A stretch of DNA of 64,000 nt from contig CAXXRD010000001.1 of assembly GCA_963663895.2 (NCBI GenBank), positions 384,001 to 448,000 of the forward strand. The letters are read 5' to 3'. This document shows, piece by piece, positions 1 to 64,000 of this stretch. The position numbers were made by a program, and so were the translations under genes. The notes under the pieces are model-generated. The model did no database searches and was not told where the DNA came from. It saw nothing but the letters and a program-made list of their open reading frames with translations. The DNA comes from Dehalococcoidia bacterium. Its GTDB lineage: Bacteria; Chloroflexota; Dehalococcoidia; Bin125. Numbering within the stretch: position 1 is the first letter of the stretch; every line of letters begins with the position of its first letter.

Positions 1-516
1 GTCGGCGGGTCGGTGCCGCGCAACTACATCCCCGCCGTTGCGAAAGGGGTGACGGAGGCCCTCACAACGGGCGTGGTGGCGCGTTACCCGCTGACCGACA
101 TCAAGGTGACGCTCTATGACGGCAAGCACCACGACGTCGACTCCAGCGACATGGCCTTCAAGCTGGCCGGCAGCCAAGCGCTCAAAGAGGCGTCGCAGAA
201 GGCCCGCCCGATCCTGCTCGAGCCGATCCTCGGTATTCGCATCGCAGTGCCAGACACGGCCACCGGTGATGTGATGAGCGACCTCAACAGCCGGCGAGCC
301 CGTGTCTTGGGCATGGAGCCGGCAAGCGAAGGGCACACGACGATCGTCGCCGAGGGGCCGATGGCGGAGTTCCGCCGCTATGCCACCGAACTGCGCTCCA
401 TTACCGGTGGCCGCGGCACGTTCAACTCAACTTTCGAGCGCTACGATCCGGTTCCCGATCACGTGAGCAAGAAGGTCGTGGACGCCGCCGAAGAAGAGTC
501 GGCCAACCTGCACTAG
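1..516 (+). CDS. fusA: Elongation factor G (or EF-G-like paralog), C-terminal domains IV-V, truncated by window start
   Basis: GGSVPRNYIPAV, LYDGKHHDVDSSDMAFKLAG, ILLEPI, GDVMSDLNSRR, LRSITGGRG motifs. Confidence 0.9.
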   Translation, partial: VGGSVPRNYIPAVAKGVTEALTTGVVARYPLTDIKVTLYDGKHHDVDSSDMAFKLAGSQALKEASQKARPILLEPILGIRIAVPDTATGDVMSDLNSRRARVLGMEPASEGHTTIVAEGPMAEFRRYATELRSITGGRGTFNSTFERYDPVPDHVSKKVVDAAEEESANLH

Positions 517-1550
517 AGTTCCTTGCGCCATTCGCCCTGGGGCCGGAAGGTCGCAGCGATCGGAAGCACTTCCTCCGCTACGCGGTACAGCTGCTCTTTG
601 AGCTCATCCACGCTGCGCGACGGGCAGTCAAGGTGGAGCACCATCAGACAGTAGCCGTGCTCGGCAAAGCGCTCCAGGTCGGAGAGAACCTGTTCCGGCG
701 TGCCGCCGCAGATCGGGCGCGGGACCTTCCTGCCATGGGGATCATCGGCGTCGGTGACCCGCGCGGAAACGCTGCCGAGCAGCGCGAACTGCGAGAGGTC
801 GCGTCCGTTACGGTCGGCTTCTCGTCGGATGATCTCTAGCAGCGAATCCTTATCTTCGGGCCGAGCCTTGGGCGACGGGAACATGGGATAGAGGCCGTCG
901 CAGCTCCGCGCCGCCACACGGGCGCCCAGCGGAGTAGTGCCGCCGTAGATGATGGGCGGATGGGGACGCTGCAGCGGTTTCGGATCCATCGAGAGATCCT
1001 GGAAGCGATAGTGCTGGCCTTGGAAAGAGACCAGCTCGCTCTCCTGGTCCCAGGCACGCTTGTAGATCTCGATGCACTCCTCGGTCATTGAGACCCGATC
1101 CTCAAAGCGCAATCCCAGCCCTTCGAACTCCTCGCGACACCAGCCCGCGCCTACGCCCATGATCAGGCGTCCGTTGGAGAGATGGTCGATCGTGGAAAAC
1201 TGCCGCGCGTCATGCATGGGCGGGCGATAGGGCGCGATGAGGACCGAGGGGGCCATCTTGATACGCGTCGTCGTCGCCGCGACGGCACCCATCACGGCGG
1301 CGCCGTCCAGCATCACCGGCCGAGCCGGATAGTGCCGCTTGCCCGTGTCGGGGTTGGCATAGGTGATTGGGACAGACTGAGGCGGCATGGCGACGTGATC
1401 CGAGAACCAAAGCGAGTGGAAGCCGTTCTCTTCACCGATCCGCGCGATCTCCAACGGCTCCATCTCCGGAGCCGGGATCGGCTGCAGCCACCAGTCGTCG
1501 TCGTCGCGGATACCAAGCCCGTGGGTGTCCATGAAATAGCCGATCTGCAT
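513..1550 (-). CDS. LLM (luciferase-like) class oxidoreductase, probably F420-dependent type
   Basis: GFHSLWFSDHV, DHLSNGRLIMGVGAGW, PKPLQRPHPPI. Confidence 0.85.
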   Translation of the reverse strand: MQIGYFMDTHGLGIRDDDDWWLQPIPAPEMEPLEIARIGEENGFHSLWFSDHVAMPPQSVPITYANPDTGKRHYPARPVMLDGAAVMGAVAATTTRIKMAPSVLIAPYRPPMHDARQFSTIDHLSNGRLIMGVGAGWCREEFEGLGLRFEDRVSMTEECIEIYKRAWDQESELVSFQGQHYRFQDLSMDPKPLQRPHPPIIYGGTTPLGARVAARSCDGLYPMFPSPKARPEDKDSLLEIIRREADRNGRDLSQFALLGSVSARVTDADDPHGRKVPRPICGGTPEQVLSDLERFAEHGYCLMVLHLDCPSRSVDELKEQLYRVAEEVLPIAATFRPQGEWRKEL

Positions 1551-1579
1551 CGCCTGCCTCCCTTTCGATGCTGCACGTG

Positions 1580-2431
1580 CTAACGGCTGAGCACGGCCTG
1601 CACAACCTGCATTCGATCGCTCTCCAACGCGATGCGGACGTTGCGGGCCATCACCCTAAACGCCTCCGCTGGGACGGCGCAGTTGCGGGCCGGGGTTGGG
1701 CTCTCCGCTCCAGACCGAGACGGCCGTTGCGCCGCGATCCAGGCGCGCGCGTTGACGGTATCGTCGTTCCAGGCGAGAGCCCGGAATCCCGCCGCCGCGA
1801 GCTGATCACGCATCTGCGGCGCACGGACCAAGTGACTGATGGTAGCGTCATCCGCCCAGGGGACGGGGAAGTCGGGGGCACCGGCTGGCCCCGCGACGAT
1901 CTCGTAGCAAGCGTAGCGTCCACCCGGCTTGAGGACGCGCCGCAGTTGCGCATAGACGCCGGCCTTATCCGCGATGTTCATGAGGGCGTGCTGGCTCCAG
2001 ACCAGATCGAAGCTCGCGTCCGCAAACGGCAGGGTGAGCGCCTCGCCCTGTAAGAAACGGACCTGATCGGAGAGCCTCGTGCGCGCCGTCAGCATCGCCG
2101 CAACGCGGCAGAACTCCTCGACGAGGTCAATCCCCGTGACGCGGCAGCCGAAGGCGTGAGCGAGAGCGCGAGCGGGCCCGCCAATGCCACTGCCGATATC
2201 CAGCACCTGCATATCGGCGCCGACCTCCGCCAACGTCGCGAGCTCTCGAGTGGCCGTATCGCCGCGCAGGTGGAACTGGTCGAACGGCTCAAGGTCCTCC
2301 GGCCTGAGCCCGTCGATCGGCTTGCCCGACTCCCGCAGGCTCGCGAGCATTCGCTCGTTGAGGTCGCCGGTGGTGTAGTGACGGCTGATGGCGGCCCGGC
2401 TGCTCGTCACGAGCCGCTTTTCAGTGCGCAA
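1580..2431 (-). CDS. Class I SAM-dependent methyltransferase
   Basis: VLDIGSGIGGPAR, LPFADASFDLVW, RVLKPGG; start uncertain. Confidence 0.85.
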   Translation of the reverse strand: MRTEKRLVTSSRAAISRHYTTGDLNERMLASLRESGKPIDGLRPEDLEPFDQFHLRGDTATRELATLAEVGADMQVLDIGSGIGGPARALAHAFGCRVTGIDLVEEFCRVAAMLTARTRLSDQVRFLQGEALTLPFADASFDLVWSQHALMNIADKAGVYAQLRRVLKPGGRYACYEIVAGPAGAPDFPVPWADDATISHLVRAPQMRDQLAAAGFRALAWNDDTVNARAWIAAQRPSRSGAESPTPARNCAVPAEAFRVMARNVRIALESDRMQVVQAVLSR

Positions 2432-3680
2432 CGACGCGCAGCCAGCGGCGCTTGCCGATCTTGAGGATATCGCCAGGCGAGAGGCGCACCTGGGGCGCCT
2501 CGAATGGCTGGCCGTCGCGCTGGACGCCGCCTTGTCCTACAAGACGCTTCACCTCGGCCTTGCTCTTGACGACGCCGGCAGTTGTGAGAAGGACGGCGAG
2601 GTCCACTTCGGCAGTGGCGCCGTCGAAGCGAAGCGCCACCTCCTGCATCTCCGCCGGCGCTTCCCGCTTGGAGAAGACGCGCTTGAACTGCGCGGCGGCG
2701 GCATCCGCCGCCGCCGCGCCATGCCACTCGCGCACGACGGCACGGGCAAGGCGCCGCTTCGCTTCCATCGGATGCAGGTCCCCGGTCGCCAAGTCGCGCT
2801 CGAGCGCGGCGACCTCGTCCGCAGGCAGGTTCGTGCCCAGCGTGAAGAACTGCGGGAGGGCCGCATCCGGGATGGACATCGTTTTGCCGTATTGCTCGTC
2901 CGGAGGCTCGTCGATACCGATGTGGTTGCCCTGGCTCTTGGACATGCGCGCCTTGCCGTCGAGGCCGACGAGGATGGGGAAGGTGATGGCGACCTGCGGC
3001 GGCTGGCCGTGGGCGCGCTGTAGAATCCGGCCGGCGATCAGGTTGAAGGTTTGGTCCGTCCCCCCGATCTGCACGTCGGCACGGAGGGCCACGGCATCGT
3101 AGCCTTGCATCAGCCCGTACATGAACTCATGCACATAGACCGGGGCGCCCCGATCGAGCCGCCGGGCGAAGGTATCGCGCTCCATGAACTGGGCGACCGT
3201 GAAGTGACTCGCCAAGCGGATGACCGAAGCGAAATCGAGCCCCCCGAGCCACTCGCTGTTGCGCCGCACCTCGGTGCGCTCGGGATCTAACACCTTGAAC
3301 GCTTGCTCCTGATAGCCGCGGGCGTTCTCCTGAAGCTGCTCCATGGTCGACATCGGGCGCAGGGCGTCCTTGTCGGAGGGATCCCCCACAAGACCCGTGA
3401 AATCGCCGATGAGGAGAATCGCCTGATGGCCCAATTCCGCAAAAGTGCGCAGCTTGCGCAGTCCCACGACATGGCCCAAGTGCAGATCCGGGGCAGTCGG
3501 GTCGACACCCAAGTAGACCCGCAAGGGCTGCTCTTCGCGGATCGATACGGCCAGCCGCTCGCTTAACTCGCGCTCCATGGTAACGCGCGTCTCCGCGTCG
3601 CCAAAGACGGTGCCGCGCATGATCAGGGCGTGCTGGCGCTCGACCTCCGCCTGGAGCGCCGGGCTGCCCTCGCCGCTCAT
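2421..3680 (-). CDS. tyrS: Tyrosine--tRNA ligase
   Basis: YLGVDPTAPDLHLGH (HIGH), QGYD, GGTDQTFN, RMSKS (KMSKS), C-terminal S4 domain. Confidence 0.95.
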   Translation of the reverse strand: MSGEGSPALQAEVERQHALIMRGTVFGDAETRVTMERELSERLAVSIREEQPLRVYLGVDPTAPDLHLGHVVGLRKLRTFAELGHQAILLIGDFTGLVGDPSDKDALRPMSTMEQLQENARGYQEQAFKVLDPERTEVRRNSEWLGGLDFASVIRLASHFTVAQFMERDTFARRLDRGAPVYVHEFMYGLMQGYDAVALRADVQIGGTDQTFNLIAGRILQRAHGQPPQVAITFPILVGLDGKARMSKSQGNHIGIDEPPDEQYGKTMSIPDAALPQFFTLGTNLPADEVAALERDLATGDLHPMEAKRRLARAVVREWHGAAAADAAAAQFKRVFSKREAPAEMQEVALRFDGATAEVDLAVLLTTAGVVKSKAEVKRLVGQGGVQRDGQPFEAPQVRLSPGDILKIGKRRWLRVVAH

Positions 3681-4609
3681 ACGCCCAGGACCGCACGGGC
3701 AGCGGCGGAGTCGCGCTTCATCTGCGCGACCAAGGCGTCGGCACCGTCAAACTTCCGCTCACCACGGAGGCGCGCAGCGAATTCGATGCGCAAGTCTCGC
3801 TTGTAGAGGTCGCCGTCGAAGTCGAAGACGTGGCACTCGATCGACAAGGCCGCGTCATCGTTGAAGGTCGGCCGGACGCCGATATTGGTGACCGAGGGCA
3901 GGGGAGCGCCTGCCACGCGGGCAATGGTCGCGTAAACGCCGACCGCAGGCAACGCGCGGTCCGCGCCGACGGCGATGTTGGCGGTGGGAAATCCAATCGT
4001 GCGGCCACGCTGGACGCCATAAATGACGGGACCATGGAGGGAAAAGCGGCGGCTGAGCAATGCGTTCACCTGGTCGATCGCACCCGTGCTGAGCGCCCGG
4101 CGGATATCGGTGGAGGATATCTTGCCCTCGGCCTCCTCCAGCAGCTCGATCACCTCGACCGTGAAGCGGAGCTCTCGGCCAAGCGCGCGCAGCGTCTCCG
4201 GATCGCCGCCACGGCAGCGACCGAGAGCGAAATCAGGGCCGATCACCAAGTGCCTCATCTGCAGGTGCTCGACGAGCAAGCCGACGAAGTCGGCGGCATC
4301 CGTCTGAGCGAGCTCGGAGGTAAACGTGACCGGGACGACGCAAGGGAGGCCGAGGCCGTGCAGCAGGTCGAGACGGTCCTCCAGACTGGTGATGTAGGAG
4401 ATTTGGACGGCGGGAGTGATCACTTGCCGCGGGTGAGGGTGGAGCGTAACGACGCCAGGAGCGAGATCGGTTCGCTTCGCGCTCTCAATGAGCCGCGCCA
4501 TAAGCGCCTGATGGCCGCGGTGGACGCCGTCGAAGATGCCGAGCGTGAGGGCAGTAGGCTGGCCGACCGCAGCGCGCTGCAACTCCTCACGCGCCAATGC
4601 GGTGCTCAA
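3677..4609 (-). CDS. ribF: Bifunctional riboflavin kinase/FAD synthetase
   Basis: GIFDGVHRGHQ, ISSTDIR, GRTIGFPTAN, NIGVRPTF, LRGERKF. Confidence 0.95.
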   Translation of the reverse strand: MSTALAREELQRAAVGQPTALTLGIFDGVHRGHQALMARLIESAKRTDLAPGVVTLHPHPRQVITPAVQISYITSLEDRLDLLHGLGLPCVVPVTFTSELAQTDAADFVGLLVEHLQMRHLVIGPDFALGRCRGGDPETLRALGRELRFTVEVIELLEEAEGKISSTDIRRALSTGAIDQVNALLSRRFSLHGPVIYGVQRGRTIGFPTANIAVGADRALPAVGVYATIARVAGAPLPSVTNIGVRPTFNDDAALSIECHVFDFDGDLYKRDLRIEFAARLRGERKFDGADALVAQMKRDSAAARAVLGV

Positions 4610-4684
4610 GAGTGCTCCCCTTCGCGCGGTCGCTGCCGCGAGCGTTACCGTACCACGCGCACTGCTTCGGATCGGAGGTGTGGC

Positions 4685-5476
4685 TTACGCTTCCGGGTCC
4701 GCTGCAGACGGCGTCTCCGCTCCCGGTGCGGAGACCTGCTGGCTGGCGGCGGGCCGCAACTCGACCAAGATATCCCCGTAGCTCTCGTCCTGCTGCATCT
4801 CGATCGCGCGCGATTTATAGAGCTCCAAGATGGCGAGGAACGTGACAATCACCTCGATGCGGGTCTCCGCATCCGCAATCCAGCGCCGGAACGAGAGCTG
4901 CGTGCCAGGCCGCAGACGGGCCCGCAGATCCGAGACACGCTGCTCAACGGTGAGAGGCTCGCGCTGCAGCTCGACTGCTTGCTTGGGCTTCCGCGCCGCC
5001 GCGCGGGCCAACGCCTCGTGAACCAAGCGGGAGAGCAGATCTAGGGTGAGGCTATCCGGCAGACTCTGGGGAGCGCGGCTCTTGGGAGCCGTCACGGAGC
5101 GAGTCGGGAAGGCGCGCAGGCCGCTGGAGTCGATGGTGTGCAGGACGCCGACGGCCTCGCGATAGCGCTGGTATTCCTCCAGCATCTGAACGAGCTCGCG
5201 GCCGACATCCTCGTCCTCTTCGTCTGCGTCAGCAGCCTCACCGGGGAGCAGTGCCCGTGACTTCAGTAGCATGAGTCGAGCGCCGATGACGATGAAATCG
5301 GCGAGAGACTCCACCTTGTCGGCGCCGCGTCCCTCTCCAAGCGCCTCCACACTGGCGAGGTATTGGTCCGTGACCTGGAGGAGGGACACCTCCGAGATAT
5401 CGAGCTGGTTCTCTTCGATCAACTGGAGCAAAAGCTCCAGCGGTCCCTCAAAACCAGTAATGCGCAGCTCAACCAT
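4685..5476 (-). CDS. scpA: Segregation and condensation protein A
   Basis: FEGPLELLLQLI, KSRALLP, IVTFLAILEL. Confidence 0.92.
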   Translation of the reverse strand: MVELRITGFEGPLELLLQLIEENQLDISEVSLLQVTDQYLASVEALGEGRGADKVESLADFIVIGARLMLLKSRALLPGEAADADEEDEDVGRELVQMLEEYQRYREAVGVLHTIDSSGLRAFPTRSVTAPKSRAPQSLPDSLTLDLLSRLVHEALARAAARKPKQAVELQREPLTVEQRVSDLRARLRPGTQLSFRRWIADAETRIEVIVTFLAILELYKSRAIEMQQDESYGDILVELRPAASQQVSAPGAETPSAADPEA

Positions 5477-5568
5477 CTCACAGCAGCGTACACCGCCAGC
5501 CGGGCAGTCCTGACCGCGGGGCGCATCCGTGGGGGCGTTGCCGGAGATCAGCCTCCGACAGGGAAGTG

Positions 5569-6627
5569 TCAGACGGCCGAAGGGTCTCGGCGCGAAGCGG
5601 GCGGCTGGGGTGCCAAGTGCCGGTTCAGAGCCTCCGATACCGGCGAGAGGCTACGGACCATCGCGGCGAAATTCTCAAAAGTGAGCGACTGCGCCCCATC
5701 GGAGAGGGCATGATCTGGGCGGGGATGGACCTCGACCATCAAGCCATCCGCGCCCACGGCGACGGCGGCGCGCGCCATCGGTTGCACCAGCTTCCAACGA
5801 CCGGTGCCGTGGCTGGGATCACAGACGATGGGAAGGTGGCTCAGATCCTTGACCAGCGCGATAGCGGCGAGATCCAGCGTGTTGCGCGTCGCGGTCTCGA
5901 AGGTGCGGATGCCTCGCTCGCAGAGGATCACCTCATGGTTGCCGCGCGCCATGATGTACTCCGCCGCCAGCAGCCACTCTTCGATGGTGCCGCTCAAGGC
6001 GCGCTTGAGCATGACCGGCTTAGGGACGCAGCCAACCTCGTCGAGCAGGTTGAAGTTCTGCATGTTGCGCGCGCCGATCTGCAGGATGTCCGCGTAGCGC
6101 GCGACTAGCTCCATGTCTTCTACCGCCATCACCTCCGTGATCACGGGCAGGCCCGACTCCGCCCGCGCCGTGGCGAGGTGTTTCAAGCCTTCCTCGCCCA
6201 ACCCTCGGAAAGCGTAGGGCGAGCTGCGTGGCTTGAAGGCGCCGCCGCGCAGCACGTGCGCACCAGCTGCCGCGACCGCCCTGGCGGTCGTCACCATGTG
6301 CTCCTCGCTCTCAATGCTGCAAGGACCCGCCATGACCACAAAGGAGCCATCGCCGATGCGCACGCCGCCCACTTCGATGATGGTGTCGCGCGGCTTGAAT
6401 TCCCGACCGGCGAGCTTGTACGGGCGGCTAATCGGGACGACCGACTCGACGCCGGTCATCGTTCCGATCGCGGTACGAATCTCGGGATCGACCACCCGAC
6501 CAACCGCGCCGATCACGATGCGCTCCGCGCCCGCCGACAGGTGACCTTCCAGGTTGGCCTCCTTCAGCCGGTCGAGTACGGCCTGCACCTGCACTGGGGG
6601 AACCCCGGTTTCCATGATTACCAACAT
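5569..6627 (-). CDS. aroF: DAHP synthase (class I-beta, N-terminal regulatory domain)
   Basis: [44 protein letters not shown]. Confidence 0.95.
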
Positions 6628-6663
6628 CGTTCATTCCCTCTTGGAACGGCAACGCCGCGAGCG

Positions 6664-7062
6664 TCACTCCTGTGCGTCATTGTCGCCGGAAACGTCAGGC
6701 CGCAGAGCCGTGGCTCCGCGCAGATAGACATGCTGCATCTCGGATTGCTCCCTGTCGGTGTTGAGATGGACGAGGACACGCAAGCAGCGCTCCAGGCCGC
6801 CGGGAACGCGCATCTCGTGCCCGCACATCAGTGCCACGTTGTCCCAGCCGATCTCCCGAGCGGCGACAGCGGGAAATTCCGCGTCCAGGTCCGTGGTGGT
6901 CGTGAACAAGGCAGAGGCCACGTGCGCCGAGACGATGCCGTTGCGCGCGATCAATGCTTCAAGCAACTCCCGCGCTGCGGCCACGATCGCCTCGCGCGTA
7001 TTGTGCTCCACCGTCGTAGCGCCCCGAATTCCGCAGAGGCGGAGGGGGCGTGCGTCGCCCAT
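6664..7062 (-). CDS. aroH: Chorismate mutase, AroH class
   Basis: [36 protein letters not shown]; ATG at 7062 with AAGGA upstream. Confidence 0.92.
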
Positions 7063-7185
7063 GCAAAGTTCCTTGGATAGAGGCTGGCTGATCGTGCGGG
7101 TTGGCCGCTCAGGCGAGCCCGAAGCCGCCGGCTGCCGCATCGACGCGATACGCGGGGCGAGGCCGCAACCGTCGCAGGCAAGGCC

Positions 7186-8025
7186 TCATCGCAACTCCTC
7201 GTCGATCCGGCGGCCGGTGACCACCTCTACGAACTCTTGCAGCTTAGTCGGCCGCTGCGCCTTGTCTGCCGCCGCAATCACATCGATCAGGGCGCTGCCG
7301 ACGACGGCAGCCTCACATAATCCGCCGATAGTTTCAAGCTGCGCACGACTTGATAGGCCGAAACCCACGGCGATCGGCAGGCGGACGCCGGCGCGAACGC
7401 GGGCAACGCAGTCGACCAGGTCGGGGGGAAGCTGCGAGCGGGCGCCGGTGACGCCGGTGACGCTGACCAGGTAGACGAAACCGGAGGCGCGCCGGGCGAC
7501 GGCGCGGATGCGGGCCTCCGTGCTGGTGGGCGCGAGGAGATAGATCAGGTGAAGCCCATGCCGGGCAAGAGGCGCGCGCAAAGGATCGGACTCCTCGGGA
7601 GGGAGATCGACGATCAGCAACCCATCGACGCCGGCGGTCGCAGCATCGCGGGCCAGCGCGGACAGACCGGCCCCGCCGGCGTAAGCGAGGAAAGGATTGA
7701 GGTAGCCCATCAGGGTGATGGGAATCTCGACCCCAGCTTCACGCAACTTTGCGACGGTCTCCACCGCAAAGGCGAGGGAGGCGCCGCCCTGCAATGCGGC
7801 CATGTTCGCGCGCTGAATCGTGGGACCGTCTGCCAGCGGGTCACTGAACGGCACTCCAAGCTCGAGCGCACCAGCCCCCCCGCGCACGAGCGCTTGGACG
7901 AGAGCGACGGTCTCATCACGGCTCGGATAGCCGACGGTGAGAAACGGCATGAAGAGCGGGCGGCCTTCGGCGCGGGCGGCGCCGAAAGCCTCCGCGTAGC
8001 GAGACGACAGGGCGCGAGCGCTCAT
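7186..8025 (-). CDS. trpA: Tryptophan synthase alpha chain
   Basis: ELGVPFSDPLADGPTIQ, VDLPPEE, YLVSVTGVTG. Confidence 0.95.
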   Translation of the reverse strand: MSARALSSRYAEAFGAARAEGRPLFMPFLTVGYPSRDETVALVQALVRGGAGALELGVPFSDPLADGPTIQRANMAALQGGASLAFAVETVAKLREAGVEIPITLMGYLNPFLAYAGGAGLSALARDAATAGVDGLLIVDLPPEESDPLRAPLARHGLHLIYLLAPTSTEARIRAVARRASGFVYLVSVTGVTGARSQLPPDLVDCVARVRAGVRLPIAVGFGLSSRAQLETIGGLCEAAVVGSALIDVIAAADKAQRPTKLQEFVEVVTGRRIDEELR

Positions 8026-8831
8026 CCGACCCCCCGATCGAAGACCAACACCACGAAGCTAATCGCGTTGAAGAGTCCGTGCGCCAGGATGGCGCCGTTG
8101 AGCGAACGCGAGCGCCAGTAGACCAGCGCAAACACCACCCCCACGACCGCGAAGGGGATCAGGCTACCCGGGTCGAAGTGAACGGCCGCGAAGAGCGCCG
8201 AGCTGGCCAGCGCCCCGGCGACGACGCCGAAGCGCCGGCCCAGCCCGGCAAAAATGAAACCGCGGTAGAAGATCTCCTCGGCGATGGGCGCCACAAGCAC
8301 GACCAAGATGCCGGTAAGAACAACGAGGCTCACCGAAGCGTAGATCGCATCGTTGTCGATGCTGGAGACAGGTTCCAGATCTTCAACGCCCGCAACCTCC
8401 ACGATCCCCACGTAGAGCCAGACCACCGCCATCGCGCCGACCAAACCGGCGATCCCCCACCCGAGGTCACGGGCGGCGGGACGGCGGAATCCGAGGCGGG
8501 CGAGCGCGCGCCGCCCGCCGCCGAGGAGCATGATCGGCAAGGCAACGAGCGCCAGGAGATCGATGACGAGCGTAGTCAGGAAGCCGGCCCAGAGCTTCTC
8601 CCGATCGGAAGCGTCCGGCTCGATCGCCTCCAAAGCGCCGACAGCGGCGATGGTGAGAAGGAAGACGATCGCTAGGGCGATCACCAAACCCGTCCAGACG
8701 GTGCGGACGCCGAAGCCGGCTCCAAGCCAGCTCTCCGCAGGACCCGGAGCGGCCGGCGCGGGATCGGCTTGGCGATAGGGATCCGGCGGTGGGAGCGGAG
8801 CGTCGGGGAACGTGTCCTGCGACGGCTTCAC
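8022..8831 (-). CDS. CPBP (CAAX/Abi) family intramembrane metalloprotease
   Basis: APIAEEIFYRG, FAAVH, AHGLFN motifs; multiple TM segments; start estimated at GTG 8831. Confidence 0.85.
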   Translation of the reverse strand: MKPSQDTFPDAPLPPPDPYRQADPAPAAPGPAESWLGAGFGVRTVWTGLVIALAIVFLLTIAAVGALEAIEPDASDREKLWAGFLTTLVIDLLALVALPIMLLGGGRRALARLGFRRPAARDLGWGIAGLVGAMAVVWLYVGIVEVAGVEDLEPVSSIDNDAIYASVSLVVLTGILVVLVAPIAEEIFYRGFIFAGLGRRFGVVAGALASSALFAAVHFDPGSLIPFAVVGVVFALVYWRSRSLNGAILAHGLFNAISFVVLVFDRGVG

Positions 8832-8854
8832 GACGGCAGCCCGGCAGCCAAGGG

Positions 8855-10066
8855 TCAGGAAAGCCGCGCCGCGCCGAGGTCGACGCCGCGCCGCGCGAGC
8901 GCATCCTGCACGATGCTCATGTCCTTGTCGCCGCGTCCACTCAGGCAGAGCGCTATGCACGTGCCCGCATCGAGTGACGGCGCCAGCTTGGCAAGGTAGG
9001 CCAAGGCGTGGCTGGGCTCCAGCGCCGGCACAATCCCCTCCGTACGACTCAACAGCTGAAAGCCGTCGAGCGCCTCGTCGTCCGTGACGGCGACGTATTC
9101 GGCGCGCTCACGCAATTTGAGCCACGCGTGCTCCGGACCAACGCCCGGGTAGTCGAGACCGGCGGAAATACTGTGCGCCTCCTCGATCTGGCCGTCGGAA
9201 TCCTGCAGCAGATAGGAGCGCGTGCCATGAAGCACGCCCGGCCGGCCGAGCGTGAGGGTAGCCGCGTTGCGGCCATCAAGGCCTTCACCCGCCGCTTCGA
9301 CGCCGATCAGGCGTACATCGTCCTCGACGAAGGGATGAAACATGCCAATGGCATTGCTGCCCCCGCCCACGCAGGCGATCACGATATCGGGAAGGCGGCC
9401 GGTAGCGGTCCGTAGCTGCTCTCTGGTTTCGCGGCCGATGACGGTCTGTAGATCTCGCACGAGCGTAGGGTAGGGGTGGGGGCCAATAGCGCTCCCCAAA
9501 AGGTAGTACGTGTCACGCACGTTGGTAACCCAGTCGCGGATCGCCTCGTTGATCGCATCCTTGAGCGTGCGGGAGCCGGACTCGACCGCGCGCACTTCGG
9601 CGCCGAGGAGTCGCATGCGGAAGACGTTCAACGCCTGGCGGCGTACGTCCTCCGCACCCATGTAAACGACGCAGTGCAGACCGAAGCGAGCGCAAGCGGT
9701 CGCGGTCGCGACGCCATGCTGACCGGCGCCGGTCTCAGCGATGATCCGTTGCTTGCCCATGCGCTTGGCGAGCAGGGCCTGCCCAAGCGCATTGTTGATC
9801 TTGTGGGCGCCCGTGTGCGCCAGATCCTCACGTTTGAGATAGATCTGGGCGCCACCCAACTCCTCACTGAGGTGGGGAGCGTAGGTGAGGGGGGTGGGGC
9901 GGCCGGCATAGCTCCGAAGGATGGCGCCGAGCTCGCGTTGGTAGGCGGCGTCATTTTTGGCGGCGGCCCAAGCCTCTTCGAGTTCGGCGAGAGCCGGCAT
10001 CAGTACCTCCGGCACGAACTGGCCGCCGAAATCCCCGAAGCGACCGGGCAGCGCGCCCGCGGTCAC
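8855..10066 (-). CDS. trpB: Tryptophan synthase beta chain
   Basis: [49 protein letters not shown]; GTG overlaps trpF stop. Confidence 0.97.
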
Positions 10067-10773
10067 GACGGGTCTCGCATCGCCGCCGGCGCCCGCACGG
10101 CGGCCTGGATGAAGGCGGCGATCTCGGCTGGATCCTTGCGACCCGCGCGCTCGACGCCGGAGGAGACGTCGACAGCCCATGGACGGACTTGCGCGACGGC
10201 CGCCGCGACGTTCTCGGGCCCAAGACCGCCAGCGAGCATAAGCGGGCGCTGGGCGGCGACGGCCGCGGCAATACTCCAGTCGAAAGATCGGCCGGATCCA
10301 CCTCGGCGGGCGGCGTCCTGCGTGTCGAGCAGCGTGATGGTGGGCGGCAGGCGCCGCGCCTCCGCCAAGAGACGCTCGGAACTGTCCTCCGGCCCGACGT
10401 GCAGGACGCGGAGAACCGGCCGGTTAAGACGGCCGATCAGCGCCGGATGCTCGCCGCCGCTAAGCTGCACGAGGTCCAAGTCGGCGCCGACGGCGATGCG
10501 ATTAATCGCTTCGGGCGCCTGATCGGCGAAGACGCCCACGAGCAGCGGTCGACCCGCCGCCCTCCGTGCCGCGGTCACCGCGGAGGCTTCCGCATTGAGG
10601 ATGGGAATGCGCGGTCCAAGGCGGGCACGGATCGCGCGGGCCTGCTCCAGCGAAACGCGCCGGGGACTCTCGGCGAAGATCATTCCGACAAAGTCGGCGC
10701 CGCTTGCGACGGCAGCGTCGACATGGACGATCTCGCGCAGCCCGCAGATCTTGACGAGTGGCGGCTCACACAT
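10063..10773 (-). CDS. trpF: Phosphoribosylanthranilate isomerase
   Basis: [33 protein letters not shown]. Confidence 0.93.
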
Positions 10774-11611
10774 CAAAGAGCTCGCGAATCTTCGCGCGGG
10801 GATCGGGGGTAGTGGAGAGCGCCTCGCCCACCAGCACGCCCTGGACATCGCAGGCGCGCATCCGCACGACATCTGCGGCACTGCGCACGCCACTCGCGGC
10901 GACGAGCGGCACATCGTCTGGGATGAGCGGCCGGAGACGCTCGGTTGTGTGGAGATCTTCCTGAAAGGTATGGAGGTCGCGGTTATTAATCCCCAGAAGG
11001 CCGGCGCCTGCTTGCAAGGCGCTCACCGTCTCTGCCCCATCGGTGACTTCCACAAAGGCCGTCATGCCGAGCGCGGCGCCAACCCCGATCAGCTCGCGCA
11101 GTTGCTCCGTGTCGAGCGTCTTGGCGATCAAGAGGTAGGCGTCGGCACCAAGCGCACGCGCTTCGACGACTTGATAGGGGTCGATGTGGAAATCCTTACG
11201 CAGTAACGGCGGCGCGACAGACCCGCCGGCCCGTTCATCGGCGTGCAGCGCCTCGGCGACGCTCGATAGATCAGCGTCGCTGGCGAAGAAATAGCGGGAC
11301 GTGAGAACCGAAATGGCGACGGCGCCGGCGTCGCGATAGAGGCGGGCCGCCGCACTCGCGTCGAGGTGGGGCGCAAACTCGCCCTTGCTGGGGGAGCCGC
11401 GCTTCACCTCGGCGACCAGTCCGCCGCACACACCGGTGAGCGCGGCGCGGAGGTCGCGGGGGGGCGGGCGCTGCTCGGCAGCCCGTTCCAGCGCGGCGAG
11501 CGGGTGCGCCGCCTTGCGCGCCGGCAGCTCGCTCGCCAGGGCACGCGTGATACGCCGCAACACCGAATCGGCGGCGCTACCGGAAATCTCCGCCGCGGCC
11601 CGGTCAGTCAT
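10766..11611 (-). CDS. trpC: Indole-3-glycerol phosphate synthase
   Basis: AEVKRGSPSKG, ISVLT, LLRKDF, GINNRDL, LVGEAL. Confidence 0.93.
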   Translation of the reverse strand: MTDRAAAEISGSAADSVLRRITRALASELPARKAAHPLAALERAAEQRPPPRDLRAALTGVCGGLVAEVKRGSPSKGEFAPHLDASAAARLYRDAGAVAISVLTSRYFFASDADLSSVAEALHADERAGGSVAPPLLRKDFHIDPYQVVEARALGADAYLLIAKTLDTEQLRELIGVGAALGMTAFVEVTDGAETVSALQAGAGLLGINNRDLHTFQEDLHTTERLRPLIPDDVPLVAASGVRSAADVVRMRACDVQGVLVGEALSTTPDPRAKIRELFDV

Positions 11612-12650
11612 CAGTAACCGCCTGTGTCGCCTCCACGAAGCGCTCAAGCTTCCGTAAGGCGCGGCCGTCATCGATGCATTCGACGGCCCGGCTGATGCCC
11701 TCGGCAAACGTCGGCACCTCGTCGGCAGCGAGCAGGGCCGCGGCAGCGTTGAGCGCGACGAAGCCGTGCAGCGGTCCTCCGGAGCCGCTTAGGACACTGC
11801 GCATCGCAGCGGCGTTCGTGACCGCGTCTCCACCCAGCACGGAATCCAGCGGCACCTCGCGGATGTGAAAGTCGGACGGTTGGACGCGGTATGTCCGGAT
11901 CTGACCGGCCTGCAGCTCCCAGACTTGGGTAGGATCGCTCGGGCTCACTTCGTCGAGGCCTTCCAAGCCGTGGACCACCAGGGCGTGTACCGCATCAAGG
12001 CGCTGGAGGGTCGCCGCGATCTTGTCGCCGACCGCAGGCGAACCAACGCCGATCAGCTGGTGACGGGCGCCCGCCGGATTCGTCAGTGGACCCAGGAGAT
12101 TGAAAACCGTGCGAAAGCCGAGCGCGCGGCGTACGGGCGCGACGTGCTTCATGGCGGGATGCAGGGTTTGCGCGAACATGAAGCCGATACCGACGTCCCG
12201 CACCATGGCTGCGACGGCGGCCGGGGGAAGGTCCACGCGGGCGCCGAGCTCCTCAAGGACATCAGCGCTGCCGCAGGCGGATGACATGGCGCGGTTGCCG
12301 TGCTTCGCTACCGGCACGCCGCAGCCAGCCACCACGAAGGCGGCAGCAGTGCTGACGTTGAAGGTGCCCTTGGCGTCGCCGCCCGTGCCACAGGTATCCG
12401 CAATGCGCGAGAAACCATCGCCGAGATCCACACGCAGGGAGCGGGCGCGCATAGCCCTGGTGAATCCCACAAGCTCCTCGACGGTCTCACCTTTAAGTCG
12501 CAGGGCAGTGAGAAAGGCAGCCGCCTGAACAGGTGAGGCGCCGCCTGCCTCGGGGTCGGCCATGAGTTCTCCCATAGCAGCGGCCGCTTCGGCCTCGCTG
12601 AGGTCGCGATCCGCATCGATGATCGCCTCAAGCGCGGCTGTGATCTCCAT
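11604..12650 (-). CDS. trpD: Anthranilate phosphoribosyltransferase
   Basis: DTCGTGGD, FNVST, AKHGNR, FNLLGPLTNP. Confidence 0.95.
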   Translation of the reverse strand: MEITAALEAIIDADRDLSEAEAAAAMGELMADPEAGGASPVQAAAFLTALRLKGETVEELVGFTRAMRARSLRVDLGDGFSRIADTCGTGGDAKGTFNVSTAAAFVVAGCGVPVAKHGNRAMSSACGSADVLEELGARVDLPPAAVAAMVRDVGIGFMFAQTLHPAMKHVAPVRRALGFRTVFNLLGPLTNPAGARHQLIGVGSPAVGDKIAATLQRLDAVHALVVHGLEGLDEVSPSDPTQVWELQAGQIRTYRVQPSDFHIREVPLDSVLGGDAVTNAAAMRSVLSGSGGPLHGFVALNAAAALLAADEVPTFAEGISRAVECIDDGRALRKLERFVEATQAVTDD

Positions 12651-12719
12651 CGCAAGCGTCTCCCTCTCTCGTTCGCTGCGGTCCCCGCCGGAACCAGCCA
12701 GCGGACCGTCGCCCGATCT

Positions 12720-13322
12720 TCATTCGCAAGGCTCGCCCGCCACTCCGCCCTCCCGCAGCGCGAGGAAGTTACGAAGCAGGTCGTGGCCGACCGCGGTCAT
12801 GATCGACTCTGGATGAAACTGTACGCCCTCCACCGCATGTCGGACGTGCCGCAGGCCCATCAACACCCCGCTCTCCGACCATGCCGTGGGAACGATCTCC
12901 TCGGGCAGCGTGGCCGGATCGACCGCGAGGCTGTGGTAGCGCGTGGCCTCAAAGGGATTCGGCAACCCCGCGTAGATGCCGACGCCATCGTGCTCGATCT
13001 GACTGGTCTTGCCGTGCTTGATCTCCCCAGCGCCGATGATTGCCGCGCCGTAGGCGGCACCGATGCACTGAAAGCCCAGGCAAACACCGAGGATCGGCAC
13101 GCGGCCGACGAAGCGCCGGATCAACTCCACGCTAATCCCCGCGTCCTTCGGGGTCTTGGGGCCGGGGGAGATCACGATCTGCGCGGGCGCCGAGGCTTCG
13201 ACCTCGTCCAGCGTAATCTGGTCGTTGCGATGCACGACAACGTCGGCGCCCAGCTCGCTGAGGTACTGGTAGAGGTTGTAGGTGAAGGAATCGTAGTTAT
13301 CGATCAGCAACACGTCCCGCAT
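12720..13322 (-). CDS. trpG: Anthranilate synthase component II (glutamine amidotransferase)
   Basis: IDNYDSFTYNL, ISPGP, GVCLG, RYHSL, QFHPES. Confidence 0.93.
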   Translation of the reverse strand: MRDVLLIDNYDSFTYNLYQYLSELGADVVVHRNDQITLDEVEASAPAQIVISPGPKTPKDAGISVELIRRFVGRVPILGVCLGFQCIGAAYGAAIIGAGEIKHGKTSQIEHDGVGIYAGLPNPFEATRYHSLAVDPATLPEEIVPTAWSESGVLMGLRHVRHAVEGVQFHPESIMTAVGHDLLRNFLALREGGVAGEPCE

Positions 13323-14173
13323 TAGCCGTCTCCCCGCTCCTCAAGCGCGCCGAAGACCTCGCGCGCGGCACGCAGTGCGGCCCGGCCGGCCGGCCAACCG
13401 GCATAGGGCAAGAGTTGGCCGAACACCTCCTCGATCTCATCCCGGGTAGCGCCGTGGTGAAGGGCGCCTTGGATCTGGTCTCGCAGATCCTCGTCGCGCC
13501 CAAGCACGGCCACGGCCGCGATAGTGACCAGGCTGCGCTCGCGGCGGGAGAGCTGCGGCCGCGACCACACTTCACCGTGAACGTAGTTGACGGCCAGCGA
13601 GGCGAAGCGCCCCAGCGCGGCCTCGATCGGAGCGGTTACCGCTTCGTCGCTGGCGTCGCTCGCGAAGCCGTGCATGGCGCGCAGAACGTCGAGACCGTCG
13701 CGGCGGCGCCGGGCGTCGTCCTTGCGAGCGGCGGGTGCACGCGGTGGCGAGAGCACATCACCGTCGATCGCTCGAAAAAGCGCCTGGACCTCGCGCAAGG
13801 CGGCGATAGCGCGGGGGAAGCCGGTGTAGACGGAGAGATGCACGAGCACCTCCTCCACCTCCTCGCGCTGCATACCGTGGTTGAGCGCACCGCGCGCGTG
13901 GACACGCACCTCCATCGGCTGCCCGCCCAGCGTCGTAAGCGCGGCCAATACCACCATGCTGCGATCACGCCGGGACAACTGGGGACGTGCCCAGATCTCG
14001 CCCATGGCGAAATCGCAGGCGAAACTGCCCATGGCTCCCCACGTGCGCTCCGTGTTCTCGGCGCCCGCCTGTACATCCTCCACACGGCCCGCGCGCAACG
14101 TATGCATCACATCCAGAGCCCGCGCGCGGCGCGCGGCCTGAGTCGCCGTGTCTTCGGCTGCTTGATCCGTCAC
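13322..14173 (-). CDS. Carboxymuconolactone decarboxylase family protein with two tandem CMD domains
   Basis: Repeated GEIWARPQLSRRDRS / GEVWSRPQLSRRERS and YTGFP / YAGWP motifs. Confidence 0.85.
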   Translation of the reverse strand: MTDQAAEDTATQAARRARALDVMHTLRAGRVEDVQAGAENTERTWGAMGSFACDFAMGEIWARPQLSRRDRSMVVLAALTTLGGQPMEVRVHARGALNHGMQREEVEEVLVHLSVYTGFPRAIAALREVQALFRAIDGDVLSPPRAPAARKDDARRRRDGLDVLRAMHGFASDASDEAVTAPIEAALGRFASLAVNYVHGEVWSRPQLSRRERSLVTIAAVAVLGRDEDLRDQIQGALHHGATRDEIEEVFGQLLPYAGWPAGRAALRAAREVFGALEERGDG

Positions 14174-15669
14174 GATCCGCTCCTCTCGGCCTCCCTGGAA
14201 GTCCCGCTTCCCCGGTGCTGCTCACGGCTGCGCACCTCGGCGACATCCAACGCTTGCACCAGCGCCATCGCTTTATTGACGGACTCCTGATATTCCGCAG
14301 CAGGGTCGCTGTCGCAGACGATGCCACCTCCCGCCTGCACGGAGGCGAGACCATCCTGCATAACGATCGTGCGGATGGTGATCGCAGTCTCCATGTTGCC
14401 CCCGAACCCAAAGTAGCCCAAGGCACCGGCGTAGGGACCACGTTGATCCGGCTCGAGCTCCGCGATGATCTCCATCGCCCGGATCTTCGGCGCGCCGGAG
14501 ACGGTGCCGGCGGGGAAAGCGGCCCGGAGCGCGTCGTAGCAGGTCACGCCAGGCCGGACCGTCCCGTCAACGTGGGAGACCATGTGCATCACATGGCTGT
14601 AGCGCTCCACATCCATCATCTGCGCGACCCGCACGGAGCCGGGGACACTAAGACGGCCAATGTCGTTCCGCCCCAGGTCAAGCAGCATGAGATGCTCGGC
14701 GCGCTCCTTCTCGTCAGCAAGCAGTTCCGCCTCCAGCCGTCGGTCCTCCGCCGGGGTCGCGCCACGGCGCCGGGTGCCGGCGATGGGATGCGTTGCGACT
14801 CGGCCCTCCTCGACAATGACCAAAAGCTCCGGCGAAGTCCCGACGATCTGATGGTCGCCCATCTCCAAGTAGTAGGTGTACGGCGAGGGATTGATCGTGC
14901 GGAGCGTGCGATACACGTTGAAGGGATGCACGAACGTCGGACGGGAGAAGCGCTGTGAGTAGACGCACTGGACGACGTCGCCAGCATAGATGTACTCAAT
15001 GATGCGCTCGACGCTGGCCTCATAAGCGGCGCGCTCCATGTTGGAAACCACGACGCCGGGGGACTCGCCGTCCAACTGGTCAACGGGCAACGAAGGCGGC
15101 CCCTGCCCAAGCCGCGCGACCAACCCGTCGATCTGGGCCTGGGCGCGGCCGTAGGCGGCCTCAATATCCCCATCAAGCCGGACGTGTCCAACCACCTTGA
15201 TGACGTGCTTCAGGTGATCGAAGACGAGCAGCGCATCGACGAACTGGAAGAACGCTTCCGGGAGGCCCAGGGCGTCGCGCGCGGCCGACGGCACCCGCGG
15301 CTCGAAGTGCCGCACCACCTCGTAGCCGAGGTAGCCCACGGCGCCTCCGTGGAAGGGGGGCAAGTTGGGGTTGGGTATCAACTGGAAGCGATTGAGCTTC
15401 GCTTGCAGGGCGACGAGGGGATCGCGAGCGGTGGGGCCGCCCTCGGCGCGGAGCACGTCGTACGGCTCGGTACCGATGAAGGAGTAGCGCGCCGGGCGCT
15501 CGCCTCCCTCGATCGACTCGAGCAGAAACGAGTAGGCGTCGCGCTTGACCTTGAGAAAGGCGGAGACAGGCGTCTCGAGATCGGCCAACACCTCTCGATA
15601 GATCGGGACGAGGTTACCCCGCCCGCTGGCGGCCAGCAGTCGAACTTCGTCGAGTGAGGGATAGTACAT
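14170..15669 (-). CDS. trpE: Anthranilate synthase component I
   Basis: DLETPVSAF, FLLES, NPSPY, PIAGT, EHLMLLDLGRND, PAGTVSGAPKIRA. Confidence 0.95.
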   Translation of the reverse strand: MYYPSLDEVRLLAASGRGNLVPIYREVLADLETPVSAFLKVKRDAYSFLLESIEGGERPARYSFIGTEPYDVLRAEGGPTARDPLVALQAKLNRFQLIPNPNLPPFHGGAVGYLGYEVVRHFEPRVPSAARDALGLPEAFFQFVDALLVFDHLKHVIKVVGHVRLDGDIEAAYGRAQAQIDGLVARLGQGPPSLPVDQLDGESPGVVVSNMERAAYEASVERIIEYIYAGDVVQCVYSQRFSRPTFVHPFNVYRTLRTINPSPYTYYLEMGDHQIVGTSPELLVIVEEGRVATHPIAGTRRRGATPAEDRRLEAELLADEKERAEHLMLLDLGRNDIGRLSVPGSVRVAQMMDVERYSHVMHMVSHVDGTVRPGVTCYDALRAAFPAGTVSGAPKIRAMEIIAELEPDQRGPYAGALGYFGFGGNMETAITIRTIVMQDGLASVQAGGGIVCDSDPAAEYQESVNKAMALVQALDVAEVRSREQHRGSGTSREAERSGS

Positions 15670-15699
15670 CGATCGCTCCGCGTGCGCTGATCGCCTTAA

Positions 15700-15972
15700 A
15701 CGAAAAATCCCGCCCTTGAAGGGGCGGGAAACCCGCGGTGCCACCCTTCTTCCCAGCCCAGCGGCCGGGCGCTTTGCCAGGACGGAGCCCAAGCTCGATC
15801 CCGCCGGCGATGATCACGGCGCCGTGCCGGCTACGCCTACTTGCGTCATCCGAAGACAACCGTTCGGGCAGCGACTCCCGGGCCCATTCCCCTGGCGCGC
15901 AACCACCGGCCTCGCACCTTTCGCCGGCTCTCTGCAGGTCCGCCTACCCGGGTACTCCTCCCGTTCGCAGTC
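15700..15972 (-). promoter_or_regulatory. T-box riboswitch with Trp specifier and intrinsic terminator, upstream of trpE
   Basis: Minus strand: AGAGAG and GGUG boxes, specifier GAA-UGG (UGG at 15886-15884), T-box AAGAAGGGUGGCACCGCG (15751-15734), hairpin UCCCGCCC/GGGCGGGA followed by U5. Confidence 0.93.
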
Positions 15973-16076
15973 TTTGCGCTTCGCTATTTAGTTATGGATC
16001 GACGGTAAGCGCGCGCTGAAGCCGATGTCAACCAAGTGCTCTCAAGTGATCTGTAGTCCAAGCGCCATCGCGGGCG

Positions 16077-16682
16077 CTACACCACGGGGTGGGGACGATC
16101 CGGCCGCTCGCGCTCCCGCTGCAGGATGCCCAGCACCTCATCAATGGCTGCAGCTTCGGCGCCTTCATGATTGACGACTACAGAGTCGAACTCCACCGCG
16201 GCGGCCATCTCCGATCGGGCGTGAGAGAGCCGCTGTCGAATGTCGTCCTCCGAGACATCGCCACGGGCGCGCAGGCGGCGTTCGAGCGTCGCCAAGTCGG
16301 GGACGGTGACGAAGATGAGGAGGGCGCCGGGCACACGACGGCGCAGGCTGCGCGCGCCCTGTAAGTCCGTACGCGCCACGACGGTTGCGCCACGCGCCAG
16401 CGCCTGCCGGACGGGCGCCCGCAAGACCCCACTGCGGTGGCCGTAGACCTCCGCGTACTCCAAGAACTCCCCGGCCTCGACCAGCGCCTCAAACTCACTC
16501 TCGCTCAGAAAGTGATGGTGCATGCCATCCTCTTCACCGGGGCGGCGGGGCCGGGTCTTAGCGGTGACCACGCCGTGGACGCGATCGTCGCGGGCGAGGA
16601 GGCCGCGCAACAGCGTGTCTTTTCCAGCGCCGGACGGCCCGGAGAGCACGACGAAGAGAGAACGCTCAGTCACTTGCGTCAT
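16077..16682 (-). CDS. gmk: Guanylate kinase
   Basis: SGPSGAGKDT, TRPRRPGEEDG, FLEYAEVYG. Confidence 0.92.
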   Translation of the reverse strand: MTQVTERSLFVVLSGPSGAGKDTLLRGLLARDDRVHGVVTAKTRPRRPGEEDGMHHHFLSESEFEALVEAGEFLEYAEVYGHRSGVLRAPVRQALARGATVVARTDLQGARSLRRRVPGALLIFVTVPDLATLERRLRARGDVSEDDIRQRLSHARSEMAAAVEFDSVVVNHEGAEAAAIDEVLGILQRERERPDRPHPVV

Positions 16683-16950
16683 CGTCGGCCAGAGCAGGCC
16701 ACGCGGCCGGCCCGCTGCCCACGCGACGGGCGATCGTTCCCGGAGCGATCGCCGCCAAGGCGACGTGACCGCTATCCAGAACGAGCACGGCCTTCGTGCG
16801 GCGCCCCCCAGTGAGATCGATGATCTGTCCCACCGCTTTGCGCTCTTGTACCAATCGCTTGATAGGCGCCGCCCCGGGCGAGGCGATCGCGACGATCCGG
16901 CCGGCGGCGAGCATGCTGCCGAAACCCACGTGGACCAACTCCGTGCTCAC
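16666..16950 (-). CDS. remA: RemA/DUF370 family protein
   Basis: HVGFG, SPGAAPIKRL, IDLTGGRRTKAV; typical position upstream of gmk. Confidence 0.88.
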   Translation of the reverse strand: MSTELVHVGFGSMLAAGRIVAIASPGAAPIKRLVQERKAVGQIIDLTGGRRTKAVLVLDSGHVALAAIAPGTIARRVGSGPAAWPALADDDASD

Positions 16951-16985
16951 CACACACTCCAAGTCCCGTGACTGGATGGAGAAGC

Positions 16986-18278
16986 TCAGCCAGCAGCGTG
17001 GCTCAGCCGTTCCAAGTCGGACCAGAAAGCAGGATAGGAGACAGCCACGGCGGTGTCGCCGCGGATCTCGCTTTCGTCGCGCGCGCCGAGGGCGGCGACG
17101 GCGAGCGCCATGGCGAGCCGGTGATCGCCGTAAGAATCGAGGGGAGCGCCGCGCAGACGTCCGTCACCGACGATCTGGAGGCCGTCCGGACGCTCCTCAA
17201 CGGCAACACCCAGCGCCCGAAGACCCGCGGCGGTCGTCGCGATGCGGTCGGATTCCTTGACGCGGAGCTCGGCGGCCTCACGGATCTCCGTGGTCCCTTG
17301 CGCGTAGGCGGCGGCGGCGGCAAGGACGGGCAGCTCGTCGATGGCGCGCGCGGCGAGATCACCCGCGATCTCGGTGCCGGAGAGCCGTGCGGAGCGGACG
17401 CGCAGATCACCCACCGCCTCCCCTGCCACGCTGCGCCGCGCGCTCACCTCGATATCGGCGCCCATGGCCCAGAGCGCATCCAGCACGCCGGTGCGCGTCG
17501 GGTTGAGCCCAACGCCCGGGAGGAACAGCTCCGACTCCGGAAGAATGCTCGCGGCGACGAGCCAGAAGGCAGCGGCGCTGACATCCCCAGCGACGGCGAC
17601 ATCGACGGGGGTCAGCGCACCGGGGGCGAGGCGCAGGTGCGGCGGATCGATATCGAGCGGGGCCCCCATCGCCCGCAGCATGATTTCGGTGTGGTCGCGG
17701 GTCGGCGCGATCTCCTCAAGTTCGCTCGGACCGTCGGCCGCCAAGGCGGCGAGCAGCAGCGCACTCTTCACTTGCGCGCTCGCGACCTGCAAGCGCCCGC
17801 GGAAGGGAATGAGCGAGCCACCCTCGATCACCAGCGGCGCGAAGCGGTCCTCAGCGCGCCCCGCGCAGCGTGCGCCCATCGCGGCGAGCGGTTGCAGCAC
17901 GCGGTCCATCGGACGACGGCGGAGGGAGGCGTCGCCGTCCAGCTCGACGCGGCCGGCCAATCCGGCGGCGACGCCGGCGAGCAGGCGCATCGTCGTGCCA
18001 CTGTTGCCACAGTCGATCGGGTCGACGGGCGGGCGCAGCGCGCCACGTCCAGGGCTGTCGATGCGCAGCGTCTCATCGCTCTCGAATGCGCAGGTGACGC
18101 CGAGAGCCCGCATCGCGGCCACCGAGGCGAGCGTGTCGGCGCCGCGGGCAAAGCCGGTCACCCGTCCCGTGCCGCGCGCGAGACCGTTGAGAATCACCGC
18201 ACGGTGCGAGATCGACTTGTCGCCGGGGACGCGCACGGTCCCTCGGACTGCGGATGCGGGCAGAAGCCGGCGGGTCAT
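16986..18278 (-). CDS. aroA: EPSP synthase
   Basis: PGDKSISHRA, DCGNSGTTMRL, SAQVKSA, RDHTE, ELRVKESDRI, DHRLAM. Confidence 0.96.
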   Translation of the reverse strand: MTRRLLPASAVRGTVRVPGDKSISHRAVILNGLARGTGRVTGFARGADTLASVAAMRALGVTCAFESDETLRIDSPGRGALRPPVDPIDCGNSGTTMRLLAGVAAGLAGRVELDGDASLRRRPMDRVLQPLAAMGARCAGRAEDRFAPLVIEGGSLIPFRGRLQVASAQVKSALLLAALAADGPSELEEIAPTRDHTEIMLRAMGAPLDIDPPHLRLAPGALTPVDVAVAGDVSAAAFWLVAASILPESELFLPGVGLNPTRTGVLDALWAMGADIEVSARRSVAGEAVGDLRVRSARLSGTEIAGDLAARAIDELPVLAAAAAYAQGTTEIREAAELRVKESDRIATTAAGLRALGVAVEERPDGLQIVGDGRLRGAPLDSYGDHRLAMALAVAALGARDESEIRGDTAVAVSYPAFWSDLERLSHAAG

Positions 18279-18286
18279 GCCTGCAG

Positions 18287-19306
18287 TCAGCGGTCGGTCG
18301 AAGCCGGCCGGCCGGCCTTGGTCCGTCCCGACGCGCCGGCCAAGTCGCGGAGCCGCTCGTAGAGACGGCCGCCGAGCAGCAGCGTGCCGAGACTGCCGGC
18401 GATCGTGGGGCGCTCGATCGGATCGGGAGCCGCCATGCGAGCGGACGGGCCGCGGACGAAGTCCACGCGGTCGCGCTGCGCCGTCTCGAACTCTTCGAGC
18501 AGGGCCTCCGGGGAGCCCTCCAACAGATCGCGGAGACGCTGCAGCTCGTCGATGTAGCGGTCGATCCAAGCGCGCAGATTGTCGCTGTTGGTCGCACAGA
18601 TCCCGACGGACATCTGGGGGTCGCCGGCGGCGAGGCGGGTCAGATCGCGATAGGCGGGCCCCGCCACCCGGGCGAAGTCGTTCCAGCCGGCACTGCGGCG
18701 CAGCAACGTGAACAGCGCGGTCGACGCGACCAGCGGCAGGTGGCTCACGGCGCCGACGAGCTGGTCATGCTCCACGGCGCCGATGAACAGCGGATCCCCG
18801 CCCACGCGCTCGACGAGGCCGACAACCGCAGACACCGCCGCCTCGGAGGCTGCGTCGGCCGGCACCAAGACATAGGGGCGGCCGCGAAAGAGCGTGGCCT
18901 CGGCGTTGCCGATCCCCTGGTCGCTCTTGCCTGCCATGGGATGCCCGCCCACGAACGCAACGGAGGCGGGCAGATGCCGCTCGGCCCAGCGCAGCACTTG
19001 GCTCTTCGTAGAGGCAGTGTCCGTGACAACCGCGCCTGCGGCCAAGCGCGGCGCGATGGCATGGAAGACGCCCTCGACGGAGATGGGCGGTACGGCGACG
19101 ATCACGAGCTCGGCGCCGGCGACGGCCTCGTCCAGGCCGGTGACCGTGCGATCGACGGCGCCGGCACCTTTCGCCGCCGCCATGACGGAAGCGTCCGCGT
19201 CGAAGCCGACCAACTCGCAGTCGGTGCCACCGCCCTGCTTGAGCGCGAGGCCGATCGAGCCACCGATCAGGCCGAGACCGATGATGCTAATGCGGGTCAT
19301 AGGCAC
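18287..19306 (-). CDS. tyrA: Prephenate/arogenate dehydrogenase
   Basis: GLGLIGGS, TDTASTK, GGHPMAG, HDQLVGAVSHLP, RDLTRLA. Confidence 0.93.
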   Translation of the reverse strand: MPMTRISIIGLGLIGGSIGLALKQGGGTDCELVGFDADASVMAAAKGAGAVDRTVTGLDEAVAGAELVIVAVPPISVEGVFHAIAPRLAAGAVVTDTASTKSQVLRWAERHLPASVAFVGGHPMAGKSDQGIGNAEATLFRGRPYVLVPADAASEAAVSAVVGLVERVGGDPLFIGAVEHDQLVGAVSHLPLVASTALFTLLRRSAGWNDFARVAGPAYRDLTRLAAGDPQMSVGICATNSDNLRAWIDRYIDELQRLRDLLEGSPEALLEEFETAQRDRVDFVRGPSARMAAPDPIERPTIAGSLGTLLLGGRLYERLRDLAGASGRTKAGRPASTDR

Positions 19307-19562
19307 TGTTTGCTCGGGAACGTCCCAACAGGATGAGCGGCGCTCCTGCCGTCACGTGCAAGCGGCCCGGCAATCCAAGCGCGGAGGCAACACCCGGAAG
19401 AATCGCTGCGCTCGAATCGTAGCATCGCGCTTACGAACACTCACCACGTGCCGCTGCGCCACCGGCCGTGTCGTTTCTCCTCGCAGGGACCGCTGATACA
19501 GTGTAGGTCCCCTTGATAGATGCGATAGACGCCGGATGGAGCGGGGACGTGGGAGAGGCGCT

Positions 19563-20702
19563 ATGCCTCTGCCGATGACCCGTCTCCCTCTGCTTGCCGC
19601 CATCGCGGCGACGGTCGTGGCGATCGCGGCGGCGGGCGCGCTCACGAACGCGACCGGACAGTCGCAAGCGCTGGACAGAGCTGTGCCGCGCAGCGACGGG
19701 CAGCTGCTCGTCAGCGAATTCGGCGAGCACGAGAGCACGCTCTTCCTCGTCGACCCCAGGTACCCCGCGGCGCGGCGAGAGTTCGGGCGCGTGCCGCACG
19801 CGCCGGGCTGGGAGTTGGTGGGCGCCGTTTCGCCGAGCGGCGACGCGTTCGCGTACCTCGTACTACCGCCGGGCGCCGGGGATCCCGCGCGGGAGATGGC
19901 CCTGATCCTGCGCACAGCGAGCGAAGCACGCTTCCTTGCCGCCGGCTTCGATATCGGAGGGGGGGTGCTCTGGAGCAGGGACGGGGAATCGCTATTCCTG
20001 CGGCGATCCGGGGAGGATGACCGGCCGGCGCAACGGATCGTGCAGATCGATGCCGGCACAGGCCTCGAAACGCCGCGCTTCCAAGGCCGGGACTCCCTCG
20101 GGGTGTACCCCGTCGCGAAGCCGCCGGCGGGACCGTTGTACATCGCGCTGATCGATCCCGGCGGCAGCGCCCTGCTGGCGATCGGCGACGACGGCCGGGT
20201 GCAGCGAACCCTCAAGTTATCCGGCAGCGCCACGCGCGACTGGACGCTCTCTCCGGACGGGTCACGGCTCGCGTACACCGAGCAGCGCGGACTGCAGCTC
20301 AACGTGCGGGTCCTGTCGCTGGCCGGCGCCCCACCCACCCTGGCCAGCGCCGCCTACCGCGACGACGGATTTGGGGACGCGCAGACGAGTGGTGGATCGG
20401 CGGCGCCGGTCTGGCATCCCGACGGCTCGCTCAGCCTGGGAACGTTCCAGCGCGCCGCGAGCGGCGCGCTTCACGTGGCCGCGGCCCGTACCTCCGCACT
20501 CGACGGGCAACCCCGCGACGGGTTCGCGCTGCCCGTGGCCTGGTCCGAGGACGGCGCCCACCTGGCGCTGCGGGCGTTCAGCGGAAGCGGGCCGGGCGCG
20601 GTGGGCGAGGAGAAGGCAGCGGTGATGGGGCCGGACGGACGTCTCCAGGCGATCGAAGGACGGTTCGTGAGCGTACTCGGCTGGTGGTATGGGGCGGATT
20701 AG
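19563..20702 (+). CDS. Secreted TolB-like beta-propeller protein
   Basis: Signal peptide; repeated SPSGDAFAY, WSRDG, SPDGSRLAY, WHPDG, WSEDG. Confidence 0.65.
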   Translation: MPLPMTRLPLLAAIAATVVAIAAAGALTNATGQSQALDRAVPRSDGQLLVSEFGEHESTLFLVDPRYPAARREFGRVPHAPGWELVGAVSPSGDAFAYLVLPPGAGDPAREMALILRTASEARFLAAGFDIGGGVLWSRDGESLFLRRSGEDDRPAQRIVQIDAGTGLETPRFQGRDSLGVYPVAKPPAGPLYIALIDPGGSALLAIGDDGRVQRTLKLSGSATRDWTLSPDGSRLAYTEQRGLQLNVRVLSLAGAPPTLASAAYRDDGFGDAQTSGGSAAPVWHPDGSLSLGTFQRAASGALHVAAARTSALDGQPRDGFALPVAWSEDGAHLALRAFSGSGPGAVGEEKAAVMGPDGRLQAIEGRFVSVLGWWYGAD

Positions 20703-22083
20703 CCGGGCCTGGCTCGTCCGGACGGCCGTGGTGGGGCCGATCGTCCTCGCGGCGGCCTGGATCGCGGCGGACGCGAGCGGAGGCGAACGCGCCCAAGCCG
20801 GATGCTTGTTCGGCGCCGGCCCGCCCTTCGCCTTTCAGGGCTACGAGGGACCGCAGGATCGCGAGCGCTTTCTGCTGGCGCAGCAGCTGGCGGCGACCAA
20901 CCAGCTATTCCCGGAAAGCGAGAGCTTCGCGCTGCCGGAGATCCTGGCCGGGAGCGCGGAGGCCCGCGCGCCGCGGCCCGGAGCGACCATCCCGACCGCG
21001 CTGCTGCACGCGATCGGCTGGATCGAGAGCAAGACCACGCACACGGCGAGGGAAGTGCATTGGCAGTCCATCGGGGACGTGCTGCTGTCGCCGGATTGCG
21101 GCTACGGCGTCATGCAAGTGACGTCCTATTTCGACAACGACGGCGATCCGCCCAGCCGCAACGAGACCCTGGTTGGTACGCACTACGCCTACAACACCGC
21201 CACCGGGGCCCAAATCTTGGTGGAGAAGTGGAACGACCAGTTCTTCCCCATCGTAGGACTCGGCGAGCCGGCATTCGTCGAGTCCTGGTACTACGCGCTC
21301 TGGGGCTACAACGGCTGGGACTTCCGCAACCACCCCGCGGGAACGGAGACGGATCCCTTCCGCACGCTGCCCTTCCCGTGTGACGGGCCGCGCAACGGCT
21401 ACGCCTACCAGGAGCTCGTGCTGGGGTGCGTGCAATCGCCGCCGGCGCTTGGCGGCGAACCGCTGTGGCAGGAAAAGCCGGTGCAGCTCCCCGATCTCGA
21501 CAGCCTCTCGGCGGCGGGCGGACCGTTGGATCCGGCCGTGTACTTCGCGGGTTGGAACGCCATCCGCCAGTCGCCCTTCGGCGCTGAGCACCCCCATCCC
21601 TTCCTCGCCATGGCGATGCCGCTGCCGCCGGACGCGCTGCCGGTGGACGAGACGGCCTTGCCGGGGCCGGCGGCGCTGGCCGTGCGGGAGGCGATTCTCG
21701 GCGATCCGCGCTTGGACTTGGAGACCGCCAATGTGACTCTCACGCCGAGCGGCAACCGCATGACGGCCACGATCACCGTGGCCAACGCCGGGTCGGGCCT
21801 GCTGGTCTACCGGGCGGAGACGGATGCGCCCTGGCTCGGTCTCGACGTGCAGGCCGGCGTCGCGGCCGGCATGGATGTCCCCTTCCGGGCCGGGGAACCC
21901 CTGTCGGCGACGATCACGCTCGTCGCCGACAGAGCCGCCATCCCGGCCGGCACGCTGGGAGCGACCGTGACGATCGAGGCGCTGCTCCCCAACGGCGACG
22001 TCTTGAGGCGCCACGTTCGGGTCAACGTAGTAGAAGTGACCCAGGAGATTCCCGCCTACGAAGCGGGACAGCCGCAGAGCTAG
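20689..22083 (+). CDS. Secreted protein with lysozyme-like/SLT domain and C-terminal Ig/BACON-like domain
   Basis: IPTALLHAIGWIES (catalytic-Glu position), GYGVMQVT, YNTATGAQIL, ALWGYNG; C-terminal TVANAGSGLL...APWL. Confidence 0.65.
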   Translation: MGRISRAWLVRTAVVGPIVLAAAWIAADASGGERAQAGCLFGAGPPFAFQGYEGPQDRERFLLAQQLAATNQLFPESESFALPEILAGSAEARAPRPGATIPTALLHAIGWIESKTTHTAREVHWQSIGDVLLSPDCGYGVMQVTSYFDNDGDPPSRNETLVGTHYAYNTATGAQILVEKWNDQFFPIVGLGEPAFVESWYYALWGYNGWDFRNHPAGTETDPFRTLPFPCDGPRNGYAYQELVLGCVQSPPALGGEPLWQEKPVQLPDLDSLSAAGGPLDPAVYFAGWNAIRQSPFGAEHPHPFLAMAMPLPPDALPVDETALPGPAALAVREAILGDPRLDLETANVTLTPSGNRMTATITVANAGSGLLVYRAETDAPWLGLDVQAGVAAGMDVPFRAGEPLSATITLVADRAAIPAGTLGATVTIEALLPNGDVLRRHVRVNVVEVTQEIPAYEAGQPQS

Positions 22084-22087
22084 CGAG

Positions 22088-22609
22088 TTGGCGAAGGGAC
22101 TCGAAATGGGCGTGCTGGCAATGATCGGCGCAATGATCGGCAAGGTGCGGCGCAACCATGCGCTCGAGCACGCCACGATCGCCGTCCTGCTCGCGCGGCA
22201 CGGGCTCGGGCTGCAGCTCGCGGGACATGCGGCGCCCGGCGGTTTCTACATCAGCGGGAACGTGACGGCCGCGCAGGTCGGCAGCGCCGCGGAGGAGGCG
22301 CTGGTCCGGCTGCAGGGCGGCGAGCGGCACCTGGCGCTGTCGCCGCTGTGCGGGACGAACATCGTCCTCGGCGGCGGGCTGGCGGGCCTGGCCTCGTTGG
22401 CGGTCCTGGGAAGCGGGGATCGCCGGCAGCGCTGGCCGGACGTGCTGGCCGCGGCGATCGCCGCCGCGCTCGCCGCGCAGCTGTTCGGCCGCTACGCGCA
22501 ACGCTTCGTGACGACCTCCGCCGATCTGCAGGGACTGCGCATCACGGGCACGGGCGAGCGCCGCTACGGCAGATGGCGGCGGATCAAGGTAGAGACGCGC
22601 AGCGAGTAA
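22088..22609 (+). CDS. DUF6391-like membrane protein
   Basis: RRNHALEHATI, RLQGGERHLALSPLCGTN. Confidence 0.7.
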   Translation: MAKGLEMGVLAMIGAMIGKVRRNHALEHATIAVLLARHGLGLQLAGHAAPGGFYISGNVTAAQVGSAAEEALVRLQGGERHLALSPLCGTNIVLGGGLAGLASLAVLGSGDRRQRWPDVLAAAIAAALAAQLFGRYAQRFVTTSADLQGLRITGTGERRYGRWRRIKVETRSE

Positions 22610-22624
22610 GCTACAAGCGGACGC

Positions 22625-22701
22625 GCCCCCGTAGCTCAACTGGATAGAGCCGCGGCGTTCTAATCCGCAGGTTGCAGGTTCGAGTCCTGCCGGGGGTACC
22701 A
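22625..22701 (+). tRNA. tRNA-Arg (anticodon TCT)
   Basis: Acceptor GCCCCCG/CGGGGGT-ACCA, D-arm GCTC/GAGC, T-arm GCAGG-TTCGAGT-CCTGC, anticodon loop GTTCTAA. Confidence 0.92.
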
Positions 22702-22810
22702 CGACCCAGCGGATGTCGCCAGGCGCGATGGGGGCTTATATAGGCCCCCTTAAGTTGCGGCGTTTTCAATGATGCGGTATCAATTGAGATCCAGTTGGAG
22801 GAGGCAGGCC

Positions 22811-25390
22811 ATGCTGAAGTCGAACGTGCGTTCTGGGGGGGGGGGGGGGGGGGGTACTAGAGCCCTACTAGCTCTCCTATCCGTGGGGCTGCTGGCGCTC
22901 TGCGCGGCCGTTTTCGCCGCGAATGCGCCGTCCGCCGGGGCGCAGTCCCCGTCTGATCCGTCCGGCCAAGTCTGCCCCCCGCACGTCCCGCCCTTCCCCG
23001 CCCTCCCGTGCTTCGACCTCGACGACAGGACGGGCGGCACCCCCATTGACGACGACAGCAGGAACACGCTCAACGAGATCAACGAGAATCTGAGGAGGGA
23101 GCGGGGCGGCAATTGGGGCCTGCCGTCCGTCGCGCCGGCGGACCCCGGGTCCGTCGTGAGCCTCGCCGCGCCCGCGAACCTGAGCGTGACGCCCGGCGAG
23201 GGCTACCTCGACATCTCCTGGGACGCCGTGAGCGGCGCGACCGGCTACGACGTGCAGGCCCAGACGGCCGGCAGCTCGTCCTGGCACGACGCGGCGCAGG
23301 TGACGGGCACGTCCCACCGCTACACCACGAGCGCGACGATCGACCACGTGCGCGTGCGCGCCCGCGACAACTCGGGCGTGAGCAACTGGGCGCAGGTCTC
23401 GCGGCTGCCGGCGGCGGACTGGCTGACGACCGTCCAGCCGGCGGGCGGGGCCAGCGCCTCCAGCACGGGCGGCTCCACCGCCTCGCTGCTCGCCGCGCCC
23501 GCGTCGATCACGGTGACGCGCGACAATATGAGCACCTCTCGCGATGAACGATTGACCATCAGCTGGGCGGCGGTGGCTGGCGCGGACGGCTACAACCTCA
23601 CCTGCTCCGGCAGGAGCGGCTGGAGCTGGTGGGAATGCGGCTCGACGGACTCCGGCTCCGTCACCACCCTGACGGTGGATAGGGCCGAGACGACCCGCCT
23701 GGGCTATATCGTCTCCTACATGGTCGCCGTGCGCGCGGTCACCAACAATCCAGATCAGGCCAGCGATTGGACCATCTCGGTGGACGCGCACCCAGCCCTC
23801 CAGCCCAAGAACCTTGCGGTCTCACGCTCTGCCGGCTCCATCTCGGTTTCATGGACTCAGCCCCGGTATTCCACGGGCTACGAAATCGAGTGCGCCACGC
23901 GCGAAGATGGCGTCACGGGCACGTACCGAGCCTGCGCTGACGTTGAAACGGCGACCCTGGGCAGCGACCGCCGGGTCACTGCCACACTCACCTCGTGGAC
24001 GGTTGGCGGGACCACCTACACCGTTGACGACAGCAAGACCTACGACCTGGCCGTCAGGACCACGAACGCCTGGGGGAACTCGCCCTGGCGGTTGGCGCCG
24101 CTGATCCATCCCAACACGTCTCTGACCGCGAGCAATGTCAGCGACGATTCGGCGACGCTGACCATCACCCACCACACGGGCGCCTGGTACTACCGGCACA
24201 CGGGCGCGGGCGCCACCTGCCAGGGCCCGGTCAGCGGGACGAGTCAGAACATCACCAGCCTGACAGGGGGTACGACCCACACCTACTCGGCCTACAGCGA
24301 CAGCACATGCTCGACGCTGCTGGCCACGGCGACGCCGTTCACCACGCACGTGGCGGTGGACAACCTGGACAAGGCAACCTACCAATACAACTGCCCGGTC
24401 TCCGGGAACACTCGCTGCGCCGTGGCATTCACCACCGGCTCGAATGCGAGCGGCTACACGCTGACCGCGATCACCGCCAGGTTCGCGGCCACGCTCGACC
24501 CGAACGACGCCCTGGGTGACCTCATCGCGACGATCCACCCCGATGAATCCGGCAGGCCAGACACCCGCTCGACTCTGGCGACTTTGACGGTAGAAAGCAA
24601 CCCAGTGGCAGCGGGCGACTACCGGTTCGCCTGTGCTGGAAACGGCTGCACTCTGTCGCCGAACACGACCTACTTTGTCATGTTCAATGCAACCGCGGGC
24701 AGTTCGAACAGCGAGCGTTACAACTGGGAGAGCACCGAGAACAACGACGAAAACCTGAATCCCACTGGCAACGGCTGGACGCTGGCGGACGGAACCGACG
24801 CCCAACAAGTCATCACCTGGCAGCCGGAGTACTCCGACACGGGCAAGCTCAAGATCACGGCCCGGCTCAATCCGTCACTCACCTCCTCCAGCGTCACCGC
24901 CACGACGGCGACGCTGACCATCGCCGACCACCACGACGCGTGGTACTACAAGGCGACGAGCGGGCCGCACACGACCTGCCAGGGGCCCGTGGCGGCGAGC
25001 GCGAGCAACGCGAGCCTGACCGGCCTGAGCGCGGCCACGTCGTACACCTACTCGGCCTACAGCGACAGCGCATGCACGAACGCCAACCTGCTGGCGACGG
25101 CGGCGGCGTTCACGACCACGCTCCCCGCGCCGACGGGCCTGAACCTGAGCTTCGACAGCGGGGCTGTCAAGATGAAGGCCACCTGGAGCAAGCCGTCCGG
25201 CGTGACCGGCGCCGTGAGCTACGAGGTGGAGCACGCGGACAACAACACCAGCAACCCCTACGGGAACCGCACGACCATCGCGGCCACCAGCGCCACCACT
25301 GTGACGCACCACTTCAACAACACGCTGACCGTCAAGTTCCGCGTGCGCGCAAAGGTCGGCAACGTGACCAGCGCCTGGGCGGAGCGCTAA
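22811..25390 (+). CDS. Large secreted Thr/Ser-rich surface protein with fibronectin type III-like domains (adhesin-like)
   Basis: GGAGGAGG RBS before ATG 22811; signal peptide; APANLSVTPG...ISWDAVSGATGYDVQ-type FN3 repeats; duplicated Cys-containing module. Confidence 0.8.
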   Translation: MLKSNVRSGGGGGGGTRALLALLSVGLLALCAAVFAANAPSAGAQSPSDPSGQVCPPHVPPFPALPCFDLDDRTGGTPIDDDSRNTLNEINENLRRERGGNWGLPSVAPADPGSVVSLAAPANLSVTPGEGYLDISWDAVSGATGYDVQAQTAGSSSWHDAAQVTGTSHRYTTSATIDHVRVRARDNSGVSNWAQVSRLPAADWLTTVQPAGGASASSTGGSTASLLAAPASITVTRDNMSTSRDERLTISWAAVAGADGYNLTCSGRSGWSWWECGSTDSGSVTTLTVDRAETTRLGYIVSYMVAVRAVTNNPDQASDWTISVDAHPALQPKNLAVSRSAGSISVSWTQPRYSTGYEIECATREDGVTGTYRACADVETATLGSDRRVTATLTSWTVGGTTYTVDDSKTYDLAVRTTNAWGNSPWRLAPLIHPNTSLTASNVSDDSATLTITHHTGAWYYRHTGAGATCQGPVSGTSQNITSLTGGTTHTYSAYSDSTCSTLLATATPFTTHVAVDNLDKATYQYNCPVSGNTRCAVAFTTGSNASGYTLTAITARFAATLDPNDALGDLIATIHPDESGRPDTRSTLATLTVESNPVAAGDYRFACAGNGCTLSPNTTYFVMFNATAGSSNSERYNWESTENNDENLNPTGNGWTLADGTDAQQVITWQPEYSDTGKLKITARLNPSLTSSSVTATTATLTIADHHDAWYYKATSGPHTTCQGPVAASASNASLTGLSAATSYTYSAYSDSACTNANLLATAAAFTTTLPAPTGLNLSFDSGAVKMKATWSKPSGVTGAVSYEVEHADNNTSNPYGNRTTIAATSATTVTHHFNNTLTVKFRVRAKVGNVTSAWAER
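22835..22854 (+). repeat. Poly-G homopolymer (20 G) in the signal-peptide N-region
   Basis: Read directly from the sequence. Confidence 0.9.
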
Positions 25391-25469
25391 CTCGCCGCCC
25401 GTCAAGTTCCGCGTGCGGGCGAAGATCGGCGACGTGACCAGCGCCTGGATGGAGTACGTGTCGCCCTAG
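25331..25469 (+). repeat. Tandem duplicate of the surface-protein 3' end (25331-25378 vs 25401-25448) encoding an alternative C-terminus
   Basis: 44/48 nt identical; VKFRVRAKVGNVTSAWAER* vs VKFRVRAKIGDVTSAWMEYVSP*. Confidence 0.85.
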
Positions 25470-25678
25470 CAACGGGCACGCCGAGGAGCGTCTGCCGAAC
25501 GAGAGTCGAGCGCGAGGCGGGTGAGTGGGCCGAGTACCACAACAGCGTGGCCTTGCGGATCAAGGTGACGGCGGAGTAACGGGCGCGGACAGCGCTTGCA
25601 CGTCCGGCGGTCCGCGGACGCGCGACGCCGAAGTAGCGCGCTGGTCCTCGGGGAGCGCGCGCGGGCGCGGGGATCAGC

Positions 25679-25969
25679 CTACCGCTGCGTGCGGACTGCC
25701 TTCTGCACGTGCTCGCGGAGGGCGCGGTTGATGTTGGTCTGGTAGCCGCGACCGCCGGCGGTCTGCTCCTTGAACCAGGCGATCACGTCGGCGTCGATTC
25801 TGAGCGTGATCTGCTGCTTGACCGGGCGGTAGAACTTGCCCCGCACCGCGCCGATCCAGTCGGTGGTCTCGGGGATATCGCTGAGGTCGATATCTTCGTC
25901 CGCCAGTTCGTCCAGCGCCGACAGTTCCTGCTGGACCTTCAGCGGCAGCTCATCGAATTCCTTCTTCAT
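25679..25969 (-). CDS. brnA: BrnA family antitoxin
   Basis: IDLSDIPE, RPVKQQITLRIDADVIAWFK, GYQTNINRALR. Confidence 0.9.
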   Translation of the reverse strand: MKKEFDELPLKVQQELSALDELADEDIDLSDIPETTDWIGAVRGKFYRPVKQQITLRIDADVIAWFKEQTAGGRGYQTNINRALREHVQKAVRTQR

Positions 25970-26252
25970 ATGCCATCCTTTCGGTCCGGGTCGATTTGCG
26001 AGCCGAGATAATTCGGCCTGGTTTGACGTTCTCCCGCGCCTCATCATCCGGAGCGGTATGGACGACCGTGAGGAAGCGATTGCCGACTACGCCAATGGTC
26101 TTCCAGCGGTCTTTGAAGGGATACGGATCGGGAACTGCCAGAGCCAGTGGATCGTCGAACACCAACTCCGCTGTCTCGAAGCCGAGCCGGTGCTTCCGAA
26201 GGTTGGCAGCTTCCTTTGCGGCATCCCAAGTCCAGCGCAAACTCGGCCCCAT
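25950..26252 (-). CDS. brnT: BrnT family toxin (RNase)
   Basis: WDAAKEAANLRKH, VFDDP, RIISARK; overlaps antitoxin start. Confidence 0.9.
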   Translation of the reverse strand: MGPSLRWTWDAAKEAANLRKHRLGFETAELVFDDPLALAVPDPYPFKDRWKTIGVVGNRFLTVVHTAPDDEARENVKPGRIISARKSTRTERMAYEEGIR

Positions 26253-26327
26253 CCTTCACTACATGAGTGTAGCTACAGCCGGCTGCCGCCGTCAAAGCGG
26301 CGATGACGGCGGAGGAGTTGCTGCGGC

Positions 26328-26471
26328 CTGTCCACCACGTTGAGCGACGGGCAGACGCTGACGCCTTCGGGCAACGGCTGGAGCATCGCGGACGCGGCGC
26401 GCTACGAGGCGGGTTCGTGGGCCGAGTACCACAACGGCGCGGCCTTGCGGATCAAGGTGACGGCGGAGTAA
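26328..26471 (+). pseudogene. Startless fragment homologous to an internal domain end of the upstream surface protein
   Basis: LSTTLSDGQTLTPSGNGWSIAD...LRIKVTAE* resembles WESTENNDENLNPTGNGWTLAD...KLKITAR. Confidence 0.65.
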
Positions 26472-26722
26472 CGGGCGCGGGCGGCGCTTGCACGTCCGGC
26501 GGTCCGCGGACGCGCGACGCCGAACTGACGCGCGGGCGCGCCCGGCGCCTGGGGGGGCGCGTGTCGCCCTAGCAACGGGCACGCCGAGGAGATCCGCCGC
26601 CGCACGCGTGAAGTGGCCGGGCTCGCTCTGACGGACGAAGCGCTGGGCTGAGGCCTCATTCTGTCCAGGCGGGACACCGAGGGCAGAGCGTGCGCGACCT
26701 CCACCGCGCTCGGCATAGTGCA

Positions 26723-26750
26723 TAGACGTAAGTGCGTTAGCCAGTACACT
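26723..26750 (+). promoter_or_regulatory. Possible sigma70-type promoter for the RlpA-like gene
   Basis: TAGACG-N16-TACACT. Confidence 0.35.
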
Positions 26751-26829
26751 GATTAGGGCGGGGTTTGGGGCGGGCCGTGGAGACCTCTACGGATCGAACT
26801 CTTCAACGGGTGGTTGAATCGAACGCACG

Positions 26830-27465
26830 GTGAGATGTCCTCTCCTGCTGGACGCGCAGCGAGGACCGCACGCTTGGCGCGGGAATGTCGTGCTGCAGTG
26901 GCTCGTGCTGAAGGCCGCGTTCTGGGGCATCGGAGCCGCCGTCCTTGTGGGGATCGGGGTCGACTCCAACGAACCGATCGACCTGCGCTTGTTCCAGGCA
27001 CAAACACAGCAACGCACCACCCAAACGGTGACGTTGCCCAACGACCCACCAGCGCTGGCCTCGACACGTAGTCTTCCGGGCCCGCCCGATCCGGCGCCGC
27101 CCCATAGCGGCCCGACGGTGGGGACCGTGACGTGGTACGGGGGACATTGGCTCCTTGATGGCCAACGCACAGCCTGGGGAGAGATCTACGATCCGGACGA
27201 TCCGACGACGGCCGCCACCGCACTGCTTCGCAACGCCGCGGGCGAATGGGTCGTGCCGCTCTGGGAATACAACACGCGGCTACGCGTCTGTCACGAGGAG
27301 CAATGCATCGTCGTGCGGATCACCGACACCTGTCCGGCTTGCTTGAACCCCGAGTACCCGGGTGGCGGAGAGATCCTGCTCGATCTCAGCCGCGCCGCAT
27401 TCCAGGAACTCGTACCCTTGGCGGAGGGCAGAGTGCAAGTGCAGATCACGGTACTGGAGGAGTAG
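26830..27465 (+). CDS. RlpA-like double-psi beta-barrel protein with N-terminal membrane anchor
   Basis: GTVTWYG, RTAWGEIYDP, TAAT, VVRITDTCP, LLDLSRAAF; start uncertain. Confidence 0.8.
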   Translation: MRCPLLLDAQRGPHAWRGNVVLQWLVLKAAFWGIGAAVLVGIGVDSNEPIDLRLFQAQTQQRTTQTVTLPNDPPALASTRSLPGPPDPAPPHSGPTVGTVTWYGGHWLLDGQRTAWGEIYDPDDPTTAATALLRNAAGEWVVPLWEYNTRLRVCHEEQCIVVRITDTCPACLNPEYPGGGEILLDLSRAAFQELVPLAEGRVQVQITVLEE

Positions 27466-27539
27466 CAGCGGACGACCCGCCTTGCTGATGGCCGCCACTC
27501 CCGGGAGCCGGCGGAAGCGCTTCGGTGATCGCGGGAGGA

Positions 27540-28418
27540 CTAGCGCTCCGGGCGCAAGCCGGGCCGTATCCGCACACCGACCTCAAGCTCGCTGTCTTCC
27601 CCTCCCTGGAGAACGCCGCGCGTCGGAGGCACGTCGTGATAGTCGCGTCCCACCGCGACGCGCACGTAGCGCTCGTCGGCGACGCTCTGGTTCGTGGGAT
27701 CGAAGCCGATCCAGCCGAGATCCGGCAACCGGCACTCGACCCACGCGTGCATCGCCGTTTGCGGTCCGTGCTCACCGGATCGGCTGCCGACATGCAGATA
27801 GCCGGAAACGTAACGAGCCGGCACGCCCCAGGAACGCGCGATGGCGATCATGACGTGGGCGTAGTCTTGGCAAACGCCCGATCCGGACTCCAAGATATGC
27901 TCCATCGGGGAGCCCACCGAGGTACTCCCGGGGACGTACCGGAAGCTGCGGTACAGCGTGTCGGAGAGTCGTAGCAAGGCCTCCAACGGGTCACCCTCCG
28001 CCTTAATGTTCCCCCGCTCCACAAAGGCCGTGAGGGCGGACGAGGGCCGCGCCAGCGCACTCGCGTGCGTGAAATCCCAGTGCGCGAACGCCTTGCTCCA
28101 AGAGCGAATCTCTTCCCAGGCAGCAGTGCTCAGGGAACCCGGGAGGGGAGCGGACGGCGCCACCTCGACCGTGGAGCGAGTGGTGATCGCCAGCGCTTCG
28201 TGCTCCCGGTGAATATTGAGCACATGCTTGGTGTTGCCGAAGCAGTCCTGCTCGCTGGTCACGGGAGCCGCAGGTGCGGTCGTGACCTCGAAGCGCAGGA
28301 GGCGTTGACCGCAGTCCTCGCGCGGTTGCAGGCAGAGGGACATCACGCAGCGCTGCACCGGCGCGCGATAGAGATACGAGGTGACGTGCTCGATCTCGTA
28401 GCGCACGGGACCGATCAC
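27540..28418 (-). CDS. Transglutaminase family protein
   Basis: IEHVTSYLY, GVCQDYAH, ARYVSGYL, HAWVE, GFDPTN, GRDYHDVPP. Confidence 0.92.
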   Translation of the reverse strand: MIGPVRYEIEHVTSYLYRAPVQRCVMSLCLQPREDCGQRLLRFEVTTAPAAPVTSEQDCFGNTKHVLNIHREHEALAITTRSTVEVAPSAPLPGSLSTAAWEEIRSWSKAFAHWDFTHASALARPSSALTAFVERGNIKAEGDPLEALLRLSDTLYRSFRYVPGSTSVGSPMEHILESGSGVCQDYAHVMIAIARSWGVPARYVSGYLHVGSRSGEHGPQTAMHAWVECRLPDLGWIGFDPTNQSVADERYVRVAVGRDYHDVPPTRGVLQGGEDSELEVGVRIRPGLRPER

Positions 28419-28422
28419 GAAG

Positions 28423-29391
28423 TCAGCGCGCCGGAAGGTCTGCGATCGGGTAATCGAAATAGGTGGCGGTCACGAGATCGTGCAGCTCCCAGCAGTCCGC
28501 GCCCATCTGCTGCAGAAGGGCTCCGCGGTCCTCTCGTACCGGCCACTCGGACTGGACCAGGGCGACCAGGCGGGAAGCCCGCTGCTGCACCGCATCACTT
28601 GTCTGCGCGTTCGGACCGGCACCGATGACGGCGATCTCCGCCGCTACCCTGTCGAGCGACCGGCGGAGCGAGTAAGGCAGCAGGGGGTCCGTCGCGAGCA
28701 GGTCCAACACTTGGCCCGGCTCCACGGCGACGCTATAGCGGCGATCATAGGCCTCGAACGCATGGTACGCGCGCAACAGGCTGGTCCAGTCCGCTTCCGA
28801 GTACTCCCCGGTCATCCGGTCGGCGGCGAGCTGCGCGAGAAACAACGCCACTGCGCGTTGCGCGCGCTCGACGAAGCGCCCGAGTTGCAGGAAGCGCCAG
28901 CCGCTATCGCGGTACATGGTGGCGGAGGTCACGCCCATGAAGGTATCGACCTCCGCCGCCGTTTCCGCGTAGAAACTCTCCGGGGAAGCAGACCAGATAT
29001 CTTGAATGCCCAGCTTCTGGATCCGCAGGTAGGCCAAATTCAGGCCGGTCCACATTTCAGCGCTGATGCAGTGGCGCATCTGCCGGGCGTTCTCCCGGCC
29101 GAGCGCGAAACAGCTCCAGACGGAATCAGGGTTCGAGCGTTCGAACGTGAGGTCGTCGGCCAGCGTGTAGGAATCGGCCAGCGTGTAGTCCTCGCCGCCA
29201 AGGGGATCGAGATCGCCCATGGGAGGCCGCCGGTTCACGCTGTTATAGATGCGGCTCCAGCCAAAATGAATCTCCCGGATCGGACGATCCACCAGCGCCT
29301 CCGTCTGCAGCTGCAGCAGGCGACAGAGATGCTCCGCCCGCTCAAGATAGCGTCCCATCCAGTAGAGGCCCTGGGCACTGCGTGAAAGCAT
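28423..29391 (-). CDS. Alpha-E domain protein (DUF403)
   Basis: MLSRSAQGLYWMGRYLERAE, RENAR, LGRFVERA. Confidence 0.92.
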   Translation of the reverse strand: MLSRSAQGLYWMGRYLERAEHLCRLLQLQTEALVDRPIREIHFGWSRIYNSVNRRPPMGDLDPLGGEDYTLADSYTLADDLTFERSNPDSVWSCFALGRENARQMRHCISAEMWTGLNLAYLRIQKLGIQDIWSASPESFYAETAAEVDTFMGVTSATMYRDSGWRFLQLGRFVERAQRAVALFLAQLAADRMTGEYSEADWTSLLRAYHAFEAYDRRYSVAVEPGQVLDLLATDPLLPYSLRRSLDRVAAEIAVIGAGPNAQTSDAVQQRASRLVALVQSEWPVREDRGALLQQMGADCWELHDLVTATYFDYPIADLPAR

Positions 29392-29396
29392 GCGGC

Positions 29397-30830
29397 TCAG
29401 TCCTCCAACACCCAAAGATCTTTGCCACCCCCGCCCTGACTGGAGTTCACCACGAGACTGCCCCGGCGCAGGGCGACACGGCAGAACGCTCCGGGCACGA
29501 GGCGAGGCTCGCGTCCGTAAAGTACGAAGGGGCGCAGATCCACATGACGCGGCTCGAACCGCCCCTCGATCAGGCAGGGGGCACGGGAGAGGGCGAGCAC
29601 GGGTTGCGAGACGAAGTCGGCCGGATTAGCGCGCACCTGTGCAGCGTACGCTTCACGCTCCTCGGGCGTCGCATGCGGGCCGACCAGCATGCCGTAGCCT
29701 CCGGACTCCCCCACACGCTTGACGACTAAGTTCTCCAAGTTATCGAGCGTATACTCAAGATCTTCGGGGCGCCGGCAGAGGTACGTCTCGACGTTCGCCA
29801 GCAGCGGCTCTTCGCTCAAGTAGTAGCGAATCATGTCGGGCACATAGGCATAGACGCTCTTATCGTCCGCGACTCCCGTGCCAGGCGCGTTCACCAGGGA
29901 GACGTTTCCTCGCTTATAGGCGTGCAGCAGCCCTGGCACACCGAGCAGAGAATCCGGCCGGAAAACCAACGGATCAAGGAAATCGTCGTCCACGCGCCGG
30001 TAGATCACGTCGACGCGCCGCAGGCCGGTGGTTGTGCGCATATAGACGAAGCCGTCGTTGACCAGCAGATCGCGGCCCTCCACGAGCTCCGCGCCGATCT
30101 CGCGGGCCAGGAACATATGCTCGTAGAAGGCGGAGTTGTAGACCCCGGGCGTCAGCAGTGCGATGCCCGGATCGGACTGCCCGTGCGGCGCCAGATCCCG
30201 CAGGGTCGCCAGCAGCATGCGCCCGTAGTGTTCGACATCCCGCACGCGTGAGCTTCGATACAGCCGACGCATCCTCGTCTTGACCGCCTTCCGGTTCGCG
30301 AGCATGTAGGAGACGCCCGAAGGAACCCGCAGGTTGTCCTCAAGAACCTGGAAGCCGTCGTTGGTGCGCACGAGATCGGTGCCGCAAATAGCGACCCAGA
30401 CCCCCTGAGGAGCGGAGACGCCGCGCATCTCGACGCGATACTGGGGACACCCGCGCACTACCTCCACCGGAATCACGCCCTCAGTGATAAGGCGGGCCTC
30501 GCCGTAGATATCCTCCAGGAAGCGGTTCAGGGCTTTGAGGCGCTGAATCAAGCCGCTTTCGAGAAGCCGCCATTCCGCACCCGAGAGCACGCGGGGCACG
30601 CAGTCGATAGGGATGATGCGCTCGTCCGCCTCGTCGTCTCCATAGACGGTGAAGGTGATGCCTTCATTCGAAAACGAGCGCGTCACCCGTTCCTGAACGC
30701 TCTCCAACTCCCCAGGGGAGAGCCGTGTCAGCGCTTCGTAGAGTCCGCGGCAATGCTCCCGCGGCCTGCCGTCCGGCAGGAACATCTCATCGTAGATGTC
30801 GGCATCAAGGGCGTAGCTGTCGAAATCCAT
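29397..30830 (-). CDS. Circularly permuted type 2 ATP-grasp protein
   Basis: LEDNLRVPSGVSY, NSAFYEH, VIYRRVDDDFLDP, HVDLRPF, VVNSSQGGGGKD. Confidence 0.93.
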   Translation of the reverse strand: MDFDSYALDADIYDEMFLPDGRPREHCRGLYEALTRLSPGELESVQERVTRSFSNEGITFTVYGDDEADERIIPIDCVPRVLSGAEWRLLESGLIQRLKALNRFLEDIYGEARLITEGVIPVEVVRGCPQYRVEMRGVSAPQGVWVAICGTDLVRTNDGFQVLEDNLRVPSGVSYMLANRKAVKTRMRRLYRSSRVRDVEHYGRMLLATLRDLAPHGQSDPGIALLTPGVYNSAFYEHMFLAREIGAELVEGRDLLVNDGFVYMRTTTGLRRVDVIYRRVDDDFLDPLVFRPDSLLGVPGLLHAYKRGNVSLVNAPGTGVADDKSVYAYVPDMIRYYLSEEPLLANVETYLCRRPEDLEYTLDNLENLVVKRVGESGGYGMLVGPHATPEEREAYAAQVRANPADFVSQPVLALSRAPCLIEGRFEPRHVDLRPFVLYGREPRLVPGAFCRVALRRGSLVVNSSQGGGGKDLWVLED

Positions 30831-31010
30831 GGCAACGACCCCCGGTTACCCTAAGGCATCCCCGTCCACAACGCGCTGCGAAGCACGTGCAAGCCAAGCA
30901 ACGAGCGAGCATTCGCTCCGGCAGCGCTGCATTACACAACCCGCTGCGCATTCGGCCGCCAGGCACGCGCCGGCACTGTAGAGACCTTGCCCAAACCACG
31001 CCTCCGATCG

Positions 31011-33239
31011 CTAGCTCGCGAGAGAGCCGGCGGCGCCCTCCCTGTCTGCCTCGGCTATAACCGGGGACTCCTCCTCAGCGTCGCCTTCCTCCGGCGCCGA
31101 GGGAGGCACCAAGGGCAACTCAATCAGCATTTCCGTGAACTGGCCGGGCTCGGACTCGACCCGAATAGCGCCGCCGTGCTGACGGATGATGTCACTCGAT
31201 AGCGCCAGGCCCAAACCGGTGCCCTGATCGGTGGGCTTGGTCGTGAAGAACGGGTTGAAAATCTTCTCGATAACGTCGGGCGGGATCCCTCCTCCGTTGT
31301 CCTTGATACTGATCTCGACCTGGTCTTCTCCCCGCCGGGTGCTGAGCCACAGCGTCGGAGCGTAGGGCTCGGCACCTTCCCCTGCTTCCGCAGCGGCACG
31401 CCGCTTCTCATCGGTCGCATCACAGGCGTTTCCCACCATGTTCAGGAAGACGCGGCCCAAGTCCTGCGGAATAACTTCGAGCTCGCCCACGTCAGGGTCG
31501 AGATCGTGCTGTATATCGAGCTGGAAATTCGAATCGGTCGCCCGCGCGCTGTGGTAGGCGAGCCGGGCATGCTCATCCAGCAGACGGTTGATATCGGCCG
31601 GGCGCCGCTCGCCCGATCCTCTCCCCATGGCGAGCATGTCTTGAACGATCCGGTTGGCGCGTTCGCCGTGTGAGCGGATCCGCTCGAGATTGTCCGTGAG
31701 ATCGCCGGAGATCTCCTGGATGAGCGACCGCTGGTCCTCGGTCAAATTCTCACTGCTCTCCTCAAGGGTCTCGGCGAGCTCCGTAAGCAACTCTGCCGAG
31801 GCCTCGGAGAAGTTCTTGACAAAGTTCAGCGGGTTCTTGATCTCATGCGCCACACCCGCAGTGAGCTCACCGAGCGCCGCCAGCTTCTCGCGCGTGACGA
31901 TCTGATCTTGCGCCCGGCGCAGGTCGGCCAGCACTCGCTCCAGCTCCGCGTTCTTTCCTTGCACCTCTTCCGCCAGCTTCTCCACCAAGTTCAGACGCTG
32001 GACCTCCAAAGCGTGCCGGCGGAACACCTCCAGAGCCGCAGCCATGTCGGCGACCTCGTCGCGGCCTTTGATCTCGACCCTGGACTCCAGGTCACCGCCG
32101 GCCATGCGAAGCATCCAACCCGACAGCAGCTCCAGACGGCGTAACAGCACCCGGCCCACGTAGAGCCAAGCGATAAGGAAGGCGCCGCCGATGCTGATCG
32201 CGCTGATCGCGAGGAGCAAGGTGCGACCGGTCAGGATGGCCTGCGAGGAAGCCCGGGTCGCTTCCTGCACGGCGACGTTGGCCGTGCCCACCAAGCCGTC
32301 GACTTCGGCGACGAGGTCGACGGCGAGGTCCCGGTTGCGCGCGAGCAGCTCCACCTGCTGAGCGCCGAGCCGGAGCTCCCGGTCGAACAGATTGAAGCCG
32401 CTCTGCTCCCCGGTTCCCAACTCAAACAGCTGCGCGAAAATCGAAGCGACCTCGGCGCGGAAGGGAGATTCTTCGAGAGCCGCCAAACTCCCTTCGATGC
32501 GGCCGGCGGCGGCCTCGAAGCGCTCCCGCAGCGGCTCAATAAACGAGGCGTCCGACAAGCTGAACGCACTCGCCAACAGCTGTGTGGCGATGTTGGCGTC
32601 CGCCTGCAACGCCGCTAAGGAGTTATAGCGGCCGAACTCGAACGCCGTGAAATGCTCTAGGCGATCCGCAGGAGGGTCGCCAAGCTCACGATAGCCCGTG
32701 ATCGTGTAGAAAAGCTGGTCATCGATCTCGGGGAGCAGGATCTCGTCGAGACGAACGCGCAACTCCGTCAGCTCCACCTGCAACACTTCTCGGCGGTCAG
32801 TCAATGCAAAGACCTCGGACATCTCGCCCTTGATCGCCTCAATGTTGAGGAGCAGTGTGTCGGCACGGCTGCGGATGCGCTCGAAGCGCTCGTCGTCTGC
32901 ATCTCGCTGCTCCAAGACCGCCAACTCTTCTTCGAAGGCCGCATGCGCGTCGGCGATCTCGTCGGAGGCGAAGGTAAAGTCCTCAGGCGTTGTCGCAGCC
33001 GTAAGACGCGGAGCAGCCGCGACCAAGGCGCTGCTATACCGTGCTACCCCGAACGCGGCCACCACCTCGGGGACGCGACCTTCATTGACATCACTTTGGG
33101 CATTGGCCACGCGATCGAACGAGAACCAGCCGACGAGACTCGCCGCCACGGTGAGCATGACGGCTCCCCCGATTCCGATGTAGAGCTGGGTGGAGATACG
33201 GGAACGGCGGGCAAGTAAGCGCTGCAGTCGCTCAATCAC
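31011..33239 (-). CDS. Membrane sensor histidine kinase (TorS-like extracellular domain, HAMP, HisKA, HATPase)
   Basis: Two TM segments; GRDEVADM HAMP; AHEIKNPL H-box; DNGGGI, PFFTTK, GTGLGL. Confidence 0.92.
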   Translation of the reverse strand: MIERLQRLLARRSRISTQLYIGIGGAVMLTVAASLVGWFSFDRVANAQSDVNEGRVPEVVAAFGVARYSSALVAAAPRLTAATTPEDFTFASDEIADAHAAFEEELAVLEQRDADDERFERIRSRADTLLLNIEAIKGEMSEVFALTDRREVLQVELTELRVRLDEILLPEIDDQLFYTITGYRELGDPPADRLEHFTAFEFGRYNSLAALQADANIATQLLASAFSLSDASFIEPLRERFEAAAGRIEGSLAALEESPFRAEVASIFAQLFELGTGEQSGFNLFDRELRLGAQQVELLARNRDLAVDLVAEVDGLVGTANVAVQEATRASSQAILTGRTLLLAISAISIGGAFLIAWLYVGRVLLRRLELLSGWMLRMAGGDLESRVEIKGRDEVADMAAALEVFRRHALEVQRLNLVEKLAEEVQGKNAELERVLADLRRAQDQIVTREKLAALGELTAGVAHEIKNPLNFVKNFSEASAELLTELAETLEESSENLTEDQRSLIQEISGDLTDNLERIRSHGERANRIVQDMLAMGRGSGERRPADINRLLDEHARLAYHSARATDSNFQLDIQHDLDPDVGELEVIPQDLGRVFLNMVGNACDATDEKRRAAAEAGEGAEPYAPTLWLSTRRGEDQVEISIKDNGGGIPPDVIEKIFNPFFTTKPTDQGTGLGLALSSDIIRQHGGAIRVESEPGQFTEMLIELPLVPPSAPEEGDAEEESPVIAEADREGAAGSLAS

Positions 33240-34549
33240 GGCTGCGCTTCCTGCAGTGTGTCAATAGGACGGTACCGGCCGTCTTGTCCGATCACCGTCA
33301 GAAAGACCGCGTCCGACCCTTGGTTGTCATCTTCCCCGTAGCGGAGTTCGAACCCGTCGATATCGACCGCGTCCGCACGGCGCAGGCTGTCGAGAAAGCA
33401 GGTCCGGTCGACCTCCGGACCGCAGCCCTCAATGCCGGCGATCGCCAGGCGACCAGCCAGGTAGCCCTCAAGAGAGACAAAACCAGGAGTGACATCGGGA
33501 GCGTAAGCAGCCAAAGCGCGAAGGTAAGCGGCGACGGCGGGAATAGAGTCGTCACTGGGGAAGGGCACCACTTGCGTGACGAAGACCCCAGCCCCGGCTG
33601 GGCCGAGCTCGTCCGCCAAGGCATTGCTGCCCACGAAGGAAACGGTCATGAAGATGGGATCCAGGCCTATGTGTCGCGACCAAGCGATCAGCGCGGCGAC
33701 CGGTTGATAGGCCCCGATCAGGATCACTGCCTGGGGCGCCCCCCGGCGTAGATCGAGCAATCCCCGCTTCACAACCGTCGTATTGCGCGGGTACACCCCG
33801 ATCGCCACCGGCTCCATATCGCGCCGATCGAGCGCGCTCCGAACGCCGCGATAGCCGGCACGCCCGAAGGAATCGTCCTGGTACATCACAGCGATGCGAT
33901 CAAACCCCAGATCCTCGGTCAAGCGAGCGACCATCTCCTCGGTCTCTTGGTAGTAGGAAGCGCGGAGGTTGATCACGTTTCGCAACGTCGCAGCGCGCAG
34001 GAATTCCGCCCCGGTGAACGGAGCGACGTAGGGAATACCTACCTCTGCCGCCACGGGAACCGCGGATCGCGATGTCGGCGTGCCAACGGCGCCGATCAGC
34101 GCGAAGGCCTCTTCCTCCCCAGCCAGCGCGAGCGTGTTGGCGACGGCGGCTTCGGGTTCGTAGGAGTCATCGAAAGACAACAGATCCAGCTGCCGACCGT
34201 GCACGCCACCTTGTTGGTTTACCTCGTGGAAGGCAGCCTCGATCCCGAGTCGCATGTTCCTGCCGAGCTCTTGGGCGGGGCCGCTGAAGGCAGCAGACTG
34301 GCCGAAGAGAACACGGTCATCCGAGACGCCGGGCGCCTGCGTAGAGGTCCCTGGCTCAGGACTCGAGGCATCCAGCTGCTCCTCCTCAGAAGAGGACGTA
34401 GCCGCAGCTTCGCTTACGAGACTCGGAACATCACCGACATCGGTAGACCAAAACCAGCCAGACAGCCCCCCCACGATGGCGAGGACAACGGCTCCCACGA
34501 CCCCCAACACCAACAGAAAATCCGTCAAACGGTAGGGGAGATGCTTCAT
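33236..34549 (-). CDS. Membrane-anchored solute-binding protein, Leu/Ile/Val-binding (type 1) family
   Basis: FGQSAAFSGPA, VNQQGGVHGR, DDSYEP, VGTPT, NLRASY. Confidence 0.88.
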   Translation of the reverse strand: MKHLPYRLTDFLLVLGVVGAVVLAIVGGLSGWFWSTDVGDVPSLVSEAAATSSSEEEQLDASSPEPGTSTQAPGVSDDRVLFGQSAAFSGPAQELGRNMRLGIEAAFHEVNQQGGVHGRQLDLLSFDDSYEPEAAVANTLALAGEEEAFALIGAVGTPTSRSAVPVAAEVGIPYVAPFTGAEFLRAATLRNVINLRASYYQETEEMVARLTEDLGFDRIAVMYQDDSFGRAGYRGVRSALDRRDMEPVAIGVYPRNTTVVKRGLLDLRRGAPQAVILIGAYQPVAALIAWSRHIGLDPIFMTVSFVGSNALADELGPAGAGVFVTQVVPFPSDDSIPAVAAYLRALAAYAPDVTPGFVSLEGYLAGRLAIAGIEGCGPEVDRTCFLDSLRRADAVDIDGFELRYGEDDNQGSDAVFLTVIGQDGRYRPIDTLQEAQP

Positions 34550-34965
34550 TCCATCTTACGTGTGGCCAGGGTCAGATGGTTTCTGCCCTGCTCCCGACGA
34601 TAATGCAACTCGTCCATCAGCTCGCGCACCAAATGGACGCCAAGCCCGCCTATGGGGCGATCTTCGATCGACCCTTCCAGAACAGGCGGAGGGGTGTCAC
34701 TCAGCGGGTCAAAAGGGCGACCGTCGTCGATGATCTCGATGGTGAGGGTATCCGGCTCCGAGGTCAGGACGATCTCGAACTCATGGATTCCGTCATCGTA
34801 GCCGTAGTCCATGACGTTGAGCCCCAATTCCTCAAGGACCAAGTTCACCCGGAAGATGAGCGCCGGAGACCAACTCTCCTGCTCCCCGAAGTCTTCGACG
34901 GCGGCGGTGATGCGATCCAACTCGTCGTGGCGGGTTTCGACCTTTAGAGACAGCGTCGCGCTCAA
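34546..34965 (-). CDS. RsbW-like anti-sigma factor/serine kinase
   Basis: LVLEELGLNVMDYG, DDGRPFDP, GGLGVHLVRELMD. Confidence 0.9.
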   Translation of the reverse strand: MSATLSLKVETRHDELDRITAAVEDFGEQESWSPALIFRVNLVLEELGLNVMDYGYDDGIHEFEIVLTSEPDTLTIEIIDDGRPFDPLSDTPPPVLEGSIEDRPIGGLGVHLVRELMDELHYRREQGRNHLTLATRKME

Positions 34966-36128
34966 GGTTCGGACTCACGGCGCCAGAGCGTCACGCAGGT
35001 AATGTCATCGGACTGCGGCATGTCACCCGCGAAGGCGTGCACAGCCTCGAAAATCGCCGAGTTCGCTTCTTCCCAATTCGAAGGGGGAGATACCGCGAAG
35101 ATCGCGCGCAGACCTTCCGTCCCAAACTCGTCGTTCTCAATATTCATGGCTTCGGTGACGCCGTCGGTGTAGAAGACGACGGCGTCCCCCGGTGCCAGGG
35201 TCACGCTATCTTGCCCGTATTTGAGGTCGGGTACCAGCCCGAGGGCGATCCCATCGGTCAGAGGGAGCAGCGTCGAGCTTCCGTCGGCGTGGACGAGGAG
35301 TGGAGGATTGTGCCCACCGTTCGCGTAGTGGAGCTCGCCGCTCGCCGGATCGTATTCCGCGTAGAGAACGGTCACGAACATGGAGGCCTCGTTGTCCTCG
35401 TGCAGCAGGTCGTTGACTTCACGAAGCACCGCGCCGGGATCACTGTTTCCGATGGCCGCGCCTTTCAGCAGGGTGCGGGTAGACATCATGAAGAGAGCAG
35501 CGGGCACGCCCTTGTCCGAGACATCCGCGACGGCGAGGCCGATGCGCCCGTTCTCCAAACTCATGACGTCAAAGAAATCGCCTCCCACGCTGCGAGCGGG
35601 CTCCATGCTGCCAACGATCTGGTAGCTGGGACCCTTGGGAAACTCCGCGGGGAGAATGGACTGCTGCATCTTGCTTGCGACATCGAGTTCGTTCTGCAAG
35701 GCGACGAGCTTGTCACGCGATGCGAGCGCCTCGCGCCACTCGGCCAGGTGGCGCAGCGTCCGGTCGATCGTGACTTTCAGGTCCTCGAAGTCGACCGGCT
35801 TGGTGACAAAATCGAATGCGCCCCGATTCATCGCCGTGCGGATGTTCTTCATATCGCCGTAGGCCGAAATGATCACGGATCGGATATCGGGATCGACTTG
35901 GGGAATCTGCTCGAGCAGCGTCAGCCCATCCATCTGCGGCATGTTGATGTCCGAGAGGACCATGTCGATGCCCGGGTCCTCCCGCAGCCGCTCCAGTGCT
36001 TCTACCCCGTTATGGGCAAAGAGGAACTCATAGCGGCCAGCCCGAATGTGGCGTCGCATCCGCTGCAACATGAGCGGCTCAAGGTCCGGCTCGTCGTCAA
36101 CTACGAGGATCTTGGCTGGCCTCGGCAT
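34962..36128 (-). CDS. Response regulator receiver fused to PP2C/SpoIIE phosphatase (RsbU-like)
   Basis: ILVVDDE, SDINMPQMDG; VGGDFFD, DVSDKG, NGGHNPP, YTDGVTEA, DDIT. Confidence 0.92.
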   Translation of the reverse strand: MPRPAKILVVDDEPDLEPLMLQRMRRHIRAGRYEFLFAHNGVEALERLREDPGIDMVLSDINMPQMDGLTLLEQIPQVDPDIRSVIISAYGDMKNIRTAMNRGAFDFVTKPVDFEDLKVTIDRTLRHLAEWREALASRDKLVALQNELDVASKMQQSILPAEFPKGPSYQIVGSMEPARSVGGDFFDVMSLENGRIGLAVADVSDKGVPAALFMMSTRTLLKGAAIGNSDPGAVLREVNDLLHEDNEASMFVTVLYAEYDPASGELHYANGGHNPPLLVHADGSSTLLPLTDGIALGLVPDLKYGQDSVTLAPGDAVVFYTDGVTEAMNIENDEFGTEGLRAIFAVSPPSNWEEANSAIFEAVHAFAGDMPQSDDITCVTLWRRESEP

Positions 36129-36215
36129 GGCTCCTCATTCCCGACACTTCCGCACTAGCCCGCATCTCGCTCCAACGAAGCGACCCCGGCCCTGCATCTT
36201 TGCGCATCGGATCGA

Positions 36216-36554
36216 TCAGCTTTTGAGTGCGGTCAGTGCCTCGGTTTGTGAAGGGTGAATCGGGATAATCTTGTCAAAGCCACTGACTTCGAAGATCTCC
36301 CGTATCGGATCCGAGAGAGAGCAAACCGCAAGCTTCGCGTCCTGTTTTCCGAGCGTCTTCGCGGTGAGCAGAATGACGCGAAGGCCCGCGCTGCTGATGT
36401 AGGAGAGTTGCTCGAGATCGAGAAGGAGAGCACGATCGCCCGCATCGATCGCAGCCTCCAAGGCATCCTGAAATTCACGGGCGTTAGCACCGTCGACGCG
36501 GCTCTGAGCCTTTGCGATAAGGGTTCCCTCTTCCCGCCTGGTCTCAAGCTCCAT
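36216..36554 (-). CDS. STAS anti-anti-sigma factor (RsbV-like)
   Basis: LDLEQLSYISSAGLRV, FEVSGF; GAGGAG RBS. Confidence 0.92.
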   Translation of the reverse strand: MELETRREEGTLIAKAQSRVDGANAREFQDALEAAIDAGDRALLLDLEQLSYISSAGLRVILLTAKTLGKQDAKLAVCSLSDPIREIFEVSGFDKIIPIHPSQTEALTALKS

Positions 36555-36743
36555 TATGTCATTCTCCTCAACATCGCAGCATCACGCGCAGCTGGCCGTG
36601 TTACCTGAATCGTGACCGTTCCTCTCCATCGCGATACCGCCGCCTTGTTCAGCACGAGCCAACTCTTGTGGCCGACAGTCCGCTCTAGAAGCACTACTCA
36701 AGCCTGCCCCATGATAGGCCGAGCAAATTCGGAAAAGCTACGG

Positions 36744-37058
36744 CTAGGCCTCTCCAGTCTCCTCGGACAGTACACCAGAAACCCAGCTATGGGGGCGATC
36801 GGCTTGACCGGTGGTGCTCACCTCACGGATCGTCGCGACGACTTGCGCGACCAGATCGTCTGTAACGACCGACTCGATCTTCACCATGGGCATGAACGCC
36901 ACCTGATATTGGGCGCCCCGGTGGATCTCAGCATGATCCCCCTCCGGACCGAACCCTTTCACTTCGGTGGCGGTCAGATCGCTGATCCCGATCTCCATCA
37001 AGGCAGCATGCACCGGCTCGAGCCGGTCCGGTCGAATCCTTGCCGTGACTAGTTTCAT
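36744..37058 (-). CDS. glnK: P-II family nitrogen regulator, degenerate (possible pseudogene)
   Basis: TEVKGFG, RGAQY, VKIE retained; RQKG, GDGK and RIR motifs lost; lies downstream of amt. Confidence 0.7.
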   Translation of the reverse strand: MKLVTARIRPDRLEPVHAALMEIGISDLTATEVKGFGPEGDHAEIHRGAQYQVAFMPMVKIESVVTDDLVAQVVATIREVSTTGQADRPHSWVSGVLSEETGEA

Positions 37059-37079
37059 CGCGTCCGATCTCTTCGTTCC

Positions 37080-38302
37080 CTACAGGTCATAACCCCGCTC
37101 TCCGTGCGTGGTGAGATCCAAGCCTACCAACTCCGCTTCCTCGTCAACGCGCAAACCGCCGGTGAGAACGGCTGTGACCTTTAGGATCAGGAAGGTGAAT
37201 CCGGCCGACCAAGCCACGGCCGCGACCACGCCGATCGCCTGCACGCCTAGCTGCGATCTAACCGTGCCGCTCTCGACCAGCACCCCTCCGCCATCAAGGG
37301 CGTGTATCGCCAAAACGGCGACCAGCAGCGTGCCGAAGATCCCGCCGACCCCATGCACGGCGAACACGTCGAGCGAGTCGTCGATCTTCAACTTCTTCTT
37401 CACCACATCAACAGCGAAGAAACAGACCGCGCCTGCCGCCGCGCCGAGGATCAAGCCACCCACCGGACCGACGAAGCCGGAAGTGGGGGTCACCGTGGCG
37501 AGGCCGGCGATCACGCCGGTCACGGCGCCCACCAGCGAGGGCTTGCCGAACTTGATCCACTCGATCGCCGACCAGACCACGGCGGCGCTGGCAGCGGCGA
37601 TGTGCGTCACGGCGATGGCCATGCCGGCCCCACCGTCGGCCGCCAACTGACCGCCCCCATTGAAACCGAACCAGCCAAGAGCATCCCCGCGCCCATCGCC
37701 GTCAGGCCGGGATTATGCGGCGGCTGGATCTGGTCGGGAAAGCCGCTCCGTCTCCCCAGAAAAGCGGCGGTGACCAGAGCCGCCACACCAGCGCTCGTGT
37801 GGACGACGATGCCGCCCGCGAAGTCCATCACGCCGAGGTCGCCCAGCCAGCCGCCGCCCCAGACCCAATGTGCTATCGGTGCGTAGACGAGCAGTACTCA
37901 GGCGCTGCTCAGAATCACCACGCCCGAGAACTTGATGCGCTCCACATAGGCGCCCACGATCAGCGCCGGGGTAATGATGACAAACGTCATCTGGAAGATG
38001 GCGAAGACGATCTCCGGAATGGAGCCGCTCATTTTGTCCGCCGTGATGCCGGAGAAGAAGACTTTCCCTACCCCGCCGATCATGCCGCCCACGCTATCGT
38101 CGAAAGCCAGGCTGTAGCCCACGAACAACCACAGGAGACTTGCCAGCGCGGCAATGGAAACGCAGTGCATCACCACGGACAGCACCGAGTTGGATCGCAC
38201 GAGCCCGGCATAGAACATCGCCAAGCCCGGCAAGGTCATAAAGAAGACCAACGCCGTCGCAACAAGAATCCAGGCAGTATCGCCAGAATTCACCAGCGGC
38301 AC
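37080..38302 (-). pseudogene. amt: Ammonium transporter with an in-frame stop (TGA 37900-37898) and a frameshift near 37677
   Basis: FQMTF, YAPIAHWVW, DFAGGIVVH, PHN, GWFGFNG, DDSLDVFAVHG spread over two frames. Confidence 0.88.
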
Positions 38303-38845
38303 CCCTCCGCATCTCTAGAGCCAGCCTGCGCGCCTTGCGCGGCACGCCCCCAGCCCCCTCCCCCACTCCAACTGGATTAGGGAGAGGGGAGAGGATACAG
38401 CAGCGGAAAGCAGTTTCGAAAAGCGGTTACCTCATATTGGATATTGGCGGCGAAGACCCCGGCGCAGATCACCCAAGCCCCGCTCGACAGCGCGGCCGCT
38501 CCGATCAAAGTCGAGCCGGTGCGAGTCGGCAGCCCGACCCCAATGCTGCGCTAGCGCTCCCGTCGTGAGCACCGGTGTCCGCTGTGCCTATCGCAGCGGC
38601 CAACGCAGAGATCCGATCCGGAGATCTCCCGCCCGGGACCTCGGCAGACTCTTCAGAGAGGGATCGAGATCGGCGTGGTACCTTCCTCGCGCGCGATCAC
38701 AGTCATAGGAAGTCCGCCAGTGGATGCGACCGGTTCGGTCGAGAGGGCCTTCGGTCCAGCGGCGAAGCGTTCAGGCGGCCGTGTCCGTACCACCGATTCC
38801 GGCCTGTGCGATGAACCGCAAGCCATCCTGAAAGCGAGCGTACAG

Positions 38846-39976
38846 ATGCAAGCGAAAATGCGGTCCCGTCCCCGCGTAGTTGTGGCGCTGCTCGCCGGAG
38901 TACTGCTGCTGTTCGCACTGGGCACGGCAGTGGGTCACGCGCACACAGATCGCTCGGAGAGCACGCGAGCGAGCTTCAGCGGCAACGTGCCTGCGGAAGG
39001 GGGGCTCGCCCTCCTCGTTACAACGGAGAGATCGACACCGACGGCACTAGTCAACGTGCTCGCCGACGCCGGGTGCACGGCGAACGTGATCGCGGTTTTC
39101 CAAAACGGATACCTTCTGTTCGTGCCCGGCGCGCCGGAGCGTCTCAACCAAGCTTTCCCAGCGGCACTACCGGCAGATACACCGTTCTTCGTGCGCTGCG
39201 AGCCGACTGCGCCTGCGGTCGATCCCAAGCAGGCGGCCTATCGGATCGACGATGAGGAAGTCACGCTGACCGACGGCCGCAGCGCCACGCCGGTGGTGCC
39301 CGGATCAGCCAGCATGGCTGTCACGACCTTGCTCCAGCAGTCATACGGGCAGTTGGACGGCGCAGGCGCCACGGACGCCGCCGTGATCCTGGCACACAAC
39401 TCCGGTGGCAGCGGCACGTTCTACTACCTCGCCGTGGTTGGGACCGACGATCCCGCCCCGACGCTGTGGCTTGGCGACCGCTTGATCGTCCAGCGCCTCT
39501 CGGCCGCGAACGGGCAGATCGTGGTCACCTATCTCGATCGAGCGCTCGATACTCCGTTCGCCGCTCCGCCGACGGTACCGGTGACGCGCATCTTCGCCGC
39601 CGAGCGCGGCGGGCTGGTGGAGATCGGCGCGGGTGCCTGCGAGGCCCAAAACCTCGACCAGCTCGGCTCGTTTGTGTTCGTCACGGCGCCGGCGCCGGGC
39701 GCCCAACTCTTCAGTGGCTTCACCGTCGAAGGCTGCTCGCGCACCTTCGAATCCACGGTGAATTGGTCCCTGCACGATCGCGCAGGCACCGAGCTCGTTT
39801 CCGGCCACACGAATGGCGGCGGCTTCGATGGCCCCGCGCGTTTCTCGTTCACGGTCGAATACGACAGCCCGGCTGGCGGGCCGCAGGTCGGCTCCTTGCG
39901 CGTATTCGAGGTAGATGTCTCGGAAGGCGAAGGGTACCCGCCTCCCGAGGTCGTGATCCCCATCGCGCTGCCCTGA
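38846..39976 (+). CDS. Secreted protein with C-terminal Gmad2-like immunoglobulin domain
   Basis: Signal peptide; NSGGSGTFYYL; VTAPAPG...VEGCSRTFESTVNW... Confidence 0.65.
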   Translation: MQAKMRSRPRVVVALLAGVLLLFALGTAVGHAHTDRSESTRASFSGNVPAEGGLALLVTTERSTPTALVNVLADAGCTANVIAVFQNGYLLFVPGAPERLNQAFPAALPADTPFFVRCEPTAPAVDPKQAAYRIDDEEVTLTDGRSATPVVPGSASMAVTTLLQQSYGQLDGAGATDAAVILAHNSGGSGTFYYLAVVGTDDPAPTLWLGDRLIVQRLSAANGQIVVTYLDRALDTPFAAPPTVPVTRIFAAERGGLVEIGAGACEAQNLDQLGSFVFVTAPAPGAQLFSGFTVEGCSRTFESTVNWSLHDRAGTELVSGHTNGGGFDGPARFSFTVEYDSPAGGPQVGSLRVFEVDVSEGEGYPPPEVVIPIALP

Positions 39977-40112
39977 GCGCCGCACTCCCGGCAGGGGTGA
40001 GGTGGTCAGATGTCCTAGGTATCGTAAAGCGCCGAGGCGCTTGCTTTCGCGCCAGCACCGCCGGGCCGGAGCCCCGGAAACCTCGGCGAAGGACCTCTGT
40101 GAAGCGGAGCGT

Positions 40113-40895
40113 CTAGCGCTGCTGGGACATCAGTCCGCCGTCGACGGTGTAGACGCTGCCGGTGATATAGGAAGCGTCGTCACTCGCCAGGAAGGCGATC
40201 GCAGCAGCCATCTCGGACGGCTCGGCGTAGCGCTGGAGGGGGACGCTCTGCCGCCAGGCCTCGTGTGCCTGCTCAGGATCATCCGGGTTGTAGCCACGCT
40301 CGGCACCGCGCATCATCGCCGTGTCGGTGGGGCCCGGACAGATGCAGTTGACGCGGATGCCATGGGGGGCAAGCTCCACCGCCGCGGTCTGAGTCATCCC
40401 CAAGACGGCGTGCTTGCTGGCGCCGTAGGCGATAATGAACGGCGAAGCGGCGAGGGCTGCGGTCGAAGCGGTGTTGATGATGGAACCGCCACCGCTGCGC
40501 TTCATGGCGGGGACAACCGCCTTCATGCCGAGCCAGACGCCCCGTGCGTTAATCGCCATCACCTTGTCAAAGGCCTGCTCTGGATAGTCTTCCAGGGGAT
40601 GGTTGGGACCCAGAATCGCGGCGTTCTGGACCAGCACATCGATCCTGCCGAATGTGCCGGTCGCTTCGCGGGCGTAACGCTGGACATCGGTGGCGTCGGT
40701 GACATCCGCCCCGACGGCGAGCGCCTCCCGCCCAAGCCGGCGCACGGCCTCCACCGTGCCGTCCAAGGAACTGTCGGAGACATCGACCGCGACGATGTTA
40801 GCTCCTTCCGAAGCGAATCGCTCGGCCGTGGCGCGCCCGATGCCGCCAGCCGCCCCCGTGACGACAACCACCTTGTCCGGGAATCGCTCTGCCAT
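40113..40895 (-). CDS. SDR family oxidoreductase
   Basis: TGAAGGIG, YGASKHA, IRVNCICPG, VDGG. Confidence 0.93.
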   Translation of the reverse strand: MAERFPDKVVVVTGAAGGIGRATAERFASEGANIVAVDVSDSSLDGTVEAVRRLGREALAVGADVTDATDVQRYAREATGTFGRIDVLVQNAAILGPNHPLEDYPEQAFDKVMAINARGVWLGMKAVVPAMKRSGGGSIINTASTAALAASPFIIAYGASKHAVLGMTQTAAVELAPHGIRVNCICPGPTDTAMMRGAERGYNPDDPEQAHEAWRQSVPLQRYAEPSEMAAAIAFLASDDASYITGSVYTVDGGLMSQQR

Positions 40896-41209
40896 CGCTC
40901 CGCCTCCGCGCTCCCTGCCTTGGAGCCCTTAGCCGTGGCACCGATTCTAACGGCTAGACTCGTCACCGCGAGAGGGGGCGGGGACGATGAACCCTCCCGC
41001 GCCGACGGCGGGTCCCGGTTCCTCGCACCGGGTAAGTTCGCTGGGCGAGGCGATGAGAGCCCCGAGCGGAACGGGCGCTCAAAAGGACAAGCGGCTGTGG
41101 AAAAGGGCAGCGGGGATGGCGTCGAGCGGCAAACGTGCTGAGCGCGCCGTGGACGTAGCGGGCCGTGCCGTGCGCTGCGGCCAATCCCTGCGATAGGAAG
41201 GGATCCGTC

Positions 41210-42289
41210 ATGCGCGTCGGGGTCAGCTTTCTCTTCAACAACGCGGGCGATCGGATCACCGATCAGGAGCTCTACCGGGAGAACCTGCGGATTGTGGATC
41301 TGATCGAGCCACTGGGCTTCGACTCCGCTTGGACGGTCGAGCATCACTTCACGAACTACACGATCTGCCCGGACACGATTCAGTTCCTCACCTGGGTTGC
41401 CGCGCGGACGGAAGCGATCCAGCTCGGAACACAGGTGGTCGTGCTGCCCTGGCACGATCCGCTGCGCGTGGCCGAGCAGGTGTCGCTGCTGGACACGATG
41501 TCGCAGGGACGGTTCCTCTTCGGCTTCGGGCGGGGAGCGGCGCGCGTCGAGTTCCAGGGCTTCCGGGTGCCGATGGAGGAGTCGCGGCAGCGTTTCGTCG
41601 AAAGCGCGGACATGATCTTGACGGGGCTCGAGAGCGGCTATTGCGAGTACGACGGCGCGTTCATCAAGCAGCCACGCGTGCCGGTCCGGCCGGCGCCGTT
41701 CAAGTCATTCCAGGGACGGGCTTACTGCGCGGCGGTTTCGCCCGAGACGATGGAGATCGCCGCGCGCCTCGGGGCGGGCGTGCTGATCAATCCGCAAAAG
41801 CCTTGGGAGAAGATCAGCGAGGAACTCGCAACTTACCGCAGGCGCTACCGGGCACTGCATGGGAAGCCACCGCCGGCTCCTGTGTCCACCACCTACCCGT
41901 TCGTCCATCCGGACCCGGAGTACGCGCGCGAGACGGTGCACCGCTACATGGTCCCGTACTACGCGGCGGTGCTAGAGCACTACGAATTCTCAGGGACGCA
42001 TTTCGAAGAGATCCAAGGCTACGAGTTCTACCGGAAGATGTCGCGCGTCATGCGCAAGGCGGGCGACGAAGGCGCGGCCCAGTTCTTCATCGATCTGCAA
42101 CCGTGGGGAACGCCCGATCAGGTGATCGCCAAGATGCTCGACGTGCACAAGCGCGTTCGCTACGAGCACTGCAACGTCAACTTCGCCTTCGGGCACCTGC
42201 CCGCCGCCGAAGCGGAACAGAGCATGCGGCTTTTCGCTACCGAGGTGCTGCCGGTGCTCAAGCAGATCCCCGCCGCGACCCCCGCTTAG
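41210..42289 (+). CDS. LLM class flavin-dependent oxidoreductase
   Basis: GFDSAWTVEHHF, VVLPWHDPLRVAE, GFGRG. Confidence 0.92.
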   Translation: MRVGVSFLFNNAGDRITDQELYRENLRIVDLIEPLGFDSAWTVEHHFTNYTICPDTIQFLTWVAARTEAIQLGTQVVVLPWHDPLRVAEQVSLLDTMSQGRFLFGFGRGAARVEFQGFRVPMEESRQRFVESADMILTGLESGYCEYDGAFIKQPRVPVRPAPFKSFQGRAYCAAVSPETMEIAARLGAGVLINPQKPWEKISEELATYRRRYRALHGKPPPAPVSTTYPFVHPDPEYARETVHRYMVPYYAAVLEHYEFSGTHFEEIQGYEFYRKMSRVMRKAGDEGAAQFFIDLQPWGTPDQVIAKMLDVHKRVRYEHCNVNFAFGHLPAAEAEQSMRLFATEVLPVLKQIPAATPA

Positions 42290-42382
42290 CGGCGGCCCTT
42301 CCGCCAGTTCACGATCGCGCTAGACTCGACCGCTGACCACGAGGCCGCACCGGGCGCGGAGCGGCGAGAAGGAGCGAGCCGC

Positions 42383-44185
42383 ATGGCGGCAACCGGCGAA
42401 ACCGCAACCGGCGTCGACCCGATCACCATCGAAGTGCTGCGCAGCGCCTTCACGGCGATCTGCAACGAGATGGCGCTGACGGTCGCGAAGACAGCCTATT
42501 CGACCCCGGTCAACGAGGGGCACGACTTCGCCACGGGCCTCTACGACCGCCACGGCAATCTGGTGGCTCAGGGAGAGTTCGACTTGCCGGCGTTCGTCGG
42601 CCTGACGCTCTTGACGGTGCCGGAGGTCATGCGGGCGATCGGGCCGGAGAACATCCAGCCCGAAGATATCTACATGATCAACGACCCCTACGTCGCGACG
42701 ACGCACTGCAACGACATCCACTTCATCAAGCCGATCTTCCACGACGGCGCCCTGGTGGGGTTCAGCTCCTCCACCGCGCACTGGTCGGACGTGGGCGGGG
42801 TGGCGCCGGGATCGCTTAACACGGCGGCGCGCAGTCACTACGAAGAGGGCATGCGTATCCCCGGTATCACGCTCTACAAGCGCGGGCAGCTCAATCAGGA
42901 TGTCGTGTCCCTGCTGTTGGTGAACATGCGGCAGTCATGGGAGCGGCTGGGCGACCTCAACGCGCAGGTGGCGGCGATCAAAGTGGGCGACCAGCGGATC
43001 CAAGGACTCATCGGGAAGCACGGCCGAGCCGCCGTGCTGGCGACCATGAGCGAAGTGCAGGATCACTCGGAGCGCCTAGCCCGCGCGTCCTTCCGCAGCT
43101 TGCCGGACGGCGTCTACGAAGCGGAGGACAAGGTCGATCAGGACCAATACACCGGCGAACCCAAGACGATCCGCCTGAAGCTCACGATCGAAGACGACCA
43201 TGCCGTTTTCGATTACACCGGGAGCGACGGCCCGGCGGAGTCCGGGATTAACGGCACCATCGCCGGCACGACGTCCGGAGTATTCATCGCAATGGCATCG
43301 ATATTGCCGCCGATGCCGATGAACGCCGGTGTGATGCGCGCCATCGAGATCAAGGCCCGGCAGGGATCGATCGTCTGGGCGAAGCCCCCGGTCGCGGTCT
43401 CCGTCATGACGATCACCGTGATGGACTGTGTGATCGGCTCGGCCACGCTGGCGCTGGGCCACGCCTTACCGGCGCGGGCGGTGGGGATGGCCGGATCGAT
43501 CCTCAATTCCACCTACGCGGGGGACGACAACCGCCCCACGTTCGATGCGCCCTTCATCAACTACACGTGGGCGTTCGGAGGGATGGGGGGAGCGCAAACG
43601 CACGACGGTCCCAACTGCACGGCCCCACCCTTCGGCGCCAGCGGCTCCACCATTCCCAGTGAGCTGCAGGAACGCCGTTATCCAGTGCTCTACAACCGCT
43701 GCAACCTGCTGCCCGATTCGGGCGGGCCCGGGGCGTTCCGTGGCGGACTGGCGCTGAACACGATCATGGAGTTCCCCTTCGAGCAGGTGGGCGGCACCGG
43801 CCTCTCCACCTTGGGCAACCGCGAGAAGTTCGGGCCACCGGGGATCTTCGGCGGCCTCGCAGGGCAGGTGGCGCGCCTCAGCCTCAACGACGGGACGGAG
43901 AGTGAGCGCCACCTCGGGACGACATCGACGAACGCGCCGGTGCAGCGGGGCGAGGTGCTCACCTTCCGGACCAACGGCGGCGGCGGCTACGGCGACCCCT
44001 TGGAACGCGATCCCCAACTCGTGCTAGAAGATCTTAAAGACGGCTACGCGACCATCGCCGGGTCCCGCGAGCAGTACGGGGTGGTGGTGAAGACGATCGA
44101 TCCGCGCACGCTCCAGTACGAAATCGACGAGGGCGCGACGGAGGTGCTGCGCGCCGCGCTGCGTACGGCGCGTTCCCCAGCGTGA
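42383..44185 (+). CDS. Hydantoinase B/oxoprolinase family protein
   Basis: DPITIEV, NDPYVATTHCNDI, HWSDVGG, DSGGPGAFRGG, GGGGYGDP. Confidence 0.92.
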   Translation: MAATGETATGVDPITIEVLRSAFTAICNEMALTVAKTAYSTPVNEGHDFATGLYDRHGNLVAQGEFDLPAFVGLTLLTVPEVMRAIGPENIQPEDIYMINDPYVATTHCNDIHFIKPIFHDGALVGFSSSTAHWSDVGGVAPGSLNTAARSHYEEGMRIPGITLYKRGQLNQDVVSLLLVNMRQSWERLGDLNAQVAAIKVGDQRIQGLIGKHGRAAVLATMSEVQDHSERLARASFRSLPDGVYEAEDKVDQDQYTGEPKTIRLKLTIEDDHAVFDYTGSDGPAESGINGTIAGTTSGVFIAMASILPPMPMNAGVMRAIEIKARQGSIVWAKPPVAVSVMTITVMDCVIGSATLALGHALPARAVGMAGSILNSTYAGDDNRPTFDAPFINYTWAFGGMGGAQTHDGPNCTAPPFGASGSTIPSELQERRYPVLYNRCNLLPDSGGPGAFRGGLALNTIMEFPFEQVGGTGLSTLGNREKFGPPGIFGGLAGQVARLSLNDGTESERHLGTTSTNAPVQRGEVLTFRTNGGGGYGDPLERDPQLVLEDLKDGYATIAGSREQYGVVVKTIDPRTLQYEIDEGATEVLRAALRTARSPA

Positions 44186-45958
44186 TGGTAGCGACCGGCC
44201 CCAACATCGATCCGATCACGCTGGAGGTACTGCGCAGCGCCTTTGCCGCCACCTGCAATGAGATGGCCCTGGTGGTCGGGAAGACCGCCTACTCGCCGCC
44301 GATCAACGAAGGGCGCGATCTGGCCACCGGCATCTACGACCGGCACGGCGCATTGGTGTCCCAGGGGGAGTTCGACCTCCCCGCGTTCGTGGGGCTCACC
44401 CACCTGACGGTACCGGAGGTGATTCGGTCGATCGGGCTCGAAAATATGAAGCCCGCCGACATCTACATGATCAACGACCCCTACGTCGCGAGCACGCACA
44501 ACAACGATATCCACTTCATCAAGCCGATCTTCCACGACGGATCGCTCATCGCGTTCACGTCCTCGACGGCGCACTGGTCGGACGTGGGCGGCGTCTCGCC
44601 GGGGTCGCTCAATCCGCGGGCGCGCAGCCACTTCGAGGAGGGAATGCGCATCCCCCGCGCTCACGATCTATAAGCAGAACGTATTGGACAAGGACATCGT
44701 CGGGATCCTGCTGGCGAACATGCGCCAGGGCTGGGAGCGGCTCGGCGATCTGCAAGCGCAGGTTGCGGCCGTGCGGGGCGGGGAGCGCCGGATTCTGGCG
44801 CTGGTCGCGAAGCACGGAAGCGCCACCGTGCTGGCGGCGATGGAAGAGATCCAGAATTACTCGGAGCGGCTGGCACGCGCGGCGTTTCGGGCGCTCCCAG
44901 ACGGCGTGTACTACGCCGAGGACAGCGTCGATCAGGACCTCTGGACCGGTGAACCAAAGACCGTGCGCCTGACCCTGACGATCGAGGACGACCACGCCGT
45001 CTTCGATTTCCTGGAGGCGGACGGCGCTGTGGAATCGGGGATCAACTGCACGATCGCCGGGACAACATCCGGGGTGTTCATCGCGATGGGCTCGATTCTG
45101 CCGCCGATGCCAATGAACGCGGGCGTCATGCGGGCGATCGCGATCAAGGCAAAGCGGGGATCGATCGTCTGGGCGCAGCCCCCCTCCGGTATCTCGGCGA
45201 TGGCGATCACGACGATGGAATGCGTCATGGGGTCCGTGACCTTGGCACTGGGACAGGCATCTCCCAAGCGCGGGGTGGGACTGGCGGGGGCGCTGCTCAA
45301 CATCACCTATGCCGGTAGCGACGAACGGCCGGAGTTCGACGCGCCCTTCATCAACTACACCTGGGGGTTCGGGGGCATGGGCGGCGCCCACGATCACGAC
45401 GGCGCGAACTATTCCGCAGCGCCGTACGCATCGAGCGCCATGAACATCCCCTGCGAACTGCAGGAGCGCCGCTACCCGGTGCTCTACCGCCGCTGCGATC
45501 TGACTCAGAACTCCGAGGGGCCCGGAACGTTCCGAGGCGGCCTCGGGCTCAGCCAGCAGATCGCGTTCCCCTTCCAAGGCGGGACGCTGTCCAACATCGG
45601 CAATCGCGAGCGCTTCGGACCGTCGGGGATCTTTGGGGGCAGGACGGGCGGCTTCGCCCGGCTGATCCTGGCAGAGGGGACGGAGAACGAGCAGAACCTC
45701 GGCACTTTCGCGGTGAACGCTCCGGTGCAGCGCGGCGACGTGATGACATTCGTCTCCAACGGCGGCGGCGGCTACAGCGACCCTTTGGAACGCGATCCGG
45801 CGCGGGTGCTAGCCGACGTTATGGACGAGTACGCGACGATCGCACACGCGCGCGCAACGTATGGCGTGGTGATCAACGAGATCGACCGCAGGCGCCTGCT
45901 GTTCGAGGTGGACGAAGCCGCCACGGCCGAGCTGCGCGCCGCAATGCGCGCTTCCTAG
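44182..45958 (+). pseudogene. Second hydantoinase B paralog split by one extra C in a C5 run (44652-44656); real frameshift or sequencing error
   Basis: Removing one C restores MRIPALTIYK, colinear with paralog MRIPGITLYK. Confidence 0.85.
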
Positions 45959-45960
45959 CG

Positions 45961-46953
45961 TCAGCCGATCAGCTGGACCGCGTCCAGGAAGGCTTGTTTG
46001 GTCTCCCGCTCCGTCATCGGCATCGGGTAGATGATCGGATGCTCCAAGCCAGCATCCCGATACTCCTGAATCCGGCCGCGGCAGTCATCGATATCGCCGA
46101 TGATGGCGACGCTATCGGCGAGCTCGTCGGAGAGAAAACGCGCGGCGCGCGCTTGATCGCCGGCACGCCAAGCACGCGCGGCGGCGCCGGCCTCCTCAAA
46201 ACCGGACTCCGCCATGAGGTGCTCGTAGCGGGTGAAGGTTCCGACGTACCAGGCCATGTGGCGCTTGACCATCGCCCGTCCCGCCTGCTTGTCATTGGTG
46301 ACGACGGTGAGCAGGTAGCTCCCTACCTCCACCTCGGCCGGATCGCGGCCAGCTTCGGCGGCGCCCTGCTTGACCCACTGGACCAGTTGACCGGCGCGTG
46401 CGGCGGTCAACTGAGTGCCGACGGCTCCGTCTGCGAGCGCGCCGGTGCGGGCTGCGCTCGCCGGAAACATCGGTGGGTACCAGATCGGGATGGAGTCCCG
46501 GTACATCTTCACCCAAGGCTTGTATCCCAGCGTGTAGTACCGGCCGCGGTGCTTCACCTCGCCGTCACGGATGAGGGCGCGAATGATGGCCGTGTACTCG
46601 ACCATGCGCGCGGTCGCGTTGTCGAAGGTCAGACCGTTCTCGTCCTCGACGATGGCGCGGTGACCCTGGCCGATGCCGAGGACGAAGCGGCCCTTCGAGA
46701 TCGTATCCACGGAAGCGGCGGCCATGGCGAGCGTGGTGGGCGCCCGATTAAAGATCACCGCGACACCGGGAGCGAGCAGGATGCGCTCGGTCACGACGGC
46801 GCAGGCGGCAAGGACCGCGAAAGGATCGCCCGATTTGTAGTCGGACATCCAGAGCGAGTCGAAGCCGGCCGCGTCCGCGAGGCGGGCCATCTCAAGCGTG
46901 TCTTCGATGGGAAGGGAGTCGGTATCCGGGAACTTGATGCCGAGCTTGGCCAT
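45961..46953 (-). CDS. LLM class oxidoreductase (Mer-like, possibly F420-dependent)
   Basis: GFDSLWMSD, SKGRFVLGIGQG; GGAG 8 nt before ATG 46953. Confidence 0.88.
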   Translation of the reverse strand: MAKLGIKFPDTDSLPIEDTLEMARLADAAGFDSLWMSDYKSGDPFAVLAACAVVTERILLAPGVAVIFNRAPTTLAMAAASVDTISKGRFVLGIGQGHRAIVEDENGLTFDNATARMVEYTAIIRALIRDGEVKHRGRYYTLGYKPWVKMYRDSIPIWYPPMFPASAARTGALADGAVGTQLTAARAGQLVQWVKQGAAEAGRDPAEVEVGSYLLTVVTNDKQAGRAMVKRHMAWYVGTFTRYEHLMAESGFEEAGAAARAWRAGDQARAARFLSDELADSVAIIGDIDDCRGRIQEYRDAGLEHPIIYPMPMTERETKQAFLDAVQLIG

Positions 46954-47073
46954 GATCATCTCTCCTCGCTCCGTAGGGGTATCGCGCGCGAGGCTAGCGC
47001 CTCGCGTTGACACCGCTTTTTTCCGATCACTAGCCTCCAGCAATCGAGCGTTCGATCAAAAGCGAGGGACCGC

Positions 47074-47286
47074 ATGGACTCGAGAGAGATGGTCATCGCC
47101 AAGCTGGCCGAGTGGGACATCGTGCCCAGCGAAGAGGACTTGGCGGAGCTGGTGCCAGCCTACGAGGCGCTGCTGAAGTCACAGAAAGTGCTGGAGAGCA
47201 TGCTCCGCACCCGGTCGATGGGGAACGCAATGGAGTTCCCCCTGAGCGAGCCAGCCGTCATCCACGACATGGGAAGGTATCGCTAG
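47074..47286 (+). CDS. Small protein upstream of amidase; putative GatC/AtzG-like accessory subunit
   Basis: 70 aa, GAGGGA RBS, helical acidic sequence with C-terminal EPA, 2 nt before amidase start. Confidence 0.55.
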   Translation: MDSREMVIAKLAEWDIVPSEEDLAELVPAYEALLKSQKVLESMLRTRSMGNAMEFPLSEPAVIHDMGRYR

Positions 47287-47288
47287 CC

Positions 47289-48695
47289 ATGGCAAGCACC
47301 GCACAAGAGCTGGCTTTTTCATCGATCGAAGCGCTGTCGGCGCGGATTCAAAGGAAGGAGATCTCTCCCGTCGAAGTGACGCAAACGATGCTGTCGCGCA
47401 TCGACGAGCTCAACCCGAAGATCCACGCCTACTACACCGTCTTCCACGACGAAGTGCTGGAAGATGCGCGCCGGGCCGAGCAAGAGATCGCGCGGGGCAA
47501 CTATCGCGGCCCGCTGCACGGGATCCCGATGGGGATCAAAGACATCTACGAGATGAAACGAACAACCTGCGGCTCCCAAGCGCTGCAGGAGTACGCGGCG
47601 GAAGAGGACTGCGTCGCGATCAAGAAGCTCAAGGACGCCGGCTCACTCATTTTGGGGAAGACCGCGACCTACGAGTTCGCCTACGGCATCCAGAGCCTCA
47701 AGTCGCCGGTGGAGCCGGTACGCAGCGCCTGGGACCTCAGCAGAGAAGCGGGGGGGTCGAGTAGCGGCTCCGGCGGAGCGATCGCGGCCGGAATGGCCTA
47801 CTCGGCGATGGGTTCCTGCACGGGCGGCTCGATCCGCTGGCCGGCGCAATGCCTGCTGCACGTGGGGCTCAAGGCGACCTACGGTCGCGTAAGCCGACGC
47901 GGCATCTATCCGCTCGCTTGGACTCTCGACCATCCCGGGCCTCTCGCCCGCACCGTGAAGGACTCCGCGCTCGTCCTGCAGGCGCTCGCCGGTTACGACG
48001 AACTGGATCCCGCCTCGGCGAACGTGCCGGTGCCGGACTTCACGGCCAAGCTGGACCGGGATATCCGCGGGATGCGGATTGGCTTGCTCGCCGACCTCTA
48101 CGAGAAGAGCTGCGACCCGAAGGTGCTGGAAGTCTATGACAAGGCGGTCGACAAGTACCGCAGCCTCGGCGCCGAGATCGTCAAGGTGCCGAGCATCGGC
48201 ATTTCCGAGCTGGAAGCGATCGAGTGGCCGACCCTCTGGTCGGAGGCCGCGGCGATCCATGTGCGTAACATTCGCAATCGCGGGGATCAGTACAACCCCA
48301 ACACGCGCCAGTTCATCCAGTGGGGCCTGCTGGTGAGCAACGCGTACTACATGCTGGCAAGTCGCTGCCGGGCGCAGGTGCGGGACGACCTGAACGCGGC
48401 TCTCACGCGGGATTGCGACGTGCTGATGCTGCCGACCGCAGGCTTCCAAGGACCGCCACCCGTAGCCGAGGAATCGCCGGGGTTGAACTTCATCGGCTCC
48501 GCCTTCGAGATCTACACGCCGATCTTCAACTTCACAGGTCACCCGGCGATCCAGGTGCCGTGCGGGTTCGACAGTGATGGGCTGGCGGTTGGGTTCCAAA
48601 TCGCGGCCAAGCCGTTCGACGAGGCAACGATGTTCCAGGTGGCCCGTGCCTACGAGCAATCGGAGCCATGGCACACGATGCATGCGGATATCTAG
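47289..48695 (+). CDS. Amidase signature family enzyme
   Basis: GPLHGIPMGIKD, GGSSSGS, GSCTGGSIRWPA, GLKATYGRVS. Confidence 0.93.
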   Translation: MASTAQELAFSSIEALSARIQRKEISPVEVTQTMLSRIDELNPKIHAYYTVFHDEVLEDARRAEQEIARGNYRGPLHGIPMGIKDIYEMKRTTCGSQALQEYAAEEDCVAIKKLKDAGSLILGKTATYEFAYGIQSLKSPVEPVRSAWDLSREAGGSSSGSGGAIAAGMAYSAMGSCTGGSIRWPAQCLLHVGLKATYGRVSRRGIYPLAWTLDHPGPLARTVKDSALVLQALAGYDELDPASANVPVPDFTAKLDRDIRGMRIGLLADLYEKSCDPKVLEVYDKAVDKYRSLGAEIVKVPSIGISELEAIEWPTLWSEAAAIHVRNIRNRGDQYNPNTRQFIQWGLLVSNAYYMLASRCRAQVRDDLNAALTRDCDVLMLPTAGFQGPPPVAEESPGLNFIGSAFEIYTPIFNFTGHPAIQVPCGFDSDGLAVGFQIAAKPFDEATMFQVARAYEQSEPWHTMHADI

Positions 48696-48720
48696 GAGCA
48701 GCGCGGGGCGCTAGCACCCC

Positions 48721-50121
48721 ATGGCCGCTGACGGCGCCGACCTGGCTTTCGCGCCGATCGAGGAACTCGCACCGCGGCTGCATACGCGCGAAGTGTCGCC
48801 AATCGAGCTCGCCGACCTCACGCTGCGCCGGATCGAGGCGATCAACCCCCGGATCAACGCCTACTACACCGTGCTTGCAGACGAGCTGCGCACGGACGCC
48901 GAGCGCGCGGAGCGAGAGATCGCCCGGGGTCAGTATCGCGGCCCGCTCCATGGAGTGCCCATCTGCATCAAGGACATCTACGAAAGCGGCCGCACGACCT
49001 GCGGGTCGCAAACGCTGCAGCACTACAAAGCCGCCAACGAGAGCGTGGCGGTGCGAAAGCTACGCAATGCGGGGGCGCTGATCGCCGGCAAAGCAGCGAC
49101 CTTCGAGTTCGCATACGGCATGCCGAGCCGGCAGTCGCCGGTGGCGCCGGTGCGCAACCCCTGGAACGAAGAGCGACAGGCCGGGGGATCGAGCAGCGGC
49201 TCCGCGGCAGCGGTCGCTGCGGGCTTGGCCTATGCGGGGATGGGATCCTGCACAGGCGGATCCATTCGCTGGCCGGCGCAGTGCTGCCACTTGGTCGGGC
49301 TGAAACCGACGTACGGGCGAGTGAGCCGGCGCGGCATCTACCCGCTCGCATGGAGTTTGGACCACGCCGGTCCGATCACGCGCACCGTGCGCGATGCCGC
49401 GCTGATGCTTCAGGGTTGCGCCGGCTTCGACGAGGGAGACCCTGCCGCCGCGCGTGTGCCGGTGCCGGACTTCACGGCCAAGCTGGAACGCGAGATCCGC
49501 GGCATGAAGATCGGGCTGCCGGTCCGTCTGTACGAGGATTGCCAGCCGGTCGTGCGAGAGGTCTTCGAGGAAGCGCTGCGCGTGTTCGAGCGCCTCGGAG
49601 CGGAGCTGGTGACTGTGCCGAGCATCAGCGCGGAGGAGATGGACTGGATCGAGTACCCGGCGCTTTGGTCGGACGCCGCCACGATCCATTTCCGACAACT
49701 GCGTGCCCGCAGCGGCGAGTACAACCCCAACACGCGCCAGTATCTGCAGTGGGGGCTGCTCGTGAGCAGCGGCTACTACCTCACAGCTCAGCGCTGCCGG
49801 GCGCAGGTGCGGGACGACCTAATCGAGCTGCTGACCAAACAGGTCGACGTCCTCGTCCTGCCCACCAACGGCTTTCAGAGTCCACCGCTCATCCCCGAGC
49901 AGTCACCCGGTTTGAGTTTTTTGAGCGGGTTCCACCTATATACGGCGATCTTCAACTTCACGGGACTCCCGGCAGTGCAAGTGCCCTGTGGCGTCGACCG
50001 CGACGGCCTGCCGGTGGGTCTCCAAGTGGCGGCGAAGCCGTTCGACGAGCCGACGCTGCTCCAAGTCGCGCACGCCTACGAGCAGGCAACGGAGTGGCAC
50101 CACAGGCACGCCGATCTCTGA
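48721..50121 (+). CDS. Amidase signature family enzyme (paralog)
   Basis: GPLHGVPICIKD, GGSSSGS, GSCTGGSIRWPA, GLKPTYGRVS. Confidence 0.93.
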   Translation: MAADGADLAFAPIEELAPRLHTREVSPIELADLTLRRIEAINPRINAYYTVLADELRTDAERAEREIARGQYRGPLHGVPICIKDIYESGRTTCGSQTLQHYKAANESVAVRKLRNAGALIAGKAATFEFAYGMPSRQSPVAPVRNPWNEERQAGGSSSGSAAAVAAGLAYAGMGSCTGGSIRWPAQCCHLVGLKPTYGRVSRRGIYPLAWSLDHAGPITRTVRDAALMLQGCAGFDEGDPAAARVPVPDFTAKLEREIRGMKIGLPVRLYEDCQPVVREVFEEALRVFERLGAELVTVPSISAEEMDWIEYPALWSDAATIHFRQLRARSGEYNPNTRQYLQWGLLVSSGYYLTAQRCRAQVRDDLIELLTKQVDVLVLPTNGFQSPPLIPEQSPGLSFLSGFHLYTAIFNFTGLPAVQVPCGVDRDGLPVGLQVAAKPFDEPTLLQVAHAYEQATEWHHRHADL

Positions 50122-50190
50122 GGCCGGCGGGATGTCACCGCGCGCGGGCAACCTGATAGCATGCCCTCATTCCTAAGTGGAGGTTCCCTC

Positions 50191-51264
50191 ATGCACGTTG
50201 GCTCCGGCCATATCTTCCAGAATCCCTACAACAAGCGGACCGATCTCGACCTGTACCAGAATGAGATGCGGCTGGCCGACCTCTCCGAAGGGCTCGGGTT
50301 CGATTCGATCTGGGGCGTCGAGCACCACTTCACCGACTACACGCTCTGTCCGGACGTGCTGCAGTGGTTGACCTGGGTCGCAGCACGCACCGAGCGCGTC
50401 CAGATCGGATCCATGGTGGTCGTGCTGCCCTGGCACGATCCGCTCCGAGTGGCCGAAGAGGTCGCGATGCTCGACGCGCTCTCCAACGGCCGCCTGATTC
50501 TGGGAGTCGGACGTGGGCTGGGACGCGTGGAGTTCGACGGCTTTCGCGTGTCGATGGACGAGACGCGGGCGCGCTTCATCGAAAGCGCCCGCATGGTCCT
50601 CACCGGGCTGGAGAACGGCTATGTGGAAGGCGACGGGGAATTCTATCCGCAGCCGCGCCGCGACCTGCGGCCCGCCCCGTTCAAGACATTCCGCGGACGC
50701 TCGTACGCTGCCGCGATCTCCCCGGAAACGATGAGGATCCTGGCCGAGCTCGGCGTGGGGATGTTGATTCTGCCGCAGAAGCCCTGGGATCAGATCGCCG
50801 AAGACTTGGAGAGCTACCGCAGCACCTACCGCGAGATCCAGGGCGAAGAGGCCCCCCCGCCAATCGTTGCCTCGTTCACCTACTGCGATGCGGACGCGAG
50901 CCGGGCGGAGGAGATCATGCGGCGGCACATGGACAGCTACTACGACTCCATGTTGCGCCACTACGAGTTGCAAGCGGAGCACTTCGGCAAGGCCAAGGGA
51001 TACGAGTACTACAAGGACATGAGCAAGGCGCTGAACAAATACGGCACCGGCGCCGCGGGGGAGTTCTTCCTCAACCTGCAGGTCTTCGGCACGCCCGAGC
51101 AGTGCTTGGAGAAGATCCGCGACACGATGGACAAGACGGGCGGCCAGCACTTCATCGCGACGTTCGCCTTCGGAGGAATTCCCTACGAGGACGCGGAGCG
51201 GAGCATGCGGCTCTTCGCCAAAGAGGTCCTGCCGGAGCTCCAGCGAGCGGCAGTGACCGCCTAG
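50191..51264 (+). CDS. LLM class flavin-dependent oxidoreductase
   Basis: GFDSIWGVEHHF, PWHDPLRVAE. Confidence 0.92.
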   Translation: MHVGSGHIFQNPYNKRTDLDLYQNEMRLADLSEGLGFDSIWGVEHHFTDYTLCPDVLQWLTWVAARTERVQIGSMVVVLPWHDPLRVAEEVAMLDALSNGRLILGVGRGLGRVEFDGFRVSMDETRARFIESARMVLTGLENGYVEGDGEFYPQPRRDLRPAPFKTFRGRSYAAAISPETMRILAELGVGMLILPQKPWDQIAEDLESYRSTYREIQGEEAPPPIVASFTYCDADASRAEEIMRRHMDSYYDSMLRHYELQAEHFGKAKGYEYYKDMSKALNKYGTGAAGEFFLNLQVFGTPEQCLEKIRDTMDKTGGQHFIATFAFGGIPYEDAERSMRLFAKEVLPELQRAAVTA

Positions 51265-51323
51265 CCAGCCAGCGATCGGACACCTAGCATGCCGACCAGT
51301 ACACGCGAGCTTGGAGGAACACG

Positions 51324-52403
51324 ATGAAGGTTGGAGTTAACCTCCTCCTGTCCAACATGAACGATACGCAGTCGGACTACGAGCTATGGCGGGAGCACAT
51401 GCGGCTCGCCGATATGGTGGAACCGCTGGGGTTCGACTCGCTCTGGGGCGTGGAGCACCACTTCACCGACTACATCATCTCCCCGGACATTCTGCAGATG
51501 CTGAGCTGGGCGGCGGGGCGGACGGAGCAGATCGAGCTGGGCACCCAAGTGGTGGTCATGCCCTGGCACGATCCGCTGCGGGTGGCCGAGCAGATCGCCT
51601 TGCTCGATAACCTGTCGGACGGGCGCTACATCTTCGGCTTCGGACGCGGCGCGGCGCGGGTCGAGTTCGACGGCTTCCGCGTGCCGATGAACGAGGCGCG
51701 CGGCCGCTTCATCGAGGGCGCGGAGATGGTGCTGCAAGCGTTCGACAGCGGCTACGCCGAGTTCGAGGGCGAGTACATCAAGCAGCCGCGCGTGCCTCTG
51801 CGGCCAGCCCCGATCAAGCCGCTGCGGGACCGCGCCTACGCCGCCGCCATCTCACCGGAGACGATGGGAATCATCGCCCGGATGGGCGTGGGGATGTTGA
51901 TCAACCCGCAAAAGCCGTGGGATACGATCTTGAGCGAGCTTGAGGACTATCGCTCGACCTTCCGGAGCGAACACGACCGGGAAGCGCCGCCGCCGGTCGC
52001 CGCCGTCTTCGGCTACTGCGATGCGGACGCGGAGCGCGCAGAGGCGATCGCCACGCAGTACATGGGCGAGTACTACACCTCAGCCCTGCGGCACTATGAG
52101 TTCACGGGCGATCACTTCAGCTCGATCAAGGGATACGAGTTCTACGACAAGATGTCCCGGATCATGAACAAGGTCGGGAAAGAGGGCGCGGGGAACTTCT
52201 TCCGCGACCTGCAGCCTTGGGGCACGCCCGACCAGTGCATCGAGAAGATCATGGACCAGCAGAAGAAGATCGGCTTCGACCATCTGACGCTGAACTTCGT
52301 CTTCGCGCATCTGCCGATGAAGGACGTGGAGAACAGCATGAAGCTGTTCGCGCAGGAAGTGCTGCCGGTGATCAAGCAGATCGGGGTGGGGGCGCCGGCC
52401 TAG
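51324..52403 (+). CDS. LLM class flavin-dependent oxidoreductase
   Basis: GFDSLWGVEHHF, PWHDPLRVAE. Confidence 0.92.
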   Translation: MKVGVNLLLSNMNDTQSDYELWREHMRLADMVEPLGFDSLWGVEHHFTDYIISPDILQMLSWAAGRTEQIELGTQVVVMPWHDPLRVAEQIALLDNLSDGRYIFGFGRGAARVEFDGFRVPMNEARGRFIEGAEMVLQAFDSGYAEFEGEYIKQPRVPLRPAPIKPLRDRAYAAAISPETMGIIARMGVGMLINPQKPWDTILSELEDYRSTFRSEHDREAPPPVAAVFGYCDADAERAEAIATQYMGEYYTSALRHYEFTGDHFSSIKGYEFYDKMSRIMNKVGKEGAGNFFRDLQPWGTPDQCIEKIMDQQKKIGFDHLTLNFVFAHLPMKDVENSMKLFAQEVLPVIKQIGVGAPA

Positions 52404-52602
52404 CCACCACACGAAAGCGGGCTCTCCTGAGCGCGCGGGCTTTTCGCGTGATGGCTTCCCGGCGCGCCCAGGGAGCGACGGCGTCTCAGCCGCCGCATCC
52501 GCTGTCCTCACCGCGCGGACGGGCGCACGCTCCGCTCGGATCCGTACGCTACTATGCGGCTACCGGGCAAACCGATAATCCCAGGTGGCAGGAGGCTACT
52601 CG

Positions 52603-53679
52603 ATGAAGGTCGGACTGAACCTTGTCTTCTCGAATCCGGGGCACGTAACGGACCAAGAGCTCTGGCGGGAGCAGCTGGCGCAGGCCGACCAAGCCGAGCC
52701 GCTCGGCTTCGACTCGGTCTGGGGCGTGGAGCACCACTTCACCGACTACATCATCTGTCCGGACGTGCTGCAGTACCTCACGTGGATCGCCGCCCGCACC
52801 GAGGAGATCGAGCTCGGCTCGCAAGTGGTCGTGCTGCCCTGGCATGACCCGCTCCGGGTGGCCGAGCAGATCTCCCTGCTCGACACGATGTCGAACGGCC
52901 GCTACGTCTTCGGATTCGGCCGCGGGGCGGCGCGCGTCGAATTCAACGGCTTCCGCGTGCCGATGGAAGAGTCGCGCGGTCGCTTCGTGGAAAGCGCGGA
53001 GATGATTCTGGCGGGGCTGGAGAGCGGCTACTGCGAGTACGACGGCGAGTACATCAAGCAGCCGCGGGTCCCTATCCGGCCGACGCCGTTCAAGTCGTTC
53101 AAGGGACGGACCTATTCGGCGGCGATCTCCCCTGAGTCGATGGGGATCGTGGCGCGACTGGGAGTGGGGATGCTGATCAACCCCTCGAAGCCGTGGGACT
53201 TAGTCGATCGGGAGCTGGCCGAGTACCGCTCGGTATACCGCGAGACGCACGGTCGGGAGGCGCCGCCGCCGGTCGTCGAGATTTTCACGGTCTGCCATTC
53301 GAACCCCGAGCGCGCGGAGGAGTTGGCCCGCACGTACCTCGGGCGCTTTTACAACACGATCCTCCAGCACTACGAGTTCGCCGGGGACCACTTCGACGCG
53401 ATCAAGGGCTACGAGTTCTACGGAAAGATGTCCAAGATCCTGCAGAAGTCGGGTGAGCAAGGCGCGACCGACTTCTTCCTCGAACTACAGCCCTGGGGCA
53501 CGCCCGACCAGTGCATCGAACAGATCGAAGAGATCCATAAGAAGATCAACTTCGGGCACCTCAACGTCACCTTCGGATTCGCGGACATGCCGGCGGCGGA
53601 GGCCACGGCAGGCATGCAACTCTTCGCGCAGGAAGTCCTGCCGGCCGTGAAGAAGATCGAAGCGGGGGCGTTGGTCTAG
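52603..53679 (+). CDS. LLM class flavin-dependent oxidoreductase
   Basis: GFDSVWGVEHHF, PWHDPLRVAE. Confidence 0.92.
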   Translation: MKVGLNLVFSNPGHVTDQELWREQLAQADQAEPLGFDSVWGVEHHFTDYIICPDVLQYLTWIAARTEEIELGSQVVVLPWHDPLRVAEQISLLDTMSNGRYVFGFGRGAARVEFNGFRVPMEESRGRFVESAEMILAGLESGYCEYDGEYIKQPRVPIRPTPFKSFKGRTYSAAISPESMGIVARLGVGMLINPSKPWDLVDRELAEYRSVYRETHGREAPPPVVEIFTVCHSNPERAEELARTYLGRFYNTILQHYEFAGDHFDAIKGYEFYGKMSKILQKSGEQGATDFFLELQPWGTPDQCIEQIEEIHKKINFGHLNVTFGFADMPAAEATAGMQLFAQEVLPAVKKIEAGALV

Positions 53680-53770
53680 CCCTTCACGACCGAGAGGCGC
53701 CCCGGCGCGCTAGTCACGGCGCGCCGCACCGCAAAGCGCCTGGGAGGATGTGTGAATCGCCTCGCGCAGG

Positions 53771-54565
53771 TTATTCCTGTGGGGCGGCGCCGTTGGTGAT
53801 GAAGTCCGTGAGAAGGGCGGCCAACTCGCGCGGGACTTCCCAGGGGATGAAGTGCCCGACTCGATAGAAAACGTGCAGCGCCGCGTTGGGGATGCGGGCA
53901 TGGTCGGCAAGGTTGGAATCGCGAAGGAAGTCGCGGTCCCCTGCGACAACAAGCGTGGGCGCCTGGATGGTGGCGAGCTGGTCGCCGATGTGGAGTCGTC
54001 CCATCTCCTCCCAGGACTCGTCGAAGTGGCCGTTTGAACAGGCGAGCGCGTCCTCCACGTAGCTTTCGAAGAGTTCAGGCCGGGGGGCACGCGTCCACAT
54101 CCCTCTGCTGACCTCCGGGTACCGTGACGGATCCTCTCGGGCGGAGCGCAAGGCCGCGAGAAACTCGGCGGCCCACGGCTCACCCACCCAACCGTCCGAA
54201 GGCGCCGGCGCGATCAGCGTGAGACTGCGTAGTCGGTCGCCATGACGGAGGCCCATATGCATGCCGGTGACCGCGCCCATGGAAGTACCCGCGTAGTGAA
54301 AAGTCGCAACGCCAAGGGCGGTCATCGCTGCCGCCACATCGTCCGCGTACTGCGCGGGAGAGTAGCCGGTGGGAGGAGCGTCGCTCTTGCCGGCACCGCG
54401 AAGATCGAAGGCGAAGACGCGGAGCGCATCCAGGGGAAGATGATCGATGACGTCGCCCCAGACGCGCAGCGAACTCTGGAACCCGTGGATCAGCACGAGC
54501 GGCTCGGGTCCCGTGCCCGTCTCGCGGTAGTTGAGCTCGATCTGGCCAGCTTGGACGCGCGGCAC
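53771..54565 (-). CDS. Alpha/beta fold hydrolase
   Basis: LIHGF, DLRGAGKS, GTSMG nucleophile elbow, GDRD, GHF. Confidence 0.9.
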   Translation of the reverse strand: MPRVQAGQIELNYRETGTGPEPLVLIHGFQSSLRVWGDVIDHLPLDALRVFAFDLRGAGKSDAPPTGYSPAQYADDVAAAMTALGVATFHYAGTSMGAVTGMHMGLRHGDRLRSLTLIAPAPSDGWVGEPWAAEFLAALRSAREDPSRYPEVSRGMWTRAPRPELFESYVEDALACSNGHFDESWEEMGRLHIGDQLATIQAPTLVVAGDRDFLRDSNLADHARIPNAALHVFYRVGHFIPWEVPRELAALLTDFITNGAAPQE

Positions 54566-54775
54566 GCCTCACCTCGCTCGGCTGCTTAGCCTAACGTGTC
54601 TCGACGAATGCCATCCACGCGACCGGCGCCACTGCGCCGCGCCGTCGGCGGGGCGCGGCGCTTATGGAACACGAGAAGCCGCCCCCGCCGCGCGATCCGC
54701 TGCCCAGCCGCCAGACGAATCTACGGCCGGTAGGAACAACAAGAAGACGAGCGCGCGGACCGGTAGACTAGCGTC

Positions 54776-55096
54776 GTGGAAGAGATCCGCGATTACGCTC
54801 TGATCGCCGGCTTCATCGCGCTGACGGTGCTCACACTGCTTGCGCTGGTGATAGTAGGCGCGATCGGGTATCTATCACTGCGAATCCTCGGCGCGCTCAC
54901 CCGCTTCATGGAAGGACGCGTTGCCCCGGGACTCGCCGGAGCGAATGCGCGGCTGGAGGAAACGAGCAAAGGCGGGCCTGCTGTGATTGTCGACCTTGCA
55001 TTGCTCGGTTTTGGCGCTCTCCAGCGGGCCCGCGCCGCGTGGCAACCCAAGCCGAAGCCGAGAGAGCGTTCCGGCTTCCCCTTCTTCTCCCGCTGA
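54776..55096 (+). CDS. Hypothetical membrane protein
   Basis: Long N-terminal hydrophobic helix; fills the gap before the ADH gene. Confidence 0.6.
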   Translation: MEEIRDYALIAGFIALTVLTLLALVIVGAIGYLSLRILGALTRFMEGRVAPGLAGANARLEETSKGGPAVIVDLALLGFGALQRARAAWQPKPKPRERSGFPFFSR

Positions 55097-55106
55097 TGCA
55101 GCTCCC

Positions 55107-56189
55107 ATGAAGGCGGCAATCCTACACGCGGCGAAAGCGCCCCTCACGATCGAAGAGGTAACGCTGCGCGCACCCCGCGCCGGCGAGGTGCTGGTGCGCA
55201 CGGCGGTGAGCGGCGTCTGCCACACCGATCTGCACATGGCCAACGGCCACTGGGAGGTCGAAACCCCAGCGGTCCTCGGCCACGAGGCCACCGGCACAGT
55301 CGAAGCGGTAGGAGAGAACGTGCGCTACGTGCGTCCGGGGGACCGCGTGTTGCTGTCCGGGATGCCGCTCTGCGGTCGCTGCAACTTCTGCCTGTCGGGG
55401 CGGCCCTACCTCTGTCGCGATGAAGGCTTGCGTGAGCTTACGACGGACCGGTTGAACTGGAACGAGCGGCCGGTCACGCAATACTCGTTCGTATCGTCAT
55501 TCGCCGAATACATGCTGACCGTCGAGACCGGCGTGGTGAAGCTTCCGCAGGCCATGCCGTTCGCAGAGGCAACGCTCATCGGCTGCGGCGTGATGACCGG
55601 CGTGGGCGCAGCGTTGTACACCGCGCGGGTCCCGGGCGCCGCCGTAACGGCGGTGATCGGCTGTGGCGGGGTAGGGCTGAGCATCGTGCAAGGCTGCCGG
55701 ATCGCGGGAGCGAGCCGGATCTTGGCGATCGACCTGCTAGACCATCGGCTGGAGCTGGCACGCGCGATGGGCGCAACTGACGTGATCAACGCAGCGAAAG
55801 TCAACCCCGTCGAGGCAGCGAAGGAGCTTACCGCGGACGGAGTGGAGTTCGCATTCGAGGCGATCGGCAACGTCGACGTGGCCCGGCAGGCATTCGACAT
55901 GGTGCAACGCGGCGGCACCGCGGTCATCGTGGGCGGAATGCCCGCCGGGGCCGAGATCCGGCTGCCTGGACTCGATTTCCTCTGGGAGTCGAAGAACGTG
56001 ATCGGCTGCCTGTACGGCAGCACGCGTTTCCGGGAGCACATGCCGAAGCTGATGTCGCTCTACCAGCAGGGCCACCTCAAGCTGAGCGAGATGATCGGCA
56101 AACGCTACCGCCTCGACGAGATCAATGAGAGCTTCCAGGCAATGGCGCGCGGCGAGGTGCTGCGCCCCATGATCGACTTCCCCGCCTGA
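55107..56189 (+). CDS. Zn-dependent alcohol dehydrogenase
   Basis: GVCHTD, GHE, CGRCNFC..C, GCGVMTG, GCGGVG. Confidence 0.93.
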   Translation: MKAAILHAAKAPLTIEEVTLRAPRAGEVLVRTAVSGVCHTDLHMANGHWEVETPAVLGHEATGTVEAVGENVRYVRPGDRVLLSGMPLCGRCNFCLSGRPYLCRDEGLRELTTDRLNWNERPVTQYSFVSSFAEYMLTVETGVVKLPQAMPFAEATLIGCGVMTGVGAALYTARVPGAAVTAVIGCGGVGLSIVQGCRIAGASRILAIDLLDHRLELARAMGATDVINAAKVNPVEAAKELTADGVEFAFEAIGNVDVARQAFDMVQRGGTAVIVGGMPAGAEIRLPGLDFLWESKNVIGCLYGSTRFREHMPKLMSLYQQGHLKLSEMIGKRYRLDEINESFQAMARGEVLRPMIDFPA

Positions 56190-56199
56190 CGGTACCGGC

Positions 56200-57072
56200 A
56201 TGCCCAAAATCTTGATCCCGCTGGATGAAGGGCCCGCCTCCGCAACGACGCTGGCGGGCGCGCGCGCGATCATGGGGAACATGCCGTGGACAGTACGGCT
56301 GATCTACAGCGGCCATGACCCCGAGGGAACGATGCGCACCCACATGGATACCGTCGCCGCGGATCTCAAGGAGGAGGGGCATTTCGTCACCGTCGTGATG
56401 ACGGCCGGAGCATCCGACGCGGTCAGCATGCTGCAGCGTGCGATCATCTCGCCTCGCATGGACATCGTTGTACTGACGCGACAGGAAAGCGGGGAGGGGT
56501 GGCTCGATGCCGAAGTACCTGTTGCTATGGCGCACCGCTCCCAGTTCTGTCCGGTTCTGATCATGCCGGCCCCGCCGACGCTGGAAGCAGCCGCGTCGTA
56601 CCAAGTCGGACATCTGCTGGTCGCGTTGGACGGATCCGCGACGGCGGAGCTTGGAATCGATGTAAGCCTGACCTTGGCAGAGCGGCTGGGCGCGCGCGTC
56701 ACCGTCATGACGGTGGCAGAAGCGGGAAAGGCGCCAGTGAGTCAGGCAGAGTCGCCGGCGATCGCGACAGCTGCGGACGCGGAAGGCTACCTGGACGGAG
56801 TCGGGCAGCGATACGCGGATCGCGTGCAGTTCGCGCGCGTGGCCCGCCAGACGAGCCAGCCGATCAGCGACGCGCTCGCCCAGGAAGCACGTCAACGAGG
56901 CGCGCACTTGATCGTCATCACCAGCCACGGCGCCAGCGGCGTCCGCAAGAGCGGCTTGGGGCAGGTCGCCGAAGCGCTGGCGCGGACGGCACCCGTCCCG
57001 GTGTTGATCGCCCGGCCGATTCCGACATCGCAGGTGCGCTTCGGGCGCGGGGCTCTGCTGAAGAGCCGCTAG
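56200..57072 (+). CDS. Universal stress protein (two domains)
   Basis: ILIPLD, LLVALDGS, LIVITSHG...LGQVAE...PVPVLI. Confidence 0.85.
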   Translation: MPKILIPLDEGPASATTLAGARAIMGNMPWTVRLIYSGHDPEGTMRTHMDTVAADLKEEGHFVTVVMTAGASDAVSMLQRAIISPRMDIVVLTRQESGEGWLDAEVPVAMAHRSQFCPVLIMPAPPTLEAAASYQVGHLLVALDGSATAELGIDVSLTLAERLGARVTVMTVAEAGKAPVSQAESPAIATAADAEGYLDGVGQRYADRVQFARVARQTSQPISDALAQEARQRGAHLIVITSHGASGVRKSGLGQVAEALARTAPVPVLIARPIPTSQVRFGRGALLKSR

Positions 57073-57986
57073 CCACCGCGTCGCACCTCCACGCCGGCCA
57101 TCGCCTCGAGTGCTCGTACGAGAGCCTGCGTTCCCTCGTCCTGGGCGTCGTCAGCCTCAAGAGCGTGGAACAGCTGGTGTACGAGCGCGGTACCGGGGAG
57201 AGCAAGCTCGAGCTCCTGAGCCGCGGCCAAGGCAAGGCGCAAGTCCTTCTGTTGCAGTCTGATCATGAAGCCGGGAGCGAAGTCACGGTCGAGGACGCGG
57301 GGCGCGAGATTGCTGAGCATCCACGAGGCAGCAGCGCCCGACGACACGGCCTCCAGCATCTTGGCCGGATCGACGCCAGCCTTTTGCGCGAGCACCAGAC
57401 ACTCGCTCATCGCTAACAGATGGATCGCGCCCGCCACTTGGTTGCAGAGCTTGACGGTCTGGCCCGCTCCCACCGGGCCAACGTGCACGATCGTCTTGCC
57501 CAGCGCCTCGAAGAGAGGACGAGCACGTTCGACGACTTCGCGCTCGCCACCGACCATGATCGCGAGGGTGCCCGATTTGGCGCCGCCCTCTCCTCCTGAG
57601 ACGGGCGCGTCCAACATCGCGACCCCACGTTGGGCGAGCCGGACGGCCAGATCGCGAGTGACCGCGGGGCTAATGGTGCTCATGTCGATGAAGACCGCAC
57701 CGGGCCGGAGCCCGTCGGCAGCACCGTCCGGACCAAAGAGGACCGCCTCGACATCGGGGGAGTCGGTGACCATCGTGATCAAGACGTCGCTGCTTCGTGC
57801 GACGGCGCGCGGGCTCGCGGCCTCCGCGGCGCCATTCGCAAGCGCGGCCTCAATACCAGGACGACTGCGATTCCAGGCGGTAACCGGGAATCCACTCCGC
57901 AAAAGGTTGGCGGCCATGGGGAGGCCCATAATCCCTAAGCCAATGAAACCGACGCGAACCTGGCTGGCAGTCAAGAGCTTCCTCAC
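57069..57986 (-). CDS. NAD(P)-dependent beta-hydroxyacid dehydrogenase (GarR/MmsB family)
   Basis: GFIGLGIMGLPMA, DAPVSGG, VKLCNQ, KDLRLA; start uncertain. Confidence 0.9.
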   Translation of the reverse strand: MRKLLTASQVRVGFIGLGIMGLPMAANLLRSGFPVTAWNRSRPGIEAALANGAAEAASPRAVARSSDVLITMVTDSPDVEAVLFGPDGAADGLRPGAVFIDMSTISPAVTRDLAVRLAQRGVAMLDAPVSGGEGGAKSGTLAIMVGGEREVVERARPLFEALGKTIVHVGPVGAGQTVKLCNQVAGAIHLLAMSECLVLAQKAGVDPAKMLEAVSSGAAASWMLSNLAPRVLDRDFAPGFMIRLQQKDLRLALAAAQELELALPGTALVHQLFHALEADDAQDEGTQALVRALEAMAGVEVRRGG

Positions 57987-58129
57987 TGATGGCTCGCCCA
58001 CGAACGGGATCATCGCGGGATGAGGCAGTGTTACCACCGAGTAAAATCGGCCACAAGCCACAGGCCGGCAGCATGCACTCATCCACAATAGACCGTGAAT
58101 CGGTTATGCTTGGTTTGTTCGAAAACTGA

Positions 58130-58265
58130 ATAGTTGAGTGGGCCGAATCCCTTTTACCAGGGAGCGGGGGACCCGACTTCTTTGGGGTGAATGGGGCGGA
58201 AACGTCCCTAGGCGTAAACCCTTCGCGCCGAACCCGTCAGCTAACCTCGCAGGCGATCGAGGTGG
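58130..58265 (+). promoter_or_regulatory. Cyclic di-AMP (ydaO/yuaA) riboswitch aptamer
   Basis: Consensus blocks in order: GCCGAAUCC, GGAGCGGGGGACCC, UUUGGGGUGAAU, UAGG, CCGAACCCGUCAGCUAACCUCGCAGGCG. Confidence 0.9.
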
Positions 58266-58280
58266 TACCGCGTGTCTCCA

Positions 58281-58314
58281 GATGCCGACTCGGCCGAGCC
58301 AGTCGGCGTTTTTT
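58281..58314 (+). terminator. Intrinsic terminator, expression platform of the riboswitch
   Basis: GATGCCGACT/AGTCGGCGTT hairpin followed by T-run. Confidence 0.8.
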
Positions 58315-58358
58315 GCGCCCGGTTTCGGTTTGGCTCGCTCTCTAGCGTGTGGGTATCA

Positions 58359-58716
58359 GCGGCATCTTGCTGGATGCCGCCGACCATGAAAGGGACAGGG
58401 TTCTCGCTCTCCCTGTCCGCCTCCTGGCCAACCCGGGTCTTGTGCCCGGGTTGGTTACGTTAAGAGAGAGTTCGGCCGGGGCTTATGCAGGCAAGCACCG
58501 CGGACGCGCTTAGCAACCGCAAAGCCCCTCCGTAAGGCCCAAGGACGCGTCCGCTGCGTCTACAGCAGGCCGCACGGAAGAACGTACGTATAGCCGTCAG
58601 GCCGGTGTGCAGTTCCCACCGCACAGTACCTGGCGGCTCAAGGACGCGCCGCCAGGGCCCTTCATAGAGGCCGCAACCGGTCCGGGGGTCGGCGTTGCAG
58701 TAGACCGGGAGGGGCT
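58359..58716. ncRNA. Candidate structured non-coding RNA of unknown family
   Basis: At least nine helices of 7-12 bp, including long-range ones; no credible ORF. Confidence 0.55.
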
Positions 58717-58737
58717 GCGCACGCATACTCCGCCATT

Positions 58738-59568
58738 ATGCGGACCGATCCGCTCGCCTCCTTTCCGAAGCGCTCAGTTCGTTCCGTGCCGGCGATTTCG
58801 AGCGAGCAGATGCGCAAGGTCGATCGGCTCGCGCTTCGCGATGCCGGCCTCTCGCTGCCGCAGTTGATGGAGAACGCCGGGCGTTCACTGGCACGGGTCG
58901 TCGACGCCTACCTACAACGAGGCAGTCCGGCGGAAAGCGGGGCAGCGCCGCAGAACTCCGAAGCGGCGCGGCACAAGCCGATTCTCGTGCTGGCCGGCAA
59001 CGGCGGCAACGGGGGCGGGGCACTCGCCGCCGCACGTCATCTCCGCAACTGGGGACAGCCGGTCCAAGTGGTGCTGAGCGCGCCGCCCGGCAATCTCAGC
59101 GAAGCGACGGCACAACAGTTGCGAGCGCTGCACAAAGATGGCCTGCGGGCACTCTGGCCGGCCGCTCCCGAGTTCGACGCGCGCTTTCCAGAGTGGCTGC
59201 AGGAAGCAAGCCTCGTCGTGGACGGCTTGATCGGGTACGGCCTGCGCGGGCCGCTACAGGGAGATCCAGCCGTGTTGGTGGAGGCAGTGCTGGATCGAGC
59301 GCCGCCAGTAGTCGTGTCGCTAGACGTGCCCAGTGGTTTCGATGCCAGCAGCGGGGCGGGCGCGGCGAGTGGCGTGGTTGCGACCGCGACAGTCACACTG
59401 GCGCTGCCGAAGACCGGCCTCTTGCAAGGCGATGGAGCCGCCGCGGTCGGCGAACTCCTGCTCGCCGATCTCGGGATTCCCGCCTACATCTACGAACGGC
59501 TCGACATCGACGGTGTCCGGGGATTGTTCGCATCGGGGCCGATCCAGCACCTGGTCGAGGAGGAATAA
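58738..59568 (+). CDS. nnrE: NAD(P)H-hydrate epimerase (YjeF N-terminal)
   Basis: LMENAG, GNGGNGGG, VDGLIGYG, SLDVPSG, ADLGIP. Confidence 0.9.
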   Translation: MRTDPLASFPKRSVRSVPAISSEQMRKVDRLALRDAGLSLPQLMENAGRSLARVVDAYLQRGSPAESGAAPQNSEAARHKPILVLAGNGGNGGGALAAARHLRNWGQPVQVVLSAPPGNLSEATAQQLRALHKDGLRALWPAAPEFDARFPEWLQEASLVVDGLIGYGLRGPLQGDPAVLVEAVLDRAPPVVVSLDVPSGFDASSGAGAASGVVATATVTLALPKTGLLQGDGAAAVGELLLADLGIPAYIYERLDIDGVRGLFASGPIQHLVEEE

Positions 59569-59569
59569 G

Positions 59570-60304
59570 CTATCGCCCGGCCCGTGCTCGGCGAGCCTCG
59601 CTCCACTCGACTGCGAATCTCTCGGCGCGGCCTCCGTCGCTTCGCGCGTAGCGACAGCGACGGCGCATGGGGCAGCGATCGCAAGCCGGCCGGCGGGCCG
59701 TGCAGAGCTGCGCGCCGAGATCCATCAGGCCTTGATTGAAAGCCCACCCGTCGCGGCGGGGGAGCAGGGCGCTGGCGAGAGCCCAGAGTCGATGCTGCCG
59801 ATCGGCAGGCGAGTCGTGTTTGGGCAGAGTCCCGGCGAACCAACGGGAGAGGACACGAGAGACGTTCGTATCCACGATCGGCTGGGGCCGGTCATAAGCG
59901 AAGGTCATGATGGCGCCAGCGGTGTACCGCCCGACGCCCGGCAGATCCATGAGTTCCGCGCTCGTCTCGGGGAGACGACCGGCACGATATTCGACGGCGT
60001 CATCGGCAATGCGCTTAATCCAGCCGCCTCGCACCTTGTAGCCGAGGGGATCTGTCACCGCCTTGACCTCCTGCAGCGAAGCGTGGGCAACGTGCTCGAT
60101 CGTGGGGAAGCGATCGAGGAATTCCTCGTACACCTGAGCGACACGCGGAACCTGTGTCTGGTGCAACATGATCTCCGAAACGAGGATGCGATAGGGGTCG
60201 CGCGTCCGGCGCCAAGGCAAGTCGCGCCCGTGCGCGCGAAACCAGCGCAGGAGGTTGCGGCGGTAGTAGCGCAGGCGCGTCGGATCGATGTGAGCCTCTA
60301 GCAC
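59570..60304 (-). CDS. mutY: A/G-specific adenine glycosylase (short form)
   Basis: RDLPWRRTRDPY, SEIMLHQT, LPGVGRYTA, VDTNV, C-X6-C-X2-C-X5-C. Confidence 0.9.
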   Translation of the reverse strand: MLEAHIDPTRLRYYRRNLLRWFRAHGRDLPWRRTRDPYRILVSEIMLHQTQVPRVAQVYEEFLDRFPTIEHVAHASLQEVKAVTDPLGYKVRGGWIKRIADDAVEYRAGRLPETSAELMDLPGVGRYTAGAIMTFAYDRPQPIVDTNVSRVLSRWFAGTLPKHDSPADRQHRLWALASALLPRRDGWAFNQGLMDLGAQLCTARRPACDRCPMRRRCRYARSDGGRAERFAVEWSEARRARAGR

Positions 60305-60422
60305 AGGTCTAGCGGAATCCTAAAAGGCCACACATGCCGCGGCCAGGACCGTCCACGCATCCCCTAGACTCGCGTCTAATGTCCCGCGTACCCGTTCTCG
60401 CCCGCCCGCTGCGACAGCTTTC

Positions 60423-61470
60423 GTGATCCTCGGGATCGGCCTTGCCATCGCCTCCGCGGCGATCTGGGCACTCTCCAGCACACTGCTGGCAAGTCAGACC
60501 AAGCGCGTCGACACGATCACGATCAGCGCGCTGCGTGCCTTCTGGGCGGTGCCGTTTTTCGCCGTGGCGCTCGTAGCGAGCGGCGCGACGGACAAGGTGA
60601 CGGAGATCACGGCCAGCGACTTCGTGCAGATCCTCGGGCAAGGACTGGTTGGTCCGACGATCGGAGACACGCTCTATGTCGCCGCGATCGCGATGCTGGG
60701 GATGACGCGCGCCTTCACCTTGACGACGGCACTGTTCACGCTGCTGGCGTATGTGTGGTCCGCGATCTTCCTCGGCGAATCGGTCTCCTGGCAGGTCGGG
60801 CTCGGGTCGGTGCTCGTGATCGCGGGCGTCTACCTGGTCGCCGTCTACGGCCGCCCCAGCAAGACGCAGACCCACGAACCTAGCACCGCCGGCCGGCGGT
60901 GGGGCCTGCCCATGCTGCGGCGTCCGCCCAGCGCGGGCGGGAGCAGCCAACGGTCAGACCCGCCGGAGAGCGGCGCGACGCCGGAGCCGGGACTCCACAG
61001 CGTCCACGCCGTGCGGCTGCCGCTCTACGGATCGCTTCCCGCCAGCTTCCGGATGGGGCTCATGTTGGCACTCGTGGTGGGAGTGATGTGGTCGGCGTCG
61101 TCGGTGTGGCTGCGGGGACATATCTGCGGATTACGACGCGTCGGCCGTTGGGATGGTGCGCGTACCGATGATCGCGGCGATCCTGCTGCTCGCCGCGTGG
61201 ATCGTCCGCGACTCGGGAGTGCGCCGATGGAGTGTGTCCCTGCGCAGCCATGTCGCGCTGGCCCTGTCGGGGATCTTCGGGACGGGACTGACAACCCTGT
61301 TCTTCATCATCGCCCTGCAACGTATCGGCGCGGGCCAGACGGCGGTGCTGTTCGCGACTTCGCCGCTCTTCGCGTTGCCGATGGGATACCTGTTTCTGCA
61401 CGAGCAGATCACTATTTGGGTAGCGGTCGGAACGGGGATCGCAGTCGTGGGGATCGTACTGCTGGCATAG
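60423..61470 (+). CDS. DMT/EamA family transporter with apparent +1 G frameshift at 61114-61117 (likely homopolymer error)
   Basis: Two EamA halves; removing one G gives WLRDISADYDASAVGMVR, joining the two ORFs. Confidence 0.8.
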
Positions 61471-61705
61471 GATTCGATTGAGATCCGGTCAGCAGGCGCG
61501 CAAGTTTCAGGTCGCGACCAGCGCTAGCCGCGCTGTCAATCGATCGGCGGCGCTCCGCTCCACGGAGCGTGCGCAGGCTGATCGGACGGCGCCGGCGAAG
61601 CACCGCGAGCGCTTCGGAGCCGCAAGGTCCAGCGGCATCGGAGCTTGCCACCACCCAGCGGTCGGGCGATTCATCACCCCGATCGCACCAGCTACCATCA
61701 ACGCG

Positions 61706-62734
61706 ATGACGCCCGCGTTGCTCCTGTGTGGCGGCCGCGCCACGCGCTTGCGTCCGCTGAGCGACGATCTGCCCAAGGCGCTGATGCCGCTGGGCCCCAC
61801 CTGCGTCTTCGAGCTACAGCTCCTCTGGCTCCGGCAACACGGCGTCTCGGAGATCGCGGTGGCGGCGGGCGGGGCGACGGACGCCATCCAGGAGCGGTTC
61901 GGCCGGGGCGATGGCTTCGCGGTAAACCTCGCCTACGTTCCCGAGCAGGAGCCGCTCGGATCGGGCGGCGTCCTGCGCACGGCCGCTGCCAACTGGCGAG
62001 AGCCGTTCTGGGTGATCAACGGCGACGTGCTAACCGCGCTGGACCTCCCGCTCATGGCGGAGCAGCACACCGCAACGGGAGCGACAGCGTCGATCGCGCT
62101 CGCCGCAGTCGACGACGTGAGCGGGTTCGGCGCGGTCGAACTGGGACCGCGCACAGAGATCTTGCGCTTCGTGGAGAAGCCGCATCCGCAAGAGGCGCCA
62201 TCCCACTTCGTCAACGCGGGCGTGTGGCGGGTCGAGCCCGACGCCCTCGCGTTGCTCCCGCCGAGCGGCTTTGCCTCGGTCGAGTACGACCTATTCCCCG
62301 CGATCCGAGCGCAGGGAAGGCGGCTGCAGGGTTTCCTCATCGACGGGTACTGGCTCGATCTGGGAACGCCGGAACGCTACCGGCACGCGGCCATGGACTT
62401 CGTGGCCGATCGCGTGCCCACGCCGGGACGCTGGCCGGAAATCAGGGACGGGCGATTCATCGGCAGGGGATCCACAGTCGGAGACGCCGCGACGGTTACC
62501 TCTTCGCTCGTCGGCGCGCGCTGCGACGTGCGCGCGGGGGCGCGGATCGAACGCTCCGTGCTGTGGGACGAGGCCGACATCGGCGCGGGAGCAACGGTGC
62601 GCGATTCGATCATCGGCAGCGGCGCGCGCATCGCCTCGGGCGTCACGATCGATGGGGCGGTCGTGGGCCAGCGGTCGCTGGTCACGCGGGACCTGGCACC
62701 GGGTGAACAGGTCGCCACGAGAAAGCGCGCCTAG
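61706..62734 (+). CDS. NDP-sugar synthase (mannose-1-phosphate guanylyltransferase-like)
   Basis: GGRATRLRPL, PKALMP, EPLGSGG, NGD, FVEKP, YWLDLGTP, hexapeptide-repeat tail. Confidence 0.9.
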   Translation: MTPALLLCGGRATRLRPLSDDLPKALMPLGPTCVFELQLLWLRQHGVSEIAVAAGGATDAIQERFGRGDGFAVNLAYVPEQEPLGSGGVLRTAAANWREPFWVINGDVLTALDLPLMAEQHTATGATASIALAAVDDVSGFGAVELGPRTEILRFVEKPHPQEAPSHFVNAGVWRVEPDALALLPPSGFASVEYDLFPAIRAQGRRLQGFLIDGYWLDLGTPERYRHAAMDFVADRVPTPGRWPEIRDGRFIGRGSTVGDAATVTSSLVGARCDVRAGARIERSVLWDEADIGAGATVRDSIIGSGARIASGVTIDGAVVGQRSLVTRDLAPGEQVATRKRA

Positions 62735-62914
62735 CCCAAGCGAAGCTGCCGCCTCCAGCAGCAGGCTAATCCGGCAAGCGGCATCTAAAACCAGCGGTCG
62801 CGACCCAGAGCGCCCTCGTCACTCGCGCAGAGAGGTTTTCCTCGTACCGTCCGCGGTGGAAGCCGTAAGCGACTTTGCCCACCCCCGATCAGCCGATAGG
62901 CTGGTAGGGGTGCT

Positions 62915-63120
62915 GCAAGCAGCACGGGCGGGCGAACGGACTGAGACCAAATCCCATGGCGGATTGGCGCGCGACCTTCAGCCGCTGGGTCGCAGGACAA
63001 CTTCGACTACTCGCGCAGTGCCGCAAGCGGCCCGTGTGGACGAGCGGACTCCGGCTGACTCCTCCAGCGGACTGGCGGGCGACCTGCAACCGCTTGGTCG
63101 CAGGACGGCTGTGGATACTC
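62915..63120 (+). repeat. Degenerate tandem repeat with 108-nt period across the sortase 5' end
   Basis: ADWRATFSRWVAGQL vs ADWRATCNRLVAGRL. Confidence 0.7.
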
Positions 63121-64000
63121 GTGACCATCGGCGGCGCCGTGGCCGTCTTCCTGATCACGTTCACGATCGTCGGCGCCCTGCGAGGCGGCGACGACGCGCC
63201 CGCGCCTGCCGCCGCCACTGCCACATCGGTCGAAGCGGACCCGTCCCCGCCAGCGCCTTCAGTCCCCGGCACGGTCGCGCCTGCCGATCCCGTCGCGGTC
63301 CCGGTCGTCGCGAGCGACTCCGAAGAGGAATCAGCGCCGGAGCAAACGCCGACGCCGGCGCCAGCGTCCGGGACGGCGCCGGAGCCGCCAGGCGAAGAAC
63401 GAAGCGAGCCCCCGCGCCGCAACGTCCCGCTGCCCGCCTTCGACGAGTCGTCGCTGATCATGGGGAATGCCGGCAACCACGGGGCGATTCTGGTCGGCCC
63501 CGGGATCGTCGAGAGCAGCTCCCCCGACCACAAGACGGACTGGGTCATGCTGATTCCGTCGGCGCGGATCAAGGCGGCCCTCGTGCGGGTCGGGTTAACG
63601 CCTTCCCGAGCGCTCGGCGCTCCCGACAACCCCTACGTGATCGGTTGGTGGGAAAACGGCCCGGCGCCGGGCCAGCCCGGCAACGTGTTGCTGGACGGGC
63701 ACCGCGACTTCACCGACAAGGACGGGAACCAAGGGCTGGGCGTATGTTGGTTCCTGGCGGAAACGCAAGAGGACGACTTCGTGCTCATCCGCGACAACGC
63801 CCAAGAGGTCCACCACCTCTATACGGTGACCGAGGTCGTGTCCTTGCCGTGGAACTCCGAAGACGGCATCGCCTATCTCGCCTCTTCGCCGGACCCGATC
63901 CTCACGCTCGTGACTTGTGAAGGGTCCTTCGACGAGAACACGCACAACTACTCCAACCGCCGCATCTTGGTCGCCGCGCTCACGGACTCGATCACGTTCG
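62956..64000 (+). CDS. Class F sortase, truncated by window end
   Basis: TM anchor, Pro-rich linker, GPAPGQPGNVLLDGH, LTLVTC, NRR catalytic His/Cys/Arg. Confidence 0.88.
   Translation, partial: MADWRATFSRWVAGQLRLLAQCRKRPVWTSGLRLTPPADWRATCNRLVAGRLWILVTIGGAVAVFLITFTIVGALRGGDDAPAPAAATATSVEADPSPPAPSVPGTVAPADPVAVPVVASDSEEESAPEQTPTPAPASGTAPEPPGEERSEPPRRNVPLPAFDESSLIMGNAGNHGAILVGPGIVESSSPDHKTDWVMLIPSARIKAALVRVGLTPSRALGAPDNPYVIGWWENGPAPGQPGNVLLDGHRDFTDKDGNQGLGVCWFLAETQEDDFVLIRDNAQEVHHLYTVTEVVSLPWNSEDGIAYLASSPDPILTLVTCEGSFDENTHNYSNRRILVAALTDSITF

What the first reader, a model, noticed from the sequence alone, without database searches (positions are those of the whole stretch)
58130..58737. c-di-AMP riboswitch followed by a large, intricately paired ORF-less RNA instead of a gene
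Seen: a clear ydaO aptamer and terminator (58130-58314), then about 420 nt with no credible CDS before nnrE. That stretch is packed with complementary segments. Local hairpins: GCGGCATC/GATGCCGC (58359/58373), GGACAGGG/CCCTGTCC (58393/58411), GGCCAACCCGGG/CCCGGGTTGGTT (58426/58445), TGTGC/GCACA (58606/58621), CCTGGCGGC/GCCGCCAGG (58629/58648). Long-range closing helices: CGCCGACC/GGTCGGCG (58378/58687) and ATGAAGGG/CCCTTCAT (58386/58658). A crossing pseudoknot-type pair: GGGGCTT/AAGCCCC (58478/58522) with GCGGACGCG/CGCGTCCGC (58500/58546). Known: ydaO riboswitches normally sit directly before cell-wall, K+ or osmolyte genes, and nnrE is not a typical target. Inference: the regulated product may be a roughly 320-360 nt structured ncRNA, a second-messenger-controlled RNA gene I cannot assign to a known family.
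Basis: partly seen in the sequence, partly recalled or inferred. Interest (0 to 1): 0.85.

Follow-up and report, generated by a model that had tools for sequence, protein, structure and literature searches.

The report
c-di-AMP riboswitch driving a small RNA
A sensor RNA for the bacterial signal c-di-AMP is followed here not by a protein gene but by a short, conserved, folded RNA with its own stop signal, found only in one family of Chloroflexota, which points to an RNA-only output of this signalling pathway.

Summary
The c-di-AMP aptamer (58131-58270) and its terminator are real (RF00379, 92.7 bits). Only the first three hairpins matter: they form a ~125-nt domain (58341-58465, "R1"), namely stem A, stem B with the invariant loop UUCUCGCUC, single-stranded GCCUCCUG, and a second terminator.

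- **Distribution:** R1 matches no Rfam family. It occurs in 64 of 65 genomes of one Chloroflexota (Dehalococcoidia) family, always just downstream of a c-di-AMP aptamer, and nowhere else that I searched.
- **Structure:** covariation is strong (18 of 24 pairs change on both sides).
- **Sole riboswitch:** in 48 of 65 genomes, including this one, this is the only c-di-AMP riboswitch.
- **Stand-alone unit:** in three genera a convergent gene abuts R1's terminator.
- **The "nnrE" gene:** where this YjeF_N gene follows, it has its own conserved promoter placed for a leaderless transcript.
- **Distal 270 nt:** genus-specific spacer, fold z -1.7; its helices decay in congeners.

Best reading: a riboswitch-gated, self-terminated non-coding RNA made when c-di-AMP is low, probably acting in trans.

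One lead: exact complements of the loop lie upstream of the diadenylate cyclase gene in 10 of 32 genomes, against 2.8% of control windows.

The parts
58081..58109 (+). Putative promoter of the riboswitch unit: -35 TAGACC (58081-58086), 17-nt spacer, -10 TATGCT (58104-58109). The inferred start is about 58116.
   Evidence: Read by eye. Relatives show the same layout (TTGGCA or GTGACA, 17 nt, TAnnnT, then (G/C)ACAACUGAAUA) in the printout. The strict consensus scan found no promoter here. Inferred, not shown.
58131..58270 (+). c-di-AMP (ydaO) riboswitch aptamer
   Evidence: RF00379, 92.7 bits against a gathering score of 38, full model 1-134. It is the only RF00379 match in the 2.37-Mb genome, which is 91% complete.
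58284..58315 (+). Terminator 1: the expression platform of the riboswitch (stem GCCGACU/AGUCGGC plus a U6 tract)
   Evidence: Sequence; called by the terminator scan. A hairpin with a U-tract stands at the same place in most genera, but g6 loci (0 of 8) and g3 loci have a hairpin without a U-tract.
58341..58465 (+). R1: a conserved structured RNA domain of no known family (covariance-model match 58341-58464)
   Evidence: Model R1 scores 115 bits here. It is found in 62 of 65 family genomes with speed filters, plus G014 and G035 with filters off. It was not found in 0 of 144 other genomes of the class or 0 true of 149 of the phylum. Fold z is -5.76. G-U plus U-G pairs number 46 against 2 A-C plus C-A, so the RNA is on the + strand.
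58345..58356 (+). Motif M (GCGUGUGGGUAU; family pattern YRYGRG-GU). It may pair with the loop of stem B (GUGGG 58349-58353 with CUCGC 58403-58407).
   Evidence: Alignments. Duplex z is mostly negative but weak. All changes seen are ones that keep pairing (Y opposite G, R opposite U). Possible, not shown.
58359..58380 (+). Stem A (GCGGCAUC / GAUGCCGC, loop UUGCUG)
Evidence: All 4 modelled pairs change on both sides across the family.
58393..58418 (+). Stem B (GGACAGGG / CCCUGUCC) with loop UUCUCGCUCU (58401-58410). UUCUCGCUC is nearly invariant in the family.
Evidence: 5 of 8 pairs change on both sides and 98.6% of cells are paired. Loop conservation.
58419..58427 (+). Single-stranded GCCUCCUGG (anti-Shine-Dalgarno-like); the only changes seen in the family are C<->U
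58428..58462 (+). Stem C / terminator 2 (CCAACCCGGG / CCCGGGUUGG, 58428-58437 with 58445-58454) and a U-rich tail UUACGUUA
Evidence: 9 of 12 pairs change on both sides. Better U-tracts occur in other genera. In the window the tail is too poor for the scan.
58466..58700 (+).
   Evidence: Conserved only within the genus (90% and 72% identity). Fold z is -1.70. Helices decay in congeners. There is a 225-nt insertion at its 5' edge in G002.
58701..58740 (+). The YjeF_N gene's own promoter: -35 TAGACC (58701-58706), 17 nt, -10 CATACT (58724-58729), ATG at 58738. The spacing implies a leaderless or near-leaderless mRNA.
   Evidence: [CG]ATACT lies 6-9 nt before the ATG in 15 of 15 loci, and with T[AG]GA[CT][CG] 16-19 nt upstream in 14 of 15, across six genera. 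No SD stands before the ATG. The promoter function is inferred.
58738..59568 (+).
   Evidence: Pfam PF03853, E 1.3e-36. This stand-alone paralogue is found only in the six genera where it sits next to R1. In g3, g6, g7 and g8 the only match is 35-39% identical, inside open frames of 583-715 aa elsewhere in the genome.

Best explanation
58116-58465 is one self-contained transcription unit: promoter, c-di-AMP aptamer, terminator 1, a ~125-nt conserved structured RNA (R1), terminator 2. It is a riboswitch-gated non-coding RNA gene.

- **Shown:** the aptamer; R1's conservation, covariation and strand; its strict position behind the aptamer; its own terminator hairpin; the lack of any dependent downstream gene in much of the family; the separate conserved promoter of the YjeF_N gene.
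- **Inferred from what is established for this riboswitch class:** c-di-AMP binding favours terminator 1, so R1 is made only when c-di-AMP is low.
- **Inferred, less sure:** R1 then acts in trans. Its two near-invariant unpaired segments (loop UUCUCGCUC and GCCUCCUG next to the terminator) would pair with purine-rich mRNA sites. One candidate is the 5' region of the diadenylate cyclase gene cdaA, which would close a feedback loop on c-di-AMP synthesis.

The 270 nt between R1 and the YjeF_N gene are spacer plus that gene's promoter.
For: - **Aptamer:** 92.7 bits.
- **Distribution of R1:** found in 62 of 65 family genomes plus 2 more with filters off. The one genome without R1 also has no aptamer.
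- **Linkage:** all 67 R1 matches have an RF00379 match upstream on the same strand. I read the sequences for 43 loci and compared the coordinates for the rest.
- **Sole riboswitch:** 48 of 65 genomes have exactly one aptamer, this one, including the window's genome. That genome encodes a DAC-domain cyclase.
- **Structure:** 95.4% of cells are paired against 35-66% for slid controls; 18 of 24 pairs change on both sides; 0 of 500 shuffles reach this. There are 46 G-U against 2 A-C. Fold z is -5.76.
- **Not coding:** indels break the frame between genera.
- **No dependent gene:** a convergent enoyl-CoA hydratase gene follows in 19 of 20 loci of g6-g8, in 15 of 20 within about 40 nt. A second copy in G005 has no + strand gene for 840 nt.
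- **YjeF_N promoter:** 15 of 15 loci.
- **Not part of the aptamer:** other aptamers in the family sit directly before a lysine-2,3-aminomutase-like gene without R1.
- **RNA-library contigs (may include DNA):** they cover 58150-58300, 58063-58358 (bridging terminator 1) and 58308-58536.
- **Target lead:** GAGCGAGAA, the exact complement of the loop, lies 86 nt before the own cdaA ATG. Watson-Crick complements of 7 nt or more lie within 100 nt upstream of cdaA in 10 of 32 genomes from 5 of 9 genera. The rate in control windows is 63 of 2236; on the antisense strand of the 200 nt upstream of cdaA it is 0 of 32.
Against: - No transcript ends were measured.
- In the window terminator 2 has a poor U-tract and was not called by the scan. 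The 239-nt RNA-library contig bridges it (58308-58536), so read-through, or DNA in that library, is possible.
- g6 (0 of 8 loci) and g3 lack a U-tract at terminator 1, so the gating mechanism there is unclear.
- In g9 the YjeF_N start is only about 50-120 nt behind R1, so co-transcription cannot be excluded.
- The trans mechanism is weakly supported. The cdaA site is missing in 22 of 32 genomes (all 7 of g9, 8 of 10 of g6, and g3, g4 and g5), although the loop is invariant.
- Energy-based duplex tests of R1 against cdaA leaders are not better than shuffles (z -0.7 to +2.1 in 16 genomes).
- G025 has R1 but no site at the homologous place, while G034, which lacks R1, keeps a wobble version.
- A naive two-seed genome scan gave no enrichment.
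- No Hfq was found (the genome is 91% complete).
Confidence: 0.6

Rival explanations
1. R1 is a second, unknown aptamer or protein-dependent attenuator. With its terminator it forms a tandem two-input switch with the c-di-AMP riboswitch, like the published Na+ / c-di-AMP logic gate, and it controls what lies downstream (the YjeF_N gene where present).
For: - The architecture is aptamer, terminator, structured domain, terminator, as described for the Na+ / c-di-AMP tandem (PMC9337991, passages read).
- R1 has near-invariant loop and linker nucleotides and a possible pseudoknot, as aptamers do.
- The stand-alone YjeF_N paralogue exists only in genera where it follows R1, in g9 as close as about 50 nt.
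- An RNA-library contig bridges terminator 2.
Against: - In g6-g8 (44 of 47 genomes matched R1; 46 of 47 counting G014 and G035) a convergent gene follows at once in most loci, so nothing is there to regulate in cis, yet R1 is kept.
- The YjeF_N gene has its own conserved promoter set for a leaderless start in 15 of 15 loci.
- The spacing from R1 to that gene varies from about 50 to 740 nt and tolerates a 225-nt insertion.
- No Rfam aptamer family matches R1.
- No consistent antiterminator pairing was found.
Confidence: 0.15
2. The unit is a riboswitch-containing RNA that acts through the aptamer itself or through a protein. It could be a c-di-AMP buffer or sponge like the proposed merRNA of Bdellovibrio, with R1 as a stabilising 3' module. 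Or R1 could be a decoy that sequesters an RNA-binding regulator, as EutX/Rli55 does.
For: - It is the only c-di-AMP aptamer in 48 of 65 genomes and has no dependent gene.
- merRNA is a c-di-GMP riboswitch RNA without a downstream ORF, proposed as a store of the messenger (PMC3627812, passages read).
- g6 and g3 lack a U-tract at terminator 1, so aptamer and R1 may always be made as one RNA there.
Against: - A mere stabilising module would not need a 9-nt invariant loop and an invariant linker.
- Stem A's loop varies in length between genera (from about 3 to over 20 nt) and stem B's loop is 10-12 nt. This does not fit the dual-hexaloop sites of ANTAR proteins (motif as in the abstract listed, and recalled).
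- Abundance cannot be judged from contigs.
Confidence: 0.15
3. One reading: one large 320-360-nt RNA (58378-58694) closed by long-range helices, with a crossing pseudoknot.
For: - All the helices exist in the window.
- The whole stretch 58315-58737 folds at z -3.5.
- LR2 keeps 8/8 and 7/8 pairs in the congeners, with one possible compensatory change.
- An RNA-library contig runs to 58536.
Against: - The distal part alone folds at z -1.70, with 13 of 200 shuffles as good.
- PKa drops to 2/7, PKb to 7/9 and 6/9, LR1 to 7/8 and 6/8, D to 3/5.
- The distal part is not conserved outside the genus.
- It is separated from R1 by a 225-nt insertion in G002.
- LR1 and LR2 compete with the covarying stems A and B.
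- The 3' end of the stretch is the YjeF_N promoter.
Confidence: 0.03

Closest known systems
EutX / Rli55 (AdoCbl-riboswitch-controlled sRNAs of Enterococcus and Listeria)
   Same: A riboswitch with a terminator decides whether a downstream non-coding RNA part is made. The product is an RNA regulator, not an mRNA.
   Different: The ligand class differs (a second messenger, c-di-AMP). R1 shows no ANTAR-type dual hexaloops. R1 is a new sequence family restricted to one Chloroflexota family. My knowledge of EutX/Rli55 is recalled; I saw only the search listing.
merRNA of Bdellovibrio (c-di-GMP riboswitch RNA without a downstream ORF)
   Same: A cyclic-dinucleotide riboswitch sits in a non-coding RNA with no dependent gene (PMC3627812, passages read).
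   Different: merRNA is conserved only within Bdellovibrio and was proposed as a sponge on the ground of massive expression. Here a separate, covarying 3' domain with invariant unpaired nucleotides is the conserved partner, and expression level is unknown.
Tandem Na+ / c-di-AMP riboswitches (Dehalobacter ablA leader)
   Same: Two structured elements, each followed by its own terminator, one of them the c-di-AMP aptamer (PMC9337991, passages read).
   Different: The order is reversed there (Na+ first). Both are known aptamers and a gene (lysine-2,3-aminomutase) follows. Here the second element matches no known aptamer and often nothing follows.
C/U-rich-motif base-pairing sRNAs (CcsR1 'CCUCCUCCC' RNAs, 6C RNA)
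   Same: Small hairpin RNAs with conserved unpaired pyrimidine-rich, anti-SD-like motifs and an intrinsic terminator.
   Different: No sequence or model match: R1 is not hit by RF02791 or any other family. R1 is physically fused to a riboswitch. The properties of CcsR and 6C are recalled; I saw only the Rfam description line.

Membership tests
c-di-AMP riboswitch (RF00379, ydaO/yuaA) | Match to the covariance model above the curated gathering score over the full aptamer | tested here: met
   92.7 bits against 38, model positions 1-134. 16 of 16 related loci are also above the cut-off.
c-di-AMP riboswitch (RF00379, ydaO/yuaA) | Expression platform (an intrinsic terminator right after the aptamer) | tested here: met
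   Stem 58284-58307 plus U6. Not met as a U-tract terminator in g6 (0 of 8 loci) and g3.
c-di-AMP riboswitch (RF00379, ydaO/yuaA) | Binding of c-di-AMP and ligand-dependent termination | not testable with these tools
   Needs in-line probing and in vitro transcription. The genome does encode a DAC-domain cyclase.
c-di-AMP riboswitch (RF00379, ydaO/yuaA) | Control of a downstream protein-coding gene (transport, cell wall, osmolyte) | tested here: not met
   The next gene is convergent in g6-g8. The YjeF_N gene has its own promoter. Other aptamers of the family do precede an aminomutase-like gene.
Riboswitch-controlled sRNA that sequesters an ANTAR regulator (EutX/Rli55 type) | A riboswitch upstream of a non-coding RNA part without an ORF | tested here: met
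Riboswitch-controlled sRNA that sequesters an ANTAR regulator (EutX/Rli55 type) | Two adjacent hairpins with hexanucleotide loops (the ANTAR site) | tested here: not met
   Stem A's loop ranges from about 3 to over 20 nt between genera, and stem B's loop is 10-12 nt. The motif definition is recalled and taken from the abstract listed.
Tandem riboswitch logic gate | The second element belongs to a known aptamer class | tested here: not met
   No Rfam family over R1 at E<=10 in the window or at E<=5 in six homologous loci.
Tandem riboswitch logic gate | Both elements control one common downstream gene | tested here: not met
Tandem riboswitch logic gate | Ligand binding by the second element | not testable with these tools
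   Needs probing experiments.
Trans-acting base-pairing sRNA | A discrete small transcript with its own terminator | tested here: inconclusive
   The terminator hairpin covaries and is followed by U-rich tails in most genera. Only contigs from RNA libraries are available, and one bridges terminator 2.
Trans-acting base-pairing sRNA | A conserved unpaired seed with conserved complementary target sites | tested here: inconclusive
   The seed-like segments are invariant. cdaA upstream sites occur in 10 of 32 genomes against 2.8% of controls, but they are missing in 22 of 32, and the energy tests are not significant.
merRNA-like second-messenger sponge RNA | Very high cellular abundance | not testable with these tools
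   The runs are kept as contigs, which cannot show level.

The most novel reading that the evidence does not exclude
R1 is the effector arm of an all-RNA c-di-AMP homeostat. When c-di-AMP falls, the riboswitch lets R1 be made, and R1's invariant loop pairs with the leader of the diadenylate cyclase mRNA (and probably with other osmotic-stress mRNAs) to reset synthesis of the very ligand the riboswitch senses. In the genera without a U-tract at terminator 1, ligand binding to the fused aptamer might control R1's activity allosterically after synthesis instead.
Probability: 0.2. Interest if true: 0.85.

Novelty: new variant of a known kind. Interest (0 to 1): 0.7.

Why it matters
[quoted passage not shown] Here a whole bacterial family uses its c-di-AMP riboswitch to gate a conserved structured RNA instead, and in 48 of 65 genomes that riboswitch is the only one.

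If R1 is a regulator, the c-di-AMP regulon of these organisms is reached through RNA-RNA or RNA-protein contacts that gene-neighbourhood analysis cannot see. R1 would also be the first c-di-AMP-controlled non-coding RNA that I could find (four literature searches).

The result also gives a clean test system: about 350 nt, two terminators and one known ligand. It explains away the odd "nnrE target". And it adds a new RNA family with strong covariation to the catalogue.

Tried and rejected
The long-range helices (LR1, LR2), the crossing pair (PKa, PKb) and local hairpins D and E are present in the window but not kept in congeners. The distal fold is not significant.
- **Closing helix between motif M and GCCUCCUG** (proposed by RNAalifold). 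Duplex z is mostly positive; rejected.
- **Antiterminator between the region upstream of R1 and the 5' arm of terminator 2.** It is clearly better than shuffles only in g5 and three g7 loci, with one g6 locus borderline; not general.
- **Pairing of loop B with the aptamer core strand.** z is -1.9 or lower in 7 of 13 representatives and not in 6 of 13. The partner strand varies (GAGCGGG against GAACGGG) without change in the loop; rejected.
- **Small ORF or decayed gene.** No Pfam hit for 3 ORFs, ORFs not kept in congeners, and frame-breaking indels in R1.
- **Known RNA family.** Nothing at E<=10 in the window or E<=5 in six homologous loci. The weak CcsR1 hit in L042 lies about 1 kb from R1.
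- **Repeat or mobile element.** R1 is single-copy in the genome.
Only 4 of the 80 loci listed carry R1; the other 76 are chance matches.
- **Naive two-seed target scan of the genome.** 4901 merged hits against 2640-11186 for shuffled seeds; uninformative.
- **Whole-probe duplex energies of R1 against cdaA leaders.** Not better than shuffles.
- **The 10-mer AGAGCGAGAA about 230 nt upstream of the own aminomutase-like gene** (10 copies in the genome). It is kept in the genus (G002 identical, G001 with a wobble) but absent in g6 and g3. It may lie upstream of that gene's promoter. I did not count it as support.
- **Co-loss of R1 and the cdaA site in G034.** Not clean.
- **Cover in RNA libraries.** Apart from the pieces named in the report, most of the 3-kb stretch had no cover in the three RNA runs. 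This shows nothing.
- **Hfq.** Not found; the genome is 91% complete.
- **Supplementary files of papers** were not asked for. Gene-association lists for c-di-AMP riboswitches are usually in supplements, so my statement that a c-di-AMP-controlled ncRNA is not in print rests only on full-text searches.
Full report
**The observation**

Rfam places a full c-di-AMP aptamer at 58131-58270 on the + strand (92.7 bits; the gathering score is 38). A terminator follows: stem 58284-58307, then six T. No credible CDS lies between it and the YjeF_N gene at 58738. The mechanical ORFs have no Pfam hit and are not kept in the two congeners.

One of them needs a 1-nt bulge, because the sequence reads ATGAAAGGG. 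The whole 58315-58737 folds better than shuffles on both strands: z -3.5 on + and -5.0 on -. The signal is uneven, however. 58336-58468 gives z -5.76 (0 of 200 shuffles as good), while 58470-58737 gives z -1.70 (13 of 200).

**What is conserved**

I ran a DNA search in 60 related genomes. Besides the aptamer, it showed a second block at about 58388-58440. This block is 88-93% identical across genera, more than the aptamer itself (74-80%). The rest of the region matches only within the genus: 90% in G001, and in G002 87% over the first 370 nt and 72% over the distal part.

Alignment shows a domain that I call R1. In order, it consists of:
- a 5' motif (YRYGRG-GU);
- stem A;
- a linker;
- stem B, with the loop UUCUCGCUC;
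- single-stranded GCCUCCUG;
- a GC-rich stem C followed by a U-rich tail.

I built a covariance model from 15 sequences.
- **In the family:** it finds R1 in 62 of 65 genomes of the family, in all 10 genera, mostly once per genome. With filters off it also finds R1 in the two g6 genomes first missed.
- **Outside the family:** it finds R1 in 0 of 144 other genomes of the class. In 149 other genomes of the phylum there is one weak hit, which lies antisense in an ABC-ATPase gene with no aptamer nearby.
- **Taxonomy:** named records that carry R1 are titled Chloroflexota or Dehalococcoidia MAGs.
- **Known families:** no Rfam family matches R1 in the window or in six homologous loci.

**Structure**

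I counted pairs on 38 matches, 36 of them distinct, aligned to the model. This alignment leans towards the model's structure.
- 95.4% of cells form standard pairs, against 35-66% when partners are slid.
- 18 of 24 pairs change on both sides.
- No shuffle out of 500 reaches any of the five measures.
- G-U plus U-G pairs number 46 against 2 A-C plus C-A. This puts the RNA on the + strand, the strand of the aptamer.

Indels between genera break any reading frame. The 5' motif can pair with the loop of stem B over 4-7 bp in every genus, and its changes are of the kind that keep pairing. The duplex scores are only weakly better than shuffles, so the pseudoknot is possible but not shown.

**Link to the riboswitch**

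Every one of the 67 R1 matches has an RF00379 aptamer match upstream on the same strand. I read the sequences for 43 loci. For the rest I compared the coordinates.

The family has 84 aptamer matches in 64 of 65 genomes, and 48 genomes have exactly one. These 48 include the window's genome, which does encode a DAC-domain cyclase. The only genome without R1 also has no aptamer.

Aptamers without R1 exist. The four that I looked at sit directly before a lysine-2,3-aminomutase-like gene with a Shine-Dalgarno sequence. That association is already published for a Na+ / c-di-AMP tandem (PMC9337991, passages read). So R1 is not an extension of the aptamer. It is what this particular riboswitch controls.

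**No dependent gene**

- **g6, g7 and g8:** the stop codon of a convergent enoyl-CoA hydratase gene follows R1 in 19 of 20 loci, in 15 of 20 within about 40 nt.
- **G005:** a second copy is followed by 840 nt without a + strand gene, then a convergent gene.
- **g3 and one G012 copy:** unrelated genes follow that look mobile-element-like. I named them from their translations only.
- **g1, g2, g4, g5, g9 and g10:** a 276-aa YjeF_N protein follows in 17 of 18 loci (one contig is too short), at about 50 to 740 nt.

That YjeF_N gene carries its own conserved promoter-like pair. [CG]ATACT lies 6-9 nt before the ATG in 15 of 15 loci. T[AG]GA[CT][CG] lies 16-19 nt further upstream in 14 of 15. There is no Shine-Dalgarno sequence, so the mRNA is leaderless or nearly so. 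In the window these elements are 58701-58706, 58724-58729 and ATG 58738.

nnrE is a neighbour, not the target. The distal 270 nt are spacer plus that promoter. G002 tolerates a 225-nt insertion right behind terminator 2.

**RNA data**

Only contigs of three metatranscriptome runs were available. They cannot show ends, strand or level, and DNA may be present in such libraries. They cover three stretches:
- 58150-58300;
- 58063-58358 (18 differences, bridging terminator 1);
- 58308-58536 (2 differences and 8 gap letters, bridging terminator 2).

This is a weak hint that the region is transcribed and that both terminators are read through at times. DNA runs labelled as sponge and coral metagenomes hold close relatives. 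The sponge run X9, which I laid, carries the whole 3-kb stretch in one piece with 33 differences.

**How it most likely works**

*Established for this riboswitch class (recalled, and as in PMC7266159 and PMC9337991, passages read).* c-di-AMP binding favours the terminator. R1 would therefore be made when c-di-AMP is low. The full RNA would be about 345 nt (start inferred near 58116), and the terminated one about 200 nt.

*What R1 does is inferred.* Its most conserved nucleotides are unpaired: the 9-nt loop, and a pyrimidine linker next to the terminator in which only C<->U changes occur. This is what a partner rich in G would allow, and it is typical of base-pairing sRNAs.

*One lead.* GAGCGAGAA, the exact complement of the loop, lies in the argF-cdaA intergenic region, 86 nt before the cyclase start (there are 29 such 9-mers in the genome).
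- Across the family, Watson-Crick complements of 7 nt or more lie within 100 nt upstream of cdaA in 10 of 32 genomes: g1 3/3, g10 1/1, g2 1/3, g7 3/5, g6 2/10.
- The rate in control windows of the same loci is 63 of 2236. On the antisense strand of the 200 nt upstream of cdaA it is 0 of 32.
- G008 has two sites in tandem.

*Against this lead.*
- 22 of 32 genomes lack the site, including all 7 of g9.
- Energy-based tests are not significant.
- There is no clean co-loss of R1 and the site.
- Kin are not independent.

I therefore give about 0.85 to "riboswitch-gated stand-alone structured RNA", about 0.4 to "acts by base pairing in trans", and about 0.2 to "targets cdaA".

**Rivals**

- **Tandem second aptamer.** This has the right architecture. 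It fails on the missing common downstream gene and on the YjeF_N promoter.
- **Sponge or protein decoy.** This is not excluded. R1 lacks ANTAR-type hexaloops.
This is not supported.

**Comparison and novelty**

Riboswitch-controlled non-coding RNAs are known:
- EutX/Rli55 (recalled; only the listing was seen);
- merRNA (PMC3627812, passages read);
- a SAM-I riboswitch acting as an sRNA (abstract in the listing).

I found none for c-di-AMP in four full-text searches. Supplements were not seen. R1 is a new RNA family, and the arrangement is a new variant of a known kind.

**Limits**

- All evidence is computational.
- Genomes of one family are related, so the counts overstate independence.
- The alignment used for pair counts was fitted to the model.
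- The promoters were read by eye against a recalled consensus.

Noticed in passing
L181-L184 (G010, G006, G011, G031); own gene at G000:C1:94031-95392 (L185), outside the window: The family's other c-di-AMP aptamers sit directly before a ~500-aa lysine-2,3-aminomutase-like gene (named from the translation; osmolyte beta-lysine route). This fits the published ablA association. In the window's genus the same gene has no aptamer. It has instead a ~330-nt leader conserved in all three congeners, with no Rfam hit. This may be another unknown leader RNA.
   Followed up: partly
window 58738-59568 and its promoter 58701-58729: A stand-alone YjeF_N paralogue (its GNGGNGGG motif differs from my recalled GNNGGDG) occurs only in the six genera where it lies next to R1. 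In g3, g6, g7 and g8 the only match is 35-39% identical, inside a 583-715-aa open frame elsewhere in the genome. It has a conserved promoter set for a leaderless mRNA. Its function, and why it keeps this neighbourhood, are unexplained.
   Followed up: partly
L004/L028 (G002), right after terminator 2; L016/L017 (g3); L179 (G012 C150): The DNA behind R1's terminator is a variable spot. G002 has a 225-nt insertion. In g3 an HTH/ImmA-like gene follows, and in one G012 copy a RepA/AAA_25-like gene follows (names from translations only). The 3' end of the RNA gene may serve as an integration site, as tRNA genes do.
   Followed up: no
window 57069-57965 (-): A divergent 3-hydroxyisobutyrate-dehydrogenase-like gene (NAD_binding_2 plus NAD_binding_11) lies upstream of the riboswitch in most genera looked at. 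Only the downstream side of the locus varies.
   Followed up: partly
window 22625-22698 (+): A tRNA gene (RF00005, 57.1 bits) is the only other Rfam match in the window.
   Followed up: no
g6 and g3 loci (e.g. L019-L021, L041, L048-L054, L016-L017), between aptamer and R1: These genera have hairpins but no U-tract after the aptamer (0 of 8 g6 loci). g6 has a conserved extra hairpin (CCGUG...CACGG) and a CGGUUCGCC box in the spacer. How c-di-AMP would gate R1 there is unexplained.
   Followed up: partly
L042:515-590 (-): A sub-threshold match to CcsR1, the 'CCUCCUCCC motif' sRNA (26.2 bits against 65.3), lies about 1 kb from R1 in a g7 genome. It is probably chance.
   Followed up: no
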